DNA from: a virus
UHGV virus genome: UHGV-0134942
Direction: 5' to 3' (one strand)
Length of the DNA: 34,876 nucleotides
A model generated the notes under the pieces. It was given only the letters and a program-made list of their open reading frames with translations, ran no database searches and was not told where the DNA came from. The first letter of the stretch is position 1. Each line of letters starts with the position of its first letter. The translations under genes were made by a program, and so were the position numbers. Of this stretch, positions 1 through 34,876 are shown piece by piece.

Positions 1-193
1 CTCGTTGTGGAGAATAACAAAAATGGTCATCTGGAGCTTACAGGTGGCCATTCGTGGGACAGTATCCCTGACAGCCTACAAAACGCAATTGAAGAACGCG
101 AGGCATCGTCTTAACGAGGCACCGAGGAGTCGCATTCTTCAGATGGTTCAACCCTTAAGTTAGCGCTTATGGGATCTCTCCCCGCCAGGTCTC

Positions 194-349
194 TTACCTT
201 TCAGATTCGTAGGCTGTGAAGACAGTGACCTCCGTCTGGCCGGTTCGGATTCGTACCTCGCAGAGGTCTTTCCTCGTTACCAGTGCCGTCACAATGACGG
301 TTAAACAGATGACGATCAGAGCGATTAATATCGCTTTTTGCTGCTTCAT
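194..349 (-). CDS. hok: Hok/Gef-family type I toxin (51 aa), not in the supplied ORF track because it is under 60 aa
   Basis: Manual minus-strand translation gives MKQQKAILIALIVICLTVIVTALVTRKDLCEVRIRTGQTEVTVFTAYESER, which matches the Hok/Gef family (single TM helix, conserved RKDLCEV and TEVxVFTAYES motifs). AAGGAG Shine-Dalgarno lies 9 nt upstream of the ATG at 349. Confidence 0.8.
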   Translation of the reverse strand: MKQQKAILIALIVICLTVIVTALVTRKDLCEVRIRTGQTEVTVFTAYESER

Positions 350-407
350 AGCCTGCTTCTCCTTGACCTTTTGGTCGGTAAGAGGCTAATCTACGTATGC
401 TAAGCAT
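201..407 (-). CDS. Mok-like overlapping reading frame (modulator of killing) covering hok in another frame
   Basis: 68-aa ORF from the track overlaps the hok CDS out of frame and ends 7 nt downstream of the hok stop, as in hok/mok/sok loci. GAGG lies about 8 nt upstream of its ATG. The protein sequence itself is not diagnostic. Confidence 0.35.
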   Translation of the reverse strand: MLSIRRLASYRPKGQGEAGYEAAKSDINRSDRHLFNRHCDGTGNEERPLRGTNPNRPDGGHCLHSLRI

Positions 408-530
408 AGATATTGCCTCAGATTAATGTTAAGCGTCTTGCAGGACGCGTAATGTTATCTGGGGCTTTCTTCTATCTGCTTTTCGGGTAATGCCTGAAGC
501 AGATAGCCTCAAGCACCCGCAACGATTGTA

Positions 531-776
531 TCAATGTCTGGCTTTTTTTCTATAGAAATCACCTGGAAGGGTGAATATCCACATCAGAAGAAATGTTGCA
601 GCAAACATGATCCCTAATGGCCAGACCGCGCCAAAGAAAATCCATACTAAGATCTCCTCTGCTTGTTCTTTGCGGTCGATATCGACAAGCATTTTTCGGC
701 TGATCATGTATACACAGAAGCCAATACAAACATATCCTGCAAAAGCGATCGCTAACTGTAAAAAATCAGATTGCAT
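531..776 (-). CDS. Small two-helix membrane protein (81 aa), function unknown
   Basis: Track ORF 531..857; the internal ATG at 776 has a GAGG Shine-Dalgarno 7-10 nt upstream and avoids overlap with the upstream gene's 3' end. Two hydrophobic stretches (LAIAFAGYVCIGFCVYMI and ILVWIFFGAVWPLGIMFAATFLLMWIF). Confidence 0.4.
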   Translation of the reverse strand: MQSDFLQLAIAFAGYVCIGFCVYMISRKMLVDIDRKEQAEEILVWIFFGAVWPLGIMFAATFLLMWIFTLPGDFYRKKARH

Positions 777-826
777 CTCCGACCTCAAACTGAAAACGCC
801 AGGTGACTCCAGATTAGAGCAATCTA

Positions 827-1672
827 TCACCCTCTGAATCCTGCCGGTATACCCCATTGTTCGTTATCTTTATTTTTGGCTAAAACCGCATTAAGAGCTT
901 CGTTTACCGTCATGCAATGCGGCAGATTATCGAAGTTTGATATCCCGCCAATATCAGGAGAACGCTTGTCCTTCAGGTAAGCATGTTTCCGCGCTGCCGC
1001 CTCTACTTTCTGCTTGAACTCATGTTTTTGAGCGCGTTTTTTGGATAACCGCAGATTGTCAGCCTTTGCTTTTGCCTCAGCGATCCATGAAGTCAATTTT
1101 TTGAGTCTGGTCGTTCCGGCACCGCCGGAAACTGATCTTTTTGTTTTTTTAACTTGTGACTTCTTATTCTTTATTGCCACGTCATCCTGACAGGGGGAGG
1201 GGGTATCATTTTGACATGGGGGTGTGGATAAAAAATTAAATAAAGCCAATGTCTTAGCGAGAACAGCTTTAACCTTGGTTGCCGCTGAAGAGATCTTTAA
1301 TTTGCTTTCAATCAGCGCATTTTTGGCTTGTTGTGCGAAGGCCAAAAAGGATGGTGTAAACCGGTACAGGTTAGCGCGACGTTCACGGTGATCGCCGATA
1401 ACAATCTCTACAGACAGAATTCCTTTGTTTACAGCTTCACGGAATGCACGAACGACGGTTGATTGGCTATAACCAGTTTCTGCCGCGATCAGGCGGTGAG
1501 GCTTGTGAATGAAGTATTCACTGGTTGTTGCCGCGAGATTTGCACATTGCGACAGGATATGCCCGGCGCTACGGGATAGACCGGAGTGTGTTACAAAGCA
1601 GGCCAATTCATAGCCAGAAAAAGTAAAATCGCTCATCGTTATACAGCTCAGGAAAGTGACTTTAGCCAGCAT
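827..1672 (-). CDS. repL: RepL-like lytic replication initiator with helix-turn-helix (281 aa)
   Basis: Track ORF; HTH-like segment IAAETGYSQSTVVRAFREAVNKGILS. Sits directly downstream of the KilA-N gene, as in the P1 kilA-repL lytic replicon. Name is by synteny and size from memory, not a search. Confidence 0.6.
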   Translation of the reverse strand: MLAKVTFLSCITMSDFTFSGYELACFVTHSGLSRSAGHILSQCANLAATTSEYFIHKPHRLIAAETGYSQSTVVRAFREAVNKGILSVEIVIGDHRERRANLYRFTPSFLAFAQQAKNALIESKLKISSAATKVKAVLAKTLALFNFLSTPPCQNDTPSPCQDDVAIKNKKSQVKKTKRSVSGGAGTTRLKKLTSWIAEAKAKADNLRLSKKRAQKHEFKQKVEAAARKHAYLKDKRSPDIGGISNFDNLPHCMTVNEALNAVLAKNKDNEQWGIPAGFRG

Positions 1673-1701
1673 TACAATGCTGGTGGTTCTTACTACGTCT
1701 G

Positions 1702-2502
1702 TTAGCGCGTCGCCGCGACAGGCACCAGCACACCAGCATCAAGCAATCGCTTCATAAGCCACTGCTGACCTTTGCCGGTTATACGAGTCGTGAAAGAAAT
1801 CCTGCTTCCATTGCTTGTATCGATCACGGTTTCTTTAAGGGTGAAATACCTACGGGATATGTATTCTTGTTTGGGGACGTTCCTGCGTTCACCGGTTGCG
1901 ATCAGAATTCCGTTATCACGCAACCAGGTGAAGAGATAGTTTTGGCCCAGGCCGAGCACTTTGGCATAGTTGCCGATTAGAACCCCGCTGGCGGTAGCAA
2001 CGCGTTCGGCGAATTCGACTTTAGGTGCATCCATAAGCATTTTTTGCTCCAGCCGTTGCTTTTGCTCTGCCAGGTCGGCAGCCAAACGGAGAGCTTCAGG
2101 GAGACTCTGCGGAATAGCAGGTTGTAATCTTCCAGCTCGATAGTCGATAAATGTCTGGTTTACCTTCAGCCGAAACGCGGGAGAAATCCAGCCTGCGTAC
2201 TCCACAGCGAGCAATTCATGGGCAAAAGTGCCGCCGCCACGGCCTTCGAACGAAACTATGCAATTCTGCATAGTTTCTTTTTCAAGCTCTTCGATGAGCT
2301 GTTTAGCTGACAGCGTTCTTAGCCATTGAGCTGGCGCTTTATGGGCACCGAGTCCGCTCGCTCTGTGTAGAGCATTAAGGTTGTAACGGCCAGCGCGGTC
2401 GGTCGTAATTTCAACACCACAAATAACGGGCAGAGTGGTTGAAGGATCGACATTTTGATGAAGGTTTGATATATTCATATCCGCATTGAATGTTTGTTGC
2501 AT
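1702..2502 (-). CDS. kilA: KilA-like protein: N-terminal KilA-N-type domain plus C-terminal antirepressor (KilA-C/Ant) domain (266 aa)
   Basis: Track ORF; GGAG Shine-Dalgarno 7 nt before the ATG at 2502. C-terminal half is clearly paralogous to the C-terminus of the next gene (shared PEALRLAA-LAEQK, APKV-FA-RV, LIGN-AKV-GL, W-NGIL, YF..KE, TGKGQQWL motifs). Confidence 0.7.
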   Translation of the reverse strand: MQQTFNADMNISNLHQNVDPSTTLPVICGVEITTDRAGRYNLNALHRASGLGAHKAPAQWLRTLSAKQLIEELEKETMQNCIVSFEGRGGGTFAHELLAVEYAGWISPAFRLKVNQTFIDYRAGRLQPAIPQSLPEALRLAADLAEQKQRLEQKMLMDAPKVEFAERVATASGVLIGNYAKVLGLGQNYLFTWLRDNGILIATGERRNVPKQEYISRRYFTLKETVIDTSNGSRISFTTRITGKGQQWLMKRLLDAGVLVPVAATR

Positions 2503-2571
2503 TTTTTCTCCAAATTTGCATCAACCTTCAATCACCAGCTCGAAATGGTGATTCTTTGCACTTAGAAAACG

Positions 2572-2588
2572 AAATTTATTAGAGCAAA
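2572..2588 (-). promoter_or_regulatory. C1-repressor operator-like 17-mer in the ant/kilA intergenic region (P53-like position)
   Basis: Minus strand reads TTTGCTCTAATAAATTT, 16/17 identical to the P1 C1 operator consensus ATTGCTCTAATAAATTT as recalled from memory; located about 70 nt upstream of the kilA start. Confidence 0.5.
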
Positions 2589-2665
2589 TTTTTCTGACTC
2601 GATCCAGATCGGGTTGGACGATCTGCTCAGAAACCTGCCAGTTTGCTGGCAGGTTTTTTCTTTTG

Positions 2666-3331
2666 TTAACCTATTGCTACTGGTTTTAACAAACCAGCAT
2701 CAAGTAGCTTGCGAGTTAACCACTGCTGGCCTTTACCCGTTAATTGGGGCGTCAGCCGTATCTGGTAGCCATTTTCATCATCCAGCACCACTTCTTTCAC
2801 CGTGAAATACCCGGCGTTGATGTACTGTTGGCGCGGTACGTTTTTGCGCGCACCAAAAGCCATGAGAATGCCGTTCTGGCGCAACCATGAGAAAAGGGCG
2901 TTTTGCTTAAGTCCAACGACCTTTGCAAAGTTCCCGATCAGGATTCCATTAGCCGCTGATACCCGGTCGGCAAAATCGACTTTAGGGGCTGCGGCCACCA
3001 GCTGTTGTTCCAACTGCATTTTCTGTTCTGCTAACTCGGCAGCCAGGCGTAGAGCTTCTGGTAATGTTTGGGGGATCGATGGGGCAGGGGAGTTTGCCTG
3101 CTGTAATTCTTCCAGTTTGTCGATCAGCGAACGGCGGACCGCTTTTGACTCGCGCGCGGCAACTCGCAGGGCTTGTTTGTAGGTCATGGTTATAATATCT
3201 ATTTCTGCGCCGTTTTTTTGACCTACGAAAATTTCGTAGGTTTCTCCTTCAAGCTCATCCTTAACTCTGGCAATGAAATCATTGTTGCGAACTGGTTTTT
3301 CGCTACATAATTTCCGTGCCTCATTGACCAT
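2666..3331 (-). CDS. ant: Antirepressor (Ant-like, KilA-C-type C-terminal domain); frame runs open upstream to the IS1 boundary, so likely a 5'-truncated ant1 / Ant2-like remnant
   Basis: Track ORF 2666..3340; first ATG at 3331 (MVNEARKL...). Manual translation shows the same frame has no stop from 3332 to 3433, the base adjacent to IS1. C-terminal domain is paralogous to the kilA product. Confidence 0.6.
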   Translation of the reverse strand: MVNEARKLCSEKPVRNNDFIARVKDELEGETYEIFVGQKNGAEIDIITMTYKQALRVAARESKAVRRSLIDKLEELQQANSPAPSIPQTLPEALRLAAELAEQKMQLEQQLVAAAPKVDFADRVSAANGILIGNFAKVVGLKQNALFSWLRQNGILMAFGARKNVPRQQYINAGYFTVKEVVLDDENGYQIRLTPQLTGKGQQWLTRKLLDAGLLKPVAIG

Positions 3332-3488
3332 CTTCAACAATGTTTGGCTGTCGATTGTGTCTCCGGTGTTGGGGATGACATTCAGGGCTGGTGCTGGCGT
3401 AGCTGAAGCAACAGGTGCTGGTTTTTCAACATTGGTGATGCTGCCAACTTACTGATTTAGTGTATGATGGTGTTTTTGAGGTGCTCCA

Positions 3489-3764
3489 GTGGCTTCTGTT
3501 TCTATCAGCTGTCCCTCCTGTTCAGCTACTGACGGGGTGGTGCGTAACGGCAAAAGCACTGCCGGACATCAGCGCTATCTCTGCTCTCACTGCCGTAAAA
3601 CATGGCAACTGCAGTTCACTTACACCGCTTCTCAACCCGGTACGCACCAGAAAATCATTGATATGGCCATGAATGGCGTTGGATGCCGGGCAACCGCCCG
3701 CATTATGGGCGTTGGCCTCAACACGATTTTCCGCCATTTAAAAAACTCAGGCCGCAGTCGGTAA
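3489..3764 (+). CDS. insA: IS1 InsA (91 aa)
   Basis: Protein [43 protein letters not shown]... is the canonical IS1 InsA. Confidence 0.95.
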
Positions 3765-4186
3765 CCTCGCGCATACAGCCGGGCAGTGACGTCATCGTCT
3801 GCGCGGAAATGGACGAACAGTGGGGCTACGTCGGTGCTAAATCACGTCAGCGCTGGCTGTTTTACGCGTATGACAGGATACGGAGGACAGTTGTGGCGCA
3901 CGTTTTCGGTGAACGCACTCTGGCCACACTGGAGCGTCTTCTGAGCCTGCTGTCGGCCTTTGAGGTCGTGGTATGGATGACGGATGGCTGGCCGCTGTAT
4001 GAATCACGCCTGAAGGGAAAGCTGCACGTTATCAGCAAGCGTTACACTCAGCGCATTGAGCGACATAATCTGAATCTGAGACAACATCTGGCAAGGCTGG
4101 GACGGAAGTCGCTGTCGTTCTCAAAATCGGTGGAGCTGCATGACAAGGTCATCGGGCATTATCTGAACATAAAACACTATCAGTAA
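3683..4186 (+). CDS. insB: IS1 InsB reading frame (B'); the InsAB' transposase is made by a -1 frameshift from insA
   Basis: 167-aa ORF with the canonical IS1 InsB sequence (…[54 protein letters not shown]…). Confidence 0.9.
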
Positions 4187-4203
4187 GTTGGAGTCACTAC
4201 CTT

Positions 4204-5394
4204 GGATCTGAAGGTAAGGCAAATCTCGATAAGTTGGCTCCGTATTTTGCTGAACTAGAGAATAAATATGGTCTTCCAGAAGGCACTCTTTACGCGATTG
4301 CTGCAACTGAATCTGGTGGTAATCCGTATGCAAAATCCCAAACCGGTGCTCTGGGAATGTTTCAGTTCACGGGGATTGCTCGTGAAGAGACTGGCTTAGC
4401 TGAAGGTGAATCGTTTGATCCTGTGAAATCGGCAGAAGCTGCGGCTCTTCTCATGAGCAAGTATCTGAAGCAAGCCAATGGAGACTTAAACGAGGCCATC
4501 ACTGCATATAACGCTGGGTTTGGCACTATCAATAAGTGGAAAAAAGGCACAGGTGACTTATCGAAAGAAAACCGTGAGTACGCGATCAAGGTCAATACTC
4601 ATCGTGCTCGCTATTTAGGTGGTGAAATCTATACACCTGGAGCAGGAGCACAGGGTGGGGCGCAATATGGAGTGAGGGGACCACTGCCTGATAACGCTGT
4701 TATCGATCAGTCTACTGGCCTGGCGTTTACCCCTAGTGATAGCCCGTTTGAGAAAGGCGGTCTGGTAGACAAAATCGGCAATGCTGTTGGCGTTAACGAT
4801 CTGGTCAACAAATTCATGAATGGCCGGGGTATGCGTCGGGAAGTCGTTCAGGGAACGCTCGAAGAACGTGCACGAGGGAAGGGGACCGCAACAGCAGCTG
4901 GCAATGTGTATGTTGATACTCCGATGCCAGTTGAAGAGGCGCGTCCGGTGACCAGCAACTCAAGTTACTTTGACCAACTCGGCGCACAAATGGGGATTGA
5001 TGGACTATTCGATAAACTCCGCAACTCGCCGGGGATGCGGAAAAATAATGCGCCTGAACCAGCCTCCACGTCCCAGGTGACGACTGCCGCCAACGATTTG
5101 CAGCAACCAACCGGTCGTATGCAGATAGACGGACAGGTTATTAGTGACCTTGGTGGTTCCGGTGCCAAGCCGACAATGCAGTTGGCTGATAATACCGTTT
5201 CACTTGATGGTGAAACGAAGCGGCTGTTTGCGCAGATGACCTCATTACTTGCCAGGATTGAAGAGCACACCAAAGACTCGGCGAAAGGCCAGGGAACTGT
5301 CGTAAAGGTCAGCACGCCTCAGCCGGGCGTTATGCGCACGGTACCACTGTCAATTGATGATCCGTTGATGAATGACTACGCGAGAGTTGATTGA
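4204..5394 (+). pseudogene. sit: 5'-truncated sit-like structural injection transglycosylase (C-terminal about 396 codons, lytic transglycosylase domain)
   Basis: Reading frame is open from the first in-frame codon after IS1 (4204); the track only finds a TTG start at 4234. SLT-domain motifs ATESGGNPYAKSQTGALGMFQF and AYNAG are present. Followed by pmgA/bplA-like genes as in P1. Confidence 0.65.
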
Positions 5395-5750
5395 TGGCCA
5401 ACAATAACGAAATTGATCCTTTGCTGACGCTGGAGTTATCCGGCGTAAAAACGTATGAGTCCCAGGAGGAGGCCTGGGGCGCTCGTTTATATGAGTGGCT
5501 AAACACTTATCAGGGTGAGGTATACGGAGATCCGTCATGGGGCAATGTTTTACCGCAGTTTAAACACGAACCGACCAACTTGTCGCATGTTCAAATTGCG
5601 GTTGAGGCAATGCTGTTGCAAAAACTGACGGTAGATTTATCTGACATACCGATTTCTGGCTTGTCAGTAGCCGAGGGAGATGCTTTTGATAAGTTGAAAA
5701 TATCCATTCGTATCAGGGATATAACTATCACACAGGACGTGGTGCTATGA
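5394..5750 (+). CDS. pmgA: Putative tail/baseplate morphogenesis protein (118 aa)
   Basis: Track ORF; ATG at 5394 overlaps the upstream stop (translational coupling). Name by synteny only. Confidence 0.45.
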   Translation: MANNNEIDPLLTLELSGVKTYESQEEAWGARLYEWLNTYQGEVYGDPSWGNVLPQFKHEPTNLSHVQIAVEAMLLQKLTVDLSDIPISGLSVAEGDAFDKLKISIRIRDITITQDVVL

Positions 5751-7180
5751 GTAAAACAACACCGACTAAAGACAGTATTCGTGCAGAGTTTGAAGAGCTT
5801 GTCGAGAAAGATTCATTCTGGTCGAAGTTTGTCGGCTCTCAATTTGTCTCGATGCTGACATTGTTTATTACCCAGATTGTCTACAGGTGCTTTCAGTATG
5901 CCGATGCGGCGCTGGCTGAAGGCTTTATATCGACCGCGACGCGGCGTTCCTCTATCTTGGCAGCGGCAGAAACGAATAGTTACGTTGGTACCAAGCCAAC
6001 ACCGTCATCGGGGATGATTGAGATCACCGCCACAAGTGAAGATGCCCCAGCGGTAATCCCCAAAAACATGCCTTTAATATCTGACGACCAGTACCCTTAC
6101 ATGACTATGGATGTATGCAGGTTGGTTGACGGCACCGGTACGGTAGAAGTGGCACAGTTGGAAATCCAGGAGGTGACATATACCGTTACGGCAGCCAAAG
6201 AATTTCTGGAAGTCGTGTTATCAAAGGCTCTCACTGCTGTCTGCTATAAGCTGGAAGTATTCGTGACGACCGATGGTAAGACCACGCAGTGGTCTTCCAG
6301 CACTATGTTCCGGTTAGCCGGTAGTAAAAGCCAGGTCTACGTTGAGTTTTATAAACCATCCGAGCAGTTGGGGGTTCGATTCGGTGATGGGCTAATTGGG
6401 CAAATACCGCCAGAAGGCTCGACCATTACACTTAAGGTATGGTGCACCAACGGAGATATAACCTTGGTTGCTGGCCAAAATCTGACGCCTGTCGATTCTG
6501 CGGCTAATTTAGCTAATTTGATTTCAGTTAAGACAACGACACCCATAACCGCAGGTACCGATGCCGAAACAACGGAGATCACACGTAATCGTGCACAATA
6601 TTACCTTGCCTATGATGATCAGGTCGTATGGGGCGGGGACTATACGTATTTTCTGGTGCGTAACATCCCGGGACTGTCCTGGGTAAAGGCATGGGGCGAA
6701 GGCCAGCAAGAGAAATTAGATGGTGCTTATAATATCCGGAATATCAATAAGATATTTATTTCAGGATGGCATCCAAACAAAAGCCAGTCAGAGCTTGAAG
6801 AAATGATCCTGGCTGCCTTTAAGAAGGTGCCGAATGAGTTGAACAAGAAATTCTCGTATAAAGAGGTCAGAAAACTACCCTTTAAGATCACCATCACCGG
6901 GCGGATATCGGCAAGCCTGACCATTGAGAACGTGACTGATGAGCTGAAGTCGGCACTGGAAACAAAATTTGGGCGTGACTCAACTTTCTTTGATCCGAAC
7001 CGTGTCGGCAAGTACATCCTAATCAAGAAAAAAGACGTTTGGGCATTTATCGAAACGCTGGGTTATTTCCGCGACTTTTATCTGGAATTTGTCGAGTGGA
7101 ATGAGTCCAACGGCTTTTACGATTTCGTTTATCTGGATACAGAAAACTCCACCTTTAATATTTCGTATGAGGAGGAGTGA
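5747..7180 (+). CDS. bplA: Baseplate protein (477 aa)
   Basis: Track ORF coupled to neighbours by ATGA overlaps at both ends; position between sit and the tail fibre genes. Name by synteny. Confidence 0.5.
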   Translation: MSKTTPTKDSIRAEFEELVEKDSFWSKFVGSQFVSMLTLFITQIVYRCFQYADAALAEGFISTATRRSSILAAAETNSYVGTKPTPSSGMIEITATSEDAPAVIPKNMPLISDDQYPYMTMDVCRLVDGTGTVEVAQLEIQEVTYTVTAAKEFLEVVLSKALTAVCYKLEVFVTTDGKTTQWSSSTMFRLAGSKSQVYVEFYKPSEQLGVRFGDGLIGQIPPEGSTITLKVWCTNGDITLVAGQNLTPVDSAANLANLISVKTTTPITAGTDAETTEITRNRAQYYLAYDDQVVWGGDYTYFLVRNIPGLSWVKAWGEGQQEKLDGAYNIRNINKIFISGWHPNKSQSELEEMILAAFKKVPNELNKKFSYKEVRKLPFKITITGRISASLTIENVTDELKSALETKFGRDSTFFDPNRVGKYILIKKKDVWAFIETLGYFRDFYLEFVEWNESNGFYDFVYLDTENSTFNISYEEE

Positions 7181-8016
7181 TGCAGCGTTCCTGGTTTAAT
7201 AACCGGCTTACATCAGCTAAGCAAAAGTCATTGCTCTATAAATCATTGGCTGATTTGGTTCAGTCAATGATGGATACCTTTGTTGACCCATGGTTGGAGC
7301 GAATTACCAACCGGAAGTCTATTTTTTCCATGAGCAAGGAGGATCTGGAGACCAGGACAAATGAACTTGGCCAGTTCTTTACTATCAGAACGTCGAACTC
7401 ATCTTCCGTTCCGATGTTGTTACAACAGCGTCTTGATGAGATTCACTTTAAGGGGACTGAACGCCCTATAAACCAGACAATTTACCGCGAATTTAACGGT
7501 ATTTCTGTTTTATGGGATCCGATATATGCACCGGTGGACCTTGAGCGTCATCCCTATGGCACGGTTCTAATACCAGAAAGCACACTGGAGACTACCGGCG
7601 GCACATTCGGCGAGATGTTTCTGACTTCCAGAGGGATGATCAGTATTCCCATAAACGACCTGGCCCGGACAATGGGGATTACTGGCACGATAGATCAGTC
7701 CGCAATTACAGAAGAAATTCTCAGAAAGTTTAATCAGTTCGTAAAGCCTCTACTGCCACTGCATATAGTGTTTGATGGGCTTACGCTCTATTTGTCGGTT
7801 GTTGTAAATGAACAGGCCGACATGATCACTTTGAACGAGATTTCTGATACCGAAAAAGCATTCTGCTGGTTTGAAACTTCGGATACAACTTCGCTTACTG
7901 GAGTTACGTCGATTAGCGCCCCGATCACCGCAACGCCTGGTGGCACTATTGTGAAAGCGACACCTACGTTTGATCGCACACGCGCAGATGATTTGTTGCT
8001 GGATAGCGACGCCTGA
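7180..8016 (+). CDS. Baseplate/tail structural protein (P1 gp16-like, 278 aa)
   Basis: Track ORF 7177..8016; ATG at 7180 overlaps the bplA stop. Confidence 0.5.
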   Translation: MQRSWFNNRLTSAKQKSLLYKSLADLVQSMMDTFVDPWLERITNRKSIFSMSKEDLETRTNELGQFFTIRTSNSSSVPMLLQQRLDEIHFKGTERPINQTIYREFNGISVLWDPIYAPVDLERHPYGTVLIPESTLETTGGTFGEMFLTSRGMISIPINDLARTMGITGTIDQSAITEEILRKFNQFVKPLLPLHIVFDGLTLYLSVVVNEQADMITLNEISDTEKAFCWFETSDTTSLTGVTSISAPITATPGGTIVKATPTFDRTRADDLLLDSDA

Positions 8017-8019
8017 CAA

Positions 8020-8044
8020 TCACCCCGTCCGCAGGGCGGGGTGA
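8020..8044 (+). terminator. GC-rich stem-loop after gp16 (possible attenuator or weak terminator)
   Basis: CACCCCG(8021-8027) pairs with CGGGGTG(8037-8043); weak U-tract downstream. Confidence 0.3.
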
Positions 8045-8094
8045 CAAGTTACTTCTCTTACAATGAGGCTTCACAACATTGATTAGGGAAAATC

Positions 8095-8529
8095 ATGTCT
8101 GACGTCTCAACAAACCTCTATAAGAGTCAGTTGTTGGACTATTACTATCAGCGGCGCGCTGAATCGTCCATTAACAAAGGCTCTCGATTTTTAATCAGCA
8201 AGGCCGTTTTCGGTACCAGTTCACTGGTTACTAAGAAAGGAGATGGCACTTATGAGATTGGAGAACTGCCAAAGGCTTTCGATCTGGCAGAACTGACCAG
8301 TCAATTTTGCACCATCAACCTCGTCCCAACCTACTCAGGCGGGATAATAACTGTCCGAATGGACCTTGATCAAAGCCAGTTGCAGGAAGGGAAAAACTAC
8401 CCATTCAACACTCTGGTTGTTCTGGATAACGAGAACAAGCCAATCGCCATTATTTGTGTCCAGGAAGACTCGCTGTATGTGGGCAAAACATATACCGCAG
8501 TTATGGCCATAAACACGACTACAGCATAA
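8095..8529 (+). CDS. R: Tail fibre-associated structural protein (P1 R-like, 144 aa)
   Basis: Track ORF immediately upstream of the tail fibre gene; stop at 8527-8529. Confidence 0.45.
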
Positions 8530-8540
8530 GGATATGCTTG

Positions 8541-11500
8541 ATGAATGACGTTACAGTTGTCACATCGGTTACTTACCCATCACCCGAGTCGTTGGCTCTG
8601 GTGGCTGATGTGCAATACCACGAACCATATCTGTCAGCCGCGCTAAACCGAAAATTCAGGGGGATTGTTGACCCGGGATTTTATGCCGGTTTCTTACCTA
8701 AGCCTGGCGGTGGGATGAACCTGTTAATCACCTCAGTGGATGGTGATAAAACCGCAGGCGCGGCGTCGGTGGATATTGGTGAATTCTACCAGGTAACTAT
8801 TCAGCAACGTAAGGATATTTCTCTTGCACTTAGTGCAGGCAAGAAATATGCAATTGTGCTGAAGGGAAGATACCTCCTTGGAGAAGATACCTATCAGGTG
8901 AATACCGCGTCACATATTCATGCGGCTGAATTTGTTTCCAGAACCTATACCGATTCATATCAGTTAGGAGATGGGGAGCTGCTTGTTTGTACGGTGAATA
9001 TCCCTGCTGGTGTATCTGCCATTACCCAGGAGATGATTGATACATCCAAGCGTATCAACCGCACGATCGGCATTGATATTTCAGACTCTGTAACCAGTAC
9101 CAGAAGTGATGTTGCTGCGAGTTCGCTGGCAGTTAAAAAAGCCTACGATCTGGCTAAAAGCAAGTATACGGCGCAGGATGCAAGCACAACACAAAAGGGA
9201 TTAGTTCAGCTCAGTAGCGCAACTAACAGCGACAGCGAAACAATGGCGGCTACCCCTAAAGCCGTTAAGTCTGTAAAAGAGCTGGCTGATACCAAAGCGC
9301 CAATAGAAAGCCCGAGTCTGACAGGAACGCCAACCGCGCCGACGGCAGCGCAAGGTACAAACAGCACGCAGATCGCAAATACAGCCTTTGTTAAGGCAGC
9401 TATAACGGCACTTATCAACGGTGCACCTGGCACACTGGATACGCTTAAAGAAATAGCTGCTGCGATCAATAACGACCCGAATTTCAGCACAACTATCAAC
9501 AATGCTCTGGCTCTTAAAGCTCCTTTAGCAAGTCCTGCATTAACGGGAATACCTACTGCGCCTACCGCTGCACAGGGTACGAATAACACGCAGATTGCTA
9601 CGACCGCTTATGTAAGAGCTGCTATCTCTGCATTGGTCGGCTCATCACCTGAAGCTCTTGATACTCTGAATGAGCTTGCAGCAGCACTGGGCAATGACCC
9701 GAACTTTGCGACAACAATGACAAATGCGCTGGCAGGCAAACAGCCTCTGGATGCAACTTTAACCGCGCTCGCTGCCCTTGCGACTGGTGCAAACAAACTG
9801 CCTTATTTCACTGGTAAGGATACGGTAGCGCAGACTGATTTAACGTCAGTCGGTCGCGATATTCTGGCTAAAACAAGCACACTGGCCGTTATCCAATACC
9901 TTGGTTTAAGAGAACTCGGTACCAGCGGTGAAAAGATCCCCCTGTTGAGCACGGCTAACACATGGAGTGCGCGCCAGACTTTCAACGGCGGGATCACCGG
10001 GGCGCTGACAGGGAACGCCGACACCGCGACGAAATTGAAAACAGCACGCACGATTGGCGGTGTGGCATTTGATGGCTCGGCCAATATCAATCTTCCAGGT
10101 GTAAATACAACAGGTAACCAGAACACCACGGGGAATGCTGCTACCGCGACAAAACTTGCGACGGCAAGAAACATCAACGGTGTTAAGTTTGATGGCTCAG
10201 GCGATATCAACATTAATACATTGGTATCTCGTGGCCGAGTTACGGCGTTAAGCGGCTCTACTCAAGGCACTGCTGGCATTCAAATGTACGAGGCGTACAA
10301 CAATAGCTACCCGACCACGTATGGCAACGTATTGCACATGAAAGGTGCGAGTGCTGCTGGTGAGGGCGAGTTGCTTATTGGCTGGAGTGGTACGAGCGGT
10401 GCACATGCGCCAGTTTTCATTCGCTCCCGAAGAGATAACACAGATGCGGCATGGTCTGAGTGGGCACAGGTCTATACATCGAAAGACTCCATACCGGGCG
10501 TAAATACAACGGGCAACCAGAACACAACAGGAAATGCGGCGTCTGCCACGAAATTACAAACGGCAAGAACCATTGGTGGCGTTTCATTTAATGGTACCGC
10601 AAACATCGACCTGCCAGGTGTGAATAAAACAGGTAATCAGAGCACTACTGGCAATGCTGCAACTGCAACAAAACTGCAAACAGCACGCACAATAGGCGGC
10701 GTATCATTCGATGGCTCCGCCAATATCAATCTGCCGGGTGTAAACATTGCTGGTAACCAGAACACAACCGGTAATGCAGCTACGGCTACCAAATTGCTAA
10801 CAGCGCGTACCATTAATGGGGTTTCATTTGACGGTTCTGCGAATATTTCACTGTCACCAGCAAATATTGGTTGCCCGGCATCTCCTACTGGTTGGCTTGT
10901 AACAGGTGATAATGGAGCTTCAATAACAACAGAGCAATTAGTGACTCTGCTACGAGATAATGGTGCTTTTAATGCAAAGGCATGGATAGCGCGTTGTGCC
11001 TGGGCGTATGCAAATAGTGCATCCATACCAGACAGCGAAACAGGATGCGGCATTATTCCACTGGCTGGCGCAGTTATTGAGGTATTTAATAACGGCAGTA
11101 GCTCAAACAATTATACGATTCGTATAACAACGGCAACAACGACAGGTGTCTCTGGCGCACTCACTAATGCGGAGTTTGTCTATGTGTTTAACGGGACGAG
11201 CTATTCACCAGGATGGCGCAGAGCGTATAACACTAAAAACAAGCCTACTGCGGCTGATGTCGGAGCTTTACCACTATCTGGAGGAGCGTTAACTGGCGGA
11301 TTAACTGCTGCTGGCGAGATTATTTCCAAATCGGCGAATGGTCTGCGCATTGCCTACGGAAACTACGGATTCTTTATCCGAAACGATGGTTCAAACACAT
11401 ATTTCATGTTGACCGATTCGGATAACAGCCTAGGAACCTATAATAGGTTAAGGCCGCTTATCATTAACAATGCCAATGGTGCTGTTACGATCGGTAATGG

Positions 11501-12560
11501 ACTCAATGTTACTGGCGGCATCAATGGTAGTTTGAACGGTAATGCTGCAACTGCTACAAAACTTCAGACTGCAAGAAAAATATCCGGTGTTCCATTTGAT
11601 GGTTCTACTGATATCACTTTAACCGCCGCGCATGTGGCTGCTTTTGCCAGAAGGGCAACGGATACATATGCCGATGCGGATGGTGGCGTTCCCTGGAATG
11701 CCGAATCAGGCGCTTACAATGTCACCCGCTCTGGCGACAGCTATATTCTGGTTAACTTCTATACCGGAGTCGGAAGTTGCCGGACATTGCAGATGAAGGC
11801 GCATTACAGAAATGGTGGTCTGTTCTACCGTTCTTCAAGAGACGGTTATGGTTTTGAAGAAGACTGGGCAGAAGTTTATACCTCGAAAAATCTTCCACCA
11901 GAAAGCTACCCAGTCGGCGCACCAATCCCGTGGCCATCAGATACCGTTCCGTCTGGTTATGCCCTGATGCAGGGGCAGACTTTTGACAAATCTGCTTACC
12001 CGAAACTTGCAGCCGCTTATCCGTCAGGCGTGATCCCTGATATGCGTGGCTGGACGATTAAGGGCAAACCTGCCAGTGGTCGTGCCGTATTGTCTCAGGA
12101 ACAGGACGGCATTAAATCGCACACCCACAGCGCCAGCGCATCCAGTACGGATTTGGGGACGAAAACCACATCGTCGTTTGATTACGGTACTAAACCAACG
12201 AATAACACAGGTGCACATACCCACAATGTATCTGGTACTGCAAATAGTGCTGGCGCACATACTCATACCGTTCCATTAAGGAGACCAAACAGTGGAGGTA
12301 TGAATTTCGACTGGCTTGATGGTTCATCAAGTGGCACGGTCGTGGGGAATGGAACAGTGCCTTCTTCTGGTGCACACACCCACTCAGTATCAGGCACTGC
12401 TGCAAGTGCAGGGGCGCATGCACATACAGTTGGTATTGGCGCTCATACGCACTCTGTTGCGATTGGTTCACATGGACATACCATCACCGTTAATGCTGCT
12501 GGTAACGCGGAAAACACCGTTAAAAACATCGCATTTAATTATATTGTGAGGCTTGCATAA
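8541..12560 (+). CDS. S: Tail fibre protein (1339 aa) with internal tandem repeats and a His-rich C-terminal tip
   Basis: Track ORF 8454..12560; the likely start is the ATG at 8541 ([15 protein letters not shown] Shine-Dalgarno upstream, just after the R stop). Two ~74-aa repeats ([26 protein letters not shown]…), at least five copies of a ~40-aa unit ([40 protein letters not shown]), and C-terminal GAHTH/HxH repeats. Confidence 0.85.
9300..9760 (+). repeat. Two ~222-bp in-frame tandem repeats inside the tail fibre gene (phage-fibre repeat)
   Basis: Protein repeats [63 protein letters not shown] and [63 protein letters not shown]. Confidence 0.7.
10006..10860 (+). repeat. Array of ~120-bp in-frame tandem repeats inside the tail fibre gene
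   Basis: Recurrent unit [10 protein letters not shown](Q/A/L)TART/NIxGVxFDGSANIxLPGVNxxGNQ(N/S)TT; a further copy lies near 11527-11625. Confidence 0.7.
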
Positions 12561-13177
12561 TGGCATTCAGAATGAGTGAACAATCACGTACAGTAAAAAT
12601 TTATAACCTGCTGGCCGGAACTAATGAGTTTATTGGTGAAGATGACGCATATATTCCACCTCATACAGGGCTGCCAGCTAATTCTACAGATATCGCCCCA
12701 CCGGAAATTCCTACTGGCTTTGTGGCAGTTTTCAACAGTGAAAATGAATCGTGGAATATTGTTGAAGACCATCGTGGTAAAACGGTCTATGAGGTGGCAT
12801 CGGGGGACGCGTTGTTTATTTCTGAACCCGGACCGCTACCAGAGAATGTCACCTGGTTGTCGCCAGCAGGGGAGTATCAGAAGTGGGACGGCGTATCCTG
12901 GGTGAAGGATGAGGAAGCAGAAAAACTGTTTCGGATACGGGAAGCGGAAGAGAAAAAGGCAAGGTTGATCCAGGAGGCAACAGATAACATCGCAATTCTG
13001 CAGGACGCAGTTAATCTTGAAATAGCAACAAACGAGGAAAATTCACAACTGGACTCCTGGAGAAAATACAGAGTATTAGTGAGTCGAATTGATACCAGTA
13101 CAGCTCCGGATATCGTATGGCCAGAGCTGATGAATCAGGGTTATGTGCGGGAGGACGAGCAGATAACTTCAGACTGA
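12560..13177 (+). CDS. U: Tail fibre assembly chaperone (Tfa/U-like, 205 aa)
   Basis: ATG overlaps the S stop (TAATG); size and position typical of tail fibre assembly proteins; conserved W-KYR-like C-terminal segment ([14 protein letters not shown]). Confidence 0.75.
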
Positions 13178-13704
13178 AATTTAGTGATGAATGTTGAATC
13201 ATCAGGAATATCATGCAATACCAATGCATGAGCACCTATTGTGACATTGTTTCCTATACGCACTTTGCCACCAAGAATGGTGGCATTACAACCAATGGTC
13301 ACATTATCTCCTATAACAATATCCATGTCATTAAATTCCCCGCGAAGTCCAATAGTTACTCCGGGCTTAATTGAACAATTTTCACCGATTGTGACTTTGT
13401 GAGCGATAACAACGCCATTGAGATAAGATATGTCAAACCCTTTCCCTATATTTACCGTTAAGGGAACGGTTACATTGTATTTGTCAAGAATGAAGCGTTC
13501 TATTTTCCCTGCAACCTTTCGCCTGTATCCGCCTTTATCAAAAAGATATTTTGATATGCGCCACCAAAATAAATAACGAACTCTTCTATGTTTTATTGCG
13601 CGAACAATTGCTTTTCGCCAAGAGAAAGGACGCTCGCTACCAATTACTTCATAGTGAATACAGTCTTTAAGTTCATTAATAGTCATATTTCTATTGTTCA
13701 GCAT
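13141..13704 (-). CDS. Hexapeptide-repeat (left-handed beta-helix) acetyltransferase, AT-rich; possible moron (187 aa)
   Basis: Imperfect hexapeptide repeats ([16 protein letters not shown]…[34 protein letters not shown]). Markedly lower GC than the flanking phage genes. Converges on U and overlaps its 3' end by 37 bp. Confidence 0.7.
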
Positions 13705-13769
13705 AATATAATAATGTGACCAATTATTATAATAACTTTAATGGATTATTTCTACTGATTATCCAGTGT

Positions 13770-14700
13770 GTCTGGCGGTTTTCGGTATTATCTGCCGGAA
13801 CCATGCCTCATCCAGCGGGTATTTGCTGCCTGGGTTGTCCGGTTTTTCGGTCACTCCCTCAGGCCTCCGATTCTGGTCACGGCGGGTTTGTTATTTTCCA
13901 GTGCGTCGGATGACCACTGCCGCAACTTCTGCACCATTTTTTGGGAGCGGGATTTCACTCCTACGCAACCTGCGCTTTTTGTGCAGCCTGTTTTGCGTGC
14001 TATCCCGGATTTTTGAGTTTCATTCTGCCTCCATGATCCTATCAGGGACGACACCAATCCACTTAAGCACGATGCCAAGACCATCAAGGAGCTGCGTCAG
14101 AGGCCCAGCACAATGTTCTGCTTGATCGGCATAGGGGGGAGCACAAGGGCTGCGCCCCTGCCACACCACCCGGCATGCGGGTCCGTACCGGGCTTCCTCG
14201 GCTTCTGACGCAATGTCCTGTCAAGAGTCATATCTTCTGGCTTTCCTTCTCGTTCGGCCCTTCGTCGGAGTCCTGACTACTACGGCCTCTGCTGACTTCT
14301 CGCTCCGTCTTACGACGTTGCCCTTTCAGGCATGAGGCGAGAACTCCCCAGGTAAGAACGCGATCCTTCCCCGCACAACCGTCGGATCTGCGCGACTTCG
14401 ACTTGACCACGAAAGCTTCGCAGTGATGTGCCTGCTCGCCTTGCTCCATCGCGCCTCATATCCGATTCTCGTTCATCGGCTCACGGGTTCATTCCGTGCT
14501 TCCTCCCCACGCCCGGTCGCCCTCACGCAGTTGCACTTCATTTCGCTCGCTGTGGTCAGCTCGCGGGAGGGCTTTCACCTCCAAGATCGCGCCCATGCTG
14601 GGCGCACACATCCTCCACGCTCTAAAGGACGTGGAGGATGTCAAGCAACATGACCGGTTGAGAAGTTACTTTGCATACCATTACCTCCTGACAACGTAGG
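13770..14700. other. ~0.9 kb GC-rich, strand-skewed block (pyrimidine-rich on +) without a convincing ORF; candidate structured RNA, long leader or decayed gene
   Basis: All six frames give only short overlapping Pro/Ser/Arg-rich ORFs of 60-120 aa. Contains perfect hairpins at 14589-14605, 14609-14640 and 14684-14703. Lies where P1 carries cin and the invertible C-segment. Confidence 0.4.
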
Positions 14701-14703
14701 AGG
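14684..14703 (+). promoter_or_regulatory. Hairpin pairing the lydA Shine-Dalgarno (AGGAGG) with an upstream CCUCCU
   Basis: CCTCCT(14684-14689), 8-nt loop, AGGAGG(14698-14703); GTG start of the holin-like gene at 14710. Confidence 0.4.
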
Positions 14704-14709
14704 GAACTT

Positions 14710-15039
14710 GTGCTTGACACACAGGAATTAGCTCCAGTTGCTATTGCGCTCCTGCTTTCAGTAATTGGTGGGATAGGCACGTTCCTGATGGATGTCCGAG
14801 ATGGTCGCCAGTCTGGCAATTTGTTGGGATTGGTTACGGAGATCTTTGTTGCAGTGACAGCTGGCGCGGTGGCGTACCTATTGGGGCAACACGAGGGCTG
14901 GGAGTTATCAATTACGTACTTAATGGTAACGATAGCCAGCAATAACGGTCATGAGGTGATTTCAGGGATGAAACGAGTGAATATCGATAGCATTCTGAAT
15001 GTTCTTACAAGTTTGGTGAAAAAGGGAGGTGGGAAATGA
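14710..15039 (+). CDS. lydA: Holin-like membrane protein (109 aa)
   Basis: GTG start with AGGAGG Shine-Dalgarno; hydrophobic helices (LAPVAIALLLSVIGGIGTFLM and EIFVAVTAGAVAYLLG); first gene of the hdf-darA operon, as P1 lydA. Name by synteny. Confidence 0.55.
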   Translation: MLDTQELAPVAIALLLSVIGGIGTFLMDVRDGRQSGNLLGLVTEIFVAVTAGAVAYLLGQHEGWELSITYLMVTIASNNGHEVISGMKRVNIDSILNVLTSLVKKGGGK

Positions 15040-15479
15040 TTGGCTGGGGTGTATGCGTTCTTGCGTTAGCCTTAGCCGATCGCTATTTGCTAAAACGCAA
15101 GGACATCACGCATTTAGAACTTGGTGATGTGGAAGTTAAACAGGGCTTCATCCGGGTGCCGTTCAAATACCGGTCTAAATTCCCGTTTTTGCGCGGCGCA
15201 ACGGTCAGATATTGGATCCGCGATGTTCAGAAGCCAACGACAGTGATTGAAGGCGAACAACGTTGTCTGACGTCGGCTGAACAGGGCGAAAACAGTGAAT
15301 GGTTGTACATACCCACTGAATATATGGGTAAAGGAGAACGGCTGTGGCATTTCAACGTCATGGTTACGCATGGTGACTCGTTCATTAACCCGTTGTATCG
15401 GATTTTCCCTGTTACTCAGCAAATCCGCAGAAGTTACGTAATAAATCTCGCACAGGATGTGTCAGATGACGAAAAATAA
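15036..15479 (+). CDS. lydB: LydB-like lysis regulator (antiholin-like, 147 aa)
   Basis: ATGA overlap with lydA; N-terminal hydrophobic segment. Name by synteny. Confidence 0.5.
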   Translation: MIGWGVCVLALALADRYLLKRKDITHLELGDVEVKQGFIRVPFKYRSKFPFLRGATVRYWIRDVQKPTTVIEGEQRCLTSAEQGENSEWLYIPTEYMGKGERLWHFNVMVTHGDSFINPLYRIFPVTQQIRRSYVINLAQDVSDDEK

Positions 15480-16068
15480 GTATGCAACGGTCGATTTTGA
15501 CCAGGTTAATGAAAAGGGGCTGAAATCCCTTATCGCGGCGATCAATAAAACCGGGGTTACGGTAATTGAGGTTGACTCCAGCAACCGCGCAACAACGAAA
15601 GATGGCGTTAAAGTTAAAACCGCAAAGCTGGTTCTTAACGACGGACAAATTCTTGCCATACAGGTAAACGATACTGGCGATATATCGTCTGTGAAACTGA
15701 ATGGAAAAGCTATTCCTAACGCTCAGTCGCCGGATATCAAGACGCTTGGTACCGTCATGGGACAGGCGGCCCGCAAAAACTCCGCAAAATTCCAGAAATC
15801 ACTGATCGCCAAAGCGAAGCGTGTTGCCAATCCGGTAGACAAGAAACCGGCAGTTAAATCCAACTTTCAGCGCCTGCAAGAAGCAAAACAGCGGAATGCT
15901 CAGGTGGTTGCCGCTTATAAGTCCGCGCAGAATTCGGTGTCTTTCAATCAACAGCAGATCACTGATTTGCGGGCGAAGCTGGATAAGGAGACAGGCCGAC
16001 TCAATAACGAAAAGGCCCGAAATGGCGAACTCAAACGCCGTCTTAAGCAACTGAAAGCAGGAAATTAA
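15457..16068 (+). CDS. hdf: Hdf-like protein (homologue of a DarA fragment, 203 aa)
   Basis: Shares a segment with the downstream 639-aa protein (…KNSAKFQ…, and GQILAIQVNDTGD versus GQTISILFHSPTAE). Position upstream of darA as in P1. Confidence 0.55.
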   Translation: MCQMTKNKYATVDFDQVNEKGLKSLIAAINKTGVTVIEVDSSNRATTKDGVKVKTAKLVLNDGQILAIQVNDTGDISSVKLNGKAIPNAQSPDIKTLGTVMGQAARKNSAKFQKSLIAKAKRVANPVDKKPAVKSNFQRLQEAKQRNAQVVAAYKSAQNSVSFNQQQITDLRAKLDKETGRLNNEKARNGELKRRLKQLKAGN

Positions 16069-16069
16069 C

Positions 16070-17989
16070 ATGGAGCAGTTCAATATCAATAAAGGGGTGA
16101 CGATCAAGCCTGGGCTTGACGTGCTTCCCCCGCCAGTGACTGATGATGAATATCGCGCATTAATGGCCGGTGAGGACCGCTATCTGATGACGGAATCCAA
16201 CACCCTGGAGGAAATCGAGGCTACGTTCTTCTATGACACGCCGATCCACTGGTGTGCTACGGATTTACTGGAGGCGATTAGTTCTACTCGTTTGCAGTTA
16301 CACCGGACCATGCAGGCATTTGTCCGGGCATTGAACCAGAAGCTGAATGGTACCGGAATCTCTGCGGGGAGTGATAAAACGGGGGATGTGGCCCAGAACG
16401 GCGCGCGCGCGATCGGCGGTGCTGAAATTGGCCGGGCACGGAACGTTAACGGGCTGCCGGTCCTGCCAGCCATTATTCCGCTCAGTGATGGTCAGACTAT
16501 CAGCATTCTGTTTCATAGCCCGACAGCGGAAAACCGGATCACCAATAGCGATACGCTGGTTGCTTTCCAGTTCTTACTGAATAAAAAAGACGTTACTCAC
16601 ACCGTTGCTCCGATGAGTGGACGTGATATGACGCTGGCGCAGGTCACCATGAAACTTGCCAACCTTGCAGAGAAAAACTCGGCAAAATTCCAGCGTGCGC
16701 AGAAGAAGAAAAAAGCCCTGGTTGATGAAATAACCCAACTACAGGCTGACAGTGACCAGAAAGAGGATGCCATGAGCGACCTCGCGGATCAGGTGGCAGT
16801 GGTAGAAGGGCAGAAGGCAGATCTGGAGCAGAAAATTAACGCGGTCGCCTCGGAAGCGGATTCTCTTTATGAAGAGAATGAGCGTTTGCAGGCGGAGATT
16901 GATCAGCTCAATCGAACAGGTGGGCGCGATACCATTGCTCCAGTGGCAATAACTGGTGGGCACTCACGCGCGTTGACGGATCGCCTTGCCAGTATCAAAA
17001 ATCGCATGCATATGGACGGTGAAGCGACGCTCAGTAATGGTGCATCAATGAAGCAATTCATTGGGGATGGCGAAGGGTATATCCAGTTAACCGATCCGGA
17101 TGGCAGCGTATACATGATCAAGGCTAAATCCATACAGGGTGTGGACATGGCAGATGCAATCGGCAAGCTGTTTAAAGCCTATAAAGCGGGTAATGTATCG
17201 GAATACCTGGTCCAACCAGAAGAACATAAACCGGAAAACGTCGAACCTGAACCAGCGGAGGATACCGGTAGCTCTTCGCCTGAACCAGAAGTCTCTGTAG
17301 GTGCATATCGATATGCCCTGCAAATGCGTCCGGCGGCCCCTGGCGCAATACCTGAAGGTAACAAAGCAATTCTGCCGCGCCCTGATGAAGGTGACCCGTA
17401 TTATGAATATGCACGCTACGGCATTGCTACTTACGATACCCCGCTTTCTGATCAGCAAATGAGTGAGTACGACCTGAAGTTATTGCCTCGCGAGGATTCT
17501 TTCGATTTCCTGGCGAAGACACTTACTAATGGTCCGTTTGGCAAATATGCACAAAAAGCTCTGGAGCTGGCCACCAGCTCACCAGACGAGTTCCGCGTAA
17601 TGCTGAAAACTCAGTTTCAAAAAACTTTCCCCAATATTGCGTTTCCTGGGGGCGCTGGCACCGAGAAAATGGTGCAGAGCATGATCAATGCATTGCAGGC
17701 CGAAGTCGGTGAGATTACTCAGCCAGAACCGGCCCCGGCACAGCCTGATGAAACGGTTAGCGAAGCAGATGCAGAGGCTAATAAAGCCATTGAATATCTC
17801 AATAACGTGATGGATATGCAAAGCACTGACATGGCGGAGATCCGTAACGCCCGGGGCAATGTCCGGGAAGCGATTGCAGCCCTTCAGGCTGCCGGACGTT
17901 TTGAGGAAAACGAAGAGCTGGTTAACGGCGCAGCTCGCCACCTGGCTGATCTGTTGGTAGCAATCCAGAAAGCGGGGGTAGCGGCATGA
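16070..17989 (+). CDS. darA: DarA-like internal head protein, anti-restriction (639 aa)
   Basis: Size and position match P1 DarA as recalled; central coiled-coil and acidic segments; AGGAAA Shine-Dalgarno before the ATG. Confidence 0.6.
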   Translation: MEQFNINKGVTIKPGLDVLPPPVTDDEYRALMAGEDRYLMTESNTLEEIEATFFYDTPIHWCATDLLEAISSTRLQLHRTMQAFVRALNQKLNGTGISAGSDKTGDVAQNGARAIGGAEIGRARNVNGLPVLPAIIPLSDGQTISILFHSPTAENRITNSDTLVAFQFLLNKKDVTHTVAPMSGRDMTLAQVTMKLANLAEKNSAKFQRAQKKKKALVDEITQLQADSDQKEDAMSDLADQVAVVEGQKADLEQKINAVASEADSLYEENERLQAEIDQLNRTGGRDTIAPVAITGGHSRALTDRLASIKNRMHMDGEATLSNGASMKQFIGDGEGYIQLTDPDGSVYMIKAKSIQGVDMADAIGKLFKAYKAGNVSEYLVQPEEHKPENVEPEPAEDTGSSSPEPEVSVGAYRYALQMRPAAPGAIPEGNKAILPRPDEGDPYYEYARYGIATYDTPLSDQQMSEYDLKLLPREDSFDFLAKTLTNGPFGKYAQKALELATSSPDEFRVMLKTQFQKTFPNIAFPGGAGTEKMVQSMINALQAEVGEITQPEPAPAQPDETVSEADAEANKAIEYLNNVMDMQSTDMAEIRNARGNVREAIAALQAAGRFEENEELVNGAARHLADLLVAIQKAGVAA

Positions 17990-18351
17990 CACTATCAGCT
18001 ATTGAGTTAATGGATCTCAGCGATAAGTTGGATGCTCTGATGTCCAAAGCGGCTACCGCGAGTGGTATGGAGTTGCTGGATATCAGCGATGAAATTGACC
18101 AGATCATGCAACAGATGGGGTACGGCGCGTCCGGCGGTGGTAGTGGCGAGGAAAAACAACCTTCGGAACATGATGGTGTGCCAAAACTGGTTGCTGATTT
18201 CCTGGCTGATAAATTCGTCGATCAGAGCACCGATGCATTTATCGGTACCTTGCAGGATTTGAGTCAATATGTTGGCACATACATCGACCTGGACCAGGTT
18301 AAACAGCACACGGCGGCATGGATAGCCGCCAACATTAAAGAGGCAGCATAA
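17986..18351 (+). CDS. ddrA: DdrA-like protein (121 aa, acidic)
   Basis: ATGA overlap with the darA stop; small acidic protein. Name by synteny. Confidence 0.45.
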   Translation: MTLSAIELMDLSDKLDALMSKAATASGMELLDISDEIDQIMQQMGYGASGGGSGEEKQPSEHDGVPKLVADFLADKFVDQSTDAFIGTLQDLSQYVGTYIDLDQVKQHTAAWIAANIKEAA

Positions 18352-18363
18352 GGCGTAACAGGG

Positions 18364-21351
18364 ATGAGCTTAAGCGATCAGGTGGTAATGGCCACCAGCA
18401 TAGAAACGCTGATCGAGCTGCTAAAGAACCTGCCCGATTATGGGCGGGTTTCGTATGTGGTGACAGCGAAGGGAGACGAGGTAAAAACAGCGTTTGATAT
18501 CGTCGATGCCTCAGCTCTTTTGGTATCCAATACTCTGGATGGGCAAATTAATCCTGACTATCCCCAGGAACTTCAACCGCGCGACCGGACCCGCGCATCC
18601 AGCCTTCTTCAGGTTAACCAGATATCCAAAGATTTGCGGCCTGCTCAGCTTACTGATTCCGGTTTATCCAGCCATGGCGCGCCGATAATTGGTGAGGACA
18701 ATGCCGTTGAGTCAGGTAATGGACGGACCATGGGGATCATCAAAGCCTATCAGGACGGCAATGCGGATCGGTATCGTGAGTACCTGATTGATCATGCGAC
18801 CGAATTCGGCATACGACCTGAAAAGGTTGAATCAATGACGGCTCCGGTACTGGTGCGCCGCCGGTTAACTAAGGTTGACCGCGTTCAGTTTGCCAAGGAC
18901 TCAAATATTTCTGATCTTCAGGAAATGGCAGCCAGTGAAAAGGCTTTTGTTGATGCCGACAGCATAACACCGGCGATGATGGCGCTTTTTAACCCGTCAG
19001 AAAGCGGAGATCTGCTTAGCCGCAGTAATGACGCGTTTATTCGCGGATTTATGACGCAAGTTGGTGCCACACAGGCGGCTGGCCTTGTAACTGAAGATGG
19101 GCGACCAACACGGCAACTTGTAGACCGTATACAAAACGCGATCTTTGCCAAGGCATATAAGGATGCGCGCCTGGTAAGGATGGTTGCAGAAGAACCTGAT
19201 CCGGATATGCGTAATGTTCTGACGGCGCTTAATGCGGCAGCCAATGATTTTGTCCAGATGCAGGCTTTATCAGGAGAAGCGCACAAGCAGGCTGTGACAA
19301 CTATTGTTGATGGCATTGAGACAGCGGATAGCCTCGATAAAAAGGCGCTGGCGGCATTGAAAGATGCGGTAGACCTGGTAAGGCAATCGAAGGAGTCAGG
19401 CCAGCATATTACCGATGTTATTGCTCAGGGGGATATGTTCAGCGAAACGGCCCCGGAAGTGAAAGCACTCGCGTTGTTCATCGTCGCGAATAACCGTAGC
19501 GCGAAGCGTATGGCCACCGCCTTTAAGTTGATGGCTCAACGTATCAATGATGAGTTACAGCACCAGGGCCAGGCGCTGGGGGATATGTTTGGCGGCGGCG
19601 ATGTGTCGTTACAGGATATCCTTCGCCAGGTGTCTCAGGAACTGGAAAACGAAGGCATGCAAGGGATATCCGGCGGTCTTTTCGAGTCCGTTTCCGGCGG
19701 TAGTTACAACGGTGTTGCTCCGTATACCAGTTTGCTATTACATCGGGCATCCGGCATCAAAGACATTATTCATCTGATCAGGCTGCTTTCCCGCACAGAT
19801 CCCCAGGATGAACAGCTTGTACAAGTGCTTGCGCATTTTGTTCGAATGCCTGTTGCCGACGTGAAAAAATGGTGCCGATTATTCGGTATCAGCAATTCGT
19901 TACTTCGCGGCTTGTTAAATCACGCATCCTCCCTTGGGCGCGATGGCTTTGACGAGATAGCGCAGGCGATAAAAAACGGAGATATGCCACCAGCTATTGA
20001 CTGGTTTTCCATTCGCCCAACCAGGGTGAAAGCATTCCTTAGCGCGGCGCATTCGGCATCACCATTGGCAGAAATGGTTCAGAGGTTGTCGCTCATATTC
20101 ACAGACCATACCGCGTTGGGTGATCTGACTCTGGACGAGATGAAAGAAGCCTCCATTCAGTGGGCCGATCAACAAAATGAGGTTAACTCAGACTTCTTGC
20201 CAGCATTCAGGAAGGCCGTTAGTAAAGCGGATGATGCCCGTGGAATTCTGAAGGCATTTAAGGCATTGCAAAGTCGTGTTAATAAACATGTCGGTGATAT
20301 CGATGGGGTAACGGCGGAAGGCCGGGATATCCTTCAAGAGCACGGCATAACGCCAGAGTTTATTGATGAGATCAGGACTGATATGCAGCGTGAGGTCGTA
20401 TCGTCCCTGCAAATCGTAGCCAGAGCGTTGGCGGATGCTAATCCGAAGAGTGCGGCCATTGTTAACCGGGTTATTGGTGATATTGAAGCATCGGAGGGCA
20501 TGGGGGCGCTGAAACTCTTCCTTTCGCGAGCGTTTAATCCTAACGGCAATATTCTCCCTGGCATTATTGGTGAGGCTAAAAAGTATGTCAGTGAAGAAGA
20601 ACTTGAGCAGCTTGACCAACTACTTAAGCGATTCTCATATAACCCGCAGACACGCTGGCAAATGAATCAGCGAAGTATGGGTTCGGTCCACGAGAAAGTG
20701 TTATCTGCCATGAACAGTGCGATCGCCAACTCATCCGTATCTGAAGAAAAAGCTCTTGAGTGGGCCGACTCTTTTATCACGGAAGAAGTGGAAGAAGCCC
20801 GCGCTGGACAGAATGGTGGGATAAACCTGCGCAAGGAACTTGCTGATATTTATCGCCTGACTGGCGGGAAAATATCGACCTTATCAAAGGTGGTTCACCA
20901 CCAGGGAAGGGCATATGCAAATCTAAATGGTGTTGTTGCTGTCAATTTGAACGATGAAAATGCAAGTGCACTGTGGCACGAGCTGGGTCATCATCTTGAG
21001 TACAGTAACCCCGGTTTGTTAGAGAAAGCCCGGTCATTCCTGAAGGCCAATGTTGAAGGGGGTAAGCCATCTTTCGTCAATATCGGTGGGCGTGGCAAGC
21101 CTGAATGGTGCTTCAGATCTCGATTGAGTAATATTTATATGGCGAAGGTATACCCGCCAGTCTCAGTGAGTAACTCCGGGAAAATTCGGCAGAAATCACC
21201 GACTATTTCCAAAACGTCAGCAACGGAAGTATTCTCTATGGCTCTTCAGTTGTATCATGACAAAGAGGCCGCTGCCGCATCACTGATGAATGGTGACGGA
21301 TTGCTGGAACTGTTATTAGGTGTGGCAAAGGAGCTAAATAATGCAGATTAA
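18364..21351 (+). CDS. ddrB: DdrB-like large protein of the Dar module (995 aa)
   Basis: Long ORF co-oriented with darA; name by synteny and size. Confidence 0.55.
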   Translation: MSLSDQVVMATSIETLIELLKNLPDYGRVSYVVTAKGDEVKTAFDIVDASALLVSNTLDGQINPDYPQELQPRDRTRASSLLQVNQISKDLRPAQLTDSGLSSHGAPIIGEDNAVESGNGRTMGIIKAYQDGNADRYREYLIDHATEFGIRPEKVESMTAPVLVRRRLTKVDRVQFAKDSNISDLQEMAASEKAFVDADSITPAMMALFNPSESGDLLSRSNDAFIRGFMTQVGATQAAGLVTEDGRPTRQLVDRIQNAIFAKAYKDARLVRMVAEEPDPDMRNVLTALNAAANDFVQMQALSGEAHKQAVTTIVDGIETADSLDKKALAALKDAVDLVRQSKESGQHITDVIAQGDMFSETAPEVKALALFIVANNRSAKRMATAFKLMAQRINDELQHQGQALGDMFGGGDVSLQDILRQVSQELENEGMQGISGGLFESVSGGSYNGVAPYTSLLLHRASGIKDIIHLIRLLSRTDPQDEQLVQVLAHFVRMPVADVKKWCRLFGISNSLLRGLLNHASSLGRDGFDEIAQAIKNGDMPPAIDWFSIRPTRVKAFLSAAHSASPLAEMVQRLSLIFTDHTALGDLTLDEMKEASIQWADQQNEVNSDFLPAFRKAVSKADDARGILKAFKALQSRVNKHVGDIDGVTAEGRDILQEHGITPEFIDEIRTDMQREVVSSLQIVARALADANPKSAAIVNRVIGDIEASEGMGALKLFLSRAFNPNGNILPGIIGEAKKYVSEEELEQLDQLLKRFSYNPQTRWQMNQRSMGSVHEKVLSAMNSAIANSSVSEEKALEWADSFITEEVEEARAGQNGGINLRKELADIYRLTGGKISTLSKVVHHQGRAYANLNGVVAVNLNDENASALWHELGHHLEYSNPGLLEKARSFLKANVEGGKPSFVNIGGRGKPEWCFRSRLSNIYMAKVYPPVSVSNSGKIRQKSPTISKTSATEVFSMALQLYHDKEAAAASLMNGDGLLELLLGVAKELNNAD

Positions 21352-21649
21352 AATCGCAGCGCCATTAGGCGGAGATGCCATTATCGAATTTGATGATAAT
21401 GAAGAAGTTTCCGGGCGTTTAAGCATTATCTCCGGTGACATTACCGAGGACATGATCGCTGAAGCCATAGCTGGAGCAAATCCCAATAGCTATATGGGAT
21501 TCGTTAACACCCTTGATGCTCCCGCAAGTGATGTTCTCCGAACGCTGCATCTTTACGCTGGCTGGTTTGTTGATTGGCCAGCAGTAGATGGTGGCGATGA
21601 GGACGACGACGATGATTTTGGTGATCATGTAGACCAGATCGTATATTGA
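21341..21649 (+). CDS. Small acidic hypothetical protein (102 aa)
   Basis: Overlaps the ddrB 3' end by 11 nt; C-terminal DGGDEDDDDDFGD; followed by a terminator. Confidence 0.45.
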   Translation: MQIKIAAPLGGDAIIEFDDNEEVSGRLSIISGDITEDMIAEAIAGANPNSYMGFVNTLDAPASDVLRTLHLYAGWFVDWPAVDGGDEDDDDDFGDHVDQIVY

Positions 21650-21651
21650 AG

Positions 21652-21680
21652 AAATCCCGCCAATCGGCGGGATTTTTTTT
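21652..21680. terminator. Bidirectional rho-independent terminator between convergent genes
   Basis: AAATCCCGCC / loop AATC / GGCGGGATTT followed by TTTTTTTT on the + strand. Confidence 0.7.
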
Positions 21681-22641
21681 AATCGCTTTCCACTTCTTCC
21701 GTAGTGTTTTCTTGCAGTTCTGTTAATGCAGCACGACACAGGCTCCGGGCATTGGCTATAGCCACACTTTTGACTTCATCCGTCATCGTGCAGGTAATGT
21801 ACTGATCGAGTTCTTCAGCGCGGATGATGCTTTTGCCAATCAGAAACTGTATTTGCCAGAGCAGATCAGCATCCATAATCAGAATTTCTGCCGGGCCTTC
21901 AGGACCAGCCGGGAAGGAAACATAAGACTGTTTGCCCAGGCCGATAACTCGACAACTTGCTTCAAGAATTGCGCGATTGAGGTCTGACTTTGTAACTGAT
22001 ACAGGTTGATTTTCACCTGCGATTACGCCGTTGACATGGATGTGGAATGGCATGTAGCTTGAAATTCGCTCTACTTTCCATACGCCAGCAAGCGATCCTT
22101 CATGCAGCACAATGGGGGTAACCGCGAGTTTCATCTCACCATATAACTGCTGGCAGATAGCTGGATTGCTGAATACATCCAAAGGTTCACACTCAAACAG
22201 CGGCGCAATCTGTATGAGGTCCATCATGGTCATACCAGGGGTACGAGCAGTAATGAATCTGCGCATGCCAGTATCCATTGTGCGCCAGATAGCTACACCA
22301 TGCTTTTTGCTCACTTCTTCAGTAAAGCCAAGGTGGCACATGATGGTTTTTTCGATAGCCAGATCAGAGATAGAAACCTTTTCGCCAGGTACACCATCAT
22401 TATTGATGGTCACTTCGACACTCTGGCCATTACGCAGGCGGTATTGAATTGTTTTAGTATTTTGTGCTGTCATAGTCTTTTCTCTGCTTAAAAACTGATG
22501 TATTGCGCCTTCAGGTGGGTCAGGAATGTTTTCCCACCAGCGAAAGCAATATCTCGGGGTGTTCTTTTCGTGAAAAGCGCGTGCCATTGCCAACTTTGGC
22601 GTTTTTTTGCGAGTTCGTGCTTTTGTCGGCGTCTTGACCAC
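21679..22641 (-). CDS. Hypothetical protein (320 aa, start uncertain); occupies the position of P1 isaA/isaB
   Basis: Long minus-strand ORF between ssb and the Dar operon. Very basic N-terminus suggests the real start may be an internal Met (for example MTAQNTK). Confidence 0.5.
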   Translation of the reverse strand: MVKTPTKARTRKKTPKLAMARAFHEKNTPRYCFRWWENIPDPPEGAIHQFLSREKTMTAQNTKTIQYRLRNGQSVEVTINNDGVPGEKVSISDLAIEKTIMCHLGFTEEVSKKHGVAIWRTMDTGMRRFITARTPGMTMMDLIQIAPLFECEPLDVFSNPAICQQLYGEMKLAVTPIVLHEGSLAGVWKVERISSYMPFHIHVNGVIAGENQPVSVTKSDLNRAILEASCRVIGLGKQSYVSFPAGPEGPAEILIMDADLLWQIQFLIGKSIIRAEELDQYITCTMTDEVKSVAIANARSLCRAALTELQENTTEEVESD

Positions 22642-22675
22642 CGCTTTTCTTTCAGTCGTTTTTTACTCATAAACT

Positions 22676-23164
22676 CTAAAACGGAATATCGTCGTCAAAG
22701 TCCATTGGAGGTTCGTTATTGGCGTTGCTCTGAGGTTTACCGCCACCACTGTATTGCTGGTGGTTTTGAGGTTGGTTTGATTGCCCCCAGCCATTTGAGG
22801 ACTGTGAATCGTCACGGCGAGCGCCGATCATTTGCATGGTGCCGCCCTGGCTGACGATAATTTCCGTCGTGTAACGTTCTACACCGACGTCATCTGTCCA
22901 CTTACGGGTTTTAAGTTTCCCTTCGATGTAGACCTGAGAACCTTTTCGTAAATACTCACTCGCAATTTCAGCAAGTTTTCCGAACAAAACGACTTTATGC
23001 CATTCTGTCTGCTCTTTCTGTTGGCCCGTTTGCTTGTCGCGCCATGATTCATTCGTTGCGATGCTGAGTCTTCCGACAGCGCCGCCATTTGGTATATACC
23101 TGATCTCCGGGTCTTGCCCCAGGGTACCAATCAGGATGACTTTGTTTACACCGCGTTGTGCCAC
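22676..23164 (-). CDS. ssb: Single-stranded DNA-binding protein (162 aa)
   Basis: Canonical SSB OB-fold N-terminus ([20 protein letters not shown]…[12 protein letters not shown]), Gly/Gln-rich linker and acidic tail DFDDDIPF; GTG start. Confidence 0.95.
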
Positions 23165-23183
23165 TTATCTTACCTAATAAAAT

Positions 23184-23200
23184 AAAATGATTAGAGCAAT
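23184..23200 (-). promoter_or_regulatory. C1-operator-like 17-mer in the ssb/lyz divergent intergenic region
   Basis: Minus strand reads ATTGCTCTAATCATTTT, 15/17 to ATTGCTCTAATAAATTT. Confidence 0.45.
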
Positions 23201-23333
23201 AATGTATATCTTTGAAACGTAGCTAACAAGTGATTTGCATTATCCTGTGCCTTCTAAAGGGATCGAGTCAGTCGGTATTGACTGTGAATGGGTATTTGTC
23301 CTGGAGCGTAAAAAATTCGCTTATGAGGTCTTT

Positions 23334-23891
23334 ATGAAGGGAAAAACAGCCGCAGGAGGCGGTGCAATTTGCGCTATCGCGGTGATGATTACCATCGTGA
23401 TGGGTAATGGCAATGTGCGAACCAACCAGGCGGGGCTTGAGCTTATCGGAAACGCTGAAGGTTGCCGACGTGACCCATACATGTGCCCGGCGGGTGTATG
23501 GACTGACGGGATTGGTAATACACACGGGGTAACGCCAGGCGTGCGAAAAACCGACCAGCAAATCGCCGCTGATTGGGAAAAGAATATCCTGATCGCTGAA
23601 CGCTGTATTAATCAGCACTTCCGGGGCAAAGACATGCCCGATAATGCCTTCAGCGCAATGACAAGCGCGGCATTCAATATGGGATGCAATAGTTTACGGA
23701 CCTACTACAGCAAAGCGCGAGGCATGCGAGTCGAAACGTCCATCCACAAGTGGGCGCAGAAAGGGGAATGGGTGAATATGTGTAACCATCTCCCTGATTT
23801 TGTGAACAGTAACGGCGTCCCCCTGCCCGGGTTAAAGATTCGCCGTGAAAAAGAACGCCAGCTTTGCCTGACGGGGCCGGTCAATGAATAA
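23334..23891 (+). CDS. lyz: SAR (signal-arrest-release) endolysin (185 aa)
   Basis: N-terminal MKGKTAAGGGAICAIAVMITIVMG signal-anchor, Cys at positions 13, 44 and 51, lysozyme motif ELIGNAEG. Track ORF 23235..23891 begins at an upstream alternative start. Confidence 0.9.
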   Translation: MKGKTAAGGGAICAIAVMITIVMGNGNVRTNQAGLELIGNAEGCRRDPYMCPAGVWTDGIGNTHGVTPGVRKTDQQIAADWEKNILIAERCINQHFRGKDMPDNAFSAMTSAAFNMGCNSLRTYYSKARGMRVETSIHKWAQKGEWVNMCNHLPDFVNSNGVPLPGLKIRREKERQLCLTGPVNE

Positions 23892-24138
23892 ACTCCGGCA
23901 GCTCCGCCGACTTTCGACAATGAAGTTATCGCTGGCGGCGATAGTTTTCGACTCGATTTTCATGGCGGTATATGTGCTCAATGAGACGTGGCCACTGGAA
24001 CCGCTATTGTATGCTGGGCTTCGGCTGTGCCTGACATTTTTGAGCATGGCTGCAAGATTGATGCAGCAGAAAGAAACCGCTTCAGATTGTCCACGCCGCG
24101 CGGTGCGCAAATATATGGCACGCAGGCGAAGGCGATAA
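23884..24138 (+). CDS. Possible small membrane protein overlapping the lyz stop (84 aa)
   Basis: ATG inside the lyz stop region; two hydrophobic segments followed by a basic tail (RRRRR). Could be a lysis accessory protein or spurious. Confidence 0.3.
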   Translation: MNKLRQLRRLSTMKLSLAAIVFDSIFMAVYVLNETWPLEPLLYAGLRLCLTFLSMAARLMQQKETASDCPRRAVRKYMARRRRR

Positions 24139-24150
24139 TAGTTAACGAGA

Positions 24151-24177
24151 ACCCCGGCAGCCGCCGGGGTTATTTTT
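24151..24177. terminator. Rho-independent terminator between lyz and the 3' end of pro
   Basis: ACCCCGGC / loop AGCC / GCCGGGGT followed by TATTTTT. Confidence 0.7.
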
Positions 24178-24182
24178 GGTGG

Positions 24183-26913
<2,731 letters not shown>

Positions 26914-26980
26914 TTAATTAGAATAATTCGCATCGTGTTTGAACGGAAATTTAACACTAGTCACTTGTTAAGGATTACCA

Positions 26981-29900
26981 ATGAACAAGCTATCTATGGG
27001 GGTGTTTCGCTGTTCAAGTGTCAGCGAAATATTGAAATACATTAGGGCAATAACATCTCACCGAGCGCCGATTAAATACGGCGTGGAAAAGGTGGAAGGC
27101 AAAAGCTATGACCGACTGCGCCGTGAGGCGAATCAGAAGGCGATAGATTTGCTTAATTCGCTGGTGGACGGCGCGACACTGACAGATGAACAGCGCCAGA
27201 TCCTGGCCGGGTACACTGGTGAAGGCGGCATTGGCGGGTCCGTCTCCGAATATTACACACCAAAGCCTATCGCTGAAGGTGTCTGGGAGATCATGAAGCT
27301 CTACGGCGCGGACGTAGGTAACACTCTGGAACCATCGGCGGGAACCGGCGTTTTTAATGAGACAAAACCGGTTGGTACGGTGATGACCGCGACTGAGATC
27401 AGCAGTGTTTCCGGTCGTATAAACCAGTTGTTACACCCGGAAGACAGCGTACAGATTTCCCCGTTCGAACAGCTGGCTATAAACACGCCTAACGATTCAT
27501 TCGACCATGTTGTGGGTAACGTTCCGTTCGGCGGTCGTGATAACACACGCAACATCGATAAGCCTTACGCAGAAGAAACGGACATGGGTTCTTACTTCAT
27601 GCTCCGCATGCTGGACAAGATAAAGCCAGGCGGATTCATGTGCGTGATTGTGCCGCCGTCCATTGTTTCAGGTTCAAACATGAAGCGGTTACGCCTGCGC
27701 CTATCACGGAAAGCTGAATTTCTTGGTGCCCACCGCTTGCCTACCGGTACTTTTGACGCAAACGGGACCAGTACGGTCGTTGACGTGGTGCTGATGCGCA
27801 AACATCCGGCGGAGATGGCTGAGAAAATCCCCCTGGTGGATGAAGGCACTCTTGAATCGGCAAATGTGCTTTGGCCAACGTTTATTTCTGGCAAGTGGTT
27901 TGAAAAGGACGGCCGCCGGTTTGTTCATGGCACTCAGGAGAAGGGATTTCAGGGGCGTATTGAGGTTCGTGCCGACGGGCAGATTGATAACCAGGCTCTT
28001 AAAGCGAAGCTGATTCATCGTTTCGAAAGTCGTATCGACTGGTCTTTGCTCGATATGGCTGAACCGTCACCGACCGCAGATGTTGTTGATGAAGGGGAAA
28101 TGCGCCTGATTAATGGCGTATGGCAAAAATATGCTGGTGGTCGCTGGATTGAAGCTGATGCCGGGAAGGAGCTGAAGATTGAGGTTGCCAGTTATGGCGC
28201 GGATAGCTGGGAGGCTCTTCAGCGTAACCTGACTACAACAGAAGGCCGTCTCGGTATGACATTTACCCAGATGGCAAATGTCCGCGATAAGTACACCACA
28301 TCAATCAGCGACGATATGGTGCAGCTGGTGGACTGGATTAACAGCCAGCCTGAAAAATACCGTGAACGCTTGTATCGTGGGGCGATGATTGGCCGGATGT
28401 TAATTGAATATCAGGATATGAAGGCCGCCGGGCATAGTGCTGAACAAATCGAACAGCAGCGCCTTTCTCTGGTATCCCGTTTGCAGGCAGAGATTGACCG
28501 TTTTGGTAACCCCGGTCGCGGTCCGATAGCGAAATTATCGGGGAGCGGTGCGCGCGCCTGGTTTGCTTTCCGTGGTGCAATTAAGCTGGATGGCACTATT
28601 TCTGACGAGCTGACAGGAAAACTGGTTACGCATGATTCCATCGCCAGTTATGACTCCACCAGCTATCAGGACACCCTGCGTTATCTCTACAGTGATCTCA
28701 CTCGCGATCCAATCCAGCTCGATGATTTCCGCCTTGCGTTTACCGGCGAACTGCCAGCCAGTGATGATGAGTTGCTTAATTTATTGGCCAGCACCCCTGG
28801 CATTGCGGTTTCACCGTATGGCGGGATTGTTCCGTTCGCCCGCGCCACCAGCGGCGACATTAACGAGATAGTGGCTCCAAAACAGGAATTCCTCGCCACG
28901 CTCCCCGACGGTCCAGTAAAGAACAACGTCCTTAATCAGCTGGCAGCGATCGAAGAGAAGCGCATCAAGACGCCAGCAGAGAATATCCGCTTTAAGCTCA
29001 ATAGCCGTTGGTTCGACCGTTCCGTCATTCTGGAGTTTTTGCAGGAAAACGGCTATCCGGATCTGCGCTATGTGCAGTCAGTGCAGCTGGAAGGCGACGA
29101 AATGGTTTCTGACACCTATCACGGTGGTGATGGTCTGTTCGTCGGGCACCGATACGGTGTCGTCCAGCGCAAGGATAAAGAAACAGGCGAGATCCGCTAC
29201 GAGTGGGACCGTAAATCAGGTGAAAACGCGACCGGGTTCCCGGCACAGCTGGAAAAGTATCTCAATGGTGCGCGTATCGGTGGCAAAGATAGCGCGACGG
29301 CGAACGGCTACCGCGAGCAGATGGCACTGCTTGAGGACCAGTTCAATAAGTGGATCAAGACGCACGATCGCTACGATGAGCTGGTTGCCAAATACAACGA
29401 TGTGTTCAATAGCAATATCCCGTATGAACACTCTGGCGATCCGCTTGGGTTGAAGGGATTAAGCGGTAAGCGCCAGCCATTTGATTACCAGAATAGCGAG
29501 GTGCGCCGACTGTCCGAAGATGGGCGCGGCATCCTGGGCTTCGGCACCGGGCTGGGTAAAACCACGACCGCGCTGGCGCTTGAGGCGTTCAACTATGAGA
29601 ACGGTCGCTCCACCCGTACTGCGTATGTAGTGCCTAAATCAGTGCTGGAAAACTGGTATTACGAAGCAAAAGAATTCCTGAGTGAAGAGGCATTCAGTAA
29701 CTACCTGTTCGTCGGTCTTGATGTGCTGATGGATGGCGATCAGATTCGCCAGGTGCCGGTGCTCGATGAGAACGGTAAACCTGTTCTTGGTACTGATGGC
29801 ACTCCAGTTATGCGCGATGCTCTTAAGCTGGCAGATGAAGCCACTATCACGGCGCGGATGAACGCGATCCCGCACTCAAATTACCGTGCAGTCGTGTTTA

Positions 29901-32900
29901 CCAAAGAACAATACGCCCGCATTCCGCTACGTGATGACACCGTAGATGAGCATGCACAGGATATGCTTTATGACTTCGTTGCCGCCGGGCGCGTAGCCAG
30001 CGCAATGGACTCCGACTCCCACCGCAAAGAGGCTGCGCGTCGCCGGGTATTGTCGGAGTATTCAGATACCGGCACCGAAAAAGCAGAGAAGTATCCGTAC
30101 TTTGAGGATATGGGCTTCGATAGTGTGATCGCTGACGAAGGTCACAACTACCGCAATAGCTATAAAAATGGTCGCGAAGCGTCACAACTGGCCTATCTGC
30201 CCACCAGCGCGGTGGCGCAATCGGCGCGAGATATGGCAATTAAAAACGCGTACCTGATGAAAAAGAATGGCGGGCGCGGGCCGGTTCTCCTGACTGCAAC
30301 GCCAGTCGTTAACACCCCGATCGATGCATACAACATGCTTTCTCATGTTCTGCCGAAGGAATACTGGCAGAAGATGGGGATCTACGGTCCTGATGACTTC
30401 GTTAAATTCTTCGGCAAGACCAGGCTGGAAACGGTACAGAAAATCAGCGGTGAAGTTGAAGAAAAAATGGCGCTGGTGGGCTTTGAAAACCTTGATGCGC
30501 TGCGCGGTATATTCCATCGCTGGGTAACGCTTAAAACGGCGGAAGACGTTAAGGATACCGTGGAGATCCCGGAGCTGGACGAACACCAGCAGGATGCACC
30601 ACTTACTGAAGAACAACTGGCGGCGTATGAAGAATTGCGTCAGCAGGCGGAAGCGGCGGCCAAAGCCAACAATGGCGTAACGACCTCGGTCAATGAAGAC
30701 GGCGTGATTGAGCACGAGAAAGCCCGTCCGATCTTCTCAATAATCAGGGATATGGACCGCGTATGTACTGACATGGACCTGTACTATCGCCGGATCACCT
30801 ATCGTTTCCTGCCGGAGTACGCCGATGCGGTGCAGCAGCTGGCGGACAGTTTGCCTAAACAAGCCACCAGCGAAGACGACGACAGTGATGATTCAATCAC
30901 GCAGCAATCGCAATACTCCCTGATAGATAAGGGCGAGTTTATTCAGTTGCAGGTTCCGGAAGCGTTCGAGCAGGAAGTGAATAAGCGCCTGGCCAGGTTT
31001 GGCATTGACGAACAGACCGTAACTCACCCCGTTACGCCCAAATACGCGAAGCTGATTGCCACGCTGAAGGAGTTTTTCCCGGAAGGTAAGCAAATCATCT
31101 TCACCGATGAAAAAACGCAGCACCAGAAGCTCAAGCGCATTATCTGCAATGCTCTTAACCTTGAACCTTCAAAGGTGGGGATACTGAATGCTCAGACGGT
31201 TGCCGAGGCAGGTAAAACCGGTAAGAAACTGAAAGCGGTTAAACCGCCGAAAGAGTTACCGGATGAACCAACAGATGCACAGATAGCGAAATACAACGAG
31301 CAAATGGCTCTGTATGACGCCTATATCGCGCAGCAAAATGAAATGTCGTTGGGCGGTCTGGAAAAGATTGCAGCCGACTTCCAGGAGGGCCGGACTCCGA
31401 TCATCATCTGCAACAAAAAGGCAGAGGTGGGTATCAACCTGCATCGAGGAACGACGGATATCCACCACCTGACGTTGCCGTGGACACCAGCCAGTATCGC
31501 ACAGCGTAACGGTCGCGGTGCCCGAGTTGGTTCCAACCGTGCAAGCGTTCGCGTTCACTACTACTGCGGCAAGGGGTCTTTCGATGAATACCGACTGAAG
31601 ACGCTGAAGCGTAAAGCAGGCTGGATCTCCGATATCCTCCGTTCAGATAAGTCAGAAATGGATAACGCCGACGCCAATGACATGATCGAAATGCAGATGT
31701 ATACCGCGAAGGATGACGGCGAACGTCTGGCAATGATGCAGGTTCAAATGGATAAGGCGAAAGCTGCGAAACGCGCTCGCCAGAAAGAACAGGCTACTAT
31801 CGACCTTCAGAACTACATCAAGGCGCAGCACGCAGCTGGCGAGGATGTGGAGGTACTTACCGCTGAATTAGAGCGAAGCAAAGCGGAACTTGAAAAGACC
31901 ACCGCCGAGGTAGCTAAATTCAAACAGGCGGCAATGGCCAAGGCAGCGGATAACGCAGACTGGAAGGCCCGCTGGGGGAGTGTCCATCACACAGACCGTA
32001 TGTTGTTAGCACAGTATCGCGCGTCGTTGAAAAGCGCCATTCAGCGCAAGGCTAATATCTCTCAGGCCATCTCCCGCTATGAGAAATTATTGAACCGTAC
32101 CCAGAAGGCCGCGACGGATATCAAACGCCTGCGCCCGCTGGTGGAGGATGCAATAAATAAAGGCATTCTGGATGTTGATCCTGATCTGGTTAACCATGCG
32201 AATGAGTTCCTTGTTATCGGCGATCGCTCATGGCGTGTAGGCCAATACTACGATTGTGCCGGTGATATCGTTCGCATTAAGTCGCTGGACTTCGACAGCC
32301 AGCGCGCAGACGTGGAGATCATCTTTACCTTCAAAGGCACCAAATCGGGTAACTGGGATGTGAAGACGCTGGATAAACAGGTTGATGTAACTCCCGATGA
32401 AGATGCTGTTATGCAGAAAATCAGTGGTGGCGTCTCCATCGCCGGGATTAACGACATCATTTCCTGTGACGATTTCTACCGTTTCCAGCAGCGCGGCATG
32501 ATCAAAATCACTGACTCATACGGCGTTCAGACTACAGAGTCAGGCTATAGCATTGATTTTGTTGGTACCTATACGGCCCCACTGAAGCATGCGGTTTACC
32601 CGGATCGCCGTGACGGCGCGCTGAAGTCGTCAATTGCAAAATGGGTGCTTGGTATGATGTCGGAAGGGAATAACCGCCAGATCCGTTCGGCAGAAACATT
32701 CCTGGTTGAATTGTTTGGCTCCAATTATGGCGATGTAATCGCGTCATACGGAGATACGCTATCCCCTGAAGCAATTCAGGAGAAAATAGCGGATGCGATC
32801 GCCAGAATGCCGGAAAAAACAAGCCAGGGGGCTACTCGTAACGGGGATTCTGAACTTGAAGTCACCAATGCCATTTTCGGTACCAATGAGTTCCGGGGGT

Positions 32901-33748
32901 CAGATTATGAGATCACCACAGCACAGTTTGGCACCATTGGCATTTACAGCAATAAAGCCGAGATCAAGCAGGCAATGGACGCAGCAAGCGCGCGCATCGC
33001 AGCAGAACGGGAAGCCAATCTGAATCATGCAGTCGCCGCACTGACTCAATCGTGGGTAACAGCAATCAGGGAGGCCGCCACCACAGGGAAAATCACACCT
33101 GCAATTGCGGATGTCGTAAACGACGGCTCTAAATTTATGGATGCCTATCAAATGGATGCGGTGCAGTTGCCATCAGCCTATGGCCAACTCAGCTATCGCA
33201 TGACCTACAACCTGGTATCAATGTTTTCCGACCTTGCCATCCTTGGGCTGGTGGATCTTAACGAGGTTACGCCGGAATTGCTCAGCATGCGCAAGAATCA
33301 TGTGGAGATATTGCAGAGAATTAACACGGTTCTTGCCGGGCGCACCGATGAAGAGAAACAGGCCGACGCTGATCGGATAAACCTGGCCCTTGGCAACATC
33401 ACGGAGGAAGAGATTGCCGCCAGAAACGAGAAACAAGAAGAGTTATCATCAATACAGGGTGATGCCACCAGCATAGCTCAGTCTCTTGGTCTGAATTATC
33501 GCGTATCCACCGCCGACCTGAAGATGATGTACGCACCAAAATTCGCCGCTGGCGAGGTATTTGGGCTTCAGGAAGCCTCAGGCATGAAAGGCGTTCTTTT
33601 CCGTGCGAAAGACGCAATCAAGGCGAAATTCGGCGCTCGCTGGCTGCCAGCGAAGGCGAAGAACAGCGATTTCCCGGGTAACTGGTGGATTATCGAGACA
33701 AAACACAACGTGGCGGACGTTCTGGCCGTCATCCAACAATACGCATAA
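26981..33748 (+). CDS. darB: DarB-like anti-restriction protein: N6-adenine methyltransferase fused to a helicase (2255 aa)
   Basis: Methyltransferase motif I (LEPSAGTGVF) and motif IV (VVGNVPFGG); helicase Walker A (GFGTGLGKTTTALAL), DEGH box (IADEGHNYRN), TATP (LLTATPVVNTP) and motif VI (QRNGRGARVG). Length matches P1 DarB as recalled. Confidence 0.85.
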   Translation: MNKLSMGVFRCSSVSEILKYIRAITSHRAPIKYGVEKVEGKSYDRLRREANQKAIDLLNSLVDGATLTDEQRQILAGYTGEGGIGGSVSEYYTPKPIAEGVWEIMKLYGADVGNTLEPSAGTGVFNETKPVGTVMTATEISSVSGRINQLLHPEDSVQISPFEQLAINTPNDSFDHVVGNVPFGGRDNTRNIDKPYAEETDMGSYFMLRMLDKIKPGGFMCVIVPPSIVSGSNMKRLRLRLSRKAEFLGAHRLPTGTFDANGTSTVVDVVLMRKHPAEMAEKIPLVDEGTLESANVLWPTFISGKWFEKDGRRFVHGTQEKGFQGRIEVRADGQIDNQALKAKLIHRFESRIDWSLLDMAEPSPTADVVDEGEMRLINGVWQKYAGGRWIEADAGKELKIEVASYGADSWEALQRNLTTTEGRLGMTFTQMANVRDKYTTSISDDMVQLVDWINSQPEKYRERLYRGAMIGRMLIEYQDMKAAGHSAEQIEQQRLSLVSRLQAEIDRFGNPGRGPIAKLSGSGARAWFAFRGAIKLDGTISDELTGKLVTHDSIASYDSTSYQDTLRYLYSDLTRDPIQLDDFRLAFTGELPASDDELLNLLASTPGIAVSPYGGIVPFARATSGDINEIVAPKQEFLATLPDGPVKNNVLNQLAAIEEKRIKTPAENIRFKLNSRWFDRSVILEFLQENGYPDLRYVQSVQLEGDEMVSDTYHGGDGLFVGHRYGVVQRKDKETGEIRYEWDRKSGENATGFPAQLEKYLNGARIGGKDSATANGYREQMALLEDQFNKWIKTHDRYDELVAKYNDVFNSNIPYEHSGDPLGLKGLSGKRQPFDYQNSEVRRLSEDGRGILGFGTGLGKTTTALALEAFNYENGRSTRTAYVVPKSVLENWYYEAKEFLSEEAFSNYLFVGLDVLMDGDQIRQVPVLDENGKPVLGTDGTPVMRDALKLADEATITARMNAIPHSNYRAVVFTKEQYARIPLRDDTVDEHAQDMLYDFVAAGRVASAMDSDSHRKEAARRRVLSEYSDTGTEKAEKYPYFEDMGFDSVIADEGHNYRNSYKNGREASQLAYLPTSAVAQSARDMAIKNAYLMKKNGGRGPVLLTATPVVNTPIDAYNMLSHVLPKEYWQKMGIYGPDDFVKFFGKTRLETVQKISGEVEEKMALVGFENLDALRGIFHRWVTLKTAEDVKDTVEIPELDEHQQDAPLTEEQLAAYEELRQQAEAAAKANNGVTTSVNEDGVIEHEKARPIFSIIRDMDRVCTDMDLYYRRITYRFLPEYADAVQQLADSLPKQATSEDDDSDDSITQQSQYSLIDKGEFIQLQVPEAFEQEVNKRLARFGIDEQTVTHPVTPKYAKLIATLKEFFPEGKQIIFTDEKTQHQKLKRIICNALNLEPSKVGILNAQTVAEAGKTGKKLKAVKPPKELPDEPTDAQIAKYNEQMALYDAYIAQQNEMSLGGLEKIAADFQEGRTPIIICNKKAEVGINLHRGTTDIHHLTLPWTPASIAQRNGRGARVGSNRASVRVHYYCGKGSFDEYRLKTLKRKAGWISDILRSDKSEMDNADANDMIEMQMYTAKDDGERLAMMQVQMDKAKAAKRARQKEQATIDLQNYIKAQHAAGEDVEVLTAELERSKAELEKTTAEVAKFKQAAMAKAADNADWKARWGSVHHTDRMLLAQYRASLKSAIQRKANISQAISRYEKLLNRTQKAATDIKRLRPLVEDAINKGILDVDPDLVNHANEFLVIGDRSWRVGQYYDCAGDIVRIKSLDFDSQRADVEIIFTFKGTKSGNWDVKTLDKQVDVTPDEDAVMQKISGGVSIAGINDIISCDDFYRFQQRGMIKITDSYGVQTTESGYSIDFVGTYTAPLKHAVYPDRRDGALKSSIAKWVLGMMSEGNNRQIRSAETFLVELFGSNYGDVIASYGDTLSPEAIQEKIADAIARMPEKTSQGATRNGDSELEVTNAIFGTNEFRGSDYEITTAQFGTIGIYSNKAEIKQAMDAASARIAAEREANLNHAVAALTQSWVTAIREAATTGKITPAIADVVNDGSKFMDAYQMDAVQLPSAYGQLSYRMTYNLVSMFSDLAILGLVDLNEVTPELLSMRKNHVEILQRINTVLAGRTDEEKQADADRINLALGNITEEEIAARNEKQEELSSIQGDATSIAQSLGLNYRVSTADLKMMYAPKFAAGEVFGLQEASGMKGVLFRAKDAIKAKFGARWLPAKAKNSDFPGNWWIIETKHNVADVLAVIQQYA

Positions 33749-33781
33749 CAGGAGCGCCCGGTTCGCCGGGCGTCGCATAAT

Positions 33782-34222
33782 ATGGCCACACTATCTGATA
33801 CAATAAAACCGAATAAAACATATCTTGAGGCGGTACTCCGTACAGCGTTGTTAGGAAAGACAGAAGACGAATACGTTGATTTCTTCCTGTCAGGGCTACG
33901 CGGGCGATTACTGAAAAATCCCCGCCTGTACCGCAGCTATGGTCCATACTGGCCGGAAATTAAAAAATTATTACTGGAGCGCGGTTATGGTAATTTCGGT
34001 CGTCTCGTTGACCGTGACGTTCGCAAAATTTACCGTTATGACCGCCCGGCGCTAACACTCATAGCCGCGACGCTCTACAGCCAGGAGCGTTTTGATAATG
34101 GTCAGATATACTCAGCCTGGCATTTACTGCCAGTGCCTGAAGAAGTTGACGACCAGGACTATGAGTTTGAGTCTTACGATTTGGAAGTTGAAGCCTTGGC
34201 ACAGGCTGGAGAGAAAACTTGA
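33782..34222 (+). CDS. ulx: Hypothetical protein downstream of darB (146 aa)
   Basis: Track ORF; name by synteny only. Confidence 0.4.
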   Translation: MATLSDTIKPNKTYLEAVLRTALLGKTEDEYVDFFLSGLRGRLLKNPRLYRSYGPYWPEIKKLLLERGYGNFGRLVDRDVRKIYRYDRPALTLIAATLYSQERFDNGQIYSAWHLLPVPEEVDDQDYEFESYDLEVEALAQAGEKT

Positions 34223-34467
34223 AAAAGCGATACTACACAGTAAAGCATGGGACGCTACGAGCATTACAAGAGTTTGCTGATAAGCATAACGTTGAGGTGC
34301 GCAGGGAAGGGGGAAGTAAAGCTCTGCGCATGTACCGTCCGGACGGGAAATGGCGTACGGTCGTCGATTTCAAAACTAACAGCGTTCCCCAGGGCGTCCG
34401 CGACCGGGCATTCGAAGAATGGGAGCAGATCATCATAGATAACGCATTGCTCCTGAATGCTGATTAA
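34219..34467 (+). CDS. lxc: Small protein (82 aa), Lxc-like by position
   Basis: ATGA overlap with the upstream gene; name by synteny only. Confidence 0.4.
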   Translation: MKKRYYTVKHGTLRALQEFADKHNVEVRREGGSKALRMYRPDGKWRTVVDFKTNSVPQGVRDRAFEEWEQIIIDNALLLNAD

Positions 34468-34475
34468 ATCTTTGG

Positions 34476-34500
34476 CTATGCCTGGCTAAGCCAGGCATAG
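34476..34500. terminator. Perfect 11-bp palindrome between convergent genes (terminator-like)
   Basis: CTATGCCTGGC / TAA / GCCAGGCATAG; no strong U-tract on either strand. Confidence 0.45.
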
Positions 34501-34504
34501 GAAT

Positions 34505-34876
34505 TTACACAGTATCAATGTGTCTGCTAAGGAATCTCCCGAACTGATTTGTTGACCCAAAATAGTTAGGATAAGCCTTTTTAAGAGATTTAATGTTGTT
34601 AGTGGCAAGCAGCACCGCAATTAATACTTCAGGATCCGCATCATCCTTATTAAGTTCCTGGAGGGCTTGTTCCGATTCTTTTTTCCTAAAAGGTTTCACA
34701 GAAACAAGAAACTTTCCAGTATCCTTGCCATTTTTTGTTATGGCGTTTCTCATCCTCACCAAAAAGAATCCATTATGGTTTTTGGGCAGGCTTTTCTTTA
34801 GGTTTGCATCTGATGTCAGCTTCATTGCAAATGTATATGTACTTAATTTTGAGCGAACAGATAAAGCCTCCTCCAA
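34505..34876 (-). CDS. C-terminal part of an AT-rich gene of unknown function; 5' end lies beyond the window
   Basis: Open minus-strand frame to the window edge; low GC; converges on lxc, where P1 would carry co-oriented mod/res. Confidence 0.45.
   Translation of the reverse strand: MEEALSVRSKLSTYTFAMKLTSDANLKKSLPKNHNGFFLVRMRNAITKNGKDTGKFLVSVKPFRKKESEQALQELNKDDADPEVLIAVLLATNNIKSLKKAYPNYFGSTNQFGRFLSRHIDTV

Follow-up and report, generated by a model that had tools for sequence, protein, structure and literature searches.

The partial open reading frame at the end of the window, by which is meant the whole 34,876-nucleotide stretch of virus genome UHGV-0134942 analysed here, is identified by its translation as the 3' end (codons 251–373) of capRel-SJ46, and this copy of the gene is most probably a promoterless 3' pseudogene remnant of an inactivated defence gene. 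The latter reading is preferred because all public contigs with 100% identity to the window show capRel split by ISEcp1, and because the window ends on exactly the TTG codon from which gene callers start the remnant. An interruption of the window's own copy by ISEcp1, just past the last base and thus read from the identical contigs, is accordingly regarded with good confidence. Since capRel-SJ46 is already a known gene, identifying the partial reading frame adds no new biology; the interval in which it lies, between lxc and mat, is occupied by different cargos in different P1-like elements.

The reading frame lies on the minus strand at positions 34505–34876 and consists of 123 codons followed by a TAA stop (34505–34507), remaining open to the final base of the window. 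Its G+C content of 38.2% is below that of darB-ulx-lxc (52.0%) and of the entire window (49.6%), in agreement with the preliminary description, which had noted an AT-rich partial gene on the opposite strand. It converges on lxc (82 aa; 34219–34467, plus strand, from the list of reading frames), whose product is named Lxc or modulator protein in SJ46, P1, P7 and RCS47; lxc ends with TAA, is the final conserved backbone gene ahead of the variable slot and forms the left anchor of that slot, its stop (34467) being separated from the convergent reading frame by 37 nt.

Searching the 123 residues against Pfam returned no family, including no methylase or ResIII match, and the fragment was instead identified through a PDB sequence search and through DNA identity. 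All 123 residues are identical to residues 251–373 of PDB entries 7ZTB_A and 9ERV_A (E 6e-76), and a chance reading frame is ruled out because this identity to a crystallised protein extends over the entire fragment. In Salmonella phage SJ46 the same sequence forms the 3' part of gp058, annotated as a 'RelA/SpoT family protein' of 373 aa, the full product of which is identical to chain A of 7ZTB at 373 of 373 residues. At the nucleotide level, positions 34200–34876 of the window are 100% identical to SJ46 and to about 20 P1-like plasmids from E. coli, Salmonella and Klebsiella. PADLOC, one of the checks proposed at the outset, gave a PDC-S33 match both for the 123-aa fragment (E 7.9e-13) and for the full SJ46 protein (E 7e-87). 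The preliminary description had recognised no motif in the C-terminal residues, as Pfam did not either; this is explained by the RelA_SpoT model covering only residues 79–193 of the full SJ46 protein, the antitoxin domain having no Pfam model. Over the region available, homology places the fragment in the CapRel subfamily of fused toxSAS proteins as the SJ46 allele, and exactly the same 123-aa protein is recorded on 25 contigs.

CapRel-SJ46 is a 373-aa single-chain fused toxSAS toxin-antitoxin of experimentally proven anti-phage function, which protects 10- to 1,000-fold against T2, T4, T6, RB69 and SECphi27 (PMC9712102). Its toxSYNTH part, residues 1–272, is toxic alone and is rescued in trans by residues 273–373; through the YXXY motif (Y352, Y355), with V338, L339, A341 and A351 also in the interface, the C-terminal pseudo-zinc-finger domain is docked at the toxin's ATP site, and CapRel becomes toxic constitutively when Y352A or Y355A is introduced (PMC9712102). 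Direct binding of Gp57, the SECphi27 major capsid protein, to the C-terminal domain requires L280 and L307, L280Q/P and L307A abolishing or reducing the binding, and the bound capsid protein lifts autoinhibition, which leads to tRNA pyrophosphorylation and a block of translation (PMC9712102). A second, unrelated trigger, Gp54 of Bas11, contacts residues 270–279 and 314–316 as well as the pseudo-zinc-finger domain in a crystal structure (PMC11578894). In an intact CapRel, toxSYNTH, a RelA/SpoT-type pyrophosphokinase, is kept shut by the pseudo-zinc-finger domain, the YXXY motif blocking the ATP site, until a phage trigger, whether a SECphi27-type major capsid protein or Bas11 Gp54, holds the C-terminal domain off the active site; the released enzyme then pyrophosphorylates tRNAs, translation comes to a halt and the infection is aborted.

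The antitoxin and phage-sensor region, comprising anchor-1, the pseudo-zinc-finger domain and anchor-2 (residues 273–373), corresponds to positions 34508–34810 on the minus strand when the translation is laid over the published domain limits (PMC9712102). Within it, the neutralisation motif Y352-P-N-Y355 occupies 34562–34573 (minus strand) and translates to YPNY, while the codons of the two sensor residues L307 (34706–34708) and L280 (34787–34789), both of which translate to L, delimit a stretch at 34706–34789 on the same strand. L280, L307, V338, L339, A341, A351, Y352, Y355 and the helix 270–279 are all present in the window's translation, which thus contains the C-terminal antitoxin region with its YXXY motif and interface residues. 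Because all the named functional residues lie within the fragment, the window shows the sensor/antitoxin end of CapRel and not the catalytic end. The N-terminal toxSYNTH part, with R79, R116, the G-loop Y155 and EXQ[IL]RT, lies beyond the window; it is present and fused in SJ46 and in plasmid pWP5-S18-ESBL-08_2.

The boundary between backbone and cargo was located at 34468–34475, homology to P1-type elements with other cargo ending directly past the lxc stop. In Megablast comparisons, matches to P1-like phages without CapRel end at query positions 264–275, equivalent to 34463–34474 of the window, all other P1-like phages matching only up to 5–8 nt beyond the lxc stop; for P1 itself, nucleotide homology ends at about 34472–34474. 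SJ46 and P1 are collinear at 98.3% identity until 5–6 nt past the lxc stop and resume from the mat stop codon, and the junctions of 10 elements diverge starting at the lxc stop codon. In SJ46 the interval between lxc and mat measures 1,266–1,271 bp and holds the hairpin described below, capRel and the upstream region, capRel having the orientation of mat and lying downstream of it, whereas the same interval spans 6.28 kb in P1 (mod with IS5, then res) and 5.08 kb in P7. Judged from these alignments, the AT-rich 1.27-kb capRel cassette is an exact replacement of the mod-res of P1 and P7, from the lxc stop to the mat stop. The co-oriented mod and res that the preliminary description had placed after lxc in P1 were found there and in P7 as well, and its argument that the gene in the window cannot be a co-oriented mod is borne out, the reading frame being on the opposite strand and homology to P1 and P7 ending 5–6 nt past the lxc stop; the reading frame does not belong to type III mod/res. 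As a separate observation outside the window, locus L001 contains at 10539–10566 (minus strand) an 11/12 sigma-70-like match, TTAACA-16-TATAAT, which lies 112 nt ahead of the capRel ATG, overlaps the mat stop and has a second hairpin, ATGGGTATG...CATACCCAT, after it. As a consensus match that straddles the junction of backbone and cargo, it could be the native promoter employed in the CapRel papers. The 3' end of mat is only about 80–90% conserved between cassette types.

Between lxc and capRel lies a 25-nt perfect palindrome (34476–34500), whose 12-nt arms CTATGCCTGGCT and AGCCAGGCATAG flank a single A. Transcribed from either strand, it folds into a stem of 11 bp closed by a 3-nt loop, so that the perfect palindrome of 11 bp originally reported at this place was described accurately. 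Compared with dinucleotide shuffles, the fold reaches −21.5 kcal/mol on the plus strand (z −3.5) and −23.3 kcal/mol on the minus strand (z −4.3), with 0 of 200 shuffles folding equally well for the latter. The stem of an intrinsic terminator is present; a T-run follows it on neither strand, and the palindrome was not among the calls of a consensus terminator scan, the sole terminator-like match in 33700–34876 being a chance-level one inside the reading frame (34726–34745, plus strand). The palindrome belongs to the capRel cassette and is missing from P1. It probably serves as a two-way transcript-end hairpin for the convergent lxc and capRel, and may still stabilise or end transcripts despite the missing T-run.

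The lxc-mat interval was taken from 14 further elements and its cargo proteins were scanned, which together with the plasmid collection revealed at least nine states of the slot among approximately 699 lxc-bearing P1-like plasmids in PLSDB: besides CapRel-SJ46, the slot is empty or holds at least seven other cargos. Type III mod-res is found in P1, P7, phi456 and 813R1, nothing (39 bp) in RCS47 and pO111_2, and CapRel-SJ46 in SJ46 and pWP5-S18-ESBL-08_2. A second CapRel allele of 375 aa, 74% identical, occupies the slot of p266917_2_02, and damaged forms of that allele are present in 673R5 (L003, split reading frame) and pE148-2 (L012, ISKpn26 insertion). Further cargos are a 316-aa PIN_12 protein with a weak PADLOC PDC-S34 match in JL22 (L008, 8330–9280), a 346-aa DUF2971 protein matching PADLOC PDC-S31 in MH422554 (L010, 8321–9361), an AraC-type regulator with an EAL-domain protein in Ro157c2YLVW (L009, 8307–9881), and a KilAC antirepressor with an Icd-like module in pLH10-b-1-B and RHB44-C13. 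With the exception of type III mod-res, whose junction in P1 and P7 has no obvious hairpin, each cassette type opens with its own, different perfect hairpin past the lxc stop, as seen in the first 70 nt of L001–L010.

The frequencies of these states were estimated by matching 600-bp junction queries against the same set of about 699 plasmids and counting records with at least 80% coverage. The AraC/EAL junction was the most frequent (140 records), followed by DUF2971 (87), type III mod (67), the second CapRel allele (52), the empty slot (31), PIN (23) and CapRel-SJ46 (22), with some 277 records carrying other cargo that was sampled through four examples; the PIN_12, DUF2971 and AraC/EAL cassettes together account for about 250 of the 699 plasmids. 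The preliminary description had expected variable, probably defensive cargo in place of mod/res, and the gene has indeed turned out to be capRel-SJ46, a proven anti-phage gene in a swappable slot. Its further suggestion of a defence hotspot is supported with one caveat: the slot is variable and both CapRel and mod-res occur in it, but for some occupants (KilAC/Icd-like, AraC/EAL) a defensive role is not evident. CapRel, type III R-M, dGTPase and PrrC are listed in a 2025 preprint among the defence systems of P1-like phage-plasmids, with no position given; in a literature search no explicit description of an lxc-mat hotspot was found, the phage-plasmid papers mentioning defence systems without their position.

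No record of the phage, plasmid or E. coli genome collections exceeds 99.2% identity to the window across its final 10 kb. Window-identical contigs were therefore sought in an assembly index by looking up two proteins in exactly the window's form, DarB (2255 aa) and the 123-aa product, and the contigs L019/L025, L021, L027, L028 and L029 match the window at 100.000% identity across 10,372–17,896 bases, up to position 34876. Every one of these continues past 34876 as capRel codons 250 to 183, and in all of them an IS1380-family transposase adjoins the 123-aa reading frame. In L019, the capRel frame breaks at codons 181–183, at the window-equivalent position 35086, which is 210 bp past the window end. 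The insert in this contig extends from about 18107 to 20658 (2,552 bp), with the target overlap GTTGTAC, and is flanked by a TTGTA/GTTGTA duplication. It begins with the IRL CCTAGATTCTACGT, which deviates from the IRR consensus at two bases, in keeping with an IRL, and which co-occurs as a string with ISEcp1 in eight papers; the exact IRR ACGTGGAATTTAGG is found 1,656 bp from the IRL end. The insert encodes a transposase of 420 aa (NCBIfam transpos_IS1380, NF033539, E 2e-98), and the 897 bp of passenger DNA beyond the IRR carry a 213-aa MBL-fold/flavorubredoxin-like gene, whose protein is very common (at least 1000 contigs). By its transposase, inverted repeats, target duplication and passenger, the insert is assigned to ISEcp1 (IS1380 family) as a transposition unit.

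Beyond the insert follow an N-terminal capRel piece of 184 codons and then mat. The window-equivalent positions 35080–35110 read ...GTTGTACTTCGATTTTAGTTTTACTCC... in the intact SJ46 and ...GTTGTACCTAGATTCTACGT... in the disrupted form. The break lies in E180-V-Q-L-R-T185, a stretch that we take to be the EXQ[IL]RT catalytic motif of RelA/SpoT synthetases. Since the IS end supplies an in-frame stop and the next ATG, GTG or TTG is the TTG of codon 251, gene callers report a reading frame of 123 aa, and the last bases of the window are exactly this TTG (34874–34876), the start of the remnant call. The identical capRel split is present in plasmid pFUJ80155-1. In all window-identical contigs the toxin-antitoxin fusion is lost through the ISEcp1 break, and the capRel of the window is consequently a family member by descent and very probably not one as a working protein. 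Such a remnant would have no toxin activity and give no protection; that it is unexpressed is inferred only from the missing upstream promoter or ATG. Extending the sequence, as had been recommended at the outset, was the right test, the relatives yielding beyond 34876 both capRel-SJ46 and its split by ISEcp1.

Two of the other explanations concern the nature of the gene itself. Its presence in several P1-like plasmids might suggest an ordinary backbone gene of the P1 family, conserved at this position, which was the very case that the preliminary description had named as refuting it; the slot survey rejects this reading, capRel-SJ46 being restricted to 22 of the approximately 699 plasmids with lxc and, in the phage collection, to 1 of some 14 distinct P1-like phages, while in RCS47 and pO111_2 no cargo separates lxc from mat, and it retains a negligible probability. 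Nor is capRel credibly a housekeeping small alarmone synthetase that makes (p)ppGpp and has no immune role, even though several records are named 'GTP pyrophosphokinase' or '(p)ppGpp synthetase' and residues ~59–195 are weakly similar to RelP/RelQ/YjbM structures (E 1e-7 to 2e-4). Residues 251–373, those within the window, have no counterpart in RelP/RelQ, which distinguishes the protein from stand-alone synthetases, and the published biochemistry on the identical protein, namely tRNA pyrophosphorylation, translation block and phage defence, refutes this interpretation virtually completely (PMC9712102).

The remaining explanations accept capRel-SJ46 and concern this copy of it. The source could carry the intact, functional 373-aa gene there, as an active capsid-sensing abortive-infection system, and a priori an intact gene is far commoner: the 373-aa protein is recorded for at least 1000 contigs and the remnant for 25, 21 of the 22 CapRel-SJ46 cassettes in PLSDB are contiguous, and pWP5-S18-ESBL-08_2, which is 99.3% identical to the window, has a full-length capRel that is 100% identical. 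However, the ISEcp1 split occurs in each contig matching the window perfectly over 10–18 kb, identity to the window is only 98.5–99.3% in elements whose capRel is intact or damaged in another way, none of the 24 contigs read that carry the window's exact DarB has a 373-aa call, and the window end coincides with the start codon of the remnant's gene call, so that an intact gene is considered improbable. Still less probable, and indeed very unlikely, is expression of the C-terminal remnant, for instance by read-through or with translation starting at the TTG of codon 251; its product would then neutralise an intact CapRel in trans as a free antitoxin, or sequester capsid protein as a decoy. An artificially expressed 273–373 fragment does neutralise the toxin domain in trans (PMC9712102), and the remnant keeps the complete antitoxin region and the hairpin; against this, its start codon is TTG, a search of both strands of 33700–34876 found no sigma-70-like promoter, and it is the IRL end of ISEcp1 that lies upstream of the remnant. 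The outward promoter of ISEcp1 sits at the end opposite the IRL.

The promoterless remnant left by ISEcp1 is not the only inactivated capRel. The same 123-aa call also arises in L023 from a Tn3-family/blaTEM insertion near codon 130, in L022 from the nonsense mutation E202* and in L024 from a 14-bp frameshift deletion (nt 361–374), the backbones of these three being 98.5–98.9% identical to the window. As their lesions yield an identical call, the idea that the 123-aa call marks the ISEcp1 event exclusively was rejected. A preference of lesions for the toxin half was rejected as well, because a look-up via the C-terminal remnant finds only lesions upstream of codon 251. CapRel in the slot has thus suffered four independent lesions in the SJ46 allele, and in the second allele an IS insertion (ISKpn26) and a split reading frame. 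A broader proposal, put forward tentatively and held to be rather less than likely, is that the lxc-mat interval constitutes a dedicated exchange slot whose cassettes bring their own hairpins, that the DUF2971, PIN_12 and AraC/EAL cassettes could be new anti-phage or lysogeny-control modules, and that the repeated inactivation of CapRel possibly reflects a system that is costly to, or self-triggered by, its P1-type carrier.

CapRel-SJ46 is among the best-understood bacterial immune sensors, and the route from opposite strand, AT-richness and lost P1 synteny to a swapped-in defence cargo has been validated by its identification. The map of the lxc-mat interval shows, for about 700 P1-like plasmids, a cargo site with multiple states, three of them abundant cassettes that could be screened for anti-phage activity. 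The capRel broken by ISEcp1 illustrates that defence calls made from fragments can overstate the immune repertoire of a genome, and the natural loss-of-function alleles can be used to ask whether the system costs its carrier.

Two further features were observed elsewhere in the window. Group II intron matches at the Rfam gathering level are located on the minus strand at 14257–14338 (D1D4-1, 46.8 bits) and 14356–14526 (D1D4-3, 96.9 bits), between a cin-like reading frame (13141–13704) and the reading frame 15457–16068; there is no reading frame of at least 150 aa at these matches and hence no intact reverse transcriptase, so that they may represent an intron remnant. The sok antitoxin RNA of Rfam is matched over its full length at 344–518 (minus strand; 114 bits, against a gathering threshold of 59), which points to an addiction module of the hok/sok type at the beginning of the window.

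Among known systems, the closest to the gene in the window is CapRel-SJ46 itself (SJ46 gp058; PDB 7ZTB and 9ERV; Zhang et al., Nature 2022, 2024), with which it shares all 123 residues, the nucleotides from lxc through the hairpin to the 3' end of the gene and the lxc-mat position. SJ46 differs in having an intact capRel of 373 codons, as opposed to the ISEcp1 unit at codons 181–183 of the window-identical contigs, and its backbone diverges by about 1% from that of the window although the cassette end is identical. In the same backbone, darB (26981–33748) is one intact 2255-aa reading frame in the window and two CDSs in the SJ46 record (48880–53361 and 53542–55632). The second CapRel allele (p266917_2_02 WP_000526244.1; vB_EcoM-673R5), commoner than CapRel-SJ46 in PLSDB by the junction counts above, is similar in fused architecture, slot, orientation, the YPNY motif and the anchor-2 residues, but belongs to a different cassette with a different hairpin, and at 74% amino acid identity its substitutions are spread throughout the alignment, including the C-terminal sensor region. 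For comparison, CapRel-Ebc is 70% identical to CapRel-SJ46 overall and 47% in the C-terminal region, and has a different phage specificity (PMC9712102). In P1 and P7, whose backbone is the same, the lxc-mat interval is taken up by the EcoP1I/EcoP7I mod-res, which like CapRel defends the lysogen against incoming phages; in contrast to capRel, to which it has no sequence relationship, it consists of two genes co-oriented with lxc over 5.1 kb (6.3 kb with IS5 in P1) and cleaves DNA, whereas CapRel shuts off translation by abortive infection. The two-gene toxSAS systems, PhRel/ATphRel of mycobacteriophage Phrann and FaRel2/ATfaRel2, likewise possess a RelA/SpoT-type toxin that pyrophosphorylates tRNA; in these, toxin and antitoxin are separate polypeptides, whereas they are fused in an intact capRel, and for CapRel the antitoxin part has been shown to sense its trigger directly.
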